Source: an uncultured Gammaproteobacteria bacterium (GTDB lineage Bacteria; Patescibacteriota; Microgenomatia; Woykebacterales; RBG-16-39-9b). From it: 64,000 nt of DNA. Positions within the stretch are counted from its first letter, which is position 1. Each line of letters opens with the position of its first letter. The DNA lies in assembly GCA_964643435.1 (NCBI GenBank), contig CAZXPY010000003.1:20344-84343 (forward strand), read 5' to 3'. A program made the position numbers and the translations under genes. Shown piece by piece: positions 1 to 64,000 of the stretch. The notes below the pieces were generated by a model. The model worked only from the letters and a program-made list of their open reading frames with translations. It made no database searches and was not told where the DNA came from.

Positions 1-9
1 AAGGGAAAA

Positions 10-282
10 GTGAATAAATGGGATATCTTAGAACAAGCGAAAGTCCAACTTGCTCCTAAAAAGGAAACTATTATTAAATTGCTCGCTAGAATCGGTGTCA
101 AAGTAAAGGAACTAAACACCCAGGAACTAGTTGAGCTTTTTTATGATATTTACAATTCAGAAGTCGCTAGAGAGCAAAAAATTGCCTTAAAGGCTAGTGA
201 TTATACTAAACCATTAGTGGAACCTCACCTTTTAGGTTTAACAAGGGCGGAGGTTACGGAAAAGGAGGAGACTGGTGTTTAA
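10..282 (+). CDS. hypothetical protein (90 aa)
   Basis: ORF only; its 3' end overlaps the start of the VirB4-like ATPase gene; no recognisable motif. Confidence 0.3.
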   Translation: MNKWDILEQAKVQLAPKKETIIKLLARIGVKVKELNTQELVELFYDIYNSEVAREQKIALKASDYTKPLVEPHLLGLTRAEVTEKEETGV

Positions 283-2095
283 TTTTTTTAGGAAAAAGAA
301 ACAAGAAGCCAATAAAACAACTGGGGCGTCTACCATTGCATCTGGTATGGTTGATGTCCGGGATATAATCGCCCCGCCAGCGATTGAGGTAGATTTCGAT
401 TACATCAAAATTGGTAATATGTACTACCGCACTCTTTATGTTAGTGGCTATCCGCGTTTTGTTGGTGCTAATTGGCTCGCCCCTTTAATTAACTTCAATC
501 ACAGCTTAGATATTAGTTTTTATTATTATCCGGTCGAAGCCAAAGGGGTTACTGACGATTTAAAAAGAAAGATCGCGGAAATGGAAGCCACAATGCAAAC
601 TGATTTAGAATCCGGTAAGGTTCCAAACCCAGTCGTAAAAATTGCTCTTGAAGATGCTAAGGATTTACAAGAACAACTAGTCAAGGGGACGGAGCGTTTC
701 TTTCAATTTTCCTTTTACGTAACCATATCAGCTTTAGGTTTAGAAGAATTAACTTCAATAACCAAGCAAGTCGAGGCCACTCTCGGTTCGCTTTTGGCAA
801 TTAGTAAACACGCTACTCTTCAACAAGAACAAGCCTTCCAAACTACCTTACCCTTATTTACTGATAAATTATTAGTTACCCGTAATATGGATACCACCAG
901 TTTAGCGACCACCTTTCCTTTTACCTCTAGCGAACTTACCGCTAACGAAGGAGTGCTATACGGAATTAACGAACATAATGGTTCTTTAGTTATTTTTGAT
1001 CGCTTTACTCTGGAAAACGCTAATAGCGTGGTTTTTGCAAAAAGCGGTGCTGGTAAAAGTTATCTTGTCAAGCTAGAAGCAATTCGCAGTTTAATGTTTG
1101 ACACGGAAATTATTGTTATTGACCCGGAAGAGGAGTACAAAGTTCTAACTAGTGCAATTGGCGGTGAGTACATTAACTTTTCTTACGAAGCCGGAACGAG
1201 AATAAATCCTTTTGATCTTTCGGGAGTGTATCAGGAAGGAGAAAATGAACTTGGGTTAAAGATTCTTTCCCTTCATTCTCTGTTCAGAATAATTCTCGGT
1301 AATTTAACTAACACCGAAGATGCGATTTTGGACCGCGCCTTAATTGCTACCTATAAACTAAAGGGAATAACCCCCGACCCAACTACCCAAAAAAACCCGC
1401 CGCCCTTAATGAGTGATTTGTACAATGTCTTGTTAAATTTTGCTGAAAACGAAGCTAAGGGTATGGCCGAAAGATTAGAGCGCTTTATTAAGGGCAGTCT
1501 CGCGGGAATTTTTGATCAACCCTCGACTGTCGATATTAAAAATACCTTTACTGTTTTTGGAATACGCGATCTTGAAGACGAGTTAAGACCAATTGCCATG
1601 TTTATCATCTTAGATTATATTTGGTCGAAAATTAAGCGCGATAAACGCAAGCGCCTCTTAATAGTTGACGAGGCTTGGTATCTAATGAAAAACCCGGACA
1701 GCGCTTCTTTTATCTACGCTATTGCCAAAAGAGCCAGAAAATATTATTTAGGACTAACAACGATAACCCAAGACGTTGAGGATTTCTTAGCCACGGATTA
1801 CGGTAAGGCAGTAGTGACTAACTCTTCAATTCAAATATTGCTAAAACAATCGCCAGCCGCTATTGATAAAATTGCCCAAGTTTTCTACCTAAGTGAAGGT
1901 GAAAAACACCTTCTTTTAAGTGCGGACGTTGGCGAGGGTTTGTTTTTTGCCGGTAACAATCACGTTGCCCTAAGAATCCAAGCCGCCCCCCACGAGCATG
2001 GTTTAATTACCTCTAATCCAGCGGAAACCAACCAAGCTTCTAAAGCGGTTGGTGAGTCGACAACTACCTCGGTTTCCTTAGAGCCGAATAAGTAG
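275..2095 (+). CDS. VirB4/TrbE-like AAA ATPase (type IV secretion / conjugation-like, DUF87 family)
   Basis: Walker A FAKSGAGKSY and Walker B LLIVDEAWYL; overall layout of VirB4-family ATPases. Confidence 0.55.
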   Translation: MFNFFRKKKQEANKTTGASTIASGMVDVRDIIAPPAIEVDFDYIKIGNMYYRTLYVSGYPRFVGANWLAPLINFNHSLDISFYYYPVEAKGVTDDLKRKIAEMEATMQTDLESGKVPNPVVKIALEDAKDLQEQLVKGTERFFQFSFYVTISALGLEELTSITKQVEATLGSLLAISKHATLQQEQAFQTTLPLFTDKLLVTRNMDTTSLATTFPFTSSELTANEGVLYGINEHNGSLVIFDRFTLENANSVVFAKSGAGKSYLVKLEAIRSLMFDTEIIVIDPEEEYKVLTSAIGGEYINFSYEAGTRINPFDLSGVYQEGENELGLKILSLHSLFRIILGNLTNTEDAILDRALIATYKLKGITPDPTTQKNPPPLMSDLYNVLLNFAENEAKGMAERLERFIKGSLAGIFDQPSTVDIKNTFTVFGIRDLEDELRPIAMFIILDYIWSKIKRDKRKRLLIVDEAWYLMKNPDSASFIYAIAKRARKYYLGLTTITQDVEDFLATDYGKAVVTNSSIQILLKQSPAAIDKIAQVFYLSEGEKHLLLSADVGEGLFFAGNNHVALRIQAAPHEHGLITSNPAETNQASKAVGESTTTSVSLEPNK

Positions 2096-2106
2096 TTGTT
2101 AAACCA

Positions 2107-3216
2107 TTAGGTTTTAAATTCTTCTATTTTTCCAGCGCTGATTTTTAAAATTAACGCTTTTTTTTGGACATTTTCCGAGAAGATGTCTAGTGAGTTTGTC
2201 GTTATAATCGTTTGATTTTTATCTAGGATCTTGATGAGATTTTCTTGATGAGCTTTATCCAGCTCACTAAAGACGTCGTCTAGAAGAAAGGTTGGGTCAT
2301 TGCCTCTTTCTTTAAAATATTCGATTTCCGCTAATTTTAGGCAAATAGCCGCAATTCTTGCTTCTCCTTGAGAACCAAACGAGCCTAGATCTTTTGATAT
2401 TACCTTTTCCGCAAATATTGCTTCGGAGATAATTTTAAAATCATCCCGATGCGGACCAATTAGAGTTGTTTTGAATTTAATTTCACTGTTTCGGGCTTTA
2501 TTTAGCTCAAGGGCAAACCTTTGTTTTATTTGTTTTTCTGATTTAGCTACCTTCGTTTTTATCTTTGTCTCATACTCTAAACGTAGCGTGCCCAAATTAG
2601 ATAATTCCGCGCTGGTTTTTTTAAAAATTTCGTTTATGTCTTTTAAAAAAGTAGCTCGTTTTAGCCAAAGACGAGTGCCGTAGTTTATTAATTCTTGGCT
2701 CCAAATATCTAAATCCCCTCCTTTGCCTTCATTTAAGAAAAGGAGAACTTTGTTTCTCTGTTTTAGAACTCGGTTGTATGAGGCTAGATTATATAAATAC
2801 TCCTGATCGGTTAAAGCGAGAACTGTATCTAAAAATTTTCGCCGGTTAACCGGTGGACCGAAGACAAGTTCTAAATCGCGAGGGGAAAACATAATTGCTT
2901 TAAACTTACCTAAAACCTCTAGACCTCTTTTCACTTTAGTATTAAGACGTATTTCCTTACCCCAAGGAAAAACCGAAATTTCTAATTGCTCTTGTTCGAA
3001 AAAAACAGTTACCACCGCTACGTCTTCGCCAAAACGAATAAGTTCTTTATCAAAGGTGGCTCTAGCGGCTTTTAAAATGCAGGCTAGGTAGATACCTTCA
3101 ATTAAATTGGTTTTACCCTGTCCATTGTCTCCAAAAACAACCGTAGTTGTTGGTGAGGGTGAAATATCGGCTTTAGCAATATTGCGATAATTTATTAAAA
3201 TTACCTTTTTAAGCAT
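2107..3216 (-). CDS. recF: DNA replication and repair protein RecF
   Basis: N-terminal GDNGQGKTNLIEGIY P-loop; SMC-like C-terminus; sits downstream of dnaN. Confidence 0.85.
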   Translation of the reverse strand: MLKKVILINYRNIAKADISPSPTTTVVFGDNGQGKTNLIEGIYLACILKAARATFDKELIRFGEDVAVVTVFFEQEQLEISVFPWGKEIRLNTKVKRGLEVLGKFKAIMFSPRDLELVFGPPVNRRKFLDTVLALTDQEYLYNLASYNRVLKQRNKVLLFLNEGKGGDLDIWSQELINYGTRLWLKRATFLKDINEIFKKTSAELSNLGTLRLEYETKIKTKVAKSEKQIKQRFALELNKARNSEIKFKTTLIGPHRDDFKIISEAIFAEKVISKDLGSFGSQGEARIAAICLKLAEIEYFKERGNDPTFLLDDVFSELDKAHQENLIKILDKNQTIITTNSLDIFSENVQKKALILKISAGKIEEFKT

Positions 3217-3299
3217 TAGCCTTGGACTCTAACTGGCATTACGATATAAATAAAGTCTGGTTCTGTTTTCGGTTGGATCATAATTGGACTAGTGGGGTT

Positions 3300-4328
3300 T
3301 CAGGCACTAAAAGTAATTTCCGAACCACATTGAGCTAAACCCTCTAAAAGGAACCGGGAATTAAAAGCAATTGAAAGCGGCTCTTTTCCTTCAATCTTGG
3401 AGGAGAGTTTACTACTGCCTGACCCAAGCTGAGCGGTTTGGGCGTTGATTTCTATGGTTTTGGCGGCCGGGTCAAGTTTTAATTTGACAACACTACCAAT
3501 ATCTTTAGCAAAAATTGCGGCGATTCTTAGGGACCTTAATAGTTCTTCTACCGGTAACTGGGCTTTAATGGCGCTTTCTTTAGGAATAATTCTTTCATAT
3601 TCTGGGTAAGAACCATCGATTAAGCGGCAGGAGACTACAACATTGGTACTTTTAAAAATAGTTTGGTTTTTTGACTCATCAAGAAAGAGGGAAATATCTC
3701 CTTCTTCGTTTTCCGCAATCCGCGCCACTTCTAATAATGTTCTGGCTGGTAAGATGAACTCTTGGGTGGTTGCTTTGCTTTTAAACTTGAATGTGTTTTT
3801 TGACAATCGGTAGCCGTCAGTAGCTACTAGAATTAGCTTGTCTGGTTTTTGCGAGAATAAAACGCCGTTTAAAACTGGCCTTCCTTCGTCTGCCGAAGCG
3901 GCAAAAACAACTTTATTTAGGTTCTGGGCGAATTCACTAGAATCTATGGTTAAAATTTCGCCGGTCTCTGGTTTAGGTATCTCCGGAAACTCGGAAGCGG
4001 AAATTGTTGCTAGGCTCGCGTGGAACTGTTCTGCCTCAACTTCCAAAGTTTCGTCTTTTAGAGTTACTTCGATTGGTAGCGGCGGTAGCGCGTTAATAAA
4101 ATCGCTAAATATTTTCGCCGGGACGGTCGTATTTCCTACTTCCGATACTTTTGCAGGTATATAGGCGGTGATCGAGGTTTCCAGATTAGTACTACTTAAA
4201 TACAAACCTTCTTTTCTAGCTTCGATTAAAATATTCGAAAGGACCGGCAAGGTAGGTTTTTGGGATACGGCTTTATTAACAAGCGACAATCCTTTGTTTA
4301 GATTTTCTTGAGATACGGTTACCACCAT
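3300..4328 (-). CDS. dnaN: DNA polymerase III beta sliding clamp
   Basis: Three-domain beta-clamp-like sequence; classic dnaA-dnaN-recF order. Confidence 0.85.
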   Translation of the reverse strand: MVVTVSQENLNKGLSLVNKAVSQKPTLPVLSNILIEARKEGLYLSSTNLETSITAYIPAKVSEVGNTTVPAKIFSDFINALPPLPIEVTLKDETLEVEAEQFHASLATISASEFPEIPKPETGEILTIDSSEFAQNLNKVVFAASADEGRPVLNGVLFSQKPDKLILVATDGYRLSKNTFKFKSKATTQEFILPARTLLEVARIAENEEGDISLFLDESKNQTIFKSTNVVVSCRLIDGSYPEYERIIPKESAIKAQLPVEELLRSLRIAAIFAKDIGSVVKLKLDPAAKTIEINAQTAQLGSGSSKLSSKIEGKEPLSIAFNSRFLLEGLAQCGSEITFSA

Positions 4329-4463
4329 AGTTTTTTATTAATAATATAAATAGTATTATTAGGTTGTGTGGAAAAGTGTAAAACTGGCGAAAAACGGGCA
4401 AGAGTTTCGACAAAAATTCGTGTCAAGGAACCAAGGTTTAGTTGGGGATAAATAAATAAAAAT

Positions 4464-5840
4464 TTAGCTTTCATACAAGTGCTCGGTTATTTCCTCAACT
4501 AATCCACGAATTTCAGTGCTTTTTTCCACAGTTGCTGAAATTTTCCTAATACCGTGAATTACCGTAGTGTGGTCTTTTTTATTCAAAAGGGAGGCAATTT
4601 TTGTTAAGGTTAGCCCACCTTCCTTGCGGAGTAAATAGTAAGCGATGTGACGGGGTAAAACTACTTCTCTTGAGCGTCTAGGACTTTTTAATTCGGCTGC
4701 CCTTAAGGAGAAATATTCAGCAACAGTATCAATTATATCTTTATGATTTAGAAACCGTTTTTTAATATTAGCCCTAGAGAGGGTTAGAACCTCTTGCGCC
4801 AAAGTTAGATCAAGTTCTTTTTGGTTTAAGGAAGCGTGGGTTTTTAATTGTAAAAGCGTTCCTTCCAAATCGCGGATACTCGTGCCCAAATTTTGGGCGA
4901 TAAAACTAATAACCTCTGGGTCCAAAGCAATTTTCTCATATTGGCATTTCGCCCTAATAATCGCTTCTTTTAGCTCCCTATCAGGAGGACTAATATCCAC
5001 AATCATTCCACCTTCAAAACGGCTTCGTAAGCGATCGGCTAGCTTGGCAATATTTTTTGGAGGTCTATCCGAGGTTATTACAATTTGTTTAGATTGACTA
5101 TGAAGTTGGTTAAAAGTATGGAAAAACTCCTCTTGGGTTGCTTCCCGACCAGCGATAAAGGCAATGTCATCGATTAATAAGCAATCGCCGGTACGAAATT
5201 TTTGGTGAAAGGAACTAGTTTTCCGATTTTGGATAGCCTCAACTAGCTCATTTGTGAAAGTTTCACTAGTACAATACAAAACCCTTAAGGAAGGAGAATT
5301 TTTTTGGATTTCATTACCAATAGCCTGCATCAAGTGAGTTTTACCCACCCCAACCCCGCCATAGATAAATAAAGGATTGTAGGCGTTAGCTAAGTTTTTA
5401 GCAACCGAGCTAGCAACCGCAAAAGCTAGTTTGTTAGAATTACCAACCACAAAGTTAGCAAACGTGTAACGGCCGTTTAAATTGGCTATTAAGCGGCCCT
5501 TAATAGTTTCTTTATCTTCTTCAAAAAGATTTTTCTGGGAGTCGAAATCCTTCTTAACAAGCACGACCTTTGGTTTAGAAACCGAACCAACCCTAAAGAT
5601 TACGTTATTGGAAGTACCAGTTAATCGATCCAAAATCTCCTTAACCTTACCCTGATAGCGAGTTTCGAGCCAATCTTTGGTATAAGAGGAATTACAGTCG
5701 ACTTCGATTATTGAGTTGTTCACATTTATTATTGTCGTTTTATCCTTAAACCACGTTTGAAAGCTAGCCTTAGAAAGGGTGAGTTCAAGTTCTGCTAAAC
5801 AAGCAGACCAAAGAGTTTTATTGTCAATGTTTGGACTCAT
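4464..5840 (-). CDS. dnaA: chromosomal replication initiator DnaA
   Basis: AAA+ Walker A GGVGVGKTHLMQAIG; C-terminal DnaA-box-binding helix-turn-helix; divergent from rpmH. Confidence 0.9.
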   Translation of the reverse strand: MSPNIDNKTLWSACLAELELTLSKASFQTWFKDKTTIINVNNSIIEVDCNSSYTKDWLETRYQGKVKEILDRLTGTSNNVIFRVGSVSKPKVVLVKKDFDSQKNLFEEDKETIKGRLIANLNGRYTFANFVVGNSNKLAFAVASSVAKNLANAYNPLFIYGGVGVGKTHLMQAIGNEIQKNSPSLRVLYCTSETFTNELVEAIQNRKTSSFHQKFRTGDCLLIDDIAFIAGREATQEEFFHTFNQLHSQSKQIVITSDRPPKNIAKLADRLRSRFEGGMIVDISPPDRELKEAIIRAKCQYEKIALDPEVISFIAQNLGTSIRDLEGTLLQLKTHASLNQKELDLTLAQEVLTLSRANIKKRFLNHKDIIDTVAEYFSLRAAELKSPRRSREVVLPRHIAYYLLRKEGGLTLTKIASLLNKKDHTTVIHGIRKISATVEKSTEIRGLVEEITEHLYES

Positions 5841-5956
5841 AAAGACTAAAGGTTGTTTGGCAGCTAAAATTAGTAGGTTCCTTCTTATGATAGATAACTA
5901 CGGCTTACTTTTACAAGTCCCCAAAAAAGAGTCCTTCCCACTATAAGACAGTAAAA

Positions 5957-5985
5957 TTGACATCTTGTCTTTTTGGACTTAAACT
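5957..5985 (+). promoter_or_regulatory. putative sigma70 promoter of the rpmH-rnpA operon (TTGACA-17-TAAACT)
   Basis: Consensus -35 hexamer, 17-nt spacer, plausible -10 hexamer about 9 nt upstream of the rpmH ATG. Confidence 0.4.
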
Positions 5986-5993
5986 GTTAGTGC

Positions 5994-6128
5994 ATGAAAA
6001 GAACATACCAACCAAAGAAACTGAAAAGAGCCAGGAAACATGGTTTTAGAGCAAAAATAAAAACTAAAAGCGGCCGAGCAGTATTAAAAAGAAGACGTTT
6101 AAAGAAGCGAGCAAAACTTACGGTTTAA
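5994..6128 (+). CDS. rpmH: 50S ribosomal protein L34 (44 aa); absent from the ORF track
   Basis: Hand translation gives [44 protein letters not shown], a typical L34; its stop overlaps the rnpA start. Confidence 0.85.
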
Positions 6129-6466
6129 TGTTACCAAAATCAAACCGGTTAAATTTAAGCAGGGAATATTACAAAATAAAAAAAGGTAGCTTGTTTATTC
6201 AGACACCGATCTTTAAAGTATTTTACGCTGAATCTGGCGGTGTTCAACCAAAGATCGGTTTTGTTGTCAGCCACCATATTGGTAAAGCAGTAGTACGCAA
6301 TAGAGTTAGAAGGTTATTAGCCGAAGAGGTTCGTAAGAACCTCTCTAAATTTCCTAAAAAAATGAAACTAGTTTTTATTGCTAAACCCAATATAATAAGT
6401 TTGAAACATGACGAAATTTCTACTTTTATTAATCAGGTTTTATCAAAAATACCTGAACCGAAATAA
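6128..6466 (+). CDS. rnpA: RNase P protein component
   Basis: Basic 112-aa protein with the RnpA RNR motif [10 protein letters not shown]; follows rpmH. Confidence 0.8.
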
Positions 6467-6650
6467 CGTCTTTCTTAAGGGTACTTTTATTGCCGAGGCC
6501 GGTGGGGTTTGTCGATTTCGACCGACATGCTCGCGGTATACTTATCAAGCAATCGAGCGTTACGGATCTCTAAAAGGGCTCTATTTAGGATTCCGGCGAA
6601 TTTTACGCTGTCATCCCTGGAACGTTGGCGGTTACGATCCGTTAAAATAA
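6408..6650 (+). CDS. yidD: membrane protein insertion efficiency factor YidD
   Basis: LIRFYQ...[10 protein letters not shown]...LRCHPW motifs; overlaps the rnpA 3' end. Confidence 0.8.
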
Positions 6651-6689
6651 TCAAAAACCTGGGGAAAAACCAGACCTATTTACTATAAG

Positions 6690-7397
6690 ATGAAAATATT
6701 AGTCGGTATTTGGAATAATTTTTTTTACGAACCAATTTTGTGGTTACTCACTATTCTTTATAACCTTAGTTTTCAAAATTTAGGATTGGCAATTATTATG
6801 GTAACTGTTCTTATTAGAGTGGCGTTGCTTCCTTTAATCTTACCATCCCTCCGTAGTGCTAAAAAAATGCAAGATTTGCAACCACAAATGGCCAATTTGA
6901 AACAACGCTACGGCCATGATAAAAAAAGACACACGCAAGAACAACTTAGACTTTATAAACAGCACGGTATAAACCCAGCCGCCGGATGCCTACCTAATCT
7001 AGTCCAAATATTATTTTTAATCGCCCTTTACCAAGTGTTTTTTTCGACGCTTAGTAGCGGATTTAATAGGGAGTTTCTTATTTGGGACCTGACAAAAAAA
7101 GATTCAACACTAATTTTGCCGATTCTAGCGGGAATTAGCCAGCTAATCCTTTCTAAAATGATGTTACCTAAAAATAGGACACCCGTTAAAGGTCAGGGAG
7201 GTATGGAGGAAGCGGTTTACTCAATGCAATCCCAGATGTTATACTTGTTCCCGATTATGACAGTGGTTATTGGTTGGCAGTTCCCTTCGGGGTTAGTGCT
7301 GTATTGGGCAGTGACTACAATATTTTCAATAATCCAACAGTACGCGGTTACCGGGACAGGAGGATTAGAAGGTTGGCTAAGAGTAGTGAAAAAATAA
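6690..7397 (+). CDS. yidC: membrane protein insertase YidC/Oxa1 family (short form)
   Basis: Multi-pass membrane protein in the conserved rnpA-yidD-yidC-jag position. Confidence 0.8.
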   Translation: MKILVGIWNNFFYEPILWLLTILYNLSFQNLGLAIIMVTVLIRVALLPLILPSLRSAKKMQDLQPQMANLKQRYGHDKKRHTQEQLRLYKQHGINPAAGCLPNLVQILFLIALYQVFFSTLSSGFNREFLIWDLTKKDSTLILPILAGISQLILSKMMLPKNRTPVKGQGGMEEAVYSMQSQMLYLFPIMTVVIGWQFPSGLVLYWAVTTIFSIIQQYAVTGTGGLEGWLRVVKK

Positions 7398-7846
7398 TTA
7401 ATATTAGTGAAAAAATTGTTACCGAACTTTTTTCTAAACTAGGAATAGAAGCTTCCCACCAAATCTCTCTTGATTCCGAAGATAATATTCAAATTAAGTT
7501 AGAAAGCCCCTCTTCAGGGATTTTAATCGGCTACCACGGTGATAATCTTTTTTCTTTGCAACTAGTTTTGTCTTTAATGATCAATAAGGCTTTGGGAGAA
7601 GAGTTGTGGAGGAAGGTTTTTTTAGACATATCTAGTTGGAAAAAAGACCGCGAGGAAATCCTTAAAGAAATGGTTAAAAAAGCCGTTGAGAGGTTAGGAA
7701 CAAATGTTGCCGAGATCCCACTACCACCGATGTCTCCTCCTGACCGGCGGCTTATTCATATTTTTGTTCAGGAATATACGGAGGTTACCAGCGAGAGTAA
7801 TGGTGAGGGTCGAGAACGCCACGTTGTGATTAAAAGAAAGAGCTAG
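7274..7846 (+). CDS. jag: Jag/KhpB-like RNA-binding protein (KH + R3H domains)
   Basis: GYHGDNL (KH-like) and a C-terminal R3H-like region; the 5' end overlaps yidC by about 120 nt and there is no canonical start just after the yidC stop, so the start is uncertain. Confidence 0.65.
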   Translation: MAVPFGVSAVLGSDYNIFNNPTVRGYRDRRIRRLAKSSEKIINISEKIVTELFSKLGIEASHQISLDSEDNIQIKLESPSSGILIGYHGDNLFSLQLVLSLMINKALGEELWRKVFLDISSWKKDREEILKEMVKKAVERLGTNVAEIPLPPMSPPDRRLIHIFVQEYTEVTSESNGEGRERHVVIKRKS

Positions 7847-7865
7847 AAAAACCTTAATTTAAAAA

Positions 7866-8300
7866 ATGTTAAAGCAGAATCTTATAGTTTATTGTGATGG
7901 TGGAGCAAGAGGCAACCCAGGACCAGCTGCGGTTGGGGTTGTTATCTTCAACGGTGAGGGAAATCTGCGGGATAAATGCGGGAAATATATAGGAAAAACC
8001 ACTAACAATGTCGCCGAATATGAAGGAGTAGTTACTGCTTTTGGGATTATTTTAGATTTAAAAGATATTAACCCTAAAAAAACTAATCTAACCTTTAACC
8101 TAGATTCGGCTCTTGTAGTAAACCAACTTAATGGCTTATATAAGATAAAAAAAGGACATCTGCGTGATTTATTATTCAAAATCCGCCATTTCGAACAAAA
8201 TTTTCCTAAAGTGAGTTATAATCTTATTCCTAGGGAAAAAAACACCGAAGCAGATTTTTTAGTTAATCAGGCTCTTGATAATTATGAACGAACTTCGTGA
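7866..8300 (+). CDS. rnhA: ribonuclease HI
   Basis: YCDGGARGNPGPAAVG N-terminus and EYEGV motif typical of RNase H. Confidence 0.8.
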   Translation: MLKQNLIVYCDGGARGNPGPAAVGVVIFNGEGNLRDKCGKYIGKTTNNVAEYEGVVTAFGIILDLKDINPKKTNLTFNLDSALVVNQLNGLYKIKKGHLRDLLFKIRHFEQNFPKVSYNLIPREKNTEADFLVNQALDNYERTS

Positions 8301-8889
8301 TTATTTAAATTTTCTTAAAAAAAATTCCGTTATTATTTTGCTCTTTGGTGTTTTAGGTGCCAGTGCCGGTTTTTTTTACACTAGTAGTAAAGAAATAAAT
8401 TATGAGGCGGTAGCTAATCTTTATATTATAAATACAGCCCAAGGACAGAACGAACGCTACTACACTTACGATGGTTACTATTCACAACTCGCCACCAAAG
8501 AGTATACCGACACGTTAATAGGATTGATTAAAAGCTTAGATTTTATAAGAGTAGTCGGCCAGGATATTGGTACAACACCTACGCAAATCACCAGTTCACT
8601 AAGAGTAAGAAAAATCGCCCCGGCAGTCATTAGTCTTTCAGTAACAAATAAAGACGCAGAGGCCGCAAAAAAACTAGTAACTAAATTAACGACTGCTTTA
8701 AACGACAAAATTTCTTTTCTAAACCAGGGTTCTGATAACCCCCTAACTACTAAAACTCTTCAACCGGAACCTTTGGTAAACAAACTCCAGGAACCAATAA
8801 AAATCAACACTTTATTAGGAGCTTTTGTAGGAATGATAATAGCGATAGTTGCCAGTGCGTTAATAACGTATTTAAAACCCAAAGATTAA
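8275..8889 (+). CDS. Wzz/CapA (YveK)-like polysaccharide co-polymerase family membrane protein
   Basis: N-terminal and C-terminal transmembrane helices flank a soluble domain; about 200 aa, like Gram-positive CapA/YveK. Confidence 0.4.
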   Translation: MIIMNELRDYLNFLKKNSVIILLFGVLGASAGFFYTSSKEINYEAVANLYIINTAQGQNERYYTYDGYYSQLATKEYTDTLIGLIKSLDFIRVVGQDIGTTPTQITSSLRVRKIAPAVISLSVTNKDAEAAKKLVTKLTTALNDKISFLNQGSDNPLTTKTLQPEPLVNKLQEPIKINTLLGAFVGMIIAIVASALITYLKPKD

Positions 8890-8948
8890 CAATATTTTTC
8901 TTATACTTGAAATTGAATTAAGAGTTTGTTAGACTTATTTTTGTATAC

Positions 8949-9308
8949 ATGGATAAAAAGCTTATGTATCAATTTCAAAAACAGTTTGGTAAATACTTAA
9001 ACTGTAGTTGCAAAACTCCTCTTGATCTTGGGAAACTAGAAATTGTCTCTGAAACTGAAAATACAATATTAGCCCATTATCTTTGCCCTAATTGCGGTCG
9101 GGAGCAGACTTTAGCGGCTTCGGTGGGTATAATTGAAGAAGCGCAAAAGAAACAGCCGTTCAATACTTTAACGAGCGATGATGTCTTAGATATAAGAGAA
9201 GAGTTGAAAAAAATAAAGATAAGCCAACTTAAAGGCCTATTTAAAACTAATAAGAAAAACCAAACCCAGCCGGATATCGGAACCTCTTTTAAAGAAGAGT
9301 TGATTTAA
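8949..9308 (+). CDS. hypothetical protein with CxxC...CPxC zinc-ribbon-like motifs
   Basis: NCSC and CPNCG cysteine pairs; no further similarity recognised. Confidence 0.3.
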   Translation: MDKKLMYQFQKQFGKYLNCSCKTPLDLGKLEIVSETENTILAHYLCPNCGREQTLAASVGIIEEAQKKQPFNTLTSDDVLDIREELKKIKISQLKGLFKTNKKNQTQPDIGTSFKEELI

Positions 9309-9328
9309 CGACCGCTTATTTGTATAAT
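9300..9328 (+). promoter_or_regulatory. putative sigma70 promoter of rplY (TTGATT-17-TATAAT with extended TG)
   Basis: Hexamers and spacing read directly; the -10 ends 8 nt before the ATG at 9337, so there is little or no leader. Confidence 0.4.
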
Positions 9329-9336
9329 ACCTCCCG

Positions 9337-10026
9337 ATGATTAGACCCAAATTAAAAGTAGAAGAGCGTAAGGTTTTAGGTAAAAAAGTAAAAAAATTAA
9401 GACGAGAAGGATTAATACCAGCTAATATATTTGGTAAGGAAATTAAAACAACGGCGTTGCAGATCGAAGGTAAGGAATTTAGCAAACTATTTAAAGAAGT
9501 TGGTGAGACTTCTTTGGTAGAAGTGAGTCTAGGCGATAAAACCCTCCCAGCTCTTATTAGCAATGTCCAAAAAGACCCTCTGAGTGGTCAGCCCCTACAC
9601 ATTGATTTCCACCAAGTCTCTCTAAAAGAAAAAGTGGAAACAAAAGTACCAATCTCCCTTACGGGAGAAGCGCCGGCGGAAAAAGCGGGGATTGGTTTAA
9701 TTTTACAGACTTTACAAGAGCTGGAGATCGAGTGTTTACCGCAAGATATACCTCCCAAAATTGAAGTCGACGTAGCTTCTTTAACGGAAGTCGGTAGCAG
9801 CCTCCATGTTAAGGATATAAAGTTAGACAAACAAAAAATTGAGGTTAAAAATAACCCCGAAGAAGTCGTTGTTAGCGTTCAAACTGCGGAGATGAAAGAA
9901 GAAGTAGAAGAAGCGGTAACAGCCCCGTCAGAGGTAGAAGTTATCGAAGAAAAGAAAGAAGAGGATGAGGAAGTCGAAGCTGAAACCGAAAAAACAGAGG
10001 AATCTCCAAAACAACCTTCTGAATAA
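9337..10026 (+). CDS. rplY: 50S ribosomal protein L25 / general stress protein Ctc
   Basis: L25 N-terminal and Ctc beta-barrel domains plus an acidic C-terminal tail. Confidence 0.8.
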   Translation: MIRPKLKVEERKVLGKKVKKLRREGLIPANIFGKEIKTTALQIEGKEFSKLFKEVGETSLVEVSLGDKTLPALISNVQKDPLSGQPLHIDFHQVSLKEKVETKVPISLTGEAPAEKAGIGLILQTLQELEIECLPQDIPPKIEVDVASLTEVGSSLHVKDIKLDKQKIEVKNNPEEVVVSVQTAEMKEEVEEAVTAPSEVEVIEEKKEEDEEVEAETEKTEESPKQPSE

Positions 10027-10040
10027 ACCCCTCTTAGATT

Positions 10041-10445
10041 CTATTTTTGATTTGGATTATTTTGCCTATTCAAACCATTATTTATTAGCTCTTGCAGTTG
10101 TTTAGTAGGTTCGTAATTTGGATCTAATTCTAATGTTTTAGTAATCGCTACTTTGGCCTTTTGGAGATCATTAAGCTGGTAATAAATAGAAGAGAGTTTT
10201 AACCAAGCGTCTCGCCAATTAGGTTCCCTTTCGGTTTCTTTCTCCCAAAAAACCACCTCTTCTGTTAATTTTTTGTGAGTTTCAAGAGCTAAAGTTATCT
10301 TATCAACCTCCGTTTTGATTTTTCCATTCCTTCGGAAAACTTCTTCCGACAAACTGATAAAAAGCAAGAAGGTAAGAGTAATCAATACAAGATAGCTCTT
10401 TTTGGTAAATTTGAAGAAATTTTTAAATTTTAATCTCGAGGCCAT
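10041..10445 (-). CDS. membrane-anchored TPR-repeat protein
   Basis: N-terminal transmembrane segment and TPR-like repeats (KLSSIYYQLNDLQKAKVAITKTLELDP). Confidence 0.45.
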   Translation of the reverse strand: MASRLKFKNFFKFTKKSYLVLITLTFLLFISLSEEVFRRNGKIKTEVDKITLALETHKKLTEEVVFWEKETEREPNWRDAWLKLSSIYYQLNDLQKAKVAITKTLELDPNYEPTKQLQELINNGLNRQNNPNQK

Positions 10446-12553
10446 TTAGTGAGCATTATTGGGCCGCTATTGCCTTTAAGCCGTTGCCAAAGTTCTTCAG
10501 TAATAAAAGGCATAAAAGGATGCAAAGTAATTAAACAAGTTTCCAAAACCTGCTCTAAGGTGGCTTGAGCATGGGAACGGCGCTTCTTTGCCTTTTCAAT
10601 ATAAATATCAGCAAATTTGTGCCAAACGAAGTCGTAAAGAGAGTGAGCGGCTTGACCGAAACGGTAAGCCTCAATATCAGTAGTGACTTTCTTTCTGGTT
10701 TTTTCCAGCTCCTCCAAAATCCACTTATCCTCCGCATTTTTAATTTTGATCCTTCGACTCCGCTCAGGATCAACCCTGAGCTGGTCGAATGGGTTGAATT
10801 TTGCGTCTGAAAGACCAAGCTTTGCTTCAGTTTTAATTCCAGATTCACTCGAAAGAATGAATCTGGCGATATTCCAAAGCTTGTTAGCGAAATTTCTGGC
10901 CGCAATAATCGCGTCTTCACTAAATTTAATATCTTGCGTACCGGTATTTATGTACATTAACCCAAACCTGGTTGCGTCAGCCCCGTACTTTTCGATTAAA
11001 TCAATTGGGTCTATCCCAGTTCCCAGAGACTTACTCATTCTTTTACCCTCAATATTAAAAATAGTCGGGTGGACGTAAACTTTACTAAAAGGTTCTTTAC
11101 CCATAAACTCTAAACCAGAAAAAACCAGGCGACTTACCCACAAATTAATAATATCCCTAGCCGTGGAGAGAACTGTAGTTGGATAAAAATATTTAAGGTC
11201 GGCGGTTTTTTTAGGCCAACCAAAAACCGCAAATGACCAAAGAGCTGACGAGAACCAAGTATCTAAAACGTCCTCTTCCCCAGGCAAAGGAATTTTATGT
11301 CCCCACCAAATTTGTCTTGAGATATTCCAATCTTTGACATTTTTTAGCCAATTTAAATAAACTTTAGCCCACCTTTTGGGGATAAAGGTTACAGCACCCT
11401 CCTTAACGGCGTTTGCGGCGAGAAGTGCTAATTTATCCATTTTCAAAAACCACTGCTTGGAAACTAAAGGCTCAACTAGGCTGTTACAGCGGTAACAGGT
11501 AGGCATAGAAATTTGATAATTTTCTTCCTTTTCTAAGAAAGCCCCTTTTTTTAGATCTTCTAGAATCTTTTCTCTAGCCTTTACCTTGTCTAAATTAGCG
11601 TAAGGCCCACCTTCTTTGGTGATTTTCCCTTCCTCGTTAATTACCCTTATTAAGGGTAATTGATGGTGGCTGGCAATTTCAAAATCAATTGGGTCGTGGG
11701 CCGGAGTAACTTTGACAGCCCCACTACCAAAGTCTTTATTGACTAGAGAATCAGTTACAATTGGTATTTCTCGACCAAGTAGCGGTAAAATAGCCAATTT
11801 GCCCGCCAAAGAGGCATAGCGGCTGTCCTTGTTGTGGACAGCGACGGCGGTATCACCGAGCATAGTTTCGGGTCGGCTGGTGGCTACAGTTACAAAACCA
11901 CCGTCCTTAATAAGATATTTAATAAAATAAAGTTTGCCTTTAGTTTCAACATGGATAATTTCTAAATCGGAAAGGGAAGTAGCACAGCGGGAACACCAAT
12001 TAATAATTCGCTCACCTTTGTAAACCCACCCCTTCTTATAATAATGGAGAAAAGCGGTTTCGACTGCCTTGACGTAAGCGGGATCCATTGTATAGATAAG
12101 GCGACTCCAATCAGCACTAATGCCGAGTTTCTTAAACTGATCGAGAATCTTAAATCCGTATTTTTCCCGCCACTCCTTTACTTTTTCAATAAATTGCTCT
12201 TTTCCCAAGTCAAAACGCGTTTTACCTCTCTTTCCTAATTCTTTTTCCACTACCACTTGAGTAGCAATTCCAGCGTGATCTGTTCCGGGGACCCAAAGCG
12301 CAACTTCTCCTAGCATTCTTTTGTAGCGGATTAAAACATCCTGAATTGTTAAATTCAGGGCATGTCCCATATGCAAAGAACCAGTAATATTTGGCGGCGG
12401 CATAACCATAACAAAAGGCCTTTTGTTCTTAACTATTTTTACTGAAAATAAGCCCTTTTTTACCCAATCAGAGTAAATCCTTTCCTCAACTTTCTTAGGA
12501 TCGTAAACTTTATCCATTGAGCCAATTATATACGTATCGGTTATTTTAGGCAA
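10430..12553 (-). CDS. valS: valyl-tRNA synthetase (short form)
   Basis: Class I HMGH (SLHMGHALN) and KMSKS motifs; ValRS-like N-terminus. Confidence 0.85.
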   Translation of the reverse strand: MPKITDTYIIGSMDKVYDPKKVEERIYSDWVKKGLFSVKIVKNKRPFVMVMPPPNITGSLHMGHALNLTIQDVLIRYKRMLGEVALWVPGTDHAGIATQVVVEKELGKRGKTRFDLGKEQFIEKVKEWREKYGFKILDQFKKLGISADWSRLIYTMDPAYVKAVETAFLHYYKKGWVYKGERIINWCSRCATSLSDLEIIHVETKGKLYFIKYLIKDGGFVTVATSRPETMLGDTAVAVHNKDSRYASLAGKLAILPLLGREIPIVTDSLVNKDFGSGAVKVTPAHDPIDFEIASHHQLPLIRVINEEGKITKEGGPYANLDKVKAREKILEDLKKGAFLEKEENYQISMPTCYRCNSLVEPLVSKQWFLKMDKLALLAANAVKEGAVTFIPKRWAKVYLNWLKNVKDWNISRQIWWGHKIPLPGEEDVLDTWFSSALWSFAVFGWPKKTADLKYFYPTTVLSTARDIINLWVSRLVFSGLEFMGKEPFSKVYVHPTIFNIEGKRMSKSLGTGIDPIDLIEKYGADATRFGLMYINTGTQDIKFSEDAIIAARNFANKLWNIARFILSSESGIKTEAKLGLSDAKFNPFDQLRVDPERSRRIKIKNAEDKWILEELEKTRKKVTTDIEAYRFGQAAHSLYDFVWHKFADIYIEKAKKRRSHAQATLEQVLETCLITLHPFMPFITEELWQRLKGNSGPIMLTKWPRD

Positions 12554-12575
12554 TTACTTTAATTAAGGGAATAAT

Positions 12576-13556
12576 TTAAAAATGAAGTCCGGGGTCGGCT
12601 TTTATTTTTTGCCAGGCAACTGGTTTGTAGTTAAAATAAGCCGCTGCCGCAATCATCGCCGCGTTATCGATGGACAGACCAGGACCAGCGGCTACCACCT
12701 TGCTAGTAAAAGAGCTTTGCATTTTTTCGCGCAACCGCTGGTTTGCCGCAACCCCGCCAGCTAAGACAACCTGCGTGACCTTGAATTTGTTGGCTGCTTT
12801 GGAGGTTTTTGTAACTAGAACATCAACTATGGCTTCCTGAATACTTGCCGCCGCATCAGGAATGACTAGAGATTCTTTATTTATCGTTTTAATACTATTG
12901 GTAACGGCGGTTTTTAAGCCGGAAAAAGAAAAATCAAAATCGCCAGAGGCTATCAAGGGTCGAGGAAAATTAAAAGCTTTTGGGTTACCGCTCTTGGCAG
13001 ACCTTTCAATCTCTGGACCTCCGGGATAGGGAAGTCCTAGAAGCCGAGCAGTCTTATCAAAGGCTTCACCAGCCGCGTCGTCTCGGGTACCGCCTAGCCA
13101 AAGATAATTATTGTGGTTTTTTACTAAAAGCAAATCAGTGTGAGCCCCACTGACCACTAAAGCTAGGTAAGGAAATTTCGGGGCGGTTTGTTCTAGATAA
13201 CAACCGTAAATGTGGCCAATTAAATGATTTACTGGTACAATTGGTTTTTTCCAAGCAAAACTCAATGTTTTGGCGGCTTCAACACCAACTAATAATGATC
13301 CAATTAAACCAGGACCGACGGTTACCGCAACAGCATCAATACTGCTTTTGGAAAGTCTGGCGAGACGAAACGTTTCTTCTAAAACCGGGATTATTTCTTT
13401 AACTTGTTCTCGAGCTGCAGTTTCGGGAATTATGCCACCAGTTTTGGAATGCAACTGGGCAGAAGAAGACACAACATTGGATAAAATTTTTGTTCCATCG
13501 AGAACTACGGCAGCCGCAGTTTCATCACAACTAGTCTCAATACCCAAGATTCTCAT
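12576..13556 (-). CDS. tsaD: tRNA N6-adenosine threonylcarbamoyltransferase TsaD (Kae1/Gcp)
   Basis: MRILGIETSCDETAAAVV N-terminus and Kae1-family metal-binding motifs. Confidence 0.85.
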   Translation of the reverse strand: MRILGIETSCDETAAAVVLDGTKILSNVVSSSAQLHSKTGGIIPETAAREQVKEIIPVLEETFRLARLSKSSIDAVAVTVGPGLIGSLLVGVEAAKTLSFAWKKPIVPVNHLIGHIYGCYLEQTAPKFPYLALVVSGAHTDLLLVKNHNNYLWLGGTRDDAAGEAFDKTARLLGLPYPGGPEIERSAKSGNPKAFNFPRPLIASGDFDFSFSGLKTAVTNSIKTINKESLVIPDAAASIQEAIVDVLVTKTSKAANKFKVTQVVLAGGVAANQRLREKMQSSFTSKVVAAGPGLSIDNAAMIAAAAYFNYKPVAWQKIKADPGLHF

Positions 13557-13586
13557 CTAAATTAATTGTACTTTATCCTGTAGTAC

Positions 13587-13615
13587 TTGACAATGCTTGA
13601 CTGCTTTGCTATAAT
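13587..13615 (+). promoter_or_regulatory. consensus sigma70 promoter TTGACA-17-TATAAT
   Basis: Exact consensus hexamers with a 17-nt spacer, firing into the GC-rich non-coding locus. Confidence 0.6.
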
Positions 13616-13833
13616 GCCTATAGTTTTCAAAAGGCTGAAACGGTCGAGCCGGGAAATTCCGCCTGGATATTGGGTCTTTACCCAAAGAACCTCTAAAGGA
13701 AGCCCAGCGAGGCTCCTGCGGGGGTCGTAATAGATCCAGAGTGCCCAGCAAAACCGTGTAAGCGTATCGGAGAGGATCTGGCCGGGTGGTCACGCAGTCT
13801 GCGCATAAAAGCGCGGAAAGGAGAAGGCCATAT

Positions 13834-13926
13834 ATGGCTGTTCCAAGTAACCGGTCGTTTTTGGACAAGTTCAACGTCTTCGACCCGGTCGCCACCTCCG
13901 TCGGCGTGACCATCACCCCGATCTGA
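13834..13926 (+). CDS. possible 30-aa ORF MAVPSNRSFLDKFNVFDPVATSVGVTITPI inside the candidate non-coding RNA
   Basis: ATG preceded by AAAGGAGAAGG; it may be a spurious ORF within a structured RNA. Confidence 0.15.
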   Translation: MAVPSNRSFLDKFNVFDPVATSVGVTITPI

Positions 13927-13992
13927 GGCGACCATCATCGTCTGGCCAGGTAACCTGATGGCGTAAAGCCCCAGGATCCTGGTCAAGACAAG

Positions 13993-14066
13993 CCCGCTGG
14001 GAGGAAAATCGCTACTCGAGATGATCAGAGCGAATACCCTTCTCCCAGCGGGCCTCTTACTTTTAT
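13993..14066 (+). terminator. intrinsic terminator: long stem CCCGCUGGGAG/CUCCCAGCGGG plus CCUCUUACUUUUAUAG tail
   Basis: Inverted repeat followed by a U-rich tract, plus orientation; the tail matches the terminator tail at 37396..37409. Confidence 0.5.
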
Positions 14067-14074
14067 AGACACTT

Positions 14075-14584
14075 TTAAACCGGCTGCTTTGGCGGCATCA
14101 AAAATTTCTTAGACTCTAAATCCAGGTCAACAAAACTATCCGCCTCACTAATTAATTTAGCACTGGTACTTTTACCAAAACCAATCACTTCAACCCGGTG
14201 TCCCTGGTTTCGTAAATACTCTAGGGCCGGTACGTAGTCTCCGTCTCCAGAAACTAAAACCATAACGTCTAGTTTTGGTCCTAGCCGGATCATATCGATC
14301 ACAATGCCTACGTCCCAGTCACCTTTTTTTACTCCGCCGGGAAAAATTTGAATATCTTTAGTTTTTACTTCAAAACCGCTTTTCTCTAAAGCTTCAAAAA
14401 AAGTTTGCTCTTCGGGTATATCGGCCTTAATTACATAAGCGAGTGCCCTTATTAACTGACGAGAATTAACCCCGGTTTCTAAAATTTTTGAAAAATTAAC
14501 CCTAGCGCCGTAAATATTGCGGGCACTATAATATAAATTTTGAACATCAACAAAAACACCGATCCGCTGGTTTATATTTCTCAA
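14075..14584 (-). CDS. NYN/LabA-like (DUF88) nuclease-domain protein
   Basis: VFVDVQNLYY N-terminus and the VLVSGDGDYVPALEYLRNQGHRVEVIGF motif typical of LabA/NYN PIN-like domains. Confidence 0.65.
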   Translation of the reverse strand: MRNINQRIGVFVDVQNLYYSARNIYGARVNFSKILETGVNSRQLIRALAYVIKADIPEEQTFFEALEKSGFEVKTKDIQIFPGGVKKGDWDVGIVIDMIRLGPKLDVMVLVSGDGDYVPALEYLRNQGHRVEVIGFGKSTSAKLISEADSFVDLDLESKKFLMPPKQPV

Positions 14585-16455
14585 ATACCTTCACCTCCTG
14601 TTCCAATTAAATAAATTGCTCGCCAAGGTTGATAATGAGTAACAAAATCTTCTTTTGAAACTAGGTTACCCTCTTTATAAACTTTTCTTGAAAAAATAGT
14701 ATCGGCTCCCCAGGCTTCAAAATCAACTTGCTTTTTTGTACCGGCCGGTAGGCTTACATCTTCCTGGAAAGAAGGAGACGGTGGGGGAACTAAGTTCTTA
14801 ACAATTGGTTTGCTGATCTCAATAACCCGATTGTCAGCCGTACCGTATATCTCAAAAGCTAAATAGGATTTGGCCAAATCAATTCTTCTTTGAATCAACA
14901 AATAATTCGGAGTGTCGTTTTTAAATTTTAAATCTGAAGTGGGAAAATAAACTGAAGCATCAATTCCTGGAGGGGAATCAAGTTCATAATAGCCAACTCG
15001 GTAGGCATGGGGGTGGCGTTCAACAACCGGCAAACCAGCGTTTAAAATAGCCCTAAAAAGGGTGGTTGAAACCTGACAAATTCCGCCACCGACCCCAATT
15101 TGGGTGCGGCCATTTATTATAATATAAGCTTCTCTAAAACCAGTGGTGGCTTCAACGTCACCAATCGCTTTGTGCATCGAAAAAGTTTCCCCAGGCGCAA
15201 TTAAAACGCCGTTTAATCTTTCAGAACCAAGCCTTATATTGTGAACCCTTCCTTCCCCGCTACCACCAAATTTAGATTCTCCTGTACCGAGAAGTTCTTT
15301 TATACCTAGGTTATTGACATTTTCAATTGTGACAGCTGCTTTAGTAATTTTTACTGGTAAATCAAGCGTTTTCTCCTCACCACTAAGAGAACTACTGATT
15401 AAGTTTACTAATAAATCTTCGTCAAGCTCTCGACCTTCCTGATGGGGTACAAAATTGGCGACTCTTCCTCCCTGAAATTCAAAACGGGCGTTAATAGAGG
15501 GTTGATCGATTTCTTGGGTGATTCTGGCCACATAATCTTTTACCGCGGCCGTATTTATCTGGACAAGCGGGTTTGATTTGGGAGAGGTTAACGAATAAAT
15601 TTTCTGTATTTGTATTGTGTAATTGGCAGTTTTTATTTTGAAAGCAGAGGAAGAGTCTCCAGAGTCTAGACTAATAAACTGCGCTAATTGCTTTGTGTCT
15701 AATTTCCAAGTCTTATTTCCCAATCGCAACGTTAATTTAGTGTTAAAAATCTTTTTGATGTCTTCTTGGGCAGCAATAACATCGGCTTCAGAGACAGTTG
15801 GTTCAACGATTCGAAGCTGACCAACCACTAAGGAAGAAAAATTTTTACTAGATTTTAATAAGGCGTTTTTTAAACCGGTTTTATCCAATTTTACGCCATT
15901 TTCCCCACCTTTAACGAGAAAATCTCTTCCATTGAAGCTAAAAGTAGCGTCTTCTGGAGCAACTTCAAACTGGGAACTTAAGTTATCTAAAAAAGAGTTA
16001 ATTTTTGTCTCGTCAATATCCAAAGAAACCCCGACCCCTTTTTTACCAAAAAAACCTTCTAAGATCTGCTTAGAAGATAGAAAAATATTTGGATCACGAC
16101 CGATCCTAAAGGCCTCTTTAATTGTATCTTTGGTATTAAAATCTATACCGGCGTCTTTGGGTTTAAAATTTTCTTGGTAATTGTCTATTTTTAAAGTAAA
16201 CCCTTCTTTTTTAAAACTAGTTATTTTTTGAACTACTCTTTCTTCAGCTTGCTCTAAATTTTGAGATCCCAGATTTATATTAGCGACAAAAATATTTGGA
16301 TAAATCCTTTCCCTAAAAACGTAAAAAAGGAGAAAAGTGAGGCACAAGAGGGCAAATAGAACAACGTAAAAAGATGTTAGAAACTGACCCTGTAGGTAAA
16401 AACCAGTGGATAAGTCTTTATTAATTGGTATCTGGTTTCTAGTTTTCTTAGCCAT
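14581..16455 (-). CDS. VanW-family protein with an N-terminal membrane anchor
   Basis: C-terminal VanW-like region (GGGICQVSTTLFRAILNAGLPVVERHPHAYRVGYY); N-terminal transmembrane helix. Confidence 0.65.
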   Translation of the reverse strand: MAKKTRNQIPINKDLSTGFYLQGQFLTSFYVVLFALLCLTFLLFYVFRERIYPNIFVANINLGSQNLEQAEERVVQKITSFKKEGFTLKIDNYQENFKPKDAGIDFNTKDTIKEAFRIGRDPNIFLSSKQILEGFFGKKGVGVSLDIDETKINSFLDNLSSQFEVAPEDATFSFNGRDFLVKGGENGVKLDKTGLKNALLKSSKNFSSLVVGQLRIVEPTVSEADVIAAQEDIKKIFNTKLTLRLGNKTWKLDTKQLAQFISLDSGDSSSAFKIKTANYTIQIQKIYSLTSPKSNPLVQINTAAVKDYVARITQEIDQPSINARFEFQGGRVANFVPHQEGRELDEDLLVNLISSSLSGEEKTLDLPVKITKAAVTIENVNNLGIKELLGTGESKFGGSGEGRVHNIRLGSERLNGVLIAPGETFSMHKAIGDVEATTGFREAYIIINGRTQIGVGGGICQVSTTLFRAILNAGLPVVERHPHAYRVGYYELDSPPGIDASVYFPTSDLKFKNDTPNYLLIQRRIDLAKSYLAFEIYGTADNRVIEISKPIVKNLVPPPSPSFQEDVSLPAGTKKQVDFEAWGADTIFSRKVYKEGNLVSKEDFVTHYQPWRAIYLIGTGGEGI

Positions 16456-16501
16456 TTTTAAGTTGAAACAACTCCTACCTTATGATACCATTTATAGGTT
16501 A

Positions 16502-17380
16502 ATGAGCCAAAAAATTCGTAAAGCAATAATCCCCGCTGCCGGCTATGGAACTCGGTTTTTGCCAGTTACCAAAGCAATGCCAAAAGAAATGCTTCCAGTA
16601 GTGGATAAACCAATTATCCAATACGTTGTTGAGGAAGCAGTCGAGAGCGGAATCGAAGATATAATTATTGTTACTGGAGCAAACAAAAGGGCAATTGAGG
16701 ATCATTTTGATCGGGCAAGTGAATTAGAGGATTGGTTAAAGGAAAATCATAAAGAAAAAGAACTAGAAGAAATTAAACGGATCGCTTCTTTAGCGAACTT
16801 TATTTATATTAGGCAAAAAGGAAACTACTACGGTAATGCCCTGCCAGTTCTTAACGCCGAACACTTAGTGGAAAATGAGCCGTTTGCCGTTCTTTGGGGA
16901 GATGAGTTTATTTATGGGGAGCCTCCCCGTCTAAAACAAATGCTTTCAGTTTTTGAAAAGTACCAGGCTCCAATTATAAGTGCTGTTCGTATTAAAAATA
17001 AAAAAGATTTAAGCCGTTACGGCATTGCTAAGGTAAAACCGGTAGAGGGGAATGTTTTTCAAATCGAAAAAATTGTTGAAAAGCCAAAACCGCAAGAGGC
17101 ACCATCTAACCTAGCCACTCACGGTGCATATATTTTGACTCCGGATGTTTTTCCAATACTTAGGAATTTAAAACCTGGTAAAAATAACGAACTTTGGTTA
17201 CCAGATGCCGTTAGTGAACTTATTAAAAAAAGGCCCGTTTATGCAGTTGAGATTGAAAACGCCCGCTATTACGATACGGGTAATAAGTTGGAATATTTAA
17301 AAGCAAATATCGATTTCGCTTTAAGAAGCGAAGAGTTTAATGGAGAGCTTCTAAAATTTTTGAAAAATATTGTAAAGTAA
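16502..17380 (+). CDS. galU: UTP--glucose-1-phosphate uridylyltransferase
   Basis: KAIIPAAGYGTRFLPVTKAMPKEMLPVVDKPIIQYVVEEA; the start is set at the internal ATG just after the VanW gene ends. Confidence 0.8.
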   Translation: MSQKIRKAIIPAAGYGTRFLPVTKAMPKEMLPVVDKPIIQYVVEEAVESGIEDIIIVTGANKRAIEDHFDRASELEDWLKENHKEKELEEIKRIASLANFIYIRQKGNYYGNALPVLNAEHLVENEPFAVLWGDEFIYGEPPRLKQMLSVFEKYQAPIISAVRIKNKKDLSRYGIAKVKPVEGNVFQIEKIVEKPKPQEAPSNLATHGAYILTPDVFPILRNLKPGKNNELWLPDAVSELIKKRPVYAVEIENARYYDTGNKLEYLKANIDFALRSEEFNGELLKFLKNIVK

Positions 17381-17432
17381 TGGTAGTTTTGCTACACTTA
17401 GATTAGATTTAAGGTTCGAATCCCTATTTTGT

Positions 17433-18806
17433 ATGGCTGCCCTTAGGTTTGTTTTCATTTTTATCATCGCTTCAGCACTTTTATTAGGTGGATTTCTTTT
17501 TATTTCAACAAAAACCGATTTATTAAAACCAAGCCCAAAAGAAGTCACTTTAAAATATTGGGGTTTTTATGAACCGTCAACTGTCAAACTGATTATTGAA
17601 GATTACCAAAAAACTCATCCTAAAGTAAAAATTAGTTACGAAAAATTTTCCCCTCAAAATTACCGGGAAACTCTGCAAACAAGAATAAAGGATAATCGAG
17701 GACCAGATATTTTTAGATTTCATGCCAGTTGGGTTCCGGTCTTAAAAGCGGAACTTTCTCCTCTTCCTAAAGAAATTATGGACGATAAGAACTTTACCGA
17801 AGCGTTTTACCAAATTGCGGCGGAGAACTTAAAGAGCGGAGGCAATTTTGTAGGCATTCCCTTAGAATACGATTCTTTAGCTTTAATCTATAATAGCGAT
17901 TTATTAAAAGCAGCTGGATTAGAAAAACCACCCGCTACTTGGAATGAACTTAGGTTTAACTATGCCCCAAAGTTAGCCCAAAGAGATGAAACTGGCCGAC
18001 TTACGGTGGCCGCGGTTGCTTTGGGTAGTAATATAAATGTTGATTATTCTTCGGATATCCTAGGGTTGATGATGCTCCAAAACGGGGTTAGTTTTTTTGA
18101 TGACGGCAAAGTTTTATTTGATAAAAGTTTATCCTCCGATACCCCACCCCGTAATCTAGGAGCGGATGCACTGACCTTCTTCACTCTTTTCATAAATCAG
18201 GATCGAGTTTGGGATGAAACTTTGCCAAATTCAATTCAAGCCTTTGCAAACGGTAAAGTGACGATGATTTTTGCACCAAGTGCAAAAATTTTTGAGATTA
18301 TCAAAACTTTTCAATCAAGTGGAAAACAAATAAATTTTGGGGTAGCTCCGATACCACAATTAATCTCTGATTCTAATAGAAGAGTTAGTTGGGCCTCTTA
18401 TTGGGCAGAAGGAGTTTCAACTAAAAGTAAACTTAAAAAAGAAGCTTGGGAATTTCTAAAGTTCCTTTCCGAAAAAGAAACTTTAAGAGCTCTTCATCTA
18501 GAAATAAGAAAAGAACAAACATTTAGTCCAATTCCTTCAAGAAAAGATTTAAGTCAGGAACTTTTAACCGATAGCTTCTTAGCGCCTTATGTAAGCGAAG
18601 CCCCTTATGCAAAAAATTGGTATATGAACTCTTTTACGTTTGACAACGGATTAAATGATAAGATTATCGAAGAATTCTCTATCGCAATCCAAGAAGCTTT
18701 AAAAGGTTCAGACGCTAAAGGATCTTTAGTAGCGGCGGGTAAGAAGGTTGAACAGATCTTAACAGAGTTTAATTTAATCCAACCCCAATCTACCAAAAAA
18801 CCTTAA
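17433..18806 (+). CDS. ABC transporter extracellular solute-binding protein (family 1, sugar-type) with an N-terminal anchor
   Basis: SBP_bac_1-like sequence after an N-terminal hydrophobic segment. Confidence 0.65.
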   Translation: MAALRFVFIFIIASALLLGGFLFISTKTDLLKPSPKEVTLKYWGFYEPSTVKLIIEDYQKTHPKVKISYEKFSPQNYRETLQTRIKDNRGPDIFRFHASWVPVLKAELSPLPKEIMDDKNFTEAFYQIAAENLKSGGNFVGIPLEYDSLALIYNSDLLKAAGLEKPPATWNELRFNYAPKLAQRDETGRLTVAAVALGSNINVDYSSDILGLMMLQNGVSFFDDGKVLFDKSLSSDTPPRNLGADALTFFTLFINQDRVWDETLPNSIQAFANGKVTMIFAPSAKIFEIIKTFQSSGKQINFGVAPIPQLISDSNRRVSWASYWAEGVSTKSKLKKEAWEFLKFLSEKETLRALHLEIRKEQTFSPIPSRKDLSQELLTDSFLAPYVSEAPYAKNWYMNSFTFDNGLNDKIIEEFSIAIQEALKGSDAKGSLVAAGKKVEQILTEFNLIQPQSTKKP

Positions 18807-18832
18807 CCTCTCTTTCTAGGTCTTGACAAAGA

Positions 18833-18860
18833 CGTTATTATTTATATAATCATTCATTAG
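18833..18860 (+). promoter_or_regulatory. sigma70 promoter of groES-groEL (TTGACA-16-TATAAT)
   Basis: Hexamers read directly; sits immediately upstream of a CIRCE-like operator. Confidence 0.55.
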
Positions 18861-18866
18861 CAGAGA

Positions 18867-18893
18867 AACATTAAGATTGATAGTTTTTGCTTC
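18867..18893 (+). promoter_or_regulatory. CIRCE-variant HrcA operator TTAGCAGAG-N9-GATTGATAG
   Basis: 27-nt imperfect inverted repeat between the promoter and the groES start codon; the same layout is seen upstream of hrcA and dnaJ. Confidence 0.5.
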
Positions 18894-19210
18894 AAAATAT
18901 GGAAAAAAATAAATCTGTTAAACTAAATAACATTAAGCCGCTAGCTGGCTACGCTTTGATTGAGCCTCAAGAAGCCGAAGAAGTAACGGCAGCCGGAATT
19001 GTTTTACCCGATAGCGCCCAAGAAAAACCAGCTCAAGGTAAGGTTTTGGCAGTAGGAGGACCCTCTTTAATTGATGGTAGGAGAGTAAAACCAGAATTTA
19101 AAGTTGGCGACATTGTTTTGTACAAAAAATGGGGTGGAGACGAAATTAAAATTTACGGTAAGGAATTTAAGCTTGTTAAATTTGAAGATGTTATGGCAAT
19201 TTTAAAGTAA
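18887..19210 (+). CDS. groES: co-chaperonin GroES
   Basis: 107-aa Hsp10 with the mobile loop AAGIVLPDSAQEKP. Confidence 0.9.
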   Translation: MLQNMEKNKSVKLNNIKPLAGYALIEPQEAEEVTAAGIVLPDSAQEKPAQGKVLAVGGPSLIDGRRVKPEFKVGDIVLYKKWGGDEIKIYGKEFKLVKFEDVMAILK

Positions 19211-19214
19211 ATAA

Positions 19215-20855
<1,641 letters not shown>

Positions 20856-20881
20856 ATTAATTCAAAATTTAAAAGGCAAAA

Positions 20882-21394
20882 TTGGAAAAGAGCCGAAGCG
20901 TGTTTGTTATGAGTAAATTTGAAACCCTAACACCACAGGAAGCTCTCCGTTTAGAAGGAGAGGCAGTTAAAAAGTACTCTCATGGAGAAAGTGAGCATCC
21001 TCACATTGAACCCCAAAAAGATTCTAATGTCTTGGCACGTTTTAAATCTGTGTTTCCTTTAGAAATTTTTCCTGATGAACTTGTAATTGAGGAAAAAAGA
21101 ATAATCTGGATTCACCGTTTTGGACCAGGGATGTGTGAGGTGCTCACCCTTTTGCCAATCGACATCAACCGAGTGGAGGCATCGAGTGGCCCTTTATTTG
21201 GGCATCTCCATATTTCTACCCTACGCCATGATGTTGAGATTTTAATGGAACGACTAACTCGCAAGAACACCTTTAAAGCAAGAGATTTAATTGAAGGCTT
21301 AATGGTAGTTGCCAAACAAAATTTAGAAATAAAAGGTAGTAGCCCCGAAGAAAAAATTGACTTCCTAACGAAGCTGACCCATGTTGAGATTTGA
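20882..21394 (+). CDS. hypothetical protein (170 aa), possibly a bacterial PH-like domain
   Basis: ORF with ordinary composition; no confident motif. Confidence 0.35.
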   Translation: MEKSRSVFVMSKFETLTPQEALRLEGEAVKKYSHGESEHPHIEPQKDSNVLARFKSVFPLEIFPDELVIEEKRIIWIHRFGPGMCEVLTLLPIDINRVEASSGPLFGHLHISTLRHDVEILMERLTRKNTFKARDLIEGLMVVAKQNLEIKGSSPEEKIDFLTKLTHVEI

Positions 21395-21408
21395 TCTAAA
21401 GAACCAAT

Positions 21409-22128
21409 TTACGGTAAGATATTTAAGGGATTAATTGCAGTTTCGTTTGAATAAATTTCAAGGTGTAGATGGGATCCGTTCGCCCAACCACTGTTTCCAA
21501 CCTCACCCAAATCTACCCCGCCGGCTATTTGGTCTCCTTCTTTGACATTAATTTTTGATAGATGAGCATAGCGGGATTTGAAACCTCCTTGATGGATCAC
21601 GATAACTGTTTTTCCAAAACCGGTTTCAAAACCAGCTTTTTCAATTGATCCGCTAGCCACACTTTTTATTTCGGTTCCGTAAGGATTAGGAATATCAATT
21701 CCCCGGTGGTAAAAACTAAACTTTTGCGAAACCGCACCTTTAAGTGGCCAAGAAAAAATAGGAGCTTGGGCTGCTTTAATCTGCGCAAAAGTCGGGGAAG
21801 CTGTATTACTAGATTCTTTTGGTAAATTAGCTAGGACACTAGTTTCAAGGGAAGCACTATTGGTTATTAAAAAAAGAATTACCAAACTTAAGGTTAAAGC
21901 CCTGCTTTTGGCTCTAATTTTTCGAAGAAGAGGAAATTTATTTACAGGCCTTAGGTTAAGAACACCGGTTAGAAGGTCTTTCCAATAGGAAAGATAATCC
22001 TTGGTGTTAAGGACCCGAAAATTTTGGTAAGAATAACTAAAAGGTGGAAATCTTTTAGTAATATTTGTTTCATCTCGCCGTGGCAGAGAGCGTCCCGCCT
22101 TCGGGCGGAATGTTCTCTTTTTTAGCAT
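21409..22128 (-). CDS. M23 family metallopeptidase (LytM-like) with a signal-anchor
   Basis: HRGIDI...HLHLE M23 motifs. The ORF track starts at a TTG at 22173 inside the leader hairpins; the ATG at 22128, preceded by GGGGAA, is preferred. Confidence 0.65.
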   Translation of the reverse strand: MLKKRTFRPKAGRSLPRRDETNITKRFPPFSYSYQNFRVLNTKDYLSYWKDLLTGVLNLRPVNKFPLLRKIRAKSRALTLSLVILFLITNSASLETSVLANLPKESSNTASPTFAQIKAAQAPIFSWPLKGAVSQKFSFYHRGIDIPNPYGTEIKSVASGSIEKAGFETGFGKTVIVIHQGGFKSRYAHLSKINVKEGDQIAGGVDLGEVGNSGWANGSHLHLEIYSNETAINPLNILP

Positions 22129-22198
22129 AATTCCCCGCCAGCAACTGCGTAGCTGTGGGCGGGGAGGGAACAAAAAAGCCTCCCAATTTGGGAGACGA
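22129..22198 (-). promoter_or_regulatory. structured GC-rich 5' leader of the M23 peptidase gene: a terminator-like hairpin plus a hairpin that sequesters the Shine-Dalgarno site
   Basis: Read in the minus sense: CUCCCAAAUUGGGAG followed by GCUUUUUUG, then CCCCGCC(N18)GGCGGGG ending 4 nt before the AUG. Confidence 0.4.
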
Positions 22199-22204
22199 GA
22201 AGCA

Positions 22205-22233
22205 ATGGTAGCAGATTAAATAGCCCTTGTCAA
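22205..22233 (-). promoter_or_regulatory. sigma70-like promoter TTGACA-17-TACCAT reading toward the M23 gene
   Basis: Hexamers and spacing read on the minus strand. Confidence 0.45.
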
Positions 22234-22285
22234 GTTTTTAAGAAGATTTGGCCTGCCGGCCGAATCCGGCTTTGCCGGAGAAGGC

Positions 22286-22304
22286 TGGAGGCGTCGAGCG
22301 GATT
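22286..22304 (-). repeat. 19-nt duplicate of the tRNA-Cys 3' end (AATCCGCTCGACGCCTCCA), lying 18 nt beyond the tRNA
   Basis: 18 of 19 positions match the tRNA-Cys T-arm 3' half plus acceptor 3' strand plus CCA. Confidence 0.55.
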
Positions 22305-22321
22305 CGCCCCGCACTGAAATT

Positions 22322-22395
22322 TGGAGGCGTGGAGCGGATTTGAACCGCTGTGAACGGTTTTGCAGACCGTTGTCTAACCACTCGACCACCACGCC
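22322..22395 (-). tRNA. tRNA-Cys (GCA)
   Basis: Cloverleaf folded by hand: acceptor GGCGUGG/CCACGCC, anticodon stem ACGGU/ACCGU, loop CUGCAAA, T-arm AGCGG-UUCAAAU-CCGCU, encoded CCA. Confidence 0.85.
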
Positions 22396-22599
22396 GCGTC
22401 AAACAAGGCTGGGAAGGTTGACTTCCCGCCACTATTTAGCTTAAAACTATACCATAAGTAGCGGTGAATTTCTAGTTTTAACAACAAATAAAACCCGTAA
22501 AAACCCTAGCTAGGCAGAAGTTGCCTAGCGCAGGATTTGATAGTACCTAAATACTTGAGCAGCTGCGAACGGATTTAGTTGCGAAGAATCCTATAATAC

Positions 22600-22628
22600 T
22601 TGACTTTTCTTTTTATTTTTGGTATAAT
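22600..22628 (+). promoter_or_regulatory. near-consensus sigma70 promoter TTGACT-17-TATAAT
   Basis: Hexamers and 17-nt spacer read directly. Confidence 0.55.
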
Positions 22629-22634
22629 GGCTGG

Positions 22635-22957
22635 CATTATCAAATAGATAAGTTACGGGCAGTTAAAAGGCGCCATGTACCAGTCACTTCGTTCCGGTAC
22701 ATGGCAGCCGTGAACCTCCGTGGTTTAAGGCGCTTTGTAACTGGTCTTAAATGTATTTAACTGTCATTACTGAAAAGTCCTGAAGCGTACATCTTAAAGC
22801 CAGTTACCAGGTGCCTTTTCTGTATTACGAGCAATAGGTAGCCATTTTCCTAAGCAAATCTTTCTTCGATAAACTCAAGACAAGCGGGAGGTTTTCTTGG
22901 GAGAAAGAAACGACCCGTCGACGGTTTGATAGACTCACCGTTCAGGGTCGTTTTTCC
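22635..22957 (+). ncRNA. candidate structured non-coding RNA of about 320 nt; identity unresolved
   Basis: No ORF. Bounded by a promoter and a terminator. Contains a 9-bp hairpin CCAUGUACC/GGUACAUGG nested in a GGCGCC/GGCGCU helix, and a GAAAAGUCC motif that loosely resembles RNase P CR-I. Confidence 0.35.
22909..22957. terminator. intrinsic terminator AACGACCC...GGGUCGUUUUUCC, usable from both strands
   Basis: 8-bp GC-rich stem with a U tract on the plus strand; the reverse side also ends U-rich (UCUUUCUCCC) after the convergent minus-strand gene. Confidence 0.5.
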
Positions 22958-23002
22958 AAGAATAATGAAATAGCTTAAATATATTGATTTCTTGAGTTAG
23001 GG

Positions 23003-23707
23003 TTAGCCCATGTTGCCGTATCCGTCGCCATCTCTTTGCCATGATGTTGGGGATGGTTTTCCTAAAGGTTGGTGACCGATGAAAGGTCCGGTTAATGACT
23101 CTCTCATCAGAAGATTTCTGAGTTCTTGCTTGCTAATTCCTTTTGTATAATTTCTTCCACAAGAACTTTCATAATTAACTTTAGCCGCAAAATAAGGATT
23201 ATCCTCTTTGTCAAGGAGCAATGAAAGATCAAAGATTTCTGGATTGCAGTAATCATATTTTCTTCCCGGACTACTTCCCAGAGGAACCCAGATATATTTG
23301 TGTTCGCCGACCTGTCCTGCATTCATTTTTTGCATTCTGTCCCTTTGCCACCACCAAGCAGCTGTCCATCGTACAAAATAACTATATTTTGCTCTACCCA
23401 CCTCCCATCTTGCTAACATTCCATCCAGTGGTAACGGAAGACCATCAAATGTTTCAAAACTTAAACCATAATTTCCTCTACCCCAACTTTCTTCTCCTAA
23501 ATCACTAAGAAGTCTTTCGGCCATGGGTTTAGAAGGAAGTACATAAGTGTTTATTTCTCCTTGTCTCCTTTCCAAAGATTCTCTTTTTTCTTCTTCTATC
23601 CTTACCTCTCTTTCTCTTGCTTCCTGTTTAGCCAGCAACGTACTTTGTTGTGCTTCCTGCTCTGCCCTCGTTCTTGCAATTCTCAACTCATCTCTGAATG
23701 ACGGCAT
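23003..23707 (-). CDS. hypothetical protein (234 aa): charged coiled-coil N-terminus, Trp/Tyr-rich C-terminal domain
   Basis: ORF with elevated GC; translationally coupled to the upstream small ORF; no recognisable family. Confidence 0.45.
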   Translation of the reverse strand: MPSFRDELRIARTRAEQEAQQSTLLAKQEAREREVRIEEEKRESLERRQGEINTYVLPSKPMAERLLSDLGEESWGRGNYGLSFETFDGLPLPLDGMLARWEVGRAKYSYFVRWTAAWWWQRDRMQKMNAGQVGEHKYIWVPLGSSPGRKYDYCNPEIFDLSLLLDKEDNPYFAAKVNYESSCGRNYTKGISKQELRNLLMRESLTGPFIGHQPLGKPSPTSWQRDGDGYGNMG

Positions 23708-23841
23708 TTCTCCTTACCACACCTTCTTTCGATCGGCCTATCTTTTTGTAAAACCCCCTGAATCTGGTGCCACAGATACCCTACGAGTAAGGTGCCAACA
23801 AAGGTGTATATGGGTGTGCTGATAGTGAGGTACCAGTCCAT
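23683..23841 (-). CDS. small membrane protein (52 aa, one transmembrane helix, basic Cys-rich tail); absent from the ORF track
   Basis: ATG preceded by AAAGGAGG at 7 nt; sequence MDWYLTISTPIYTFVGTLLVGYLWHQIQGVLQKDRPIERRCGKEKCRHSEMS; its 3' end overlaps the next gene's start by 25 nt. Confidence 0.4.
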   Translation of the reverse strand: MDWYLTISTPIYTFVGTLLVGYLWHQIQGVLQKDRPIERRCGKEKCRHSEMS

Positions 23842-23866
23842 ATAGACCTCCTTTCTTTCCAAAAAT

Positions 23867-23895
23867 ATCCTAACACTGATGAAATTTTAAGTCAA
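23867..23895 (-). promoter_or_regulatory. sigma70 promoter TTGACT-17-TAGGAT for the two-gene module
   Basis: Hexamers and spacing read on the minus strand, about 20 nt upstream of the Shine-Dalgarno site. Confidence 0.45.
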
Positions 23896-23899
23896 ACAA

Positions 23900-25000
23900 T
23901 TAGATCTTTTTGGCGTATTGGGAGGAAATCCAGCCTTTACTGTCTTGGAATTTGATTTCAAACCAACCTTCTTTTTCTTCTAAAAATTCAAAGGTTTCGC
24001 CTGGTTTTACAATCCCTAAAATTGTTGCTTCGAAACTTGGTGTCTCTCTTACGTTTAAGGTTCCGGTTGGGGTTTCCCCAATCTCAATTTTATTCTTTGT
24101 TTGAGTGTTAATTAAAGATTGCCAGACCGCTAAGGCCTCGTCGCTAACTGGTTTTCCTTTTTCGCCAAGATAACCAATTCTTAATCCATCTTGGCTTATT
24201 TTTTTCTCATCAGGGTTTGTTTTAGTAGCACTACTAGTCGCGCCTTTCCAATCTAAAAGTAAATAAAGATTCTCTTTCTGGTTCTTTTGTTGTAAAAACC
24301 AGATACTTTCTGCCCAAGAAGTGGTATCAGAAATTAGTTTAGGCTCACTTGTACTTAGATCTAAGAGTTTAAATTTACCACTAGCTTCAATTTCTGCAAC
24401 GGAACTGAAAGGATCCAACATCAAACTCACATCAACATTTAATTTAAAGTTAGTCGGGACATTAACAACAATTTCTTTGGGGATAAACCCATCTTTACTA
24501 ATTTTTAATTTATGTTCGCCAACACTAATTTGAGAGTTATAAGGGGTTAATGATACAAGGTTGCCGTCTAAAGAAACCTCTGCTTGGGATGGATCACTAG
24601 AAACAATTATTCCACTACCTTTTTCTAAATAAAGAATAGTAGAGTTGCTAAAAGGTTCGGCCGGAGCAAATTGGTAATTCACTACTGTCTGGGTACCAGC
24701 CGTTAACTTTATTTTCCGGCTCCAACTTGATTTATAAACCTTTTTATTTTCTTTAGCCCCTTCAGAGGCAATTTTTATTTCTGAAGTTAATTTTAAGTCT
24801 ATTTCCCCTTCTCTTAAACCTTCATTAAGGTAAGGAGTGGTACCGACTATTTTTTCGTTGATAGTAACTATTGCCGCTGTTTCGCTACTATTAACCAATA
24901 AAGCCGCGGCTGGTTTAGAAAAAACCCACAGGAAATAAAAGAAACCCCCTCCTAAAATTAGCAAAATAAAAATGGCGGAAAAAAGAAAAATTCTTCTCAC
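23900..25000 (-). CDS. membrane-anchored PEGA-domain protein with a C-terminal SH3b domain
   Basis: N-terminal transmembrane helix; PEGA-like repeats; C-terminal GTLNVRETPS...GWISSQYAK SH3_3-like. Confidence 0.55.
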   Translation of the reverse strand: MRRIFLFSAIFILLILGGGFFYFLWVFSKPAAALLVNSSETAAIVTINEKIVGTTPYLNEGLREGEIDLKLTSEIKIASEGAKENKKVYKSSWSRKIKLTAGTQTVVNYQFAPAEPFSNSTILYLEKGSGIIVSSDPSQAEVSLDGNLVSLTPYNSQISVGEHKLKISKDGFIPKEIVVNVPTNFKLNVDVSLMLDPFSSVAEIEASGKFKLLDLSTSEPKLISDTTSWAESIWFLQQKNQKENLYLLLDWKGATSSATKTNPDEKKISQDGLRIGYLGEKGKPVSDEALAVWQSLINTQTKNKIEIGETPTGTLNVRETPSFEATILGIVKPGETFEFLEEKEGWFEIKFQDSKGWISSQYAKKI

Positions 25001-25095
25001 AAGTTTTGAAGTTTGGGCTTAAGTATAACATAAAGAAATTTACTTTAACAACCTTGTGTTGGATATTTCCTAATGTTAGGATAAACTAAAAGTAG

Positions 25096-25623
25096 ATGTT
25101 TAAGCTTTCTTGGCCAAAAATTATTGATGAAGCGGTTTTGCCTGTTTGTTTAGTGTTTGCTTCTAAAATAGCGGGAGTTTTACTGGCAGCTTATTTTTTC
25201 AACTTAAAGTACGATTCAAATCAGAGGGTTATTTTTCTAAAGTTTTCTGAGGCAGTAGCCACAAAAACAGCCAATTCATTTGCCCTTATTTTAATGCTAA
25301 TTGTAATTCTAGTCGGGTTTGGATTTGTACTTTTAAAAGCCTATTACTTTCACGAATCCCATATTCATCCTAAAAGCAGCGCAAAATTAGCTAAATTAAA
25401 GTTGGAAAACTTAATTGAAGGGAATTTTGAAATTTATCACCAAGCAATTAGTTGGCTTGGCTTGTTTTGGTTTGTATTTTTCTTAGGCCTTGTTCAATTT
25501 ATAAATGACGAGATTTATTGGTGGCTCCCGGCGGTTACTTTATTTTTAGCGCTTACTCTAACCAGCATCCTTTATTTAGATATCAAAAAAGAAAAACTAT
25601 TTACCCAAGACGTAAACTACTAA
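25096..25623 (+). CDS. hypothetical multi-pass membrane protein
   Basis: Hydrophobic segments only. Confidence 0.35.
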   Translation: MFKLSWPKIIDEAVLPVCLVFASKIAGVLLAAYFFNLKYDSNQRVIFLKFSEAVATKTANSFALILMLIVILVGFGFVLLKAYYFHESHIHPKSSAKLAKLKLENLIEGNFEIYHQAISWLGLFWFVFFLGLVQFINDEIYWWLPAVTLFLALTLTSILYLDIKKEKLFTQDVNY

Positions 25624-26532
25624 AAAAACAGATATTATCCAAAGTATTACCGTAATAAATAGAGGAAAATCGTTAAGTAAGACTTTTTCTGGTGACTCGC
25701 CTTCCCTTTTTTCATAAATAAGATATAAATAACGAAATATTCCGTAGATAACTAGTGGTATAGTGATCATCAACCATTTTGGCGAAGCTAAAGTTGGCGG
25801 CAGGAACTTCAAGATTAATTTACGGGAAACAAACTCCGTCTCATTAAAAGTGAAAAGGCTGTAAGTTATTAAAGTAGCCACAGCACTCATAAAGGTGAAA
25901 CCATCTAAAAGGAAGCTTGGGTAAAAATTTAGTACTTTTCGGTGTTTTACTGCTTGCGTATGTCCTAATAAAGTGACCTCTAATCTTCTTTTTCCAATTG
26001 CTAAAAATAACGAAAGCATCATTGTCGTTAAAATTAACCAAGAAGATAGAGAAATTAAAACAACTATTGAACCCACAAAAATCCTAATCATAAAAGCGGA
26101 GGCAATTGTTATAAAGTCAAGAATAATAATGTTCTTCAAAAATAAGCTGTAAGAAAGTTCAACGACTAGAAAAATAAGTAAAACCGAGAATAAACTTAGT
26201 GAAATTTGATAACCCCACGTGAGCCCAATAATCGCTAGTATAATTGAAGATAAAAGCGCCTGTTTCTTGGACAGCTTCCCAGAAGGAATAGGCCGGTTTT
26301 TTTTAAAAGGGTGAAATTTATCTTGTTTCTCATCTAGAATGTCGTTAATAAGATAAACACTAGAGGTTAAAAAACAGAGTATCCAAAAAGAATAGAAAAC
26401 AGGATAAAATTTATTAGCATTGAAAAAATCACCACTAAAGATAATCGCCGCAAAGGCGCTTAAGTTTTTGATCCACTGCCTAGGTCGGGCAGATTTCAGC
26501 ACCATTAAAAAGAATTCAATTTGTTTTTGCAT
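25597..26532 (-). CDS. UbiA-family prenyltransferase (decaprenyl-phosphate phosphoribosyltransferase-like)
   Basis: YLINDILDEKQD Asp-rich motif and multi-transmembrane UbiA fold. Confidence 0.65.
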   Translation of the reverse strand: MQKQIEFFLMVLKSARPRQWIKNLSAFAAIIFSGDFFNANKFYPVFYSFWILCFLTSSVYLINDILDEKQDKFHPFKKNRPIPSGKLSKKQALLSSIILAIIGLTWGYQISLSLFSVLLIFLVVELSYSLFLKNIIILDFITIASAFMIRIFVGSIVVLISLSSWLILTTMMLSLFLAIGKRRLEVTLLGHTQAVKHRKVLNFYPSFLLDGFTFMSAVATLITYSLFTFNETEFVSRKLILKFLPPTLASPKWLMITIPLVIYGIFRYLYLIYEKREGESPEKVLLNDFPLFITVILWIISVFLVVYVLGK

Positions 26533-27616
26533 TAATTTTTACCTTTCTCAGTATGAAAGCAGTCGTTATAAGGACAGCGAGTGTAATTACGCCAATTGTC
26601 GCAATTGCAAAAAACTTTTCCCGACTGTCTAGTTGAAGAGCAATTAAACCAAAAAGGACGCAGATTGTCCAGTAAAAAAACGCAATTCTTCTTTTACTCC
26701 AGCCAAGATCAATTAAACGGTGATGGAAATGGAATTTATCTCCCAAAAATGGAGATTTAAAAGCAAACAATCTTCTCACCATTGCCCAAATTGAATCTAT
26801 TAAAGGGATAGCTAAAACCAAAATTGCCGTTGCTAATTTACCACCAGCTAAAATAGAGATAACCGCAAGAAGAAAGCCAGCTAAAGTCGCACCTCCGTAG
26901 CCGGGCATTATTTTTTGGGGGTAAAAACTCCATGGTAAAAAACCAAAATAAGCGCCGGCAGTTACGAAAGATAAAATTGCAACGGGAGTTTGAGTAGAAT
27001 CAACCCGGAGATATTTTAAAGCAACGATCCCCAAAAACGCTGCTCCTATGGCCGCAACGCCAGAAAGTTGGCCGTCAACCCCACTAGACCAATTAAGAGA
27101 GTTCATAATCCAAACGATCCAAATAAGAGCCAGTACGTCTGCAAGTACAATAATCGAGTGGACTCCACTAAAAAACGATAAAAGTCCTTGGTCAGAAATT
27201 GTAAAATTTATAATAAATTGGTCGAATCGTATCTGCCCATCAAAAGGATTTGTGATCCAGGTAATTCCCACGCCGGCTCCAACAACAATCGCAGCGCAAA
27301 TTAGATTACCACCAAAACGAACGTACGGATTTAAATCAAATTTATCATCCAATAAACCAATAAAAACAACCAGGGAAGAGGCAAACAAAATCGCCATAAT
27401 GTGCTTATCTATTGGGGCAAAAAGGAAGTAAGAAACAAGAAGTGATATTAGAATTGGTAACCCGCCTGATCTTGGAGTAGGTTTTGAATGTAGGATAGCG
27501 GGATGAGATCTGGTTGGGTAATCAAGAATTTTCCATCGCTTCGCAAGATAGATTACGGCTGGTGTAGAAAAAAACGAAATCACAAACGCAAACGCAGCTG
27601 CTAAATAAAGATTCAT
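26516..27616 (-). CDS. glycosyltransferase family 4 (MraY/WecA-type polyprenyl-phosphate sugar-1-phosphate transferase)
   Basis: Multi-transmembrane protein with MraY/WecA-like loops. Confidence 0.65.
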   Translation of the reverse strand: MNLYLAAAFAFVISFFSTPAVIYLAKRWKILDYPTRSHPAILHSKPTPRSGGLPILISLLVSYFLFAPIDKHIMAILFASSLVVFIGLLDDKFDLNPYVRFGGNLICAAIVVGAGVGITWITNPFDGQIRFDQFIINFTISDQGLLSFFSGVHSIIVLADVLALIWIVWIMNSLNWSSGVDGQLSGVAAIGAAFLGIVALKYLRVDSTQTPVAILSFVTAGAYFGFLPWSFYPQKIMPGYGGATLAGFLLAVISILAGGKLATAILVLAIPLIDSIWAMVRRLFAFKSPFLGDKFHFHHRLIDLGWSKRRIAFFYWTICVLFGLIALQLDSREKFFAIATIGVITLAVLITTAFILRKVKINAKTN

Positions 27617-27984
27617 GGGGAAAAAATTAATAAAATTCTCATTAAACTAAGAAAATTACTAAAAGTGAAAAACAAAGTTGACCAAGTTAAAATATCGGCT
27701 AGGATACTACCCCTTTCCTTGGTGGCGGTACTAGAAAATTTTTTAGCTAAAAATAAATTTAAGATAATTATCAAAAAAGATGAAGCTGGTAATAACCACA
27801 ATAAAAAATTAGGTGTCAATCTTTCTGGCCCCCATTCTTTTGAATACCAAAGAGGAATCTTAGCCGGTAAGGTTCTTTTCAAAAACAAAAATAAAATCGA
27901 GATAGCTATAAAGGTAGTGTTTAAAGCTAGTATGAATTTATACCCCCTTATTATTTGCAAGTTGGTAAATCCAAACATTTTCAA
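27613..27984 (-). CDS. hypothetical small membrane protein
   Basis: Hydrophobic ORF in an operon with glycosyltransferases. Confidence 0.3.
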   Translation of the reverse strand: MKMFGFTNLQIIRGYKFILALNTTFIAISILFLFLKRTLPAKIPLWYSKEWGPERLTPNFLLWLLPASSFLIIILNLFLAKKFSSTATKERGSILADILTWSTLFFTFSNFLSLMRILLIFSP

Positions 27985-29383
27985 TTACTCCCGAGAAAGT
28001 ATAGTTTTTTTCTAAAAGATTGTCGAGTTCTCCAAAGTTATTTTCCGATGGTACCTCGGCAAAAATAAATTTAGGCCTTTTTTCAACAAGGGCAGTTACG
28101 ACCTCTTCTTTAGCCCCTTGGTAATTATAAATATGGTAAGCTACCGTAAATCTTGTAGGTGGTATACGAGCGGAGAGGAAATAAACCTGCGGGTCATTTG
28201 ACCAAAGAAAGATATAATCTTCTTTTTTAGTATTCCGTTCGATAAAAGAAGCTAGTGAGTAATTACGGTTTACTTTATTATCAAAACTCGCGTTATAAGC
28301 AGTTTGATTTTTAGTTGTTAAATAACTAAAGAAATTTTTATAGTAACTGAGTTTAATTTCTTCGATCCGAAAACCCACCATAAAAATTCCTCCAATCAAT
28401 AAAGCTAAAACCGCCAAAGCAGCTAGGCGAAGTTTCTTCTCAAATATAAGAGCAGCCACAATGGAGAGTGGTGGTAAGATCTGAATCAAATAATGAGCGT
28501 AGTTTCGGCCCCCGAAAGAAGATCCGTAAAGAGCAAAAGCCAACCAAACCACTAATAAATCAAAATTTGTTAATTTTTTACCCCTCATTTTTTTAAATAA
28601 AAGATATAAAGAAGTAATGATCGGGAGAACCCCCTTTATTATTAAAAGGCCGTTTGGAATAAGGAAGTAATTGCCGTAATTAGTATAACCAATGTTACTT
28701 GAGAAAATAGCAAAGTAGAAATCAGCAAAATTACCCCTCAAGAAGAAATAAAAAGCGGTTAAAAAAAGCGGTGTGAGGAATCCCAGGAATAAAAAGAACA
28801 AATTTTTAACATTAGAAAGTAGGTATTTAGCTCCTAGAAATAAGAAGATACTAAAGGCTAAAAAATCAAATAAAGAGGGAATTTTAAAAAGAAGAGCAAA
28901 AGCAAAAAATAAGCCTCCTAGGAAATAACGGTTATTCAAAGCTAGTAGTGCTCCCAAGATAGTTGGAAGGATCATAAAAATCTCACCGTTAGCAATATTG
29001 CCTTCTAAGAACGGAATAGTGGTAAGGAAGGCAAAAACCAAAACCGCCACCGCCGCAATTTTTTGGTTGAATAGTTTTTTGGTTAATAGAAAAAGAGCAA
29101 TTTCGGTTGCTAAAACCCAAAAAGATAGAATAATTCTAAGAGACCAAATGCTATGCCCTAGAACCTTAATCGCTACTAGAGAAAGTAAGTAAATCCCTGG
29201 CGTTTTGTTGTCAAAAATTCCTTTATATAAATCTAACCCTCTACTTAAACCTTCAGCAACGGTCATATAAACCCCTTCGTCGCCGTACCAAAAAGGTTCA
29301 AAAAGAGAAGGGATCCTAGCTACAAAGGTTAAAAAAAGAACAATAATCAAAAAAATAATATTTTGGTTGTTTCGCAAAATCAC
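27938..29383 (-). CDS. ArnT/PMT-like (GT39/GT83) membrane glycosyltransferase
   Basis: N-terminal FEPFWYGDEGVY motif typical of the dolichyl/undecaprenyl-phosphate-sugar transferase family; many transmembrane helices. Confidence 0.6.
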   Translation of the reverse strand: MILRNNQNIIFLIIVLFLTFVARIPSLFEPFWYGDEGVYMTVAEGLSRGLDLYKGIFDNKTPGIYLLSLVAIKVLGHSIWSLRIILSFWVLATEIALFLLTKKLFNQKIAAVAVLVFAFLTTIPFLEGNIANGEIFMILPTILGALLALNNRYFLGGLFFAFALLFKIPSLFDFLAFSIFLFLGAKYLLSNVKNLFFLFLGFLTPLFLTAFYFFLRGNFADFYFAIFSSNIGYTNYGNYFLIPNGLLIIKGVLPIITSLYLLFKKMRGKKLTNFDLLVVWLAFALYGSSFGGRNYAHYLIQILPPLSIVAALIFEKKLRLAALAVLALLIGGIFMVGFRIEEIKLSYYKNFFSYLTTKNQTAYNASFDNKVNRNYSLASFIERNTKKEDYIFLWSNDPQVYFLSARIPPTRFTVAYHIYNYQGAKEEVVTALVEKRPKFIFAEVPSENNFGELDNLLEKNYTFSGVIENVWIYQLANNKGV

Positions 29384-29450
29384 TAGTTTAATTTTTTATT
29401 ATTTTTTCGGTAACTTTTAGTCCATGCAATGGTCGTAAAGTTACAGCACC

Positions 29451-30947
29451 TTAAGATTTTATTATTTTTTCGGTAACTTTATAATCAAGTCTTTTGCCTA
29501 ATATTAATCGAGTGTGGGCATCCATTCCTGGCAGAGAATTAAATAAAAAAGCAGTTATTGGCATTAAGAGATATTGCAGGATGTTTAACGGCCAAAAAGT
29601 TTTCTTAATAGAGGCTGGTCTAGGCGGTTTTAACAACCAATCTACAACGATAACGGAAATAATGAAAACACTACAAAGTGTAAGAATTATCCCCGAAACT
29701 CTAGGTAGGTTATGTCCTAAAGCGGTAAACCTAAAAGCGGGATTAACTAATGGTGGTAGGACGGCGCCGAGAGTTAAGATCCACCAATTGACCGGCCAAA
29801 GAATATGTTGCTCAAGAGCCTTGACAAATCGGAAAATAAAGTTCCCTAACGAAACTTCCCGGCGGTGGCGGATGAACTCCTTAATTGCATAGGCGATATC
29901 CGTTACTCCCCAAGCCCACCGTCTTGATTGATTGTACTGGGAAATAAGGGATTTTAGATAAGTTTGTCCCTCCACAGCATCGGCAAATAAAGGGAGAAAA
30001 ATAGGCTCAATTTCAACCTCTCCTCTATGAGTAAAGAAGCATTTGAAAAATAAATGCCAATCTTCAGAAACTACATCTACATCCCAAAAATCGGCCCTTT
30101 CCACTAAGAGCCAACTTGCCGAATAAGTTGAATAATTAAAAATAGATTTTGGTCTCATTAAATCAGCTACTTGGGCTATCGAATAAAGGGTATGAACAAC
30201 TCTCACTGGCATCGGCACCCGCCAGATATTATTGTAAAATACTAGGGCTGCCTGCCAAAAACGCAAATAGCGTTTTTCATTTTTTAAAAATTGGTAAGTA
30301 AAATGAGAAAAATATTTTGGGTGAAAAGCAACATCCGCATCACAAGAAGTTATGGTGAGAAAATTTTTGTCAAAACCAGCAGTTTCAATCTTTTCTTTGA
30401 CGATCTTAGCAGCGTAAGCCATATTTGAAGACTTACCCACGACCTCTCCTTTTTTCAATTCATGATTTGTAATCCAGAAATTACCAAAAGTAGCCTCGAA
30501 CTCTTTTTTTAATTGACTTGCTTTAATTTCCGAGTCCCTTTCCCTACCTTCGGTCGCTAAACAAACATCAATTTGTTTAGTAGGAAATTCTTGTTCAGAT
30601 AAAAATGTAAGGGTTCGTCTTAAAATTAGCAAGGGTTCCTTATAAGTGGGGATAAATACAAGGTGACGGACTTTCGAATAATCTAATTTACTTGAATTTA
30701 ATTTGGCTACCCACGATTGCCTAGATACGTTTTGAATTCGTAGGTACGATCTTATTGAGTTTATACCAATATGAGTAGCTCGATAAAAAAAGTAAATGTC
30801 GAAGATTATGATGAAATAAGCAACCGCTTCCGGTACAAAAAAACTAGCCCATACTGGGGCGGTTAGTAAAGTCCAAGAGGTTATCCCCGGCAGAATTTCC
30901 AAAACCCGAGTTATTTGAGACTCATATTTTTCTAGAAACCTAACCAT
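29451..30947 (-). CDS. membrane glycosyltransferase, family 2-like
   Basis: VFIPTYKEP start of a GT-A domain; N- and C-terminal transmembrane segments. Confidence 0.5.
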   Translation of the reverse strand: MVRFLEKYESQITRVLEILPGITSWTLLTAPVWASFFVPEAVAYFIIIFDIYFFYRATHIGINSIRSYLRIQNVSRQSWVAKLNSSKLDYSKVRHLVFIPTYKEPLLILRRTLTFLSEQEFPTKQIDVCLATEGRERDSEIKASQLKKEFEATFGNFWITNHELKKGEVVGKSSNMAYAAKIVKEKIETAGFDKNFLTITSCDADVAFHPKYFSHFTYQFLKNEKRYLRFWQAALVFYNNIWRVPMPVRVVHTLYSIAQVADLMRPKSIFNYSTYSASWLLVERADFWDVDVVSEDWHLFFKCFFTHRGEVEIEPIFLPLFADAVEGQTYLKSLISQYNQSRRWAWGVTDIAYAIKEFIRHRREVSLGNFIFRFVKALEQHILWPVNWWILTLGAVLPPLVNPAFRFTALGHNLPRVSGIILTLCSVFIISVIVVDWLLKPPRPASIKKTFWPLNILQYLLMPITAFLFNSLPGMDAHTRLILGKRLDYKVTEKIIKS

Positions 30948-30972
30948 TTTGTTCTCATTCTACCACAGAAGT

Positions 30973-32358
30973 TTATTGCCTTGGGAATATTGGGCTGATG
31001 CTTTTGATTTTAGGAGAGGAGAATTGTTTTTCAATTTTTTGGCTAGTTTCGGGCATAAAAGGTTCCAAGTAAGTGGCGATCAGAAGCAATTTTTCGATAT
31101 AAGTTTCTAACACTTTTTTTAACTTTACGCCCCTTAAATTCCAAGGTTGGTCCTTATCTATATCAGAATTTAAGGAAGCTAAGAGATTAAAAGGAATTTT
31201 TAAAGCTTTTTCAAAACTTAAACTCTCGATAAACTCCCTAAATTTTGGATCGTAGTTTTCTTTACTAGACTTTGGCAAAATTAAAGTAGTGGTGCTAGCA
31301 AGCTTAGTAATTCTTGAGACCGTATTACCCAAACCATTAGCCAACTCTTTATTATATTTTTCTTTGAAAAGCTTCAAGGAAATATTACCATCTTCTCCAA
31401 AAGGAAAAATCGATAAAAGTAAAAATCTAGTGCCATCAGCTCCAAATCGGGCGATCAGGTCTTTTGGAGAAATAACATTGTCTAAACTTTTCGACATTTT
31501 TTCTCCTTCGATAGTAAAAAACCCGTGGGCAAAAATTTTTTTAGGTAATTCGTATCCAGCCGCCAAAAGCAAAGCTGGCCAAATAACAGCGTGAAACCAC
31601 AAAATATCCTTACCAATTAGATGTAAATCGGCCGGCCATACTTTTTGTTCCTTTCCGTAGGTTAAATAATTTATAAGTGCATCTACCCAGACATAAGTGG
31701 TTTGGCTTTTATCGAAAGGTAGTGGTATTCCCCAATGCAAAGCCTCCCTTGAGATTGAAATATCCTCCAAACCCTGTTTTAATTTTCCTAAAACCTCATT
31801 TTTACGTTTTGTCGGCGCAATTTCAATTTCACCACTAGAAATTTTCTTGGTTAGCTCTTTTTGAAAGAACGAGAGCTTAAAGAAATAGTTAAGCTCTCGG
31901 TAGGGTACCGGCTTGGTATGATGCTCCGGGCATTTTCCAGCAACAATTTCATCGCCAGTTAAAAATTTTTCGTGACCAACACAATACAAACCTTCGTAGA
32001 TTCCTTTATAGATAACACCCTTTTTGTAAAGAATATTTAAAAAATCCCCAACCTCATTTTTATGGTTCGTATCAGTTGTACGAATGAAATAATCGTTAGA
32101 AATGTTTAAAAAGCGCCAATTATCTTTGTAGCTGTCCGCAACAGTATCTGCAAATTTTTTAGTTAAAACACCCTTCCTTTTGGCAGCCAGTTCAATTTTT
32201 ACTCCGTGTTCGTCAGTACCGGTTAAAAAATAAACTTTATGAGCTAAATTTCGATAAAAACGAGCTAAAACATCAGCGGCTACGGTTGTATAAGCATGGC
32301 CGATATGGGGAAGATCGTTTACGTAATAAATTGGGGTAGTGATAAAAAATTTTTTCAT
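30973..32358 (-). CDS. metG: methionyl-tRNA synthetase
   Basis: HIGH (DLPHIGHAYT) and KMSKS motifs. Confidence 0.85.
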   Translation of the reverse strand: MKKFFITTPIYYVNDLPHIGHAYTTVAADVLARFYRNLAHKVYFLTGTDEHGVKIELAAKRKGVLTKKFADTVADSYKDNWRFLNISNDYFIRTTDTNHKNEVGDFLNILYKKGVIYKGIYEGLYCVGHEKFLTGDEIVAGKCPEHHTKPVPYRELNYFFKLSFFQKELTKKISSGEIEIAPTKRKNEVLGKLKQGLEDISISREALHWGIPLPFDKSQTTYVWVDALINYLTYGKEQKVWPADLHLIGKDILWFHAVIWPALLLAAGYELPKKIFAHGFFTIEGEKMSKSLDNVISPKDLIARFGADGTRFLLLSIFPFGEDGNISLKLFKEKYNKELANGLGNTVSRITKLASTTTLILPKSSKENYDPKFREFIESLSFEKALKIPFNLLASLNSDIDKDQPWNLRGVKLKKVLETYIEKLLLIATYLEPFMPETSQKIEKQFSSPKIKSISPIFPRQ

Positions 32359-32383
32359 TTTATTTGTAAAAGAGATGAAGATC

Positions 32384-32752
32384 TCATTTTTGACTCCAAT
32401 AAATTTCTAAAATAAAAGCCACTGAAACTAGCAGAACAATATTTAACCAAGTAGCTAATTTTAACAGGAGAAGTAATAAAATTAAAGTTAGACTAGTAGA
32501 AAAAAATACACCCCTTCTAATACTCAAACGAACCTGACGACTAGAAGCCATCAATTTTTTATCTTTAAAAATAAACGAAAAAAAATATAAAAATAGGCTA
32601 GCACTAGAGCTTAAAAGAAGCCAAAAGCTCCCAAAAAAATAAAATAAATTTTGTAAGACAAAGCGATCTTCAATCTTTGGCGGTAGGAAAAAAATTGTTA
32701 AAGTTAAAATTGAGCCGGATATTAAAATGACGGAACCTAAAATGAAAACCAC
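32384..32752 (-). CDS. hypothetical membrane protein
   Basis: Hydrophobic ORF. Confidence 0.3.
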   Translation of the reverse strand: MVFILGSVILISGSILTLTIFFLPPKIEDRFVLQNLFYFFGSFWLLLSSSASLFLYFFSFIFKDKKLMASSRQVRLSIRRGVFFSTSLTLILLLLLLKLATWLNIVLLVSVAFILEIYWSQK

Positions 32753-32830
32753 TAGTTTAATTTTAATATTCTTTAATTTTTAAAACAATTTTTGCTTCCC
32801 TTTTTCACTCCTTTTTGTTAAGATCCTTTT

Positions 32831-33901
32831 GTGGATCAAAATACTCTTTTAATTATAATCGTGGCTATTCTTTTGGTTGGGTTTTTTATTTTCTTTCGGC
32901 AAATCCAAGATTTGCGCACTGGACGTGATAAGGATAAATCCCAAGAAATACTGCTCAAATGGCTAGAAGAAATGCGTTCCAGTGTCGATAAAAATACAGA
33001 AACTTTGCAAAAAAGATTGGAAGCTACCAATAAAGCGATAAATGAGCGGCTAGATAATGCTGCCAAGGTAATCGGTATGGTTGGCAAAGAAGTTGGTCAA
33101 ATGAGTGAAATTGGTCGAAGTATGAAAGAGCTACAGGATTTTCTACGTAGTCCCAAGCTACGCGGTAATATCGGTGAGCAAGTTTTACGAGAACTTTTAG
33201 GGCAATTTTTACCTAAAGAGAGCTTTCACTTACAATATCGGTTCCTTAGTGGTGAGATAGTGGATGCGGCGATAAAAACCGATTCCGGTATTATTCCAAT
33301 TGATTCAAAATTTCCAATGGAAAATTTTAAAGAGATTATGAAAGCGGAAAGTGAAGAAGAGAAGAAACTCTACGAGAAAGAATTTAGCCGCGATGTTAGA
33401 AAACACATCGATGATATTGCCAAAAAGTACATTTTACCGGAAGAAGGGACGATTGATTACGCTTTGATGTACGTTCCTTCGGAGCCAGTTTACTATGAGA
33501 TTATGAGCAATATTCCTGAACTTTCTGATTACTCCCATAAAAAAAGGGTGTTGCCAGTTTCCCCATCCACTTTTTACGCGTATATGCGGGCGATTTTAAT
33601 GAGTTTTGAAGGAAAAAAGATTGAAGAGCGCGCCCGGTCGATTTTGACAGCGCTTCGGGGGATTAAAGGAGACAGTGAAAAATTTGGCGAGGCTCTTCGT
33701 ATTCTTACCAAACACGTCACCGATACCAAGAACACTGCCGATCTTGTTAATGCCCGCTACATTTCGCTACACTCAAAGATAGACACGGCTGGTGGTTTAA
33801 AAGGTACAACTAGCAAGACCCTTGAGGAACCCGAAACCTTATCACTCGAAGAAGAGGAAGCCACTTCAGATGTGGCGGGAGAGATCACCGAAGAAAGGTA
33901 G
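32831..33901 (+). CDS. rmuC: DNA recombination protein RmuC
   Basis: N-terminal transmembrane helix, coiled coil and the RmuC C-terminal domain. Confidence 0.75.
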   Translation: MDQNTLLIIIVAILLVGFFIFFRQIQDLRTGRDKDKSQEILLKWLEEMRSSVDKNTETLQKRLEATNKAINERLDNAAKVIGMVGKEVGQMSEIGRSMKELQDFLRSPKLRGNIGEQVLRELLGQFLPKESFHLQYRFLSGEIVDAAIKTDSGIIPIDSKFPMENFKEIMKAESEEEKKLYEKEFSRDVRKHIDDIAKKYILPEEGTIDYALMYVPSEPVYYEIMSNIPELSDYSHKKRVLPVSPSTFYAYMRAILMSFEGKKIEERARSILTALRGIKGDSEKFGEALRILTKHVTDTKNTADLVNARYISLHSKIDTAGGLKGTTSKTLEEPETLSLEEEEATSDVAGEITEER

Positions 33902-34088
33902 AAAGAGACGGTAACCCATTGTCGGCTTGCAACCGCAGGTCGGCGTTTTCTTTTTAGTGATTAGTCCACGAAGTGGTCGCAGCATTCGGTAGTCCTTAGC
34001 CCTACGGGCGCAGAGCGCGAAGCGATCTTAATTACCTTCGCGATTAGCGAATGAATTTAGTTACGGGGAATGCTAAAATAATTTCGCA

Positions 34089-37025
34089 ATGAGTGAGGTT
34101 TTGGTTGGGTTAAATAGGCAGCAGAAAGAAGCGGTGACTACCACGGAGGGACCGCTTTTAATAATTGCTGGGGCGGGTACTGGCAAAACCACGGTTATTA
34201 CTCGCCGCATTGCCTACATAATTGAGCAAAAACTCGCGAAACCCTCTGAAATTTTAGCCCTCACTTTTACGGAAAAAGCGGCTGGAGAGATGGAAGAAAG
34301 AGTTGATGTGCTTGTTCCTTACGGCTATATTGATACCTGGATTAGTACCTTTCATGCCTTTGGAGAACGAATCTTGCGCGAAAACGCACTTGAGTTAGGT
34401 CTAACCCCTGATTTTAAAGTTCTAACAAGAAGCGCCCAAATTTTATTTTTCCAACAAAATCTGTTTTCTTTCGATTTAAATTTTTACCGACCGCTTTCTA
34501 ATCCCACTAAATTTATTGAAGCCATCTTAAATTTTATCAGTCGACTTAAGGATGAAGATATCACGCCTCAACAATATCTTCGATATGTTGAGAAGTTAAA
34601 AGTGAAAAGTTCAAAGTCAAAAATTGACAAAGAAGAAAAGAAAGAGTCGGAAATTGAAATTAAAAGGCAGGAAGAGCTGGCAAAAGTTTACGAGCAATAC
34701 GAACAGTTAAAATTACAAGCTGGTTTTCTGGATTTTGGGGATTTGGTGGTGCGGACACTGCGTTTTTTAAGAAAAAATAAAAAACAATTAAAAAAATACC
34801 AAGAAAAATTTAAATATATTTTAGTGGATGAGTTTCAAGACACAAATTGGGCCCAAAACGAATTAGTCAAACTTTTAGCTTCTGAAAAAGCAAACTTAGC
34901 CGTGGTCGCTGATGATGATCAAAGTATTTATCGTTTTCGGGGAGCCTCAATTAGTAATGTTTTAGATTTTAAAAAAACCTACGCAACCGCTAAAATCGTT
35001 ACTTTGTTTGAAAATTACCGCTCAAACCAAGCCGTTTTGGATAGTGCCTACGCTCTTATCCAAAAAAATAACCCCGATCGTCTCGAAGTAAGAGAAAAAA
35101 TTAATAAAAAACTAATTTCTAGGGTTGGTAAAGGAATTACCCCCCAGGAACTTTTTAGCCCGAACTTAACTGAAGAGGCAGATTTAGTAGCAGCGGAAAT
35201 CAAAAAACTAGTAATTAATAGAAAAATGCAATATAAAGAGGTTGCCATTTTAGTTAGAGCCAATAATCAAGCCGATTCCTTTATCCGCGCTTTAAATATA
35301 AAAGGTATTCCCAGTAAGTTGATAACCTCTTTTGGTTTGTACAATTCAAGTGAAATTAAACTTTTAATTTCGGCTTTAAACGCAATGTCTAATTTTGATA
35401 ATTCCGCTGCTCTCTTTAATTTAGCGACTGCCGAGATTTATAAACTACCGATGGAGGACGCTATCAAACTTAATAGTTTTGCTAGAAGAAAAGGCCGTAA
35501 TTTGTACCTCATTTTTCAAAAGGCAGAGAGCTTAAAGGAGACTTTGGAGTTAAGTGACGAGGGTTTAGGAAAAGTTAAAAGGATTTTACAAGATTTACAA
35601 ATTTTACTTGAATTATCCCGTAAGGAAAATGTCGGCAAAGTTTTATTTGAATTTTTAAGATTAAGTGGTTATTTGAAGGAATTAGAATCGGAAAATAGCT
35701 CCGAAGCAGAGGTTAAGATCCAAAATATCGCTAAATTTTTCACCAAAATTAAGGAGTTTATTGACACCTCTTCCAACGAATCAGTGTCAGCCTTTGTTGA
35801 TTATTTGGAAACTTTAAAAGGGTTTGGGGAGGATCCTGGTTCCGCGGCATACGATCCCGATTTAAATGCGGTTAACGTAATGACGATCCACGCTGCTAAA
35901 GGATTAGAATTTAGAGCGGTTTTTTTAGTAAATCTTGTTTCTGATCGGTTTCCCACTAGAGAGCGGCCAGACAAAATAGAAGTTCCTTCAGAGTTGATAA
36001 AAGAAACTCTACCAAGCGGAGATTACCATTTGGAGGAGGAAAGGCGATTATTTTATGTTGGTATGACAAGAGCTAAAGAGCTTCTTTATCTTTCCTGGTC
36101 ACGTGATAGCGGTGGTAAAAGAGTCAAAAAAATATCCCCTTTTTTGGTTGAAGCTTTGGGAAAATCAAAAGCAGTTTTGGCGGCTACCTCTGATCTTGAA
36201 AAAATTGAAAAGTTTGCCGCTCCTACCGCCGTAAAACCAATAAAGGAAGAAATTAAAATTTTGAAACTAACTCAAGGATCGATTGATGATTATAGAACCT
36301 GCGCTTACAAATACCGTTACGCTCACGTTTTAAAAGTGCCAATCTTACGCCACCACCCGGTGGTATATGGAGCCGCCCTACACCAAGCCGTGGCCGCTTT
36401 TTGGCAAACGAAATTAGCCCAAAAGTCTCCAAAACTGGAAGCTGTTTTGGAAGTGTTCGAACGCTACTTCGAATCAGAAGGATTTCTGTCAAAAGAGCAC
36501 GAGGAAAGAAGACTTTTAGTCGGGAAAAAAGTTTTACGCTCTTTTTGGAATCGAGAAAAAGATACTAAAAACCTCCCCACCTTTATTGAAAAAGAATTCC
36601 GGTTCAGTCTTGGCGATATTTTAATTAACGGTCGTTTCGATCGAGTTGATATTGATCCGGCAACTGCCGGAGTAAGAATTATTGATTATAAAGCCAGTGA
36701 AAGTAAGACTTTACCAGAGTTAGAAAAAGAGGCAAAAAATAGCGTACAGCTTAAAATTTACGCTCTTGGATATTATAAAAATTACAACGTTGTTCCTAAC
36801 AGTCTGGGAATTTACGCCTTAGAGTCTGGATTAGTTGGGGAATACAGACCTTCTTCAGAAATTTTGGAAGAAACTGAAAATTTAGTTAAAGAAGTTGCCG
36901 GCGACGTGCGCAAAAATTTAAAAGAGGATTATTTTCCGGCTAACCCGATTTATTTTGGGGAAAAAATCGCCTGTTTTTACTGCGCCTACGAATCCATTTG
37001 TCCTTTCAGCAAAGCCAACCGATAG
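34089..37025 (+). CDS. AddA/AdnB-like helicase-nuclease: UvrD-type helicase fused to a C-terminal PD-(D/E)XK nuclease with a Cys cluster
   Basis: IIAGAGTGKT Walker A and UvrD motifs; C-terminal CFYCAYESICPF cysteine cluster of Cas4/AddB type. Confidence 0.7.
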   Translation: MSEVLVGLNRQQKEAVTTTEGPLLIIAGAGTGKTTVITRRIAYIIEQKLAKPSEILALTFTEKAAGEMEERVDVLVPYGYIDTWISTFHAFGERILRENALELGLTPDFKVLTRSAQILFFQQNLFSFDLNFYRPLSNPTKFIEAILNFISRLKDEDITPQQYLRYVEKLKVKSSKSKIDKEEKKESEIEIKRQEELAKVYEQYEQLKLQAGFLDFGDLVVRTLRFLRKNKKQLKKYQEKFKYILVDEFQDTNWAQNELVKLLASEKANLAVVADDDQSIYRFRGASISNVLDFKKTYATAKIVTLFENYRSNQAVLDSAYALIQKNNPDRLEVREKINKKLISRVGKGITPQELFSPNLTEEADLVAAEIKKLVINRKMQYKEVAILVRANNQADSFIRALNIKGIPSKLITSFGLYNSSEIKLLISALNAMSNFDNSAALFNLATAEIYKLPMEDAIKLNSFARRKGRNLYLIFQKAESLKETLELSDEGLGKVKRILQDLQILLELSRKENVGKVLFEFLRLSGYLKELESENSSEAEVKIQNIAKFFTKIKEFIDTSSNESVSAFVDYLETLKGFGEDPGSAAYDPDLNAVNVMTIHAAKGLEFRAVFLVNLVSDRFPTRERPDKIEVPSELIKETLPSGDYHLEEERRLFYVGMTRAKELLYLSWSRDSGGKRVKKISPFLVEALGKSKAVLAATSDLEKIEKFAAPTAVKPIKEEIKILKLTQGSIDDYRTCAYKYRYAHVLKVPILRHHPVVYGAALHQAVAAFWQTKLAQKSPKLEAVLEVFERYFESEGFLSKEHEERRLLVGKKVLRSFWNREKDTKNLPTFIEKEFRFSLGDILINGRFDRVDIDPATAGVRIIDYKASESKTLPELEKEAKNSVQLKIYALGYYKNYNVVPNSLGIYALESGLVGEYRPSSEILEETENLVKEVAGDVRKNLKEDYFPANPIYFGEKIACFYCAYESICPFSKANR

Positions 37026-37047
37026 TCAATTTTATAACCTCTAGTAG

Positions 37048-37076
37048 TTGACAAAAGGATATAAATATGGTATAGT
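37048..37076 (+). promoter_or_regulatory. sigma70 promoter TTGACA-17-TATAGT (island cassette 1)
   Basis: Hexamers and spacer read directly. Confidence 0.55.
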
Positions 37077-37133
37077 AATTACATTAAATCCCCGCCTGGG
37101 GAATGGATTCATATTTTGGACAGGAGGTTCACA

Positions 37134-37298
37134 GTGTCTGGTCGGCAATTCGCGTCCTACGTGTACGGGAGCAACCGGCCCAAGAGTCAGCGGCCGTTCG
37201 AAGGTAGCGCACCACTGCGCAACCGCGACGCCCGCAACAGCCAGATCGTCAAGCCTAAGGAGGACAGCAAATCCTTCTGGGCGAAGGCCAACTGGTAG
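37134..37298 (+). CDS. small basic protein of unknown function (54 aa, GTG start, GGAGG Shine-Dalgarno), GC-rich
   Basis: GGAGG 6 nt upstream of the GTG; sequence MSGRQFASYVYGSNRPKSQRPFEGSAPLRNRDARNSQIVKPKEDSKSFWAKANW; followed by a terminator. Confidence 0.45.
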   Translation: MSGRQFASYVYGSNRPKSQRPFEGSAPLRNRDARNSQIVKPKEDSKSFWAKANW

Positions 37299-37356
37299 GA
37301 CCCGCCAACACCGCCGAAGAAATTCAAGGGAAAGTTTCGGCGGCAAGAATCCGTCT

Positions 37357-37409
37357 GAAGGGGTAGACGAAGCTCAATGCAACGCCTACCCCTTCCTCTT
37401 TACTTTTAC
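37357..37409 (+). terminator. intrinsic terminator GAAGGGGUAG...CUACCCCUUC plus CUCUUUACUUUUAC
   Basis: 10-bp stem and U-rich tail; the tail overlaps the -35 of the next cassette. Confidence 0.55.
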
Positions 37410-37426
37410 AACACAGCTGGTATAAT
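37399..37426 (+). promoter_or_regulatory. sigma70 promoter TTTACT-16-TATAAT (island cassette 2)
   Basis: Read directly. Confidence 0.45.
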
Positions 37427-37460
37427 CCGTCTCGGAATTGCTAATCAAAGGAGGGGATCC

Positions 37461-37919
37461 TTGCAGGTAGAGTACGAGACGAAAAAAGTCCCCAAGGATT
37501 ATAGGGGAGTGAGCGAGACGGCGACTCTTTTACAAGCAGTTTGCGATGTGCGGTTGTCCCCAAACTTTTACTACCCAGTAACGATTAATATTTTTGTAGA
37601 TGAAGAAACCGTAGAAACAAGAAACGTTGAGGTGACCCTACCTTATTATAACTTGGTGGGTAATCACTATATCTTGGTTAGGGACCAAAGAACCGCGGTT
37701 ATCAAGGCGGCATTGAAGAAAGACGAAGAAGCCTTCTTAGAAGCCTTCCAATCACCGGCGGCTGTTTCAGTACGCAAGCGGGGAAATCTCACCTGGCTTG
37801 TTTTTGCCCAAACAAACGGTAGCACCCCTAACGCCTCCCTCTTTCGCGGGGAAGCACTGGCAGGAGAGCGTGTAATCTGGAAAAACAAGATGCACGATCT
37901 CCGAATCACCAGTATTTAG
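37461..37919 (+). CDS. hypothetical protein (about 152 aa, TTG start, AAGGAGG Shine-Dalgarno), GC-rich; no recognisable family
   Basis: Shine-Dalgarno 7 nt upstream of the TTG; the ORF track extended it to an upstream in-frame start at 37377. Confidence 0.45.
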   Translation: MQVEYETKKVPKDYRGVSETATLLQAVCDVRLSPNFYYPVTINIFVDEETVETRNVEVTLPYYNLVGNHYILVRDQRTAVIKAALKKDEEAFLEAFQSPAAVSVRKRGNLTWLVFAQTNGSTPNASLFRGEALAGERVIWKNKMHDLRITSI

Positions 37920-37928
37920 ACTATGGGG

Positions 37929-37957
37929 TTGACAAAGCCTCGTAGTTATAGTATAAT
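37929..37957 (+). promoter_or_regulatory. consensus sigma70 promoter TTGACA-17-TATAAT (island cassette 3)
   Basis: Exact consensus hexamers. Confidence 0.6.
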
Positions 37958-38060
37958 AATCGACAACTAAGCTCAAAATAAGCCGCTGAAAGGAGAGTAG
38001 AAAGCGCGGCAAGAGCAAGTACACCTTATCCGTAAGTGCCTTGAAACTTTGGAGGTTACC

Positions 38061-38531
38061 TTGTCTCCAACACGGAGAATCCAAGATCAGCGTTTCGAGT
38101 GTAGCGTCGGGGTCGCGTCGTACTGCCTCAAATCCGCTCGTCTCGACGAGGACTTCAACATCAGGTCCCGCGACCAGGACATCCCGGCCCTCTGGGTCAA
38201 AACCAGCCGGGAAAGGGACGAGATGAGGGCGGAGGTGAAGGACCTGGTCGTCATCTGCGCTCCCTGCCGGGGATTCCTCATTCAGCGGTCCAAAGAGACC
38301 GGGAAGAAGATCGAGATGTCCCCCTTGAGGGATGTTCTCGCCCGCCGGGAGGATTCCGCCCGCCGCGAGGCCGACCGCGAGTCCACTAGAGCCGCTGCGA
38401 TCGCAAAGGCAGACGCCTTCCTGGACAAGCACGGGGAGCCGGCGGAACCTACAGCAGTCGCCGTCGCTCTCGAAGGGGCAGGGATCGACGCCGCCGGCAA
38501 GACTTTGGTCGAGGCCGGAGGCAAGAAGTAG
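38061..38531 (+). CDS. hypothetical protein (about 156 aa, TTG start, GGAGG Shine-Dalgarno), about 60% GC by hand count; charged with an Ala/Gly-rich tail
   Basis: GGAGG 5 nt upstream of the TTG; strong terminator downstream; no recognisable motif (there is a CAPC pair). Confidence 0.45.
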   Translation: MSPTRRIQDQRFECSVGVASYCLKSARLDEDFNIRSRDQDIPALWVKTSRERDEMRAEVKDLVVICAPCRGFLIQRSKETGKKIEMSPLRDVLARREDSARREADRESTRAAAIAKADAFLDKHGEPAEPTAVAVALEGAGIDAAGKTLVEAGGKK

Positions 38532-38547
38532 CCCCTGTCGTACCGAA

Positions 38548-38596
38548 GAGGACCTTGTTGATGTTCAACTCATCACCAAGGTCCTTTTTTATTTTT
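38548..38596 (+). terminator. intrinsic terminator AGGACCUUG...CAAGGUCCU plus UUUUUUAUUUUU
   Basis: 9-bp stem and a long U tract. Confidence 0.65.
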
Positions 38597-38666
38597 AAAA
38601 TTGCAAAAAAAGAGTATTAGTTTAATATACCGCATACCTTTGATGAGGTAATAATCCTATAGCCTG

Positions 38667-38694
38667 TTGATTTTCGAATTTTTTATGATATAAT
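38667..38694 (+). promoter_or_regulatory. sigma70 promoter TTGATT-16-TATAAT (island cassette 4)
   Basis: Read directly. Confidence 0.45.
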
Positions 38695-38753
38695 CAAACC
38701 GCTCTCATTGAGCAGAACCTTTACAAGTTAATTAAAAGCAGAAAGGAGCAGTT

Positions 38754-39746
38754 TTGGTCGAGAAATGCCTACACGGGGATGATCCTGACGATTGTTTAAT
38801 TTGTGATTTACCTAAATCACCTAAACTTTCAGATCTTGAGGAAGAAATTATTAGGGGCTTACATGGAGAAGCTGAAGGCGCACCCGAAAAAGTTCCTCTT
38901 GAGTACAGCGAACTTCCTTCTGGTGTTGCCTTAATCGTTGATCTGGACAATTTTATTGCCAGCGCCAAACCAAAAGGTCTAAGACTTTCGGGCAAGGTTT
39001 TAACTGAAAAAGCCCGAAGCTTTGGTAAAGTTTTGCACGCTCACGCCTATAGCGACTTTACCCAAGTTGGTCAAGATATCGTCAAAGACCTTTATATCAA
39101 CGGTATAAGAATGATTCATTGCCCAAAGTTGCCTGTGGCCACTGAAAGCGGTGGGACCGATCTTAAAGACACGGTCGATCCGGTCTTCATCGAAGGCGTC
39201 CACACCCTCTTGTTTGACGAGAGGGTTGGTACTTTCATCTTTGCCGCTGGGGACAGAGATTATCTGCCAGCCTTAAACACGGTTCGACAGCAGGGTCGAA
39301 AAACCGTTGTGTTGCTACCAGGTCACGCCCACAGTCTCTTAAGAGCAAGAGCGGACGAAGTAGTGGATATCTTTGGTCCGCTAACAGCGGAAATTGACGA
39401 ACTCCCGGGAAGGTTTCTCCGGCTTACCCTTCCCGATATGAGGGAAGCTCTCCTCGCTGATTCCGACACTGCTTTTACCGTGGAATTCGTCGCCGATGTC
39501 TTCAAAGCAATAAAGCCCTTTCTTTCGCAAGCGGCCGCACTTGGTTACTTACAAATCGAAACAATTGTTTTGGCGAAAAGACGGGAGTTTCGCCACCAAC
39601 TACTTGGCGGAGAGCTGGACATCAAAAAGGCTCTCCAAGCCCTAGTTGACGGCGGGGTAATTATCCAAAACACAAAAAGAAAGGAAGTAAAATATTACGT
39701 AGTTAATTTGGAACACCCTTTTACCATCTTGGCAGAAGAGATCTAA
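38754..39746 (+). CDS. NYN-domain nuclease with an N-terminal Cys cluster and a C-terminal OST-HTH/LOTUS-like domain (330 aa, TTG start)
   Basis: VALIVDLDNF and FAAGDRDYLPALNTVRQQGRKTVVL NYN motifs; CLHGDDPDDCLICD at the N-terminus; AGGAG 5 nt upstream of the start. Confidence 0.6.
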   Translation: MVEKCLHGDDPDDCLICDLPKSPKLSDLEEEIIRGLHGEAEGAPEKVPLEYSELPSGVALIVDLDNFIASAKPKGLRLSGKVLTEKARSFGKVLHAHAYSDFTQVGQDIVKDLYINGIRMIHCPKLPVATESGGTDLKDTVDPVFIEGVHTLLFDERVGTFIFAAGDRDYLPALNTVRQQGRKTVVLLPGHAHSLLRARADEVVDIFGPLTAEIDELPGRFLRLTLPDMREALLADSDTAFTVEFVADVFKAIKPFLSQAAALGYLQIETIVLAKRREFRHQLLGGELDIKKALQALVDGGVIIQNTKRKEVKYYVVNLEHPFTILAEEI

Positions 39747-39752
39747 GTTCTC

Positions 39753-39786
39753 AAAGCCATCCGGCCCTCGTCGGATGGCTTTTTTG
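39753..39786. terminator. intrinsic terminator AAGCCAUCCG...CGGAUGGCUU plus UUUUUG, placed between convergent genes
   Basis: 10-bp stem and a U tract on the plus strand; it also lies downstream of the minus-strand FemAB gene. Confidence 0.55.
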
Positions 39787-39789
39787 CTT

Positions 39790-40689
39790 CTAAAAAACCT
39801 CACCAACTTTGAAAAGAGTTTTTATTAAAGGGTTGTAGTATTTAGTAAAAGAGCCAATAAAAGTAACTTCTTCTCCGCCAAATCCGCGTTTAAAATGACT
39901 AAACCCCTGCCACCTTTTCGTGTAAGGAATTCGGCTATCTTCAATTCCTTCCAAATCTAGGATTTCGCAGCCTCTTTTTTTAGAAAGTCTTATTGTTTCC
40001 CAAAGTATAAGGTAAGAAGCGAAAAAATCTCTTTTCTGCGCACTAGAAGCAGCGTGAAGATAGTAAGAAATATTATCCCAAAAGAAAACCATCGCTGCCG
40101 CCAAAGGTTGGGTATTGGTATCTTTATGATAAGCAAAAAGCAAGGTAGCGGCATTTTCTTTAGAAAAAACCGCCCATTTTGTTCGCAATTCTTTTAAAGG
40201 ACCAATCCAAAAGCGGTTCCGCTTAGCGGTTTCTTGGTAAAGATCTAAAAAAGCTTCAAAATCCCCAGATTCTCGGACTTTTACTCCTTTTCTTATTGCA
40301 AGGTTTATTGAATATCTGGTATCTTTTTCCATTTTTTTTAGTAGTTCTTCTTCGGATACCTTTAAATCAATCTGAATTGTTTTGGTGTTGGTCAGAGCCC
40401 ACTTGTCTTGAGAGTATTGATTCCTCTTTAGGGGCGCATAAATTTTTTTATAATTGCCCGTATTATTAATTGGAAAATTTGGTTCTATTTTGACAAACAA
40501 AGCCTTATTTTCTTTAGCAATAATATCAATTTGACTAAAAGGTAAGGGGAGGTCTATTTTAGGAGCTTTAAGTATCGATCCGAAAAAAGATAAATTTTTT
40601 ATATAAATATAATTTTTAATTTCTTTAGCTTCCCAACCCAGCTTTTCTAAATACTGGGCCCAAAGCGGAGATTGGCGTAAATCAGCCAT
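39790..40689 (-). CDS. FemAB-family aminoacyl-tRNA-dependent peptidoglycan bridge-forming transferase (paralog 1)
   Basis: FemAB-family architecture and the conserved IEPN motif. Confidence 0.65.
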   Translation of the reverse strand: MADLRQSPLWAQYLEKLGWEAKEIKNYIYIKNLSFFGSILKAPKIDLPLPFSQIDIIAKENKALFVKIEPNFPINNTGNYKKIYAPLKRNQYSQDKWALTNTKTIQIDLKVSEEELLKKMEKDTRYSINLAIRKGVKVRESGDFEAFLDLYQETAKRNRFWIGPLKELRTKWAVFSKENAATLLFAYHKDTNTQPLAAAMVFFWDNISYYLHAASSAQKRDFFASYLILWETIRLSKKRGCEILDLEGIEDSRIPYTKRWQGFSHFKRGFGGEEVTFIGSFTKYYNPLIKTLFKVGEVF

Positions 40690-40697
40690 TTTTTAGT

Positions 40698-41735
40698 TTA
40701 AAACCTCAAGGTTCGTAAGTATAGCCAACGGAGTTTATCAGCCCAATTAAATAATTTGTAGTAAAGCGGATCAAGCACTAAATCAAAAGTCCCTAAAAAA
40801 GAAACCTTTTTTGGTCCAAAACCTTCTTTAAAACGGGTGAAACCAAACCAAGGATCGGTCGGATTGCTCGAATCAGTTGCCCCCCAAAGATCAAATTGCC
40901 TACAGCCAAGACTTTTACCAAGTTTAACAGCCGCCCACATCAGGGCGTGCGAACCCATAAATGAGCGGTATTCATAATCCGAACCACCGTAAGGATAATA
41001 AAGAGTGTCACCGTATTTAAAAAGTAGCCAAGAAGCGATCGGTTTAGCAAGATTTGGAATGAAAGCAGAAAGCAGATAAACTTGACCCTGGGGCTTTAAA
41101 ATTTCCCAAAGCTGGTGATAATAGGCATCGGGGTGAACAAAAAACTTAGCCCTATCCGCGGTCATTTTTTGCAAAGCTAAAAAATAATCTAAATCTTTTT
41201 TTTCACCCTCTCTGACCACGACGCCCTTTCTAGTGGCTAATTTGATGTTATAGCGCCATTTTTCCCTCATTAGAGAAAGGATTTCTGTATCTTCCTTAGT
41301 TAGATCCAAAATTAAGGTAAAAGGCGCAAAAATATTTCGGGGACTTTTTAACAAACCTTCTTCGAATAAGACTTTAAGCCAATCTGAAGTACTTTCAGGG
41401 ACGTTTGGTTCGATCCTAACAAAACAGCAGTTTTCGGAAAGAGCCCCTTTTTTAATAGCGGAAATTATATTCGGCAAATATTTTTTTTCTGAACAGACCG
41501 GTCCCTTTGGACAATAAGCCACGTATTTAGGGGAGAAAGGTATTTTGTGAAGTGTGTATTGGCAAGAGGCAACAATTTTATCGTCTTGAAAAACAGCAAT
41601 TCTGGTTGCGGGGGTTCCAAAAGAACTTTTAAACTCTCCCCAATACCATCCTTGGACAATATGTGGGGTTGGAGAAGTTTTGACAAAATTATCCCAAAGG
41701 TTTTTTTCGGAAGGAGAAACTTCCCGAGTAACCAC
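40698..41735 (-). CDS. FemAB-family aminoacyl-tRNA-dependent peptidoglycan bridge-forming transferase (paralog 2)
   Basis: FemX/FemAB-like sequence with the conserved IEPN motif. Confidence 0.65.
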   Translation of the reverse strand: MVTREVSPSEKNLWDNFVKTSPTPHIVQGWYWGEFKSSFGTPATRIAVFQDDKIVASCQYTLHKIPFSPKYVAYCPKGPVCSEKKYLPNIISAIKKGALSENCCFVRIEPNVPESTSDWLKVLFEEGLLKSPRNIFAPFTLILDLTKEDTEILSLMREKWRYNIKLATRKGVVVREGEKKDLDYFLALQKMTADRAKFFVHPDAYYHQLWEILKPQGQVYLLSAFIPNLAKPIASWLLFKYGDTLYYPYGGSDYEYRSFMGSHALMWAAVKLGKSLGCRQFDLWGATDSSNPTDPWFGFTRFKEGFGPKKVSFLGTFDLVLDPLYYKLFNWADKLRWLYLRTLRF

Positions 41736-41775
41736 TTTAGTTTACTATACACTAAAAAGAATTAGCCTTAAAGGT

Positions 41776-42537
41776 TTAAAGAGAAAGAAGATAAATATCT
41801 ACGTAGCGAGCCTTCCACCAACCTAACTTCAGATCATCAAATCCCAAGTCCACCACGGCCCCCTTAATAGCACCGCCAGTATCGCCAGCAACGGCAAAAC
41901 CATATCCGGGTATATAAATTTTCGTGCCTAAAGAAATCACTTTTGGATCCACGGCCACTACACCGTACCCTGCTTTTAAACCAGTAGCCGTAGTTTCGTT
42001 ACAACCGGGGCAGTTTTTATCATATGATGTTGCCCAGACAGTTAACTTTTTCCAATAGTTCACTATTTCTTGATTAGTTTGTAATTCCTTCCAGATAACT
42101 TTAGTTCCCTTTTTGATTACTTTTGGAATAGGGTTGGCAATTTTTTGGCTTATTATCTCTTGGGCAAATTTTTTACTTTGAAAAAAGGTAATTTTTATTG
42201 TTGACATTTTTTCACCTTCTCTTCCTTCATTAACGATAATAGATTCTCCAAGTTCAAGATTTCCGTCTTTGATCTCTTGAATTGGAGAAGGTATTGGTTC
42301 CCGCTTGGTAAGGAATTCGTAAGTGAAAGAAGAGGTTGTTTGGATAGTTATTGGTTGATTTAAAATAGAGCCGATTTCTTCACTGGCGACGGCTTCAGGA
42401 GTCAAAGAAATTCTAAAAACATTTAAAATAAAAAGAAATAAAAGAACTAAACCACCACTAGCTTGGAACTTAAGTTTGGGCAGGAGTTTTAGTAAAAACC
42501 CTCGGTAAAGGGGACGCACGTTTTTTAGCGTCCACAT
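41776..42537 (-). CDS. 3D-domain (MltA/YuiC-like) cell-wall protein with a signal-anchor
   Basis: C-terminal VWATSYD...GYGVVAVDPKVISLGTKIYIPGYGFAVAGDTGGAIKG 3D domain. Confidence 0.55.
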   Translation of the reverse strand: MWTLKNVRPLYRGFLLKLLPKLKFQASGGLVLLFLFILNVFRISLTPEAVASEEIGSILNQPITIQTTSSFTYEFLTKREPIPSPIQEIKDGNLELGESIIVNEGREGEKMSTIKITFFQSKKFAQEIISQKIANPIPKVIKKGTKVIWKELQTNQEIVNYWKKLTVWATSYDKNCPGCNETTATGLKAGYGVVAVDPKVISLGTKIYIPGYGFAVAGDTGGAIKGAVVDLGFDDLKLGWWKARYVDIYLLSL

Positions 42538-42563
42538 AGAATAGTGTTGATTATATCATAAAG

Positions 42564-44444
42564 TTAAAACCGGATCGGGATTATTAATTCTGCGGGTATT
42601 TCTAGGATAAATCTAGAAAGAATACCTTCTATTTTCGCTCCAAAATATAAACGCCGCCGGGCAAAAGAAAGATAGAGTTGTTCCTTAGCCCGCGTGATAC
42701 CAACAAAAGCAAGCCTGCGTTCCTCTTCTATTTCAAAAGAATCTCCTTGGGAATTTGAGTGAGGAAAAAGACCTTCTTCCATGCCAACCATAAATACAAC
42801 TGGAAACTCCAATCCTTTAGCGGCGTGGGCGGTCATTAGAGTAACTGCGTTTGGTTTGCGTTTTTCCAAGGAAGGTTTTGCTGGTCCGTATTCTCTTTCC
42901 ACCAGAGCAACGTTCTCCAAAAAATCGCTTATATGCGGAAATTCGGAAGCGACGCTACGGAGTTCCTTTACATTTTCAATTCTTGCCGCTCCCTCGGTAC
43001 TCCCATCATCAAGCCACGCTAGATATTTGGTTTGCGAAAGGACCAAATCAATTATTTCTAAACTAGTAAGTCCGCGGCTGTTTTCCCGCAGTTGCTCAAT
43101 AAATTTGTTAAAAGCATCTATCTTTTCGCCGAGCGTTTTTAAAGCGACAGGCCCAATACCGCGAGGCGGGACATTGATAATTCGTTTGTAAGAAACTTTA
43201 TCTTGCGAGTTTAATACTAGGCGTAAGTATGAGAGCACATCTTTTACTTCCCGGCGTTCGTAAAATCGGACACCGCCAACCAAAATATAGGGGATTCCTT
43301 CTCGAAGAAAAACCTCCTCAATTACTCGGGACTGGGCGTTAGTTCGGTAAAGTACGGCAAATGACTGGTAGGAAAAATTTTGGTTTGAAATTAATTTATT
43401 GATTACGCGACACAAAAAATCAGCCTCGTCTGTTTCGTTATTTGCTTCATAAAGAATAATTGGGGACCCTTCCGGGTTTTCTGTCCAAAGATTTAAAACA
43501 GGATGGGAGCGGTTTTTCGATATTATTTCAGTAGCGGCGGCCAGAATTTTTTTAGTAGACCGGTAGTTTTGGTCAAGGTTAAAAACTTTGGTTTCCGGGA
43601 AATCGGAAGAAAAATTTAAGATATTTCGAAAATCCGCGCCCCGCCAGCCGTATATGGCTTGAGAAGCATCGCCCACCACAAAAATATTATGGTGATTAGT
43701 TGCCAAAAGTTTGGAAAAAATATACTGGGCGTGGTTGGTGTCTTGATATTCATCCACCAAGATAAACTGCCAGCGAGTTTGGTATTTTTTTAAAATTTCT
43801 GGGTACTTTTCAAACAAAATCACTACTTTCATCAAGAGATCTTCGAAATCAGCGGCATTGTGTTCCTCCAGACCCTTTTGATAAAGATTGTAAACTCTGG
43901 CAACGATTTCTTGCTGGAAAAACCCTTGGGCAAGATTAGAATATTCTCTTACACCAATTAATTCGTTTTTGGCTGACTCAATAGCCCCCTTTATGGATCC
44001 TGGCGAAAACCTTTTTGGATCGATATTTAGTTGCCTCGTCACTTCTTTAATTAATGCTAATGAATCATCTTCGTCAAAAATTACAAATCCTTTTCCAAGA
44101 CCAAGATAACCACCGTCTTCCCGTAAGATTTTTGCTCCAAGCGAATGAAAAGTCCCTATCAATGGGTTTTCTAGTCGGTGATCAGTAGATCGTAAGCTCA
44201 ACAATTTAGCTACCCGTTCCTTCATTTCATTCGCCGCTTTGTTAGTAAAGGTAACGGCAAGGATTTCTTCTGGTGTAGTACCCTTTTCTTTAATAAGATA
44301 AGCGATTCGGTGGGTGATTATCCTGGTTTTTCCGCTGCCTGGTCCAGAAAGAACCAAAGCCGGTCCTTCGATATGGAAAACTGCTTCTTTTTGCTTCGCG
44401 TTTAGGTAAGAAAGGATATCTTCCATAGAAAAAAATTCTATCAC
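42564..44444 (-). CDS. pcrA: ATP-dependent DNA helicase PcrA/UvrD
   Basis: SGPGSGKT Walker A and UvrD/Rep helicase motifs. Confidence 0.85.
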   Translation of the reverse strand: MIEFFSMEDILSYLNAKQKEAVFHIEGPALVLSGPGSGKTRIITHRIAYLIKEKGTTPEEILAVTFTNKAANEMKERVAKLLSLRSTDHRLENPLIGTFHSLGAKILREDGGYLGLGKGFVIFDEDDSLALIKEVTRQLNIDPKRFSPGSIKGAIESAKNELIGVREYSNLAQGFFQQEIVARVYNLYQKGLEEHNAADFEDLLMKVVILFEKYPEILKKYQTRWQFILVDEYQDTNHAQYIFSKLLATNHHNIFVVGDASQAIYGWRGADFRNILNFSSDFPETKVFNLDQNYRSTKKILAAATEIISKNRSHPVLNLWTENPEGSPIILYEANNETDEADFLCRVINKLISNQNFSYQSFAVLYRTNAQSRVIEEVFLREGIPYILVGGVRFYERREVKDVLSYLRLVLNSQDKVSYKRIINVPPRGIGPVALKTLGEKIDAFNKFIEQLRENSRGLTSLEIIDLVLSQTKYLAWLDDGSTEGAARIENVKELRSVASEFPHISDFLENVALVEREYGPAKPSLEKRKPNAVTLMTAHAAKGLEFPVVFMVGMEEGLFPHSNSQGDSFEIEEERRLAFVGITRAKEQLYLSFARRRLYFGAKIEGILSRFILEIPAELIIPIRF

Positions 44445-44494
44445 ACAAGTAACAACCGTTATGTTAATATATTTTTTGGAGGACTAGGAAATTT

Positions 44495-44770
44495 ATGAGC
44501 GTTGAGTTCTTGGATTTTTATGCAGATTGGTGTGGTCCGTGTATTATTATGGATCCAGTAATTGAAGAGATTAAAAAAGAGTATTCTGGGAAGGTTGAAA
44601 TTAGAAAAATTGATGTTGATAAAAATGAGGAAGAGCCGGCTAAGTATGGCGTGATGAGCATACCTACTTACATTCTCTTAAAGAATGGTAAGGAGGCTGA
44701 TAGAGTAGTTGGTGCCGTTCCGAAACAAGTACTAAAAAATAAAGTTGAGGCAGCCTTGCACGCTTCTTAA
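44495..44770 (+). CDS. trxA: thioredoxin
   Basis: WCGPC active site. Confidence 0.85.
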   Translation: MSVEFLDFYADWCGPCIIMDPVIEEIKKEYSGKVEIRKIDVDKNEEEPAKYGVMSIPTYILLKNGKEADRVVGAVPKQVLKNKVEAALHAS

Positions 44771-44831
44771 AACGCGATTTACTTCATTTCTCCTTCTTCC
44801 CTAAAATTTTCTGGGTGGTAAAATCATAAAG

Positions 44832-45836
44832 ATGAGATCTATTAAAAATGTAAGACTAGAAGGTAAAAAAGTCTTATTAAGAAGCGATTTTGACCTGCCA
44901 ATGAAAGATAAGGTTATTGAAGATGATACTAGGCTGAAAATATCTTCAAAAACAATTAAATTTGTTGAGAAGGCGGAAAAAGTAATTCTAATTGGCCACC
45001 TAGGAAGGCCTGCCTTTAATAAAGATAAATACTCACTCCAAATTATAAAAAAGCCGTTGCAGAAATTAATTAACGAAGAAATTTCTTTTAGTAGCTCTTA
45101 CGAAAAAATCCCGGAAGGAAAAACAATTTTGATAGAGAATCTAAGGTTTTTTCCAGGTGAGAAAGGGAATGATTTAGACTTTGCTAAAAAGCTAGCCTTT
45201 TTAGCGGATCTTTACGTGAATGATTGTTTTGCCGTCTCGCATCGAAACCATGCCTCGATTGTCGGTATTCCGAAGTTCCTCCCGTCCTATGCCGGGTTAA
45301 ATTTAGAAAAGGAAGTAGAAATTTTAGATCCCATCTTAAGAAATCCCCAAAGACCTTTAGTGGCTTTGATCGGTGGGGCGAAAATTGAGACCAAATTACC
45401 AATAATTGAAAATTTAGCTAAAATTTGTGATAGTGTTTTGATCGGCGGAAAGTTGCCTTTAGAAATTTTGAGTGGAAATTCTATTAGGCTGTTAAAAAAC
45501 GTCTTTATTGCTGATTTAAAGGAAAGAAAAGATATTAATGACAAAAGTATTAATCTATTTGTTAGTTTAATTAAAGGTGCTAAAACTATAGTTTGGAATG
45601 GGCCAATGGGAGTATTTGAGGAAGAAAAATTTTCAACTGGCACCAAAAAAATAGCCAAGTTAGTAGCAGAATCGGAAGCCTTTAGTATTGTTGGCGGAGG
45701 AGAAACTATTGCCGCCCTTGATTTTTTTGGCTATACTTCAAAAATTAAACACCTAAGTATGGGTGGTGGAGCAATGTTAGATTTTCTCGCTGGTAAAGAG
45801 TTACCAGGTTTAAAAGCCCTAGGTTATTATGAATAA
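44832..45836 (+). CDS. pgk: phosphoglycerate kinase (short form)
   Basis: RSDFDLP, HLGRP, ENLRFFPGE and WNGPMGVFE motifs. Confidence 0.8.
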   Translation: MRSIKNVRLEGKKVLLRSDFDLPMKDKVIEDDTRLKISSKTIKFVEKAEKVILIGHLGRPAFNKDKYSLQIIKKPLQKLINEEISFSSSYEKIPEGKTILIENLRFFPGEKGNDLDFAKKLAFLADLYVNDCFAVSHRNHASIVGIPKFLPSYAGLNLEKEVEILDPILRNPQRPLVALIGGAKIETKLPIIENLAKICDSVLIGGKLPLEILSGNSIRLLKNVFIADLKERKDINDKSINLFVSLIKGAKTIVWNGPMGVFEEEKFSTGTKKIAKLVAESEAFSIVGGGETIAALDFFGYTSKIKHLSMGGGAMLDFLAGKELPGLKALGYYE

Positions 45837-46539
45837 CTTAATTTTTATAGCAAATTGGAAAGCCACAAAAACAGCCAAAGAGACGGTGGAATGGGTAAAA
45901 ATAGCTAAACCTCGTTTGGAAGAAGTCCAAAACGCAACCATTGTTGTTTGCCCTTCTTTTATTTTCGTCCCGACCTTAGCCCCCTTACTAGAGGGTACAA
46001 ATATAAAGATTGGAGCTCAAGATGTATCAAAATTTAAGAATGGTGCTTACACTGGCGAAGTTACGGTAGAGATGTTAAACAACTTGGTCGATTATTGCAT
46101 CATTGGTCATTCCGAACGACGAAAATATTTCGGGGAAACAGATGAAGACGTGATAAAAAAAGCAAATCTTTTGCTCGAAGTTAAAATTACCCCCATACTT
46201 TGTATTAGTAATCTTAACCAGCTAAACTCTTATATTGAAAAGGACACGTTAATTGTTGATCAGGCCGAGAAAATAATTTTTGTCTACGAACCACCCGAGG
46301 CGATTAGCGCTGGTAAGGACTATCGGGCGCAAGATCCTAAAGAAGTAGAGAATAATCTAAAAGAAATCAGCAGTAAAGTTGGAAAGAATACCACTATCTT
46401 ATACGGGGGGAGTGTTAATTTAGGTAACACCGTAAACCTTATAGATAAAGGGGGTGTAAAAGGATTTTTAATTGGCCAAGCGAGTACTGACCCCGTAATA
46501 TTTTCAGAAATTATTTCGACAGCTACAAAAAATCTCTAA
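45829..46539 (+). CDS. tpiA: triosephosphate isomerase
   Basis: IIGHSERR active-site motif; overlaps the pgk stop. Confidence 0.8.
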   Translation: MNNLIFIANWKATKTAKETVEWVKIAKPRLEEVQNATIVVCPSFIFVPTLAPLLEGTNIKIGAQDVSKFKNGAYTGEVTVEMLNNLVDYCIIGHSERRKYFGETDEDVIKKANLLLEVKITPILCISNLNQLNSYIEKDTLIVDQAEKIIFVYEPPEAISAGKDYRAQDPKEVENNLKEISSKVGKNTTILYGGSVNLGNTVNLIDKGGVKGFLIGQASTDPVIFSEIISTATKNL

Positions 46540-46554
46540 CGAAAAAGAATTTTT

Positions 46555-47709
46555 ATGCGCTACGTAGATTTAGGTTTAATAAAACAGAATAAACTTAGGT
46601 TTAAAAAGAAAAAAAGACTATTTAAAATCGGAATATTGGTATTGGGGTTTTTAATTATTTTTCTAATTTTTAAGATTGGGGTACCAAACGAACTGCTTCT
46701 ATTTATTAGAGGTGAGGATATTTCTTTAAAATCCACCAGCGGCAGGACTAATATTTTAATTTTAGGAATCGATAAGAGAAGTAGCGTTCCTTACACTGTG
46801 GAATCAAAAGACGGTTTGGTTAAGCACGTTGGGTTTTTAGCCGACACAATTATTTTACTTTCTATTAACCGAAATACTAAAGAAGCAACCTTAATATCTA
46901 TTCCTCGAGACTTATGGGTAAAAATTCCCGGTTGGGATAATGTTAGAACCCAAGAGGGAAAGATAAATTCTAGTTACTCTCTTGGAGAGAGATTTGATTA
47001 TCCGGGTGGGGGTCTAGCTCTGGTAAAACAAGTTACTTCAGAAAATCTTGGTGTTCCAGTTCATTATGGATTAAGAATAGATTTTAGTGGGTTCAGAAAA
47101 ATGATTAACACCTTAGGTGGTGTTGACGTTAATGTCGATAATTCTTTCGATGATTACAATTATCCAATCGAAGGGAAAGAAGACGATGATTGTGGGGGAG
47201 ATTCAGAATTCCGTTGCCGTTTTGAACATATAAGGTTCGAAAAGGGATTGAATAATATGAATGGAGAAACCGCTTTGAAATTTGTTCGTTCAAGAACGGG
47301 TATCAATAATGAGGGAAGTGATTTTGCTAGAGCGGCCCGTCAACAAAAGGTAATAATTGCAATAAGGGATAAAGCCCTATCTAAAGAGACGGTTTTTGAT
47401 CCCGGTAAAGTTGCAAAACTAATCAGTGATTTTGGGGAAACAATTGAGAGTGACATAAACGCAAGCGCCTTACCGGCTTTATTTAACTTATCTAAAGAAA
47501 TTTCCTTTGAAAGGATAAAAACCTTTGTTTTAGACAACAGTAGTGACGGGGTTCTTACTAATCCGCCAAAGGAAGATTACCAAGGACTTTACGTTCTTAT
47601 TCCCAAGGACAGAGATTGGAATAAACTAAGAGCGTTTGTTAAAGGGTTACTGGCAGGTTCGGTAGTTACTAAACCAACAGTCGGAGAAAAAGGAGAGAAA
47701 ATCGAATGA
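46555..47709 (+). CDS. LytR-CpsA-Psr (LCP) family cell-envelope phosphotransferase
   Basis: N-terminal transmembrane helix; LCP core (NILILGIDKR...DTIILLSIN...ISIPRDLWV). Confidence 0.75.
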   Translation: MRYVDLGLIKQNKLRFKKKKRLFKIGILVLGFLIIFLIFKIGVPNELLLFIRGEDISLKSTSGRTNILILGIDKRSSVPYTVESKDGLVKHVGFLADTIILLSINRNTKEATLISIPRDLWVKIPGWDNVRTQEGKINSSYSLGERFDYPGGGLALVKQVTSENLGVPVHYGLRIDFSGFRKMINTLGGVDVNVDNSFDDYNYPIEGKEDDDCGGDSEFRCRFEHIRFEKGLNNMNGETALKFVRSRTGINNEGSDFARAARQQKVIIAIRDKALSKETVFDPGKVAKLISDFGETIESDINASALPALFNLSKEISFERIKTFVLDNSSDGVLTNPPKEDYQGLYVLIPKDRDWNKLRAFVKGLLAGSVVTKPTVGEKGEKIE

Positions 47710-48362
47710 TTTATATATTTTGCGGCGAAGATATTGTGTCTTCAAGAAGATATTTAATTAAATTTAAACAAAATTATCAGGAGACGGCTAGCTTTGGCGA
47801 ATCTGATTTTAGTTTTGCAAGGTTAAACGAACTAATTAATAATCAAAGTTTATTTTCAGATAAGTTTCTAATAGTTTTTGAAAATCTAAAAAAACCCCTT
47901 GAGCAGATTTTAAAATCTAAAAAAACCCCTAAACTAGATTTTGTTTTTTGGTTTGATAAAAAAATAGAAGGAGTGAAAACCAACCCTTTGTTAAAAGTGA
48001 TTGAGTTTAAAATAACTAATTATCTTTCTGTTTTCAAAGTAGCCGATGCGTTTGGTGCCAAAAGAGGAGATCTAGCAATTAGATTTCTTGAGAAAATTTG
48101 GGAAAAGACCGAATTTGAAATTATTATTGGAACACTAACCCGACAGATACGTTTGATCCTTCTTTATAAAGAGGGAAGCCTTGAAAAACTCCCGATTAGT
48201 CCCTTTATAAAGGAAAAAATCAAAGAACAAGCAGGCAGGTGGGACATAAAAGAGCTAAAAAAAGCGGCTGAGGTTCTTCTAAATTTAGATTTTACTCTCA
48301 AGAGCCGAAAAATGGAACCAAAACTTGGGTTGAGCCTTTTTTTAAATACCTTTAGCGTTTAA
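47706..48362 (+). CDS. DNA polymerase III delta-subunit-like protein (HolA N-terminal-domain-like, short)
   Basis: Weak resemblance to the HolA N-terminus; only 218 aa. Confidence 0.3.
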   Translation: MIYIFCGEDIVSSRRYLIKFKQNYQETASFGESDFSFARLNELINNQSLFSDKFLIVFENLKKPLEQILKSKKTPKLDFVFWFDKKIEGVKTNPLLKVIEFKITNYLSVFKVADAFGAKRGDLAIRFLEKIWEKTEFEIIIGTLTRQIRLILLYKEGSLEKLPISPFIKEKIKEQAGRWDIKELKKAAEVLLNLDFTLKSRKMEPKLGLSLFLNTFSV

Positions 48363-48918
48363 AGAAGAGCTGATAAAAGTGTGAGGGTGAATTCTTTGTA
48401 GAATAACCTTGGACCTGATTTGTTTTTCCGCTAGTTTGAGGCGAGTAAATAAGAGTTCTTACTGGTTCAAAAATATGTTTTTGGGAACCGGAATAAATTT
48501 TCTCGCCAGAAACAATTTTATAATAATATAAAGTGGTTGGATTTAAAGAAGTTAAAGTTATTACGTGAGAGCTTGTTTTAAAATCCTTGCCTCCCGACCC
48601 CGCGTTATTATCATAAGCAGTTCTTTCAAGGTTAGATAGATCAGTACCGTACAAAATAACGCCTTCAACTTCGCCTTGAGTCTCCCAACTTATTGTGAAC
48701 GAGATATCAGTTATGTTTGAAATTGAAACATTTCTCGGTTCTGATTCAGCTTTTGCTTTCAAAATTAGATTAGTTCCGTAAGGGAGAAAGGCAACAACCA
48801 AAATCAAACTGATTAAAATGATTAATAGGAAAGTTAGAGGACTAATTAAGTTCAAATTATTTTGAGGGATTTTTTCTCGTTTCGTTAATAGAGCAGCTAA
48901 CTTTTGATTAACGTTCAT
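48352..48918 (-). CDS. membrane-anchored fibronectin type III-like domain protein
   Basis: N-terminal transmembrane helix; FN3-like PRNVSISNITDISFTISWETQ...LYYYKIVS. Confidence 0.4.
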   Translation of the reverse strand: MNVNQKLAALLTKREKIPQNNLNLISPLTFLLIILISLILVVAFLPYGTNLILKAKAESEPRNVSISNITDISFTISWETQGEVEGVILYGTDLSNLERTAYDNNAGSGGKDFKTSSHVITLTSLNPTTLYYYKIVSGEKIYSGSQKHIFEPVRTLIYSPQTSGKTNQVQGYSTKNSPSHFYQLFFKR

Positions 48919-48924
48919 TAATTA

Positions 48925-49119
48925 CTAACGGTTTTTATTGTTTAAGTAGTCGATAAAATTAAGATCTAAATTCGGATCTAATGGTTGAAGTTGGGATTCG
49001 GCGGTCTTAGTTATCGATTCCTTAGTTATAGTTCTATAAACTTGAAAACTAAACCAACTTGCTAAAGTTAAAACAGTTAGGATTAGAAGAAAAATTGTAT
49101 TTTTAGAAATTTTTATCAT
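48925..49119 (-). CDS. small membrane protein (64 aa) in the pilus-assembly operon
   Basis: Single transmembrane helix; operon position. Confidence 0.3.
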   Translation of the reverse strand: MIKISKNTIFLLILTVLTLASWFSFQVYRTITKESITKTAESQLQPLDPNLDLNFIDYLNNKNR

Positions 49120-49128
49120 AAGAATAGA

Positions 49129-49743
49129 TTATTTTTTACTAACCCCAAGAAAATAGGCTTTAAGTTCTAAATTAACAGTAATGCTTTCTTCTGTTTGTCC
49201 TTTAGTAAAGTTAGCATTGACAATATCGGTTGTTCTCAAAAAATTTTCTAGAGCCCGGATGAAAGCTTTTATATTTTCATAGCTACCAGTTACCCTAGCG
49301 GTATAGGACATTGGCGTAGTTGTTAGTAAAGGCAGTGCTTCTCTGGTACTTGTTTCTGTTGGCGTGAGTGGTAACGAGGAGAGCTGAAAAGAATTTAACG
49401 AAACTCCGCTTGCCGCCGCGGTATTTTCAACGTAACTCATATAAGTAGTTAAGTCAGGACTATTTGGAAGAGCTAAATCAAACAAGAATAAATCACCACT
49501 TATTGAATTATAATTTGCTTTGGCCCTTTGTAAGTTATCAATCTTTAACCGGAGGAGCTTATCTATTTCTCTAGCGTCATTTACGTTCTTTTTTAAAATA
49601 GAAACATAAGACAAAGCTGGTTGAACAATTAAAATCATCGCAATAATCGTGATTAGGGTTAGAGCTAAACTAAAATAACTTTTTGCCCTTGGACTTTCTA
49701 GATACTCACTATAGCGGATAAAAAAAGTTTTATAACCGATCAT
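49129..49743 (-). CDS. pilO: type IV pilus assembly protein PilO-like
   Basis: Transmembrane helix plus coiled coil plus PilO-like periplasmic domain; follows pilN. Confidence 0.55.
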   Translation of the reverse strand: MIGYKTFFIRYSEYLESPRAKSYFSLALTLITIIAMILIVQPALSYVSILKKNVNDAREIDKLLRLKIDNLQRAKANYNSISGDLFLFDLALPNSPDLTTYMSYVENTAAASGVSLNSFQLSSLPLTPTETSTREALPLLTTTPMSYTARVTGSYENIKAFIRALENFLRTTDIVNANFTKGQTEESITVNLELKAYFLGVSKK

Positions 49744-49758
49744 CTTATAAAAAAATTC

Positions 49759-50346
49759 TCAATTTAATTTAATTTGAGATGTAAACGCCTTTGAATTTAT
49801 GGTCGCAGTTGCTCCAAAAGTAAAATTTGGTGAGGTCTCGTTAGGAACAGTTATTTTAGTTATTTCTAAGTTTGAAATTTTGTCACTTTTTTCAATCGAG
49901 TTAATTAAAGTTTGGAGTGTTTCCTCACTGGAAAAATCACCACCAAAAGTAATTGTATTTTGGTCTACTTTTAATTCGGTTAAAACAACACCGATTGGTA
50001 ATAGAGAATTTAGTTCGTCCAGAATTTTTTCAAAAAATATATGATTACTTTCTAGTGATTTGAGATTCTGTAAACGAGTTTGGACAAGACGAAATTCATT
50101 TTCAAATTTAGAGAAGTTTTCGATTAAATCTTGCTGACCAACTATAGATTCTTTTAGGTCATTACGTTCAATAGTGAGTTTTACTGAATACGCGAAAGTA
50201 CCTAGGGCGACTATTTCGGTGAGGATAATAATGTAACGCCCTAAAGTTAAAATCCAAGAAACTAGCTTTCCAAACGATTCAGTTAGTTCTTCTTGAGGAA
50301 GTAGGTTAATTTCTGCTGAAGTCTGTTTTAGGGCAGGCTTAGCCAT
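49759..50346 (-). CDS. pilN: type IV pilus assembly protein PilN-like
   Basis: INLLP motif near the N-terminus, transmembrane helix, coiled coil. Confidence 0.6.
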   Translation of the reverse strand: MAKPALKQTSAEINLLPQEELTESFGKLVSWILTLGRYIIILTEIVALGTFAYSVKLTIERNDLKESIVGQQDLIENFSKFENEFRLVQTRLQNLKSLESNHIFFEKILDELNSLLPIGVVLTELKVDQNTITFGGDFSSEETLQTLINSIEKSDKISNLEITKITVPNETSPNFTFGATATINSKAFTSQIKLN

Positions 50347-50361
50347 TTGTAAGTAAGTATA

Positions 50362-50625
50362 CTACTTTTTTACCTTTTTTGAAACAGTCTTCTTAGGCGG
50401 TATTTTTGAAAGCCTACTCTTTAATCTAGCCGCCTTATTCCTGTGAATTAGGTTGTTTTTAACGGCTTTATCAATAAGACTCAAGCCATTAAGAATTGCG
50501 TCGCTAGCTTTGGTTTCAAGAGCTTTTTTTAGAGCCGCCTTTAGATTCATTTTTAAAGCTTTATTTCTAACTTGTCTAACTTTATCCTGACGTAATTTTT
50601 TTACTGCACTTTTGGTAATCGGCAT
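50362..50625 (-). CDS. rpsT: 30S ribosomal protein S20
   Basis: MPITKSAVKKLRQDKVRQVRNKALK. Confidence 0.85.
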   Translation of the reverse strand: MPITKSAVKKLRQDKVRQVRNKALKMNLKAALKKALETKASDAILNGLSLIDKAVKNNLIHRNKAARLKSRLSKIPPKKTVSKKVKK

Positions 50626-50691
50626 AATTTAAGGATATTAACAAAAAATCAAAGCTGGTGCAAACAACAGCCTTCTTGTTATACTAAAAAA

Positions 50692-52362
50692 GTGGTTAAA
50701 CGATTTTTGAAAAACAGTACAAGAATCTTATTCCAACGCCAAAACACAATACTTTCCGCGGCTACCATAATGATGCTATTGATTTTAGCATCCCGAATAT
50801 TAGGATTAATTAGAAACCGGCTATTGGCAGGTACATTTGGGGCTGGTTCGGAGCTAGACATATATAACGCCGCTTTTGCTTTACCAGATTTTATTGCTGA
50901 TTTTCTGATTACAGGAGCGTTAACAGTCTCATTTATACCGATAATGACTTCTCTAATAACAAAAAATAGAGAAAAAGAGGCTGAGGCGGTTGCCTCTACA
51001 GTATTGAACGTAGCCCTACTAATATTTGGTCTTATTGGTTTTATTATAATTATTTTTGCTAATAGTCTTTCTAGTTTTTTGTTTCCCGGGTTCAGCGAAG
51101 ATCAAATTAAGGAGGTTGTCCTTCTTACCAGATTTATAATTTTTTCAGAACTCATTTTAATAATTGGCTCTTTTTTTGCTTCGATTTTACAAAGTCATTA
51201 TCGCTTTATTATCCCCGCTTTAGCACCGGTTGCCTATAATTTAGGAATTATTTTTGGGATTTATTTTTTTTCAGAAAGGTTTGGAATTTTAGGAGTTGTT
51301 TTTGGAGTAATTTTAGGAGCATTTTTACATGTTTTAATTCAGCTCCCCTTGATTAAGAGATTAAATTTTGGGCTTAAATGGATTATTGCTTTGAATAATA
51401 AGGGAGTAAAAAAAATAGCTCTTCTTTCTCTTCCAAGAGCTCTGACAATTGGAATGGAGCAAATTAAGTGGTTAATTAATCTTTTCCTTGCCTCACTTTT
51501 AGTTACCGGTTCAGTTACTATTATTAAGTTTTCTGTTGATCTTCAAAACTTTCCAATAGGGCTTTTTGGAATAACGGTGGCCACCGCCGCCTTACCAGCA
51601 CTTTCAAATGAATGGGTTAGGAACAAACAGGAAGAGTTTAAAGAAACATTTCTTAGTAGTCTCCATCAAATCCTTTTTCTTTCGGTACCGGCAAGTATAA
51701 TTTTAATCACTTTGCGTATTCCGGTAGTAAGACTTACCCTTGGTTCTGGAAAATTTGATTGGAATGATACAGTTACAACCGCCACGACTTTATCATTTTT
51801 TGCAGTTAGTGTCTTTGCTCAATCAGCCACTCTTTTAATAGCAAGAGCTTTTTACGCAATGCAAAATAGCTCAGTACCACTACGGGTTGCTTTTACAAGT
51901 TTAATATTACACGCTTTGGTAGGGGTATCTTTAATTTTTTTATTTAGCGACGTTTCTTATTTAGCTATTACTTCAAGTATCTCTTCTCTTTTTACCTTTA
52001 TGACCTTGCTTTTTATTTTAAATAAGGAAGTTGGTGGTTTTGATAAGAATAGGTTGTTCTTACCAGTGGTAAAAATATTTCTAGCCAGCTTTATTATGGC
52101 CCTGCTACTTTACTTACCCTTGCACCTTAAATTTGAAGGGACTTATGTTATCGATTTAATTATCGATACAACTAGAACAATAAACCTTCTTCTAATAACT
52201 TTGGTTGTAACAATAGTTGGTTTATTTGTATACGGCGTTACTTGTTGGTATTTAAAATCAGATGAATTGCAGGCGTATATTAATTTGTTTAAAAGTTTTA
52301 AAGGTTTGGGGAAGGCTTTTTTAGTGGAACCTAAATCTACAGAAACAACCGCAAACCCCTAA
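50692..52362 (+). CDS. murJ: lipid II flippase MurJ/MviN
   Basis: 14-transmembrane MOP-superfamily protein with a MurJ-like N-terminus. Confidence 0.8.
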   Translation: MVKRFLKNSTRILFQRQNTILSAATIMMLLILASRILGLIRNRLLAGTFGAGSELDIYNAAFALPDFIADFLITGALTVSFIPIMTSLITKNREKEAEAVASTVLNVALLIFGLIGFIIIIFANSLSSFLFPGFSEDQIKEVVLLTRFIIFSELILIIGSFFASILQSHYRFIIPALAPVAYNLGIIFGIYFFSERFGILGVVFGVILGAFLHVLIQLPLIKRLNFGLKWIIALNNKGVKKIALLSLPRALTIGMEQIKWLINLFLASLLVTGSVTIIKFSVDLQNFPIGLFGITVATAALPALSNEWVRNKQEEFKETFLSSLHQILFLSVPASIILITLRIPVVRLTLGSGKFDWNDTVTTATTLSFFAVSVFAQSATLLIARAFYAMQNSSVPLRVAFTSLILHALVGVSLIFLFSDVSYLAITSSISSLFTFMTLLFILNKEVGGFDKNRLFLPVVKIFLASFIMALLLYLPLHLKFEGTYVIDLIIDTTRTINLLLITLVVTIVGLFVYGVTCWYLKSDELQAYINLFKSFKGLGKAFLVEPKSTETTANP

Positions 52363-52365
52363 GTC

Positions 52366-54135
52366 TTGTTGATGGATAAAATTAGAAATTTTACTATTTT
52401 GGCTCATATTGATCACGGTAAGTCTACTCTTGCTGATAGATTTTTAGAAATTACCCAAACATTGCCAAAAGAAAAAATTGTAGAACAAACCTTAGATCGG
52501 CTCGATTTAGAGCGGGAAAGAGGGATTACTATAAAATTAACCCCAGTAACAATGGGTTGGAAGGGCTATACTTTAAATTTGATTGATACCCCAGGCCACG
52601 TAGATTTCACTTACGAAGTCTCCCGAGCTTTACGGGCGGTAGAGGGAGCAATTCTCCTAATCGACGCCACTACCGGCATTGCCGCCCAAACCTTAAGTAA
52701 TTATCGTCTTACCTTAGAAGCCAAACTAAAATTAATACCAGTTATTAATAAGATTGATCATCCTTTTGCTCAAACTGAAAGTTTGGTCGAGTCTTTGATA
52801 GAAGCCTTTAAGTTTGAGGAAGTAGAGATATTAAAAGTTTCCGCCAAAACTGGTCAAAACGTGGCTAATTTACTAGATAAAGTTATTAAGGTTGTTCCGG
52901 TACCTAGGGAAGGAGAAAAATCAGCTGCTTTAATTTTTGATTCGTTTTATGACCCATTTAAGGGTGTAGTGGCGTTTGTACGGGTCTTTGGCGGTTTTTT
53001 TAAGAGTGGGGATCGACTTAAACTAGTTGGTCAAGACTTCGAAGCAGATGCAGTTGAAGTTGGTATTTTCACCCCTGATCTTAGGCCTAAATTACAACTT
53101 AGTAGCGGTGAAATTGGTTACATTGCTACTGGCGTAAAGAACCCCGCCAAGGTTTTGGTTGGGGATACGATAGCTTTATTCACAGAAAAGAATCCCCAAA
53201 TTCTCCCCGGGTTTAGGAAGATTAAACCCCTAGTTTACGCTTCCTTTTATCCAGCAAATAATAATGATTTTCCACTCCTTTTCGAAGCCTTGCAAAAATT
53301 TAAATTAAATGATGCTTCATTATTTTTCGAACCAGAATCATCGGCAGCCCTAGGACTCGGTTTTAGATGTGGGTTTCTTGGATTACTTCATCTTGAGATA
53401 GTTCAAGAAAGACTGGAGCGAGAGTATAATTTGGATTTAGTCGCTTCATCACCAACAGTTAAATATTTGGTTGAATTAACTAGTGGTTCGGAAATCGAAA
53501 TCTCTAATCCCACTACGTTTCCACTGCCCTCTCAAATTAAAAAAATTAAAGAGCCAATTGTTAACGCAGAAATTGTTACACCATCCCAATATATTGGTGG
53601 GATACTGGAACTTATACAAAAGAAAAGAGGCAGGGTTAATAATTATAACTACGTGGCTGATCAGGTGATTATTGAAGCAAAGATTCCTTTATTCGAAGTT
53701 ATTGCTGATTTTTTTGATAAATTAAAATCAATATCGAGTGGTTTTGCTTCTTTTGATTACGATTTGGCTTCATGGGAAGAGGTTGAAGCGGTGAAATTGG
53801 ATGTGCTAGTAGCCGGCAGCAAAATTGACGCTTTAAGCCAGATTATTGTTAAGAGAAATGCCCAAATTGTTGGTAGAAGATTGGTAGAAAAACTTAAAGG
53901 ATTAATACCAAGACAACAATTTGAGGTTTCGTTGCAAGCGGCGGTCGGCGGAAAAATTTTAGCAAGAGCAGATATTCCATCATACAGGAAAGACGTTACT
54001 GCCAAACTATATGGGGGCGATAGAACTAGAAAAGATAAGCTTCTGCAGAAACAAAAGAAAGGCAAAAAAAGAATGAAGATGGTCGGACGAGTCGAAATTC
54101 CCCAAGAAGCCTTCCTATTAGCTCTAAAAATCTGA
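52366..54135 (+). CDS. lepA: elongation factor 4 (LepA)
   Basis: IRNFTILAHIDHGKSTLADR G1 motif and the LepA C-terminal domain. Confidence 0.9.
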   Translation: MLMDKIRNFTILAHIDHGKSTLADRFLEITQTLPKEKIVEQTLDRLDLERERGITIKLTPVTMGWKGYTLNLIDTPGHVDFTYEVSRALRAVEGAILLIDATTGIAAQTLSNYRLTLEAKLKLIPVINKIDHPFAQTESLVESLIEAFKFEEVEILKVSAKTGQNVANLLDKVIKVVPVPREGEKSAALIFDSFYDPFKGVVAFVRVFGGFFKSGDRLKLVGQDFEADAVEVGIFTPDLRPKLQLSSGEIGYIATGVKNPAKVLVGDTIALFTEKNPQILPGFRKIKPLVYASFYPANNNDFPLLFEALQKFKLNDASLFFEPESSAALGLGFRCGFLGLLHLEIVQERLEREYNLDLVASSPTVKYLVELTSGSEIEISNPTTFPLPSQIKKIKEPIVNAEIVTPSQYIGGILELIQKKRGRVNNYNYVADQVIIEAKIPLFEVIADFFDKLKSISSGFASFDYDLASWEEVEAVKLDVLVAGSKIDALSQIIVKRNAQIVGRRLVEKLKGLIPRQQFEVSLQAAVGGKILARADIPSYRKDVTAKLYGGDRTRKDKLLQKQKKGKKRMKMVGRVEIPQEAFLLALKI

Positions 54136-54185
54136 TGAAAACCCCACGGAAACTAATAAAGTAATACGTAATAGTCTTATAGTTC

Positions 54186-54214
54186 TTGACATAAACCAAT
54201 GATGGTGGTATAAT
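54186..54214 (+). promoter_or_regulatory. consensus sigma70 promoter TTGACA-17-TATAAT
   Basis: Exact consensus hexamers; fires into the non-coding GC-rich segment. Confidence 0.6.
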
Positions 54215-54220
54215 TATTTT

Positions 54221-54495
54221 GGTTCAGTCTGACCTGGCTGGTGCGAGTAGGCAATGACTAGTCTTTGGAAGTAGTCAACCACCGCAGGGGCATAAGCTCT
54301 CGTCAGATACGGCTGAATCCCGGGTGTCCGCTGCAGGGAAAAGGGTTTGGCTTTTTTGCCCGGCCGAAAGACCTCCCCTGTTCTAACCAGCCAGCACCCA
54401 CAGGGCGCTATTAAGCTACAATGCACTAGATTATTGTAGCTTAACGCAATCTCCAACCAGGTTTTTCGATCTTTCGGGAGACCTGGTTTCCCTTT
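54221..54495 (+). ncRNA. candidate structured non-coding RNA of about 270 nt between lepA and hrcA; identity unresolved (6S, SRP and RNase P considered)
   Basis: No ORF. Nested long-range helices CUGGCUGG/CCAGCCAG and CAGGGG/CCCCUG, plus local hairpins. Promoter and terminator are both plus-oriented. Confidence 0.35.
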
Positions 54496-54499
54496 TATT
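54455..54499 (+). terminator. intrinsic terminator AACCAGGU...ACCUGGUU plus UCCCUUUUAUU
   Basis: 8-bp stem and a U-rich tail, immediately before the hrcA promoter. Confidence 0.5.
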
Positions 54500-54513
54500 A
54501 AAGATTCTCGGTC

Positions 54514-54542
54514 TTGACTTTTGTTAGCAGTCGTGTTATATA
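54514..54542 (+). promoter_or_regulatory. sigma70 promoter of hrcA (TTGACT-17-TATATA), overlapping the operator
   Basis: Read directly; the -10 ends about 10 nt before the ATG, so the mRNA is probably leaderless or nearly so. Confidence 0.45.
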
Positions 54543-54551
54543 GATTGCTAG
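54524..54551 (+). promoter_or_regulatory. CIRCE-variant HrcA operator TTAGCAGTC-N10-GATTGCTAG
   Basis: Imperfect inverted repeat overlapping the -10 and abutting the hrcA start; paralogous to the groES and dnaJ sites. Confidence 0.5.
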
Positions 54552-54552
54552 A

Positions 54553-55281
54553 ATGGAACTTGCATCAAGACAGCAGGAGCTACTGCGAGCAATAATCGAA
54601 GAATATATTGAAACCGCAGAACCGGTTGGTTCAGAGACGATTGTTAGAAAGTACAACCTCGGTGTTTCCCCAGCAACAATCCGCAACGAAATGGTGGAAT
54701 TGACTGATTTGGGATTTCTTAAAAAGCCTTACGCGAGTGCCGGACGTATTCCTTCTCCCTCTGCTTTAAAATTTTATATCCAAACTTTGATGAAGGAACA
54801 CGAACTTCCTGTGAAGGACGAGGTTTCAATTAAAGAATCTCTTTGGGATAATCGCTTTGAGTTCGATAAACTCTTGAAAGAAGCCTCTAAACAATTGTCA
54901 GAGAAAACTGGTACCTTGGCAATAGCTAATACCGAAGGAGGAGATACCTATTATTACGGAGCCGCTAGTATTCTAGATATGCCTGAATTTATTGATATTG
55001 ATCTAACTAAGAGTATCCTCTCCCTTTTGGACGATAATACTCTTTTGAGCGAAATTTTTAGTCGAGTAATTGGGGATAACGATGTCCATATTTTAATTGG
55101 TGATGATTTAGAAATTGAAAATTTACTTCCTTGTTCGTTTGTTTTTTCAAATTTTGGAGCCGGAAGAAGATTTGCGGGAACTGTAGGAGTAATCGGACCA
55201 GCAAGAATGCATTATCCAAGAGTGGTACCGACAGTACGTTATTTTGGTTACTTATTGAATGAAGCTGCAGCGAGTTGGTAG
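54553..55281 (+). CDS. hrcA: heat-inducible transcription repressor HrcA (short form)
   Basis: LLRAIIEEYIETAEPVGSETI winged-helix N-terminus; followed by grpE-dnaK. Confidence 0.8.
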   Translation: MELASRQQELLRAIIEEYIETAEPVGSETIVRKYNLGVSPATIRNEMVELTDLGFLKKPYASAGRIPSPSALKFYIQTLMKEHELPVKDEVSIKESLWDNRFEFDKLLKEASKQLSEKTGTLAIANTEGGDTYYYGAASILDMPEFIDIDLTKSILSLLDDNTLLSEIFSRVIGDNDVHILIGDDLEIENLLPCSFVFSNFGAGRRFAGTVGVIGPARMHYPRVVPTVRYFGYLLNEAAASW

Positions 55282-55724
55282 AAATGGAAAAATCTAAAAA
55301 AGAGTTGTCGGAGAGATTGGAAGAAGTCAATAACCAACTTAAAAGAGCTCTAGCAGACTATTCAAATCTAGAAAAACGGGTCAAAGAAGAGAAAGATTCA
55401 TTTGTAAAGTTCGCCAACCAAAACTTATTATTGAAATTACTGCCTTTATTCAGTAGTCTTGAATTGGCAACAAAAAAAAGTGGGGATGAAGGAATTGCTT
55501 TGGTACTCAAGCAATTCAGAGATTTATTAAAAAGTGAAGGATTAGAAGAAATTTATCCTAAAAATGAGAAATTTGATCCATCCGTTCATGAAGCAGTCGA
55601 GATGGTAGACGGTAAGAAGGGAATAGTAGTCGAAGTTCTAGAATCTGGGTTTAAAATTCACGACAAATTGCTAAGAGCAGCAAAAGTTAAAGTTGGTTTA
55701 GGAAATAAAAAACGCACCGTTTAA
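55275..55724 (+). CDS. grpE: nucleotide exchange factor GrpE
   Basis: Coiled coil and the ADYSNLEKR region. Confidence 0.8.
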   Translation: MVEMEKSKKELSERLEEVNNQLKRALADYSNLEKRVKEEKDSFVKFANQNLLLKLLPLFSSLELATKKSGDEGIALVLKQFRDLLKSEGLEEIYPKNEKFDPSVHEAVEMVDGKKGIVVEVLESGFKIHDKLLRAAKVKVGLGNKKRTV

Positions 55725-55741
55725 GTATAATTAATAAACAT

Positions 55742-55996
55742 ATGATTAAGATTTTTTATTTAATTTGGAGTTTTTTATTAGCGCTGCCTATTACAGCATT
55801 AAGTTTTTTTTATTTACGAAATGAGAGTTTAAGAGGATTTCCTTTTTCCTTTGCTAAGGAAATTACCATTGAGGCTAGTGAAGGACATAGAAGTTTAAAT
55901 TTTAATATTTGGATAGGACTGCTCGATTTATTTTTTTGGTGGTTAGTTTTTAGTATCTTTTTGGTAGTAGTAAAAAATTACGTTTTAGAAAAGTAA
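55742..55996 (+). CDS. hypothetical small membrane protein
   Basis: Two hydrophobic helices; lies between grpE and dnaK. Confidence 0.3.
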   Translation: MIKIFYLIWSFLLALPITALSFFYLRNESLRGFPFSFAKEITIEASEGHRSLNFNIWIGLLDLFFWWLVFSIFLVVVKNYVLEK

Positions 55997-56106
55997 AAAA
56001 AGTAGGAGATAAATAAAGTTTATAGAAGGGAAAAATATGAGCAAAATTATGACTGGCTCTGCCAGACGTAATTTCCGACCAAATTTATCGTAGAAAGGAT
56101 TAAAGC

Positions 56107-58020
56107 ATGTCGAAAATTATTGGAATTGATTTAGGTACAACAAATTCAGCTGTTGCTGCTACTGAGGGCGGAAAGCCCAAAATTATCCACAGCAGCGAAG
56201 GGGAAAACATTATCCCAAGTGTAGTGGATCCAATAAAAAGAGTGGTCGGTAGAGTCGCTAAAAGACAAGCAGTTGTTAACCCAAAGGCGACAATTTTTTC
56301 AATAAAACGTTTAATGGGTAGAAAATTTAAAGACGCTTCTGTTCAGTACGATATGAAATGGCTGCCTTACACAATTAAAGAAGGAAAAGAAGGGATGGCA
56401 ACTATTGAGGTAGAAGGTAAAGAGTTTACTCCTCAAGAAATTTCCGCCCAGATTCTCCAAAAGATAAAAGCCGATGCCGAAAGTTATTTAGGCGAAAAAG
56501 TAACTGCGGCAGTGATTACTGTTCCCGCCTATTTTGATGATTCACAGCGCCAAGCCACGAAACAAGCCGGGGAAGTGGCTGGTCTGGAAGTTAAAAGAAT
56601 TATTAACGAGCCAACCGCGGCCGCTTTGGCTTACGGTTTAGATAAAGAAAAAGCGCACACTATTGCCGTCTATGATCTTGGTGGTGGGACTTTTGATATT
56701 ACTATTTTGGAACTTGGCGAAGGCGTTTTTGAGGTAAAAGCAACTGCTGGTGACACCCACTTAGGAGGAGATGATTTTGACCAAAAAATTATTGATTATC
56801 TAATCGAAGAGTTTAAAAAAGAGCAAGGAATAGACCTAAAGAACGATAAGCAAGCCCTGCAACGTTTGCGGGACAGTGCTGAAAAAGCTAAGGTCGAGCT
56901 TTCCACAACAGCTGAATCTGAAATCAATATCCCATTCATTACGGCTGATGGTTCTGGTCCGAAACACCTGGTGATGAAACTTACTCGGGCAAAGCTCGTG
57001 GCGCTGACTAGTGAGTTGATTGAAAAAAGTTTTGAATCAGTAAAGCAAACATTAAAAGACGCTAAGATGGATGCTTCAAAAGTTGACGAAATTGTCTTGG
57101 TTGGTGGTCAAACAAGAATGCCGGCTGTTCAAGAAAAAGTCAAATCCTTCTTTGGTAAAGAACCCCATCGAGGTATTAACCCAGATGAGGTGGTAGCCAT
57201 CGGAGCAGCAATTCAGGGAGCAGTTTTGACTGGCGAAATGAAAGAAGTGGTACTGCTAGATGTTACTCCCCTTTCACTAGGAGTCGAAACTTTGGGTGGA
57301 GTGATGACAACCTTAATAGCCAGAAACACAACGGTGCCAACGTCTAAATCAGAAATTTTCTCAACGGCCGCTGATAATCAAACTAGTGTGGAAATCCACG
57401 TTTTGCAGGGCGAGCGCTCTTTGGCTACCGACAACAAAAGTTTGGGGAGGTTTATCCTTCCCGGTATTCCTCCAGCACCACGAGGTATACCGCAAATTGA
57501 AGTCACTTTTGATATCGATGCCAACGGAATTTTAAATGTTAAAGCTCTCGATAAAGCTACTGGCAAGGAGCAAAAAATTACCATTACAGGTTCAACCGGA
57601 CTTTCTAAGGAAGAGGCTGAAAGAATGACCAAAGAAGCAGAGAGCCATGCGGCCGAAGATCAAAAGAAAAAAGAATTAATTGAAGCGCGCAATATTGCCG
57701 ATGCTCTTATCTATACTGCTGAAAAATCTCTGAAAGACGCTGGTGATAAAGTTCCGGCAGATACCAAAACCGAGGTGGAGGAAAAGGTAAAAGTAGCTAA
57801 AGAAAAAATTGCGCTCGAAGATCTAGAAGCTATTCGTAAAGCCACTGATGATCTTGGTCAAGCCCTACAAAAAATAGGACCCGCCATGTCCTCGCGTCCG
57901 CCAGGAGCAGATACCACCGGTGCTGGGGTACAAGAAGAAATAAAAGGCGAAGCCGAGTCTAAGGAAAGTGAAGAAAAACCAGTCGAAGGTGAAGTGGTAG
58001 AAGAAGAAAAGAAAGAATAA
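56107..58020 (+). CDS. dnaK: chaperone DnaK (Hsp70)
   Basis: [18 protein letters not shown] and other Hsp70 signatures. Confidence 0.95.
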
Positions 58021-58075
58021 TCACCAAAGTGTACTATCTAACACACCTTAGAGGTGTACAAAATTGCTGCTTAAG

Positions 58076-58963
58076 TTACTTATCTAAACTTTCCTCTAAA
58101 AAGCCAAAAACTTCTTTTCGATACAAATCTGGGTCACTTTTATAAGTTTCGATATGTTCGCCATTTGGAAAAACCACTAATTTACTATTTGGATTTGCTT
58201 TTTCTAACAACTTTTGACTATTGATAATCGGGATAGTTTCATCTTTTGCTGCGTGAAGAAAAAGAAACCGACGATTTCCTACAAGAACAATTTTATCAAT
58301 TGGCCTGATTTTCTTTAAATCAACATCGAAGAATATTTTGTTAAATAAAAATATAGTGGGGTGGAAAAAAGGAGGAACAAATTTTTCTTTCCAAAGCCGG
58401 TCAGAAATAATCGGGGCAAACTCTGAGGCCGGTGTGTCCAAAACTACTGCTCCCACTTTTTCTAGCTGATCAATTACCATTAATGTGGATATTGCACCGG
58501 CAGAGTTAGCAATAATGCCAATTTTTTCTGAAGAAAAGCCTTGATTTTCAGCAAACTTGATAGCTCCTAAAATATCCCCTCCTTCTGCGGATCCATACCC
58601 AATTCTTTTCCCTTCAGATTCACCATGAGCTCGGCTGTCATACAGCAATACATTGTAGTTTTTGGCAATTAATTCTTGAGCTATTAAAACAGTGTAATAA
58701 GGAGTGTCTACTCTGTTTCCAAGTAATCCAGAAACAAGGATAACAAGTTTATTTGAAGGAGAATTGAAAAGCCAACCTTTTAATTTAATACCATCGCTAG
58801 CTTCAAATTGAATATTTCGGTGGTTATTAGATATCAGTTCTGGCGAGATTTCTATATGTTTGACCATAGGTGAAGTCATTGCGTGGGCGACATAAAGAGA
58901 AACCCCGATATAAATTGTTAGTAAAACTGAAATAATAATAAGAATACGAAGTTTGGTTCTCAT
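58076..58963 (-). CDS. alpha/beta-hydrolase fold protein with an N-terminal membrane anchor
   Basis: GXSXG-like IANSAGA nucleophile elbow; transmembrane N-terminus. Confidence 0.55.
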   Translation of the reverse strand: MRTKLRILIIISVLLTIYIGVSLYVAHAMTSPMVKHIEISPELISNNHRNIQFEASDGIKLKGWLFNSPSNKLVILVSGLLGNRVDTPYYTVLIAQELIAKNYNVLLYDSRAHGESEGKRIGYGSAEGGDILGAIKFAENQGFSSEKIGIIANSAGAISTLMVIDQLEKVGAVVLDTPASEFAPIISDRLWKEKFVPPFFHPTIFLFNKIFFDVDLKKIRPIDKIVLVGNRRFLFLHAAKDETIPIINSQKLLEKANPNSKLVVFPNGEHIETYKSDPDLYRKEVFGFLEESLDK

Positions 58964-58999
58964 ACCAACAGTTTAATTATAACAAGAAGTAAACAGCGG

Positions 59000-59026
59000 T
59001 TAGTAAATTTTGAAGTTATCTGCTAA
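59000..59026 (+). promoter_or_regulatory. CIRCE-like inverted repeat TTAGTAAAT-N9-ATCTGCTAA upstream of dnaJ
   Basis: 27-nt element with a perfect TGCTAA right half, 15 nt upstream of the dnaJ ATG. Confidence 0.45.
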
Positions 59027-59041
59027 AATAAGCCCGATATT

Positions 59042-60139
59042 ATGGCTAGTAAATATGATTATTATGAGGTTTTAGGAGTTTCGAAAACTGCTTCTAGTGA
59101 TGAAATAAAAAAGGCTTATCGGAATTTGGCGCGGAAACATCATCCAGATGTTGATAAAAGTGCTGGCGCCGAAGGGCGTTTTAAAGAAATAAACGAAGCC
59201 TACCAAGTTTTAGCCGATTCCCAAAAACGGGAGGCTTATGATCGTTTTGGTCACGCCGCATTTGAACCCGGCGGTAGCCACGGCGCAGCCGGGGGCGGAT
59301 TTCGGGTGGAGTATGGACCTGGGGTAGAATTTGACTTTGATTTTGGTCCTTTCCGGGATCCATTTGATATTTTTGAAGAATTTTTTGGTTTTCGCTCTCC
59401 CTTTAAGCGGCAAGCCACTCGTGGTCCCAGAAAAGGGGAAAACCTACATTTTGAACTAACTCTTTCTTTTGAAGATGCTGCTTTTGGGGTTGAGAGAAGA
59501 ATCGAAATTCCACGAGCTGAAACATGCCAAGAGTGTGGTGGAAGTGGTGCCGAAAAAGGATCAAAAAAAATCACTTGCCCAACCTGTCAGGGTCAAGGAA
59601 GAGTATCTCGTTCCACCCAATCGATCTTTGGTGCCTTTATGACTAGCTCCACTTGTCCAAATTGTCAGGGGGAAGGAAGTACGTTTGAGAAAAAATGCCG
59701 TAGATGTAAGGGTTCTGGAAGAACCCAATCAATAAAAGAGACTACTATTAAGGTACCTTCTGGAGTTGATGATGGCGATACCATTAGGTTTCAAGGCCTT
59801 GGAGAAGCTGGTGAAAAAGGCGGGATTTATGGTGATCTTTACTTGAATGTAAGAGTTCTACCTCATAAATTTTTCAAAAGAGCTGGCTACGATATTTATT
59901 TGGAACAGCCGATCTCCTTTACCCAAGTTGCGCTGGGGGACGTGATCGAGGTTCCAACCCTAGATAGTAGGGTAAAACTGAAAATTCCTGAAGGGACGCA
60001 AACAAATACAGAATTTAGGCTGACTGGTAAGGGAATCAAACATGGGAATTCTCGTGGCGATCAATACGTTCGCGTCAATGTAGTTACTCCTAAACACCTC
60101 ACCCAAAAACAAAAAGAAGCTTTAAGAGAGTTAGAATAG
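59042..60139 (+). CDS. dnaJ: chaperone DnaJ
   Basis: J domain with HPD, a Gly/Phe-rich region and four CxxCxGxG zinc-finger repeats. Confidence 0.9.
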   Translation: MASKYDYYEVLGVSKTASSDEIKKAYRNLARKHHPDVDKSAGAEGRFKEINEAYQVLADSQKREAYDRFGHAAFEPGGSHGAAGGGFRVEYGPGVEFDFDFGPFRDPFDIFEEFFGFRSPFKRQATRGPRKGENLHFELTLSFEDAAFGVERRIEIPRAETCQECGGSGAEKGSKKITCPTCQGQGRVSRSTQSIFGAFMTSSTCPNCQGEGSTFEKKCRRCKGSGRTQSIKETTIKVPSGVDDGDTIRFQGLGEAGEKGGIYGDLYLNVRVLPHKFFKRAGYDIYLEQPISFTQVALGDVIEVPTLDSRVKLKIPEGTQTNTEFRLTGKGIKHGNSRGDQYVRVNVVTPKHLTQKQKEALRELE

Positions 60140-60251
60140 AGAATTTGTTCAAGGATTGACCTTATATTCCTTAAGTGCTAATATTTGCCTAGGATTTTAA
60201 ATAAGCGTTAAAGTGGGAATAAAATCCCACTTTTTTAATAGTAGGAGTAAT

Positions 60252-61331
60252 ATGGCATCAAGAACAGAATTTGCAGCTGCTTTGAATCAAGCCGCCTCCG
60301 AACGAGGCGTTGAACCAGAGGAAGTTTTAAATATTATTAAGGAAGCAATAAAAGCTGCTTATCGTAAAGATTTTGGCGGTGAAATCGAATCGTTGTCGGT
60401 TGAGTTAGACAATGAAACCGGTGAAGCGAAAGTTTACAAAGATGATAAGGATGTAACTCCAGTTGGGTTTGGGAGAATTGCAGCCCAAACTGCAAAACAA
60501 GTACTTCTGCAGCGTATTCGCGAAGCAGAAAAAGGAGCTATTATTTCCGAGTTTGAAAAAAAGATAGGAACCGTAATCAACGGGATGATTCAAAGAATTG
60601 AAGGACCAAATATTGTGGTAGATTTGGGTAAAACTGAAGGAATTTTACCTCAAGGAGAGCAGACTCCAAGCGAAAACTATAACCTAAATCAAAGAATGAA
60701 GTTTTTTATAGCCGCAATAAAGGAATCCCCTCGAGGCAATGAGATTATCGTCTCTCGTTCTAACAAAGGATTAGTAGAAGGTCTTTTTAAATTGGAAGTT
60801 CCCGAAGTTGGGTCTGGGATAGTCGAAATTAAAGCAATGGCAAGAGAATCTGGTGCTAGAACCAAAGTAGCCGTGGTTTCCAAACAAGCAGGTGTAGACC
60901 CAGTTGGTAGTTGTGTTGGTCAAAAAGGAGTTAGAGTACAGGCGGTAATTGCTGAGCTGGGAAATGAAAAAATTGATGTGATTTCTTACAGCGATGATCC
61001 CGCAAAATTCGTTGCGGCCAGTCTCTCACCAGCTAAGGTTGATAAGGTTAGGATTCAGGAAAGCACTAAGACAGCTTTAGTTGAAGTTCCTGAAGATCAG
61101 CTTTCTTTAGCGATAGGAAAAGATGGCCAAAACGTTCGTTTAGCGGCTAAATTGACAGGCTGGAGAATTGATATAAAAGGAGCCGAAGGTTTGGTGAAGG
61201 AAGAGACGGAAATTAAAGAAAAGAAAACTAAAAAACCGGTTAAAATTAAAAAAACGAAATCTAAAAAGAAGGTAAAAGATGGAGACTCAAACCCTAAAAA
61301 AGGAAGTAGAAGTAAAAAAACTAAATCCTAA
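60252..61331 (+). CDS. nusA: transcription termination/antitermination factor NusA
   Basis: N-terminal domain, S1 and KH domains; start placed at the ATG after AGGAG rather than the upstream ORF-track start. Confidence 0.8.
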   Translation: MASRTEFAAALNQAASERGVEPEEVLNIIKEAIKAAYRKDFGGEIESLSVELDNETGEAKVYKDDKDVTPVGFGRIAAQTAKQVLLQRIREAEKGAIISEFEKKIGTVINGMIQRIEGPNIVVDLGKTEGILPQGEQTPSENYNLNQRMKFFIAAIKESPRGNEIIVSRSNKGLVEGLFKLEVPEVGSGIVEIKAMARESGARTKVAVVSKQAGVDPVGSCVGQKGVRVQAVIAELGNEKIDVISYSDDPAKFVAASLSPAKVDKVRIQESTKTALVEVPEDQLSLAIGKDGQNVRLAAKLTGWRIDIKGAEGLVKEETEIKEKKTKKPVKIKKTKSKKKVKDGDSNPKKGSRSKKTKS

Positions 61332-62754
61332 ACCGCCAGTGATCACAATTTTAGGTCATGTTGATCATGGCAAAACTTCTGTTTTAGATGCAATAAAAGG
61401 CACAAAAATAGCTGAAAAAGAATACGGCGGAATTACTCAGCATACCAGGGCTTTTCAGGTAGAGTATAAAGGTAGGAAGTTGACGTTTATTGATACCCCA
61501 GGACATGAAGCCTTTAAAGAAATGCGTTCCCGAGGAGCGAAAATTGGAGACGTCGCTCTTTTAGTGGTTTCGGCAACTGATGGAGTAATGCCTCAAACAA
61601 AGGAATCCATTAACTATATTAAAGAATCAGAAATAAAAGCAGTGGTGGCGATTAACAAAATAGACTTACCAGAAGCAGATCCCAAAAGGGTAAAGGAACA
61701 GTTAACCAAAGAGGGAATAGCGGTTGAAGGTTATGGTGGAGATATTGTTTGCGCTGAAATTTCCGCAAAAACCGGCAAGGGAATCGAAGAATTATTAGAT
61801 TTATTACTTTTAGTTTATGATCTTGAGGAACAAAAAACAGATTTTGGAGAACCTACCGCCATCGTCCTAGAATCTTATTTAGACAAATCTCGTGGTCCGG
61901 TTGCTTTATTATTAATTCAAAAAGGAGTTTTGAAATTAGGAAACGATGTTTCAGTAGGTAGGGTAAGAGGAAGAATCCGCTCGTTAATAAGTAGCGATGG
62001 AAAAAACCTGAAAGAAGCGCCACAATCTACGCCAGTTGAAACAACCGGTCTTGAAGAGTTACCAGGGGTTGGTGAAACTTTAACTTTATTTAGAGAAGAT
62101 ACCACAGAGTTAGAAGAAGTAGAAAAAAGGTTGCCAAAATTGGCGTTCGGTGAAAACTTTCTTGATAAAAATGAACTTCGTTTAGTCCTTAAGAGTGATA
62201 CAATCGGTACTCTTGAAGCAATCGATAGCTTGGTTGTGAATTTAGGGGAAGGCCGAAAAATAAAGATTATAAATTCAGGGGTCGGCGATATATCCGAATC
62301 CGATGTTCTACTAGCCTCATCAACTAAATCAATTCTCTTAGGGTTTAACGTAAAAGTTTCAGAATCAGTAAAGAAACTAGCCGAAAATGAAAATGTTTAT
62401 TTAAAAATTTATCAATTAATCTACGAACTTATAGATGAATTAAGAGATGCAGTTAGTTTTGTGGAAGAAAAAGAAGTCGAAATATTAGGTAGAGCTTTGG
62501 TTTCTACTACCTTTGAAACAAAAGATGGTTTAATAGCTGGATGCCAAGTTAAATTAGGAACCATTTCTTTAGGCGATATTGGTTATGTTAGGCGCGGGGA
62601 AAAAATTATTGGTAAAGGTAAAATAGTCTCTTTAAAACAGAAAAAAACCTCAATTGAGGAATGTTCTAAGGGAGAGGAATGTGGATTATTTTTAGAGCCA
62701 AAAATCCAGTTTGCAACCGGTGATATAATAGAAACCCATGGATCCGAAAAATAG
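61279..62754 (+). CDS. infB: translation initiation factor IF-2 (short form lacking the long N-terminal region)
   Basis: ILGHVDHGKTS G1 motif and DTPGHEAF; follows nusA. Confidence 0.8.
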   Translation: METQTLKKEVEVKKLNPKPPVITILGHVDHGKTSVLDAIKGTKIAEKEYGGITQHTRAFQVEYKGRKLTFIDTPGHEAFKEMRSRGAKIGDVALLVVSATDGVMPQTKESINYIKESEIKAVVAINKIDLPEADPKRVKEQLTKEGIAVEGYGGDIVCAEISAKTGKGIEELLDLLLLVYDLEEQKTDFGEPTAIVLESYLDKSRGPVALLLIQKGVLKLGNDVSVGRVRGRIRSLISSDGKNLKEAPQSTPVETTGLEELPGVGETLTLFREDTTELEEVEKRLPKLAFGENFLDKNELRLVLKSDTIGTLEAIDSLVVNLGEGRKIKIINSGVGDISESDVLLASSTKSILLGFNVKVSESVKKLAENENVYLKIYQLIYELIDELRDAVSFVEEKEVEILGRALVSTTFETKDGLIAGCQVKLGTISLGDIGYVRRGEKIIGKGKIVSLKQKKTSIEECSKGEECGLFLEPKIQFATGDIIETHGSEK

Positions 62755-63664
62755 CCTAGAATCTAAAAAAATAATTGATAAAGCCCAAAAAATACTTCTA
62801 GTCACCAACCACCAACCCTCCATTGATAGTGTCTGTTCAATACTAGGGCTTTATGAAATTTTTAATAGTCTAGGTAAAGAAGTTGAGGCTTATTGTCCGG
62901 GGGAAGTAACAACGACAAGAGGCCTACCTAACTTTGAAAAAATTAAAAAAACCTTAAGTCCCCCCGATCTTATTATTTCTTTTGATTATATTAAAAATAA
63001 TGTTGATAAAATAAATTACAAAATCGAAGATAGTTATTTTAGTTTGATTTTAACTAGTAAAGTAGGAATAATAAATACTGAACAAATTAAGTACTCTTAT
63101 ACCGGTATCTTCGATATAATTATTTCAATAGGAGAGCCTAATATAGGTTTTTTGAGTAATAAAAATTATCAAGAACAACTTCTTTACTCATCTACGCCTA
63201 TTTTGAGCATAAGTAATCATCCAGAAACTCAAGAATTCGGTACCTTCACTATCGTTAATAAAAATGCTAGCACAAACACTGAATTAGTCGTGGGATTCTT
63301 AAAGGAGTTGGGGATTAAACTAAACACCAGAAGTGCTTACTGTTTTTTAGTCGGGTTGAAAGGTGGGAGTGAAGATTTCTCCAGAGCAAAAGCAGATACT
63401 TTTGAAGCAGCAAGTTGGTGCATGAGACTTATTGAAATTGAAAAGGAAAAAGTTTTGGCCGGTGAAGTAGATATACAGCCTCCCTTAGAGAAAAAGAGGG
63501 AAGAGCCTGAAATTGAGGCCCCTAATGACTTCAAAGGGCCCATTCCTAAAAATGAGGAGATGGGGGAAGAGGAATTATCAGAAAAGAAAAAAACAGCACC
63601 AGATAAATCTTGGTTTTTGCCTAAAATTTTTAAGAGTTCTGGTGGAAAAAGATCACATTCTTAA
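62738..63664 (+). CDS. NrnA-like DHH/DHHA1 family protein with degenerate catalytic motifs
   Basis: Layout alignable to NrnA, but the expected DHH motif reads SNH and the DxD motif is altered. Confidence 0.4.
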   Translation: MDPKNSLESKKIIDKAQKILLVTNHQPSIDSVCSILGLYEIFNSLGKEVEAYCPGEVTTTRGLPNFEKIKKTLSPPDLIISFDYIKNNVDKINYKIEDSYFSLILTSKVGIINTEQIKYSYTGIFDIIISIGEPNIGFLSNKNYQEQLLYSSTPILSISNHPETQEFGTFTIVNKNASTNTELVVGFLKELGIKLNTRSAYCFLVGLKGGSEDFSRAKADTFEAASWCMRLIEIEKEKVLAGEVDIQPPLEKKREEPEIEAPNDFKGPIPKNEEMGEEELSEKKKTAPDKSWFLPKIFKSSGGKRSHS

Positions 63665-63707
63665 GATTTGATTAAACAAAGCCTACTCTGCTATACTTTA
63701 AGCAGTT

Positions 63708-63977
63708 ATGGCGCTGCAAAAGGAAGAAAAGCAGAAAATACTTAAAGATTTTGCCCAACACGAGGGTGATACCGGTTCTCCAGAAGTTCAAACTGCATTG
63801 TTAAGCGAAAGAATAAAGAAATTAACAGAGCACTTAAAGCTTCACAAACAAGATACGCATTCGAGAAGGGGATTATTACAAATGGTAAACAAGAGGAGAA
63901 GGATATTGCTTTATTTAACAAAAAAAGACCCTGATCGTTATAAGTCAATTGTTGAAAAATTGGGATTAAGTAAATAA
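63708..63977 (+). CDS. rpsO: 30S ribosomal protein S15
   Basis: 89-aa S15 with [19 protein letters not shown]. Confidence 0.9.
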
Positions 63978-64000
63978 ACACAACAATTGCCTTGCGCTTC

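Follow-up and report, generated by a model that had tools for sequence, protein, structure and literature searches.

A GC-rich promoter-to-terminator unit between tsaD and an NYN/LabA-like gene that may be a lineage-specific structured small mRNA with a 30-codon ORF

The window (the whole stretch of DNA that was analysed, 64,000 nt), which comes from a bacterium of the small-genome CPR type, contains, between two minus-strand genes, a short GC-rich unit on the plus strand, the features of which are collected in Table 1. On one side of the unit lies tsaD, which is divergent from it and is followed by valS, a synteny that is also seen in relatives. On the other side, and convergent with the unit, lies the gene of an NYN/LabA-like protein with 7642 homologues, many of them under Patescibacteria/CPR names such as Woykebacteria and Saccharimonadales; the match to PF01936 confirmed the initial annotation, which had recognized an adjoining nuclease gene of this kind on the opposite strand. 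A promoter-like site faces tsaD, with a -35 box that overlaps the -35 box of the promoter of the unit, and this site is probably the tsaD promoter. The minus-strand ORFs of 119 aa and 97 aa within the unit had no Pfam match and were absent from the protein collection, which agrees with their earlier description as artefacts. Elsewhere in the same window, further GC3-rich orphan ORFs were observed at 37134-38531.

Table 1 Predicted features of the unit and its neighbours (positions in the window)
Feature	Position	Strand	Description
valS	10430-12553	-	Follows tsaD
tsaD	12576..13556	-	PF00814, E 6e-89; divergent from the unit
Promoter-like site facing tsaD	13565..13593	-	TTGTCA, 17-nt spacer, TACAAT; 10/12
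Sigma-70-type promoter	13587..13615	+	TTGACA (13587-13592), 17-nt spacer, TGnTATAAT (-10 at 13610-13615)
Primary transcript (predicted)	13622..14066	+	~445 nt, 55% GC; limits given by promoter and terminator
5' domain	13634..13763	+	Long-range helix around a variable multi-hairpin insert; RNAalifold helices 2-3
Conserved UTR linker	13753..13789	+	ACCGUGUAAGCGUAUCGGAGAGGAUCUGGCCGGGUGG; 36/37 nt shared by A, B and C
Hairpin directly 5' of the ribosome-binding site	13798..13817	+	UCUGCGC-loop-GCGCGGA; helix 10
Ribosome-binding site	13815..13836	+	GGAAAGGAG at 13815-23, 10 nt, then AUG
Short ORF	13834..13926	+	MAVPSNRSFLDKFNVFDPVATSVGVTITPI; 30 codons; the only plus-strand ORF preceded by a Shine-Dalgarno (SD) site
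ORF-internal hairpin	13850..13889	+	ACCGGUCG / CGACCCGGU; helix 11
Three-tier 3'-UTR hairpin	13943..13985	+	UGGCCAGG..CCUG..GGC-loop-GCC..CAGG..CCUGGUCA; helices 13-14
Intrinsic terminator	13992..14066	+	14-bp outer stem and inner hairpin (13992-14053); U-rich tail (14054-14066)
NYN/LabA-like gene	14075..14584	-	169 aa; PF01936, E 1.3e-35; convergent with the unit

The promoter of the unit scored 12/12, had an extended -10 element (TG before the -10 box) and was the top promoter-like site within 13000-14700; transcription is predicted to start at ~13622. At the other end of the unit, the arms of the 14-bp terminator stem, GCCCGCUGGGAGGA and UCUCCCAGCGGGC, are followed by CUCUUACUUUUAU. The terminator was not called by the consensus scanner because its loop is longer than 8 nt; the hairpin was recovered in the minimum free energy (MFE) fold, and all 14 stem pairs were invariant across three lineages. 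Both the exact TTGACA-17-TATAAT promoter and the long-stem intrinsic terminator of the initial annotation were borne out by these results. The GC content between ~13625 and 14070 was 0.53-0.57 in windows of 200 nt and reached 0.61 in those of 150 nt, compared with 0.38 for the whole window. No second copy was found in the 64 kb, so that the unit is single-copy there, and its identity as a repeat or MITE was rejected. As predicted from these signals, the locus is a self-contained transcription unit that runs from promoter to terminator.

Folding analysis showed that the plus strand of 13625-14075 reaches an MFE of -185.5 kcal/mol, compared with -148.9 +/- 7.0 kcal/mol for dinucleotide shuffles (z = -5.25), and none of the 100 shuffles folded as well; the z-score of the minus strand was -3.7. 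The GC values and the folding together sustain the original description of a GC-rich, hairpin-dense segment. In the RNAalifold consensus structure of three lineages, 94.7% of cells were paired, compared with 38-46% in slid controls. The proposed covariation check yielded 5 compensatory pairs compared with 2.3 +/- 1.2 in shuffles, a number that 26 of 500 shuffles also attained, so that the support for the consensus structure from three sequences is modest but consistent.

Contigs carrying NYN homologues served as the source of loci for the comparative analyses; an earlier TsaD search of genome contigs was too general, returning only relatives of at most 53% identity with no similar intergenic RNA beside them. 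The unit of the window (allele A) was found to have sister alleles B and C, and the gap between tsaD and the NYN gene measured 518, 634 and 480 nt in A, B and C, respectively. A fourth, partial allele was found in lineage L085, the NYN protein of which is 91% identical. The same alleles are also present in JGI 3300002502, 3300025317 and 3300025323 and in ENA ERZ28563591/ERZ28563625. Between the sister lineages, pS of the flanking NYN, TsaD and VanW genes was 0.19-0.31 (dN 0-0.06), and the three alleles are therefore not strains of one clone. The allele types were out of step with the flanking genes, as B was closer to L085 than to A or C.

Comparisons of alleles A, B and C demonstrated a mosaic pattern of conservation. 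Invariant alignment columns made up 57.9% of the RNA, compared with 73.6% at 4-fold sites, and five invariant runs of 17-30 nt were observed where 0.67 were expected (P = 6e-4); the stretches between these runs evolve more quickly than 4-fold sites. The invariant blocks were the promoter (the same sequence in all three alleles) together with the 24 nt at the start of the alignment (a point about one base 5' of the predicted transcription start), the UTR linker, part of the 3'-UTR hairpin and both terminator arms. At 30 nt, the run in the linker was the longest of all (P = 0.011 with 4-fold sites 73.6% invariant); the linker also includes an SD-like GGAGAGGAUC. The variable parts were the hairpin cluster in the 5' domain and the body of the ORF.

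The conserved blocks were also found in predicted helices. The arms of the long-range 5' helix, 13634-13653 (GGCUGAAACGGUCGAGCCGGG) and 13744-13763 (CCCAGCAAAACCGUGUAAGC), both lie in invariant blocks, and the variable hairpin cluster that they enclose is swapped for other sequence in allele C. Helix 10 has a GCGC/GCGC core that is common to all three alleles with differing loops, and helix 11, within the ORF, differs in allele B by a single compensatory pair (C-G to G-C) and by two wobble changes. The 3'-UTR hairpin (helices 13-14) was paired to 100% in all three alleles and contains invariant stretches of 18 nt and 12 nt; in L085 a different sequence takes its place. Helix 15, the terminator, was invariant, and helix 16 showed two compensatory pairs in allele B, with the pairing also kept in L085. 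The region of the SD site and the start codon, GAAAGGAG..ATATG, was kept in A, B and C, and contains no long invariant run because of substitutions in allele B; the L085 contig starts immediately 3' of the SD and retains the CATATG start region. The accessibility of the ribosome-binding site was just mildly above the average of the transcript.

More distant lineages were found to carry other units at the same position. Searches of 190 loci with the RNA, using nhmmer and blastn, retrieved nothing beyond the sister alleles and the promoter, and the promoter was the sole part recognized by nhmmer in relatives of 79% identity. In L081, L082/L095, L099, L101, L102 and L182, in which the NYN protein is 70-80% identical, the slot between the NYN gene and tsaD contained one to three units convergent with the NYN gene, each with a consensus promoter, GC-rich hairpins and a terminator of the GCCCG...CGGGC type, and L099 and L102 had tandem paralogues. 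Homology of the promoter was demonstrated at least for L082/L095 and L101, where the nhmmer matches covered the promoter alone, whereas the transcribed parts of these units had no similarity to the unit of the window or to one another; an alignment of L081 with L182, which have long units without ORFs, likewise showed homology restricted to the promoter. In L098, L100, L103, L185 and L187 the unit was absent, and tsaD directly followed the NYN gene. As far as these comparisons indicate, the unit is a lineage-specific element with quick turnover.

To the initial annotation, the locus was non-coding, although a 30-codon plus-strand ORF with a good SD site was noted. That ORF was confirmed, with GGAAAGGAG upstream; the other plus-strand frames listed were a GTG-extended form of 46 aa and a TTG ORF of 47 aa that begins inside the promoter. 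The values of GC1/2/3 in the ORF were 0.48/0.45/0.83, whereas the long genes of the window, the GC-rich island at 37-38.6 kb excepted, had GC3 of 0.23-0.38. In sliding windows, GC3 of 0.85-1.0 was confined to 13834-13926, and the signal was flat across the 5' UTR. The same signature was found in the short ORFs (sORFs) of L082, L085, L099, L101 and L102 (pooled GC1/2/3 0.57/0.46/0.80, chi-square p = 1e-14), and in seven of the eight slot sORFs, from five lineages, the GC3 excess was greater than in all same-length control windows of their own UTRs. AGGAGG-type SDs were located 5-10 nt 5' of the sORFs in L082, L099, L101 and L102. The indel that separates the ORFs of A and C is 3 nt and in frame, and the frame of L085 runs to the same TGA. 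In addition, an N-terminal N-R-S motif, which was defined after the data were seen, occurred in four lineages with the codons AAC/AAT, CGG/CGA/AGG and TCG/TCC/AGT. The switches between codon families of Arg and Ser in this motif implicate the protein level.

The body of the peptide behaved differently. Between A and C, the differences at codon positions 1/2/3 numbered 7/8/4, 11 of the codon changes were non-synonymous and 2 synonymous, and BLOSUM scores were alike in all three frames; with no third-position or synonymous excess, this comparison gave no sign of purifying selection on the peptide body. A protein-coding pattern of third-position variation, which had been named as the observation that would speak against a structured RNA, was hence not seen, which we put down to wobble positions fixed at G/C and not to a missing coding signature. 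The high GC3 and the few third-position changes may reflect a pressure for G+C pairing that is absorbed at wobble positions, and the entire transcript may be under selection for G+C-rich pairing. In allele B, the commonest among the contigs read, the ATG frame is shortened to 18 codons and the ORF-internal hairpin is retained by the compensatory pair. The nucleotide-identical stretches within the ORF are the two arms of this hairpin and are therefore also explicable by constraint at the RNA level.

We found no homologues of the peptides. Neither a profile search of 5.8 billion proteins nor phmmer over 1.84 billion representatives retrieved any, Pfam and NCBIfam gave no match, and an exact-sequence look-up found none of the peptides in a collection of 15 billion proteins. 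Peptide HMMs built per lineage did not retrieve the peptides of the other lineages at a significant level, and no convincing sORF was found in the slot units L081, L182, L101 unit 1 and L102 unit 0. Weighing the confined GC3 periodicity together with the conserved SD and ATG, we consider that the ORF most likely is, or very recently was, translated, and the unit is probably not purely non-coding. The description of the locus as non-coding in the initial annotation is doubtful.

These results are consistent with the unit being a lineage-specific structured mini-mRNA, or a gene resembling those of dual-function sRNAs, a reading to which we assign a probability of about 50%. The extended -10 consensus promoter would drive a GC-rich RNA of ~445 nt up to the intrinsic terminator. 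Its many G+C-rich hairpins and the terminator would probably make the transcript long-lived, and it may well be both abundant and stable. Such an RNA would combine three layers, namely non-coding 5' and 3' domains that are constant within the lineage (the long-range helix, the 37-nt linker, the 3' hairpin and the terminator hairpin), a canonical ribosome-binding site, and the 30-codon ORF, which is most likely translated by ribosomes. Ribosomes would load at GGAAAGGAG/AUG, and the product would be a fast-changing peptide of ~30 aa with a semi-conserved N-terminal N-R-S and a tail that can vary freely. Access of ribosomes to the start codon is probably governed by the conserved UTR elements, and the 5' helix, the linker and the 3' hairpin are candidates for control of translation or decay, or for protein binding.

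Part of this evidence could also be read as a purely non-coding structured small RNA, in which the SD-like and AUG sequences would be structural or protein-binding motifs and the ORF would be incidental or a decayed relic. The conserved blocks lie mainly in the UTRs, the body of the peptide shows no constraint, the frame is broken in allele B while its hairpin is kept, several slot units lack an sORF, and an ORF of ~30 codons would be near chance expectation at 57-60% GC. This reading leaves unexplained, however, why the GC3 periodicity is confined to the ORF in seven of eight sORFs, why every unit with an sORF has a strong and correctly spaced SD, and why N-R-S survives switches of the Arg and Ser codon families. 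A search for base-pairing targets of the four conserved blocks among the 49 translation-initiation regions of the window gave duplex energies no better than those of shuffled controls, which also counts against a regulatory RNA of this kind. We regard it as rather unlikely, though it deserves the most attention among the alternatives.

A GC-rich foreign remnant without function, i.e. cargo of a mobile element or a pseudogene inserted between the NYN gene and tsaD, appears improbable. Such an origin would suit the GC content of 0.55 in a host of 0.38, the patchy presence among relatives, the orphan peptide and the additional GC3-rich orphan ORFs at 37134-38531, but neutral decay would be hard to reconcile with invariant runs well above the neutral expectation, with a perfect promoter, ribosome-binding site and terminator maintained in all alleles, or with a high GC3 that lasts across lineages that diverged in place. 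Furthermore, there was no repeat copy in the window, and two conserved blocks of the RNA searched in viral contigs gave no match.

The unit could alternatively belong to a small-peptide system. It could be a type I toxin mRNA, or it could encode the precursor of a peptide that is modified or exported (RiPP, pheromone), in which the N-terminus would serve as a handle and the tail would vary. Its form as a small, highly structured mRNA with long UTRs would fit this, as would the tandem paralogues in L099 and L102, the contrast between a conserved N-terminus and a variable C-terminus, and the allele types that do not track the flanking genes, B being nearer L085 than A or C. The type I toxin-antitoxin version was rejected, as the peptide has no hydrophobic stretch of 18-20 residues, the length of a transmembrane run, and no minus-strand promoter-like site that could act as an antisense promoter was found inside 13620-14070. 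For the precursor version, no genes for maturation, export or immunity were found nearby, the neighbours being valS, tsaD, NYN, VanW and galU, and no precursor family of NCBIfam or Pfam matched. Overall, a system of this type seems distinctly improbable.

That the unit regulates the NYN gene by convergent transcription or as an antisense RNA, with read-through from the strong promoter silencing NYN, is very improbable. The arrangement would allow it, since a unit is convergent with the NYN gene in every lineage that has one (the window, L081, L082, L099, L101, L102 and L182) and the terminator adjoins the NYN stop codon. However, the strong and conserved terminator would halt the transcript ahead of NYN, and interference would need neither ~450 nt of conserved structure nor a ribosome-binding site. 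A functional connection with the NYN RNase is conceivable but finds no support, given that the NYN protein is equally conserved in the lineages without the unit.

Finally, a divergent housekeeping RNA (tmRNA, RNase P RNA, 6S or SRP RNA), which the initial annotation had considered on account of the size, the strong promoter, the GC-richness in an AT-rich genome and a superficially tmRNA-like 5' end, is scarcely credible, because relatives in which the NYN protein is 70-80% identical carry at this position a sequence unrelated to the unit, or lack an insert altogether, and the sequence of the unit is recognizable in very close relatives only. The Rfam scan that had been suggested gave no match to tmRNA, RNase P, 6S or SRP in 13450-14200 even at E<=10; with 4227 models, it returned three chance-level matches, all to unrelated families. 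At gathering thresholds over the whole 64 kb, the tRNA-Cys alone was matched, ARAGORN found the same tRNA-Cys and no tmRNA, and both programs gave nothing relevant in relatives (six for Rfam). RNase P, 6S and SRP RNA were rejected on these covariance-model results. The tmRNA was rejected as well: the clan of RF00023 had no match at the gathering threshold or at E<=10, no tRNA-like domain was found, and the ORF has a canonical SD (GGAAAGGAG, 10 nt, AUG) and a C-terminus (...TITPI, in other alleles ...AISPT and ...TSLT) that is unlike a degradation tag and has no Ala-Ala end. The 5' end is thus a mere resemblance, and a promising tmRNA-like look turned out here not to mark a housekeeping RNA. 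The second option of the initial annotation, an uncharacterised structured RNA, fared better, as the unit, which runs from promoter to terminator, has a strongly structured RNA without a match among the Rfam families, and purifying selection acts on its non-coding parts.

Small RNAs and micropeptides of CPR/Patescibacteria are, to our knowledge, almost unexplored, and a literature search found no description of such RNAs in CPR bacteria. Units of this type escape gene callers entirely. If expressed as predicted, the unit would be a concrete example of a structured mini-mRNA in these bacteria and would provide a rule for recognizing others, namely a consensus promoter, G/C-locked wobble positions and a terminator. 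We also entertain, as a speculative and quite unlikely extension, that the NYN-tsaD slot of this CPR branch hosts an unrecognised class of 'GC-clamped', hyper-stable mini-mRNAs, each of which would carry a consensus promoter and a strong SD and would encode a micropeptide with a short N-terminal N-R-S handle and a rapidly diversifying tail. If this were true, the exchange of alleles between lineages would fit diversifying selection, for example through interplay with hosts, competitors or the adjacent RNase.

Compared with known systems, the unit belongs to no described family; as a small structured transcript that contains a short ORF, it is of a known kind. It is like tmRNA (ssrA) in being a richly structured RNA of ~350-450 nt with a short internal frame that varies between lineages, and unlike tmRNA in having no tRNA-like acceptor or T-arm, in starting at an SD and AUG and not at a resume codon, in a peptide that ends in -TPI/-SPT and not in -LAA, and in not being conserved among relatives. 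The mRNAs of type I toxins (hok, tisB, aapA1) are likewise small and heavily folded, and very stable as is predicted for the unit, with long UTRs flanking an ORF of ~30 codons, and are lineage-specific, intergenic and at times tandemly duplicated, whereas the peptide here is not a hydrophobic membrane helix and neither an antisense promoter nor an antitoxin RNA could be found. With the precursors of ribosomal peptides and pheromones, the unit shares a short ORF that is semi-conserved at the N-terminus and variable at the C-terminus, the tandem paralogues of some genomes and the crossing of lineage boundaries by allele types; it differs from them in that the conserved part is ~3-8 residues, no genes for processing, export or receptors lie nearby, and no family matches.

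The dual-function sRNAs, such as RNAIII/delta-haemolysin of S. aureus, SR1/SR1P of B. subtilis and SgrS/SgrT of E. coli, are the same type of autonomous promoter-to-terminator unit of 0.2-0.5 kb, with many stable hairpins, an internal ORF of 26-43 codons with its own SD, and a narrow lineage. The unit likewise has its own promoter and terminator, folds well beyond the expectation from its composition and keeps its structure in three lineages. Different from them, no pairing target was found here among the 49 start regions, and the comparison is drawn from sequence. Its peptide also evolves much faster, and its wobble positions are G/C-held in an AT-rich genome. The notable points of the unit are its G/C-locked wobble positions, a content downstream of the conserved promoter that turns over quickly, and the invisibility of such units to gene callers. 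In mode of action, the dual-function sRNAs and structured small mRNAs (RNAIII/hld, SR1/SR1P and the type I toxin mRNAs) would be its closest counterparts.

The short Shine-Dalgarno (SD)-preceded ORF (sORF) of the target, the GC-rich transcript located between the convergent NYN/LabA-like gene (NYN) and tsaD, was compared among the alleles of three sister lineages, A (the window), B (L086) and C, and the fourth, partial allele of locus L085. In the comparison of L085 with L086, L087 and the window, in which the NYN of L085 was 91% identical, the sORF of allele B was found to be nearer to that of L085 than to those of alleles A and C (ORF nucleotide identity of 66% vs 61% and 59%), and the N-terminus M.V..FR.[FY]S[LI] was common to the allele B and L085 sORFs. 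The flanking genes of allele B, unlike its sORF, were nearest to those of A and C. This discordance at the level of sequence suggests that alleles have been exchanged at the locus.

The sORF of allele B, read in L086 and also in L090-L092, L094, L172, L174, L175 and L178, ended after 18 codons in the ATG frame, and a frame resembling the C-terminus went on at -1. Where the two frames meet, the sequence A_AAU_UUC conforms exactly to the X_XXY_YYZ pattern of slippery heptamers, and a hairpin comes after it. A shift to the -1 frame at this site would yield a 27-aa peptide, MTVRRFRWYSINFRHVDVLIGAGIALT, colinear with the L085 peptide; the chance of such a heptamer anywhere within the 18 codons is ~0.07, so the frameshift is regarded only as a lead.

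Unit 1 of L101, a relative's locus compared at the same slot, was found to hold a relic ORF, MILNRSVGVAVNG, which lacked an SD and whose first 15 nt were nearly identical to the start of the L102 sORF MILNRSGPSF. This near match suggests that some of the slot's 'non-coding' units derive, by decay, from copies of sORF units.

Features at the compared loci and in the window
Feature	Position	Strand	Details
L101 unit 1	locus ~3400-3810	-	long, without a proper sORF
GCUGAA sites	13634-13640; 37985-37995; 54311-54317		seen by eye
tRNA-Cys	22322-22395	-	
GC-rich island	37041-38600	+	GC up to 0.70; two more consensus-promoter units
54-codon ORF	37134-37298	+	promoter 37048; SD upstream; GC3 0.81
160-aa ORF	38049-38531	+	promoter 37929 (12/12); GC3 0.78
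Second NYN/LabA-domain protein	38754-39746	+	330 aa; PF01936, E 3e-12
lepA	52366-54135		upstream of candidate RNA
Second candidate RNA	54186-54505	+	promoter to terminator; between lepA and hrcA
hrcA	54553-55281		downstream of candidate RNA

Both units of the GC-rich island had the same architecture and wobble bias as the target ORF. The 54-codon ORF, followed by a terminator at ~37360-37410, is an orphan whose sole database match was itself, and the 160-aa ORF had no match in Pfam. Directly downstream, the second NYN/LabA gene adjoins the island; thus both NYN genes of the window neighbour GC-rich, consensus-promoter orphan units, an arrangement that could be a coincidence or a functional link.

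The candidate RNA between lepA and hrcA, with a consensus promoter (54186-54214, score 12/12), contained a ~190-nt GC-rich stretch (54222-54410) closed by CUGGCUGGUG/ACCAGCCAG and, 3' of it, two more hairpins, the final one (54455-54500) with a U-tail. This RNA folded with an MFE z of -3.9, had no match in Rfam when the threshold was relaxed to E<=10, and lacked any convincing ORF. The hexamer GCUGAA was observed near the 5' part of several consensus-promoter transcripts, namely the target, the 37929 unit, this RNA, L081 and L101 unit 1.

After the tRNA-Cys gene, a partial copy of its 3' end (GCGGGGCGAATCCGCTCGACGCCTCCA) was located at ~22285-22312 (-), and beyond it a GC-rich stretch reached down to ~22076. 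Together, they resemble a scar left behind by the integration of an element into this tRNA gene.

Follow-up and report, generated by a model that had tools for sequence, protein, structure and literature searches.

Autonomous promoter–gene–terminator units of atypical base composition, lying between conserved genes, are reportedly typical of phage 'morons', as described by Hendrix and colleagues. GC-rich structured non-coding RNA genes are also known in AT-rich genomes, and dual-function small RNAs include SgrS/SgrT, RNAIII/hld and SR1/SR1P. NYN proteins fall within the PIN-like nuclease superfamily, which many toxins use. Bacterial DUF88 nucleases have been described as stand-alone enzymes without conserved neighbourhoods, sometimes fused to a Zn-knuckle (PMC2848206), and in MARF1 catalysis relies on four Asp residues plus Asn (PMC6217404). 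The locus discussed here is a four-gene island (37026–39789) in a window of 64,000 nt, the whole stretch of DNA analysed; all coordinates are window positions. It recalls the morons in that its units have their own sigma70-type promoter and mostly their own terminator, differ sharply in composition from their neighbours, are flanked by conserved genes, differ from one relative to another and, for ORF3, recur in a second genomic context. Unlike morons, the island resides in a bacterial chromosome with housekeeping flanks, no prophage and no viral relatives, its GC-rich composition is stable over time and its first promoter is ancestral to the site. The best overall explanation, held at a probability of about 0.5, is a variable slot carrying four independently promoted, lineage-restricted genes, which probably function independently of one another.

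The window is ordinary chromosome (rnpA, yidC, L25, GroEL, HrcA and DnaK are present) with a GC content of 0.383. The island reaches 0.491, against 0.375 and 0.372 in the 20 kb on each side, with values up to 0.64–0.65 in 300-nt windows at 38.1–38.55 kb and a 200-nt maximum of 0.68, the highest of the window and about 5 SD over the mean. The GC-rich island reported by the first-pass annotation is thus borne out by windowed GC, but the flanks are at about 37% and not at 30–35%. Codon usage is not uniform either, with a GC3 of 0.82 for ORF1, 0.78 for ORF3 and 0.52 for ORF2 versus 0.316 ± 0.035 in 33 other genes, a background range that includes GroEL and DnaK; codon choice in ORF1 and ORF3 is similar to that of high-GC organisms. 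Translation confirmed the annotated products of 54, 152, 156 and 330 aa. The features of the island are listed in Table 1.

Table 1. Regulatory and coding features of the island, in window coordinates
Feature	Position	Strand	Description	Basis
Promoter P1	37048..37076	+	TTGACA-17-TGgTATAGT, extended -10	Promoter scan, 11/12 with TG
Stem-loop, transcript 1	37089..37102	+	5'-proximal (CCCCGCCTGGGG)	Predicted fold
ORF1	37134..37298	+	54-aa basic peptide, probably disordered, GTG start, GC3 0.82	Translation, comparison
Unit 1 3'-UTR hairpin	37311..37343	+	CCGCCGA...TCGGCGG	MFE fold
Terminator T1	37360..37407	+	Hairpin 37360-37392 and interrupted U-tail	Fold
Promoter P2	37399..37426	+	TTTACT-16-TGgTATAAT	Promoter scan, 10/12 with TG
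ORF2	37461..37919	+	152-aa orphan protein, TTG start, GC3 0.52, no terminator 3'	Translation
Promoter P3	37929..37957	+	TTGACA-17-TATAAT	Promoter scan, 12/12
Unit 3 leader hairpin	37982..38010	+	Loop with GAAAGGAG	Comparison of window, L001 and L094
ORF3	38061..38531	+	156-aa orphan protein, TTG start, GC3 0.78	Translation, comparison
Terminator T3	38546..38598	+	18-nt arms, 7-nt loop, T-run	Inverted repeat 38546-38588, then T-run
Promoter P4	38667..38694	+	TTGATT-16-TGaTATAAT	Promoter scan, 10/12 with TG
Unit 4 leader hairpin	38699..38715	+	5'-proximal, GCTC-loop-GAGC	Comparison including L092
ORF4	38754..39746	+	330-aa divergent NYN (PF01936/DUF88 'LK-nuclease') protein, TTG start	Pfam, comparison
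Terminator T4	39753..39782	.	Common to convergent NYN and FemAB genes	Scan, 13 pairs

The promoter scan places near-consensus sigma70 promoters at 37048, 37399, 37929 and 38667, where they had been annotated. A score of 10/12 is not rare by chance and weight comes from conservation, assessed for most comparisons in two or three close lineages, among them the sister species (L001), in which all four promoters are near-identical. P1 differs there by one base and has an orthologue 3' of the helicase gene in 7/7 lineages; P2 is unchanged in L001; P3 is kept in L001, and the distant homologue in L094 is also preceded by a 12/12 promoter; the -35 and extended -10 of P4 are kept in three lineages. 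The predicted RNA structures behave alike. The outer pair of the 5'-proximal stem-loop of transcript 1 changes from C-G to U-A in L001, a compensatory change, and the unit 3 leader stem, GCCGC/GCGGC in the window and L001, is replaced in L094 by GCCTTG/CAAGGC around the same loop motif. In L092, the unit 4 leader hairpin keeps its stem with an altered loop, and in L001 the unit 1 3'-UTR hairpin keeps its stem around a 26-nt loop insertion. The T1 hairpin and tail show a single difference from L001, within the tail, T3 is 100% identical to L001 (neither the T1 hairpin nor T3 has a second copy in the window) and the T4 stem displays compensatory changes across three lineages. Overall, promoters, leaders and terminators are better conserved than coding sequence: non-coding segments are 89–93% identical to L001 (exceptions being P3/leader at 83%, T4 at 74% and T3), whereas the ORFs show 78–89% identity and dS of 0.25–0.94, flanking-gene dS to the sister species being about 0.24–0.6.

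Translation signals are as first described, with an AGGAGG or GGAGG Shine–Dalgarno motif 5–6 nt 5' of a GTG (ORF1) or TTG (ORF2–4) start; ATG starts occur in 12/16 non-island gene calls of the sister contig. Terminators were also found where expected, after units 1 (37360–37392), 3 (38546–38588) and 4 (39753) and not after unit 2, and the interrupted U-tail of T1 does overlap the -35 of P2. The idea of four monocistronic cassettes holds for the promoters but not for the transcripts: no terminator lies between the ORF2 stop (37919) and P3, the -35 of which starts 9 nt past this stop, so that terminators bound three units instead of four, and transcripts from P2 should continue into and through ORF3. 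Promoter strength and transcript stability are likewise predicted, and the predicted high expression of the island units is plausible.

That each of the four ORFs is a genuine protein gene subject to purifying selection is shown by dN/dS values of 0.16–0.44 (0.44 for ORF1, 0.34 for ORF2, 0.38 for ORF3 and 0.16 for ORF4), in-frame indels, identical residues encoded by different codons and unconserved antisense frames. The called frames show third-position excess. ORF1 aligns with its L001 counterpart without indels and with a shared stop codon, and differs from its L012 homologue in the codons of 15/20 identical residues, including Ser TCN<->AGY switches. ORF3 has in-frame indels of 6 and 12 nt, an antisense ORF whose frame is not conserved in the comparison, and different codons from L094 at 29/39 identical residues. 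The evolutionary rate of ORF1–3 is three- to sixfold that of the adjacent genes, and positive selection is not apparent (dN/dS <0.5 for all four ORFs). ORF1–3 are clade-restricted orphans, in keeping with their earlier description as unrecognisable: matches are absent from Pfam, PADLOC, PHROGs, NCBIfam and PDB sequences, and neither exhaustive HMMER searches of 1.84 billion representatives nor word-indexed searches of 5.8 billion clusters returned relatives outside this CPR clade. ORF2, with no family or structure match, retrieved from these clusters only itself and an 86%-identical sister homologue. The L012 slot contains a homologue of ORF1 (E=3e-6), and ORF3 has several (P0001, 74%; P0011, 33%, E=2e-11; L017, E=8e-6). 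ORF3 combines four conserved Cys (C14, C22, C66 and C69; motif CAPCRGFLI) with a long charged helix, and its Ala/Gly tail is variable.

The helicase–FemAB adjacency is kept across CPR, and in L032 and L067 the AddA-like helicase gene directly adjoins FemAB without the island. In L012–L017 the gap measures 0.8–3.2 kb, is locally GC-rich (0.54–0.66) and differs in content. In Woykebacteria-like genomes this gap forms a slot of variable content and locally high GC, preceded by an orthologous strong promoter. L012 holds an ORF1-like gene alone and L017 an ORF3-like gene with a different partner; in L094 an ORF3-like gene lies between purB and purC/E, accompanied by a 12/12 promoter, a leader hairpin and a terminator of its own. 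None of the three has the NYN gene, which is present only in three close lineages and absent from all more distant relatives. Since relatives do not carry the four genes together, these are probably separate accessory genes and not one system; two lineages do have all of them, in the same order and with highly conserved regulatory DNA, which makes a functional link possible.

One such link would be an integrated RNA-targeting system (defence, anti-defence or toxin–antitoxin-like), with the NYN protein as RNase effector and ORF1–3 as sensor, inhibitor or adaptor. Besides the shared gene order and regulatory DNA, it would account for a nuclease of the PIN-like superfamily, used by many toxins, and for partners evolving as fast as arms-race genes. 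Yet it is improbable, and the single module first suggested was not upheld: 0/4 genes match a PADLOC defence system, ORF1 and ORF3 occur without the NYN gene in relatives, the transcription units are separate, unlike toxin–antitoxin operons, positive selection was not seen and bacterial DUF88 nucleases lack conserved neighbourhoods (PMC2848206). The island resembles VapBC in its nuclease superfamily and in the small genes adjoining it, but the NYN locus is not a bicistronic autoregulated operon, its nuclease has 330 aa with extra domains, its partners do not co-occur and no antitoxin-type DNA-binding domain is found.

Horizontally acquired islands or islets likewise show anomalous composition, orphan genes and a content that varies at a fixed chromosomal position, and import was proposed at first reading. 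On this view, a high-GC source (host organism, phage or plasmid) would have supplied all the cassettes, or ORF1 and ORF3 at the minimum, to an ancestor shared by the window and its sister species, and they would not yet be ameliorated. Their codon choice and GC3 of 0.78–0.82 fit such a source, and the ORF3 homologue in another context in L094 suggests that this unit is mobile. In contrast with genomic islands, the locus spans only 2.8 kb and shows no integrase, tRNA target, flanking, direct or inverted repeats; neither a GC-rich donor nor viral relatives were found, the HMMER and cluster searches gave no homologue beyond this CPR clade, and its promoters are host-type, P1 having an orthologue in all relatives. 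Persistence of the composition is also unfavourable. ORF1 and ORF3 have the same extreme GC3 in the sister species, distant homologues are still enriched (0.52–0.71) where synonymous sites should be saturated, and the NYN third positions show no GC-to-AT decay. Under neutral decay, with background GC3 taken as the mutational equilibrium, the required ancestral GC3 ranges from 0.91 to above 1; the slowest clock gives an attainable 0.91–0.98, but 2/3 clock estimates give values near or above 1. Import is therefore unlikely, and the extreme codon usage of ORF1 and ORF3 is apparently selected, which agrees, together with the conservation of regulatory over coding DNA, with the alternative initial suggestion of a specially maintained locus.

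Short, GC-rich, strongly promoted and terminator-bounded transcripts may equally evoke structured non-coding RNAs, unit 1 being then a dual-function RNA with a secondary ORF. This unit folds well (z = -4.25), close to two sibling GC-rich promoter–terminator units of the window that lack an ORF and appear non-coding, at 54.2 kb (z = -4.5) and 13.6 kb (z = -5.5); GC-rich units follow 4/6 window promoters scoring at least 11/12, and the unit 1 hairpins vary by compensatory or loop-only changes. Within coding sequences, synonymous-shuffle z values span -2.2 to +0.6, indicating no specific fold under selection: ORF1 gives -1.9 in the window and -2.2 in L012 but -0.2 in L001, and ORF3 (+0.4 and +0.6) folds no better than its shuffles. 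With a z of only -1.9 for the unit 3 transcript and 0 for unit 2, no Rfam match and clear protein-level selection on ORF1 and ORF3, a primarily non-coding function is doubtful.

ORF4 is the only product with a recognisable family. Its residues 58–206 match Pfam NYN (PF01936, 47.7 bits, E=2.9e-12), and D63-x-x-N66, D101, D139/D142 and D167-x-D169 are invariant in three lineages, with a spacing resembling the catalytic Asp/Asn of MARF1 (PMC6217404); the acidic active site is apparently intact. An N-terminal C-x-H-x6-C-x2-C motif (C5, H7, C14 and C17, also invariant) resembles the Zn-knuckle fused to some DUF88 members (PMC2848206), and like these stand-alone RNases ORF4 is monocistronic, with no conserved partner at larger evolutionary distance. 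The annotated NYN domain and Cys cluster thus stand, but the LOTUS domain was not confirmed: the C-terminal domain of about 100 aa has no family match, no OST-HTH/LOTUS was detected in Pfam even at E<=10 with the isolated C-terminus, and the AlphaFold model in this check has a pLDDT of 33. ORF4 further differs from MARF1-like proteins in being known from three close lineages only, and is too divergent to match the solved representatives 2qip and 2kpm, neither of which was recovered by a profile search of PDB sequences.

With the variable slot as the preferred reading, the chromosomal gap that separates the FemAB genes from the conserved UvrD/PD-(D/E)XK helicase-nuclease gene in this Woykebacteria-related CPR bacterium would receive transcription from an ancestral strong promoter, P1. 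Each unit would yield an abundant, long-lived transcript, as suggested by the combination of near-consensus extended -10 promoter, 5' stem-loop, GC-rich body and strong terminator hairpin; the TTG or GTG start may restrain the translation rate. Selection or a biased local process would maintain the GC-rich codon usage, with composition and not one specific RNA fold as its target. Judging from composition and a low-confidence model (pLDDT 59.5), the basic, low-complexity ORF1 and ORF3, with its putative four-Cys metal site and long charged helix, may be small nucleic-acid- or protein-binding factors. ORF4 would act by itself as a Mg2+-dependent endonuclease of DUF88/LK-nuclease type that cuts single-stranded RNA, binding its substrate through the Zn-knuckle and the C-terminal helical domain.

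The four-gene island lies in an ordinary AT-rich chromosome (38.3% GC) on which the window also carries rnpA, yidC and the genes for RNase H, ribosomal protein L25, GroEL, HrcA and DnaK. With the bordering helicase gene as bait, the nearest species-representative genomes belong to Candidatus Woykebacteria (Patescibacteria/CPR), with protein identities no higher than 61-64%. A sister species (contig L001), with island proteins 74-86% identical, is found in several groundwater metagenomes, including the Rifle 'ANAN16' samples. Adjacency of the helicase-nuclease and FemAB genes is common across CPR, and is direct in two genomes (L032 and L067). In Woykebacteria the gap between these conserved genes, referred to here as the slot, measures 0.8-3.2 kb, is locally GC-rich (0.54-0.66 vs 0.38-0.44) and varies in content. 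Its constant feature is a strong extended -10 promoter directly 3' of the helicase gene, orthologous in seven of seven lineages; beyond this promoter, no DNA-level homology was found between the island and the slots of relatives. The surroundings also differ in gene content: an IS200-type Y1 transposase gene lies between the RmuC and helicase genes in most sister contigs (not in L006), a VapBC-like pair (a 98-aa protein and a PIN protein) stands 3' of a second UvrD helicase gene in the sister contig, and, judging by gene spacing, the window has neither.

Positions of the island genes, of comparable units in relatives and of other features discussed in the text
Feature	Sequence	Position	Remarks
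UvrD-helicase/PD-(D/E)XK protein	window	34089-37025	upstream of island
Island	window	37026-39789	
ORF1	window	37134 (start)	GTG start
ORF2	window	37461 (start)	TTG start
ORF3	window	38061 (start)	TTG start
ORF4 (NYN gene)	window	38754-39746	TTG start
Two FemAB-family genes	window		downstream of island, convergent
ATAG/CTAG motif sites	window	37038-37047, 38656-38666, 13577-13586	also in L012, L094 and L015
GC-rich unit at 13.6 kb	window	13585-14075 (+)	promoter 13587-13615; ORF from ATG 13835
GC-rich unit at 54.2 kb	window	54186-54500 (+)	5' of HrcA-like gene (54553)
Site without Y1 transposase gene	window	33901-34089	
Site without VapBC-like pair	window	44445-44831	
Y1 transposase gene	L001	5316-5909	
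VapBC-like pair	L001	16482-17149	
ORF1-like peptide	L012 slot		
57-aa family	L013 and L014 slots		common to both; no kinship to ORF1 family
TrpR/YerC-like gene	L014 and L015 slots		
ORF3-like gene	L017 slot		with unrelated 145-aa partner, apparently single operon
P0011 (distant ORF3 homologue)	L094	424-1119	also in L095

In addition to the families listed in the table, the slots of relatives (L012-L017) encode several more proteins that are singletons. A MYG1-like assignment considered for the 347-aa slot protein of L015 is unsupported, with a sub-threshold ChrB_C match only, and no similarity was found between ORF2 and the 145-aa protein of L017. As far as comparison of sequences can tell, the slot units behave as self-contained modules of expression, each occurring independently of the rest, which argues against an obligate four-component system. 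That the genes make up one integrated RNA-targeting system is very improbable. Searches in PADLOC, in viral contigs and for repeats were all negative; at E<=1, none of the four proteins matches PADLOC-DB, which leaves the defence role proposed in the first-pass annotation without support. Nor does its toxin-antitoxin proposal fit a type II, VapBC-like module: the NYN gene has its own promoter and terminator, and candidate partners are present without NYN in L012, L017 and L094, so that the co-occurrence typical of VapBC pairs is not seen.

Each island gene is preceded by a promoter-like site lying exactly where the first-pass annotation had placed it. Promoter-like sites scoring 10/12 are no rarity by chance in this AT-rich DNA (26 observed vs 39 in shuffles), so the reality of the island promoters (P1-P4) rests on conservation: they are nearly unchanged in the sister species, P4 recurs in a third close lineage (L092) and orthologues of P1 span seven lineages. 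The Shine-Dalgarno sites are also confirmed, with AGGAGG or GGAGG located 5-6 nt 5' of a GTG or TTG in each ORF. Since 12 of 16 other gene calls on the sister contig start with ATG, non-ATG starts in all four island genes, kept in relatives (L001 and L092), are unusual; the pattern points to translation initiation that is restrained or conditionally regulated. Among the terminators, T3 and T4 are clear, and in T1 a long hairpin is followed by an interrupted U-tail, which does contain the -35 of P2, as had been claimed; no copies of these hairpins occur elsewhere in the window. ORF2 is devoid of a terminator, and its stop codon and the -35 of P3 are separated by 9 nt. Because of this, the proposed set of four monocistronic cassettes keeps its individual promoters but reduces to three terminator-bounded units, one of them with an internal promoter.

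Non-coding segments are mostly 89-93% identical between the sister species, with T3 at 100%, the P3/leader segment at 83% and T4 at 74%; the ORFs are 78-89% identical (dS 0.25-0.94). A small stem-loop is predicted at the start of each transcript, where variation is restricted to compensatory or loop-only changes, and T4 co-varies like an ordinary terminator. Bacterial mRNAs are protected by 5' stem-loops and strong 3' hairpins. Combined with GC-rich bodies, such elements would make the island transcripts abundant and long-lived, while the TTG and GTG starts would restrain their translation. By eye, an ATAG- or CTAG-containing motif is also seen 2-5 nt 5' of the -35 at many strong promoters (e.g. 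CTCTAGTAG-TTGACA and CCATAGTAC-TTGACA); it may act as an UP-like element or as a binding site for a factor.

Comparative evidence shows that all four island ORFs are protein-coding. Substitutions relative to the sister species are enriched at third positions of the called frames, indels within ORF3 are in frame whereas the others start directly outside the ORFs, and dN/dS amounts to 0.44 for ORF1, 0.34 for ORF2, 0.38 for ORF3 and 0.16 for the NYN gene, compared with 0.11-0.15 for flanking genes. The non-synonymous rate of ORF1-3 is three to six times that of their neighbours. Codon choice has also diverged: of the 20 residues identical between ORF1 and its homologue in the corresponding slot of L012 (E=3e-6), 15 have different codons, two of them through TCN<->AGY serine switches, and ORF3 and P0011 (33% identical) differ in this way at 29 of 39. 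A 221-aa antisense ORF overlaps ORF3, and chance ORFs are frequent at 60-65% GC; antisense ORFs over ORF1 and ORF3 were rejected, their frames being non-conserved and substitutions falling at the antisense first codon position.

ORF1-3 are, on present sequence comparisons, clade-restricted orphan families: Pfam, NCBIfam, PHROGs, PADLOC and PDB sequences contain no match to them. The ORF1 peptide is basic and of low complexity, with MSG-Q-A--VYG...FEG...R-R-AR-S as its conserved core, and ORF3 combines four conserved cysteines (C14, C22, C66 and C69; motif CAPCRGFLI) with a charged helix of some length and a variable tail rich in Ala and Gly; no informative sequence features were found in ORF2. 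Homologue searches of large databases took in ORF2, ORF3 and the NYN protein. Word-indexed searches retrieved the proteins themselves and one or two close lineages only, a metagenome scan yielded one further sister contig, and exhaustive HMMER comparison of the ORF3 profile with 1.84 billion representatives gave one true distant relative, P0011. In Foldseek against the PDB, the AlphaFold2 model of ORF3 (pLDDT 59.5) returned noise only (best E 1.4, TM<=0.24). The P0011 gene belongs to another CPR genome, where purB and purC/purE flank it; its unit retains a 12/12 promoter, a terminator and local GC enrichment, and its leader hairpin has the same GAAAGGAG loop as that of the ORF3 unit on a co-varied stem.

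By its profile match and motifs, ORF4 belongs to the bacterial DUF88/NYN nucleases, as a new and divergent member. It aligns with Pfam NYN PF01936, formerly DUF88 or 'LK-nuclease', at 47.7 bits (gathering score 24.2; E=2.9e-12), residues 58-206 covering profile positions 2-144 of 145, and the same family is precomputed for both ORF4 homologues. The protein was found only in the window's own clade, where C5, H7, C14 and C17, as well as D63-x-x-N66, D101, D139/D142 and D167-x-D169, are invariant in three lineages. In the NYN domain of MARF1, the catalytic aspartates are D178, D215, D246 and D272, accompanied by N181, three residues past D178 (PMC6217404). The spacing of the ORF4 acidic residues is compatible with this set, a correspondence drawn from motifs only, and we infer that the active site is intact; the AlphaFold2 model of ORF4 has a pLDDT of 33. 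Metal-dependent cleavage of single-stranded RNA is the activity that membership of the family would predict for ORF4. The NYN gene has a dS of 0.94 against the sister contig (neighbours 0.24-0.60), with promoter and leader nearly invariant. The LOTUS/OST-HTH domain initially assigned to its C-terminus was not recovered: the full protein has no PF12872 match at E<=1, the isolated C-termini of three ORF4 homologues have no OST-HTH match in Pfam at E<=10, and a profile search of PDB sequences retrieved no LOTUS chain (reference structure 2kpm). The C-terminal region of ~100 residues could conceivably hold a very divergent winged helix, but, in contrast to MARF1-like proteins, the usual OST-HTH partner domain is not demonstrable. 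LOTUS domains reportedly bind G-rich RNA (PMC7498356), which is suggestive beside GC-rich transcripts but moot without a detected domain. In their original survey, bacterial DUF88/NYN nucleases are described as stand-alone, with no conserved neighbourhoods and occasional Zn-knuckle fusion (PMC2848206).

The compositional contrast first noticed by eye is borne out by calculation: GC is 0.491 in the island vs 0.372-0.375 in the flanking 20 kb, with a peak of 0.64-0.68 at 38.1-38.55 kb that is the maximum of the window. The island genes are atypical at third codon positions, with GC3 values of 0.82 for ORF1, 0.78 for ORF3, 0.52 for ORF2 and 0.435 for NYN (z-scores of +14.4, +13.4, +5.7 and +3.4) against a background of 0.316±0.035 (range 0.26-0.38) in 33 other genes. 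The corresponding values in the sister species are 0.82, 0.76, 0.48 and 0.38, and in more distant relatives small slot genes have a GC3 of 0.53-0.76 vs 0.32-0.42 for their helicase genes. High expression was rejected as the cause, GroEL and DnaK being included in the background and showing its GC3. In a two-state decay model with the dS of flanking genes as clock, the ancestral GC3 needed is 0.91-0.98 with the slowest clock and otherwise >1, and polarised third-position changes in NYN have a GC-to-AT excess on none of three branches. Folding of the coding sequences compared with synonymous-codon permutations gives no consistent signal (z -2.2 to +0.6), which indicates that composition is maintained, not a particular fold. 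The high GC3 is probably due to selection or a locally acting biased process that maintains it, rather than to a recent import.

Of the earlier reading of the island as horizontally acquired or specially maintained, the second half is supported, GC3 being apparently maintained and the same in the sister species, and the first is without donor or mobility evidence. A horizontal import whose signature is now fading is an unlikely explanation. The island does share the composition of a horizontally acquired genomic islet, but its borders are free of detectable repeats and inverted repeats, no integrase, transposase or tRNA target accompanies it (the window's only tRNA lies at 22.3 kb), and relatives were found neither outside the clade nor, in three scans, in viral contigs. 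The units likewise resemble phage morons as autonomous promoter-gene-terminator units of deviant composition between conserved genes, unit 2 being without its own terminator; they differ in that the island is not in a phage, its flanks being chromosomal housekeeping genes. No viral relatives were found for the island, and PHROGs gave nothing significant.

It is also very unlikely that the GC-rich parts are primarily non-coding or dual-function RNAs. With Rfam 15, the window at gathering score contains tRNA-Cys only and the island at E<=5 nothing credible; a structured-RNA reading of the GC peaks was rejected on the codon-level evidence that ORF1 and ORF3 are coding, with no Rfam match and no consistent fold signal. 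Two further GC-rich units, both without Rfam match, lie elsewhere in the window behind 12/12 extended -10 promoters. The unit at 13.6 kb (~450 nt at 0.54-0.57 GC) has only a 30-codon ORF and a strong terminator hairpin (fold z = -5.5); it is a candidate for an unclassified structured RNA or an sORF-bearing RNA. In that at 54.2 kb (~290 nt), no ORF is credible and the terminator hairpin is 15 bp long (fold z = -4.5); it is a candidate novel ncRNA beside the hrcA-grpE-dnaK region.

That small proteins arose de novo from GC-rich transcripts, and/or that a composition-coded class of RNA exists here, is a distinctly unlikely account. An ancestral, strongly transcribed GC-rich unit behind P1 would then be a cradle for new genes, its stop-poor transcripts being siblings of the apparently non-coding 13.6- and 54.2-kb units and giving rise to unrelated small proteins per lineage (the ORF1 family, shared by the window, L001 and L012; the 57-aa family in L013 and L014). 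If composition-coded, the extreme GC of the RNAs would itself be the selected trait, for example by marking transcripts that an A/U- or G-directed RNase, such as the neighbouring NYN, either spares or recognises.

Whatever its origin, the locus is real and unusual, joining a variable slot, predicted strong transcription, GC-rich orphan genes and a divergent NYN RNase. CPR/Patescibacteria genomes are small and AT-rich, with many unknown genes, and to our knowledge almost nothing is known about the regulation of their expression. The island units, comparatively validated in their promoter, leader hairpin, start codon and terminator, are therefore possible reference regulatory parts for the lineage. 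Two small families with a GC3 of ~0.8 in a genome at 0.32, seemingly actively maintained, are an uncommon pattern that bears on synonymous-site selection, mRNA stability and possibly orphan-gene origin, and ORF4 would add a divergent branch of DUF88/NYN RNases with a Zn-knuckle. If the GC-rich transcripts and the two candidate ncRNAs form a functional class, they would constitute an organism-specific layer of post-transcriptional regulation.
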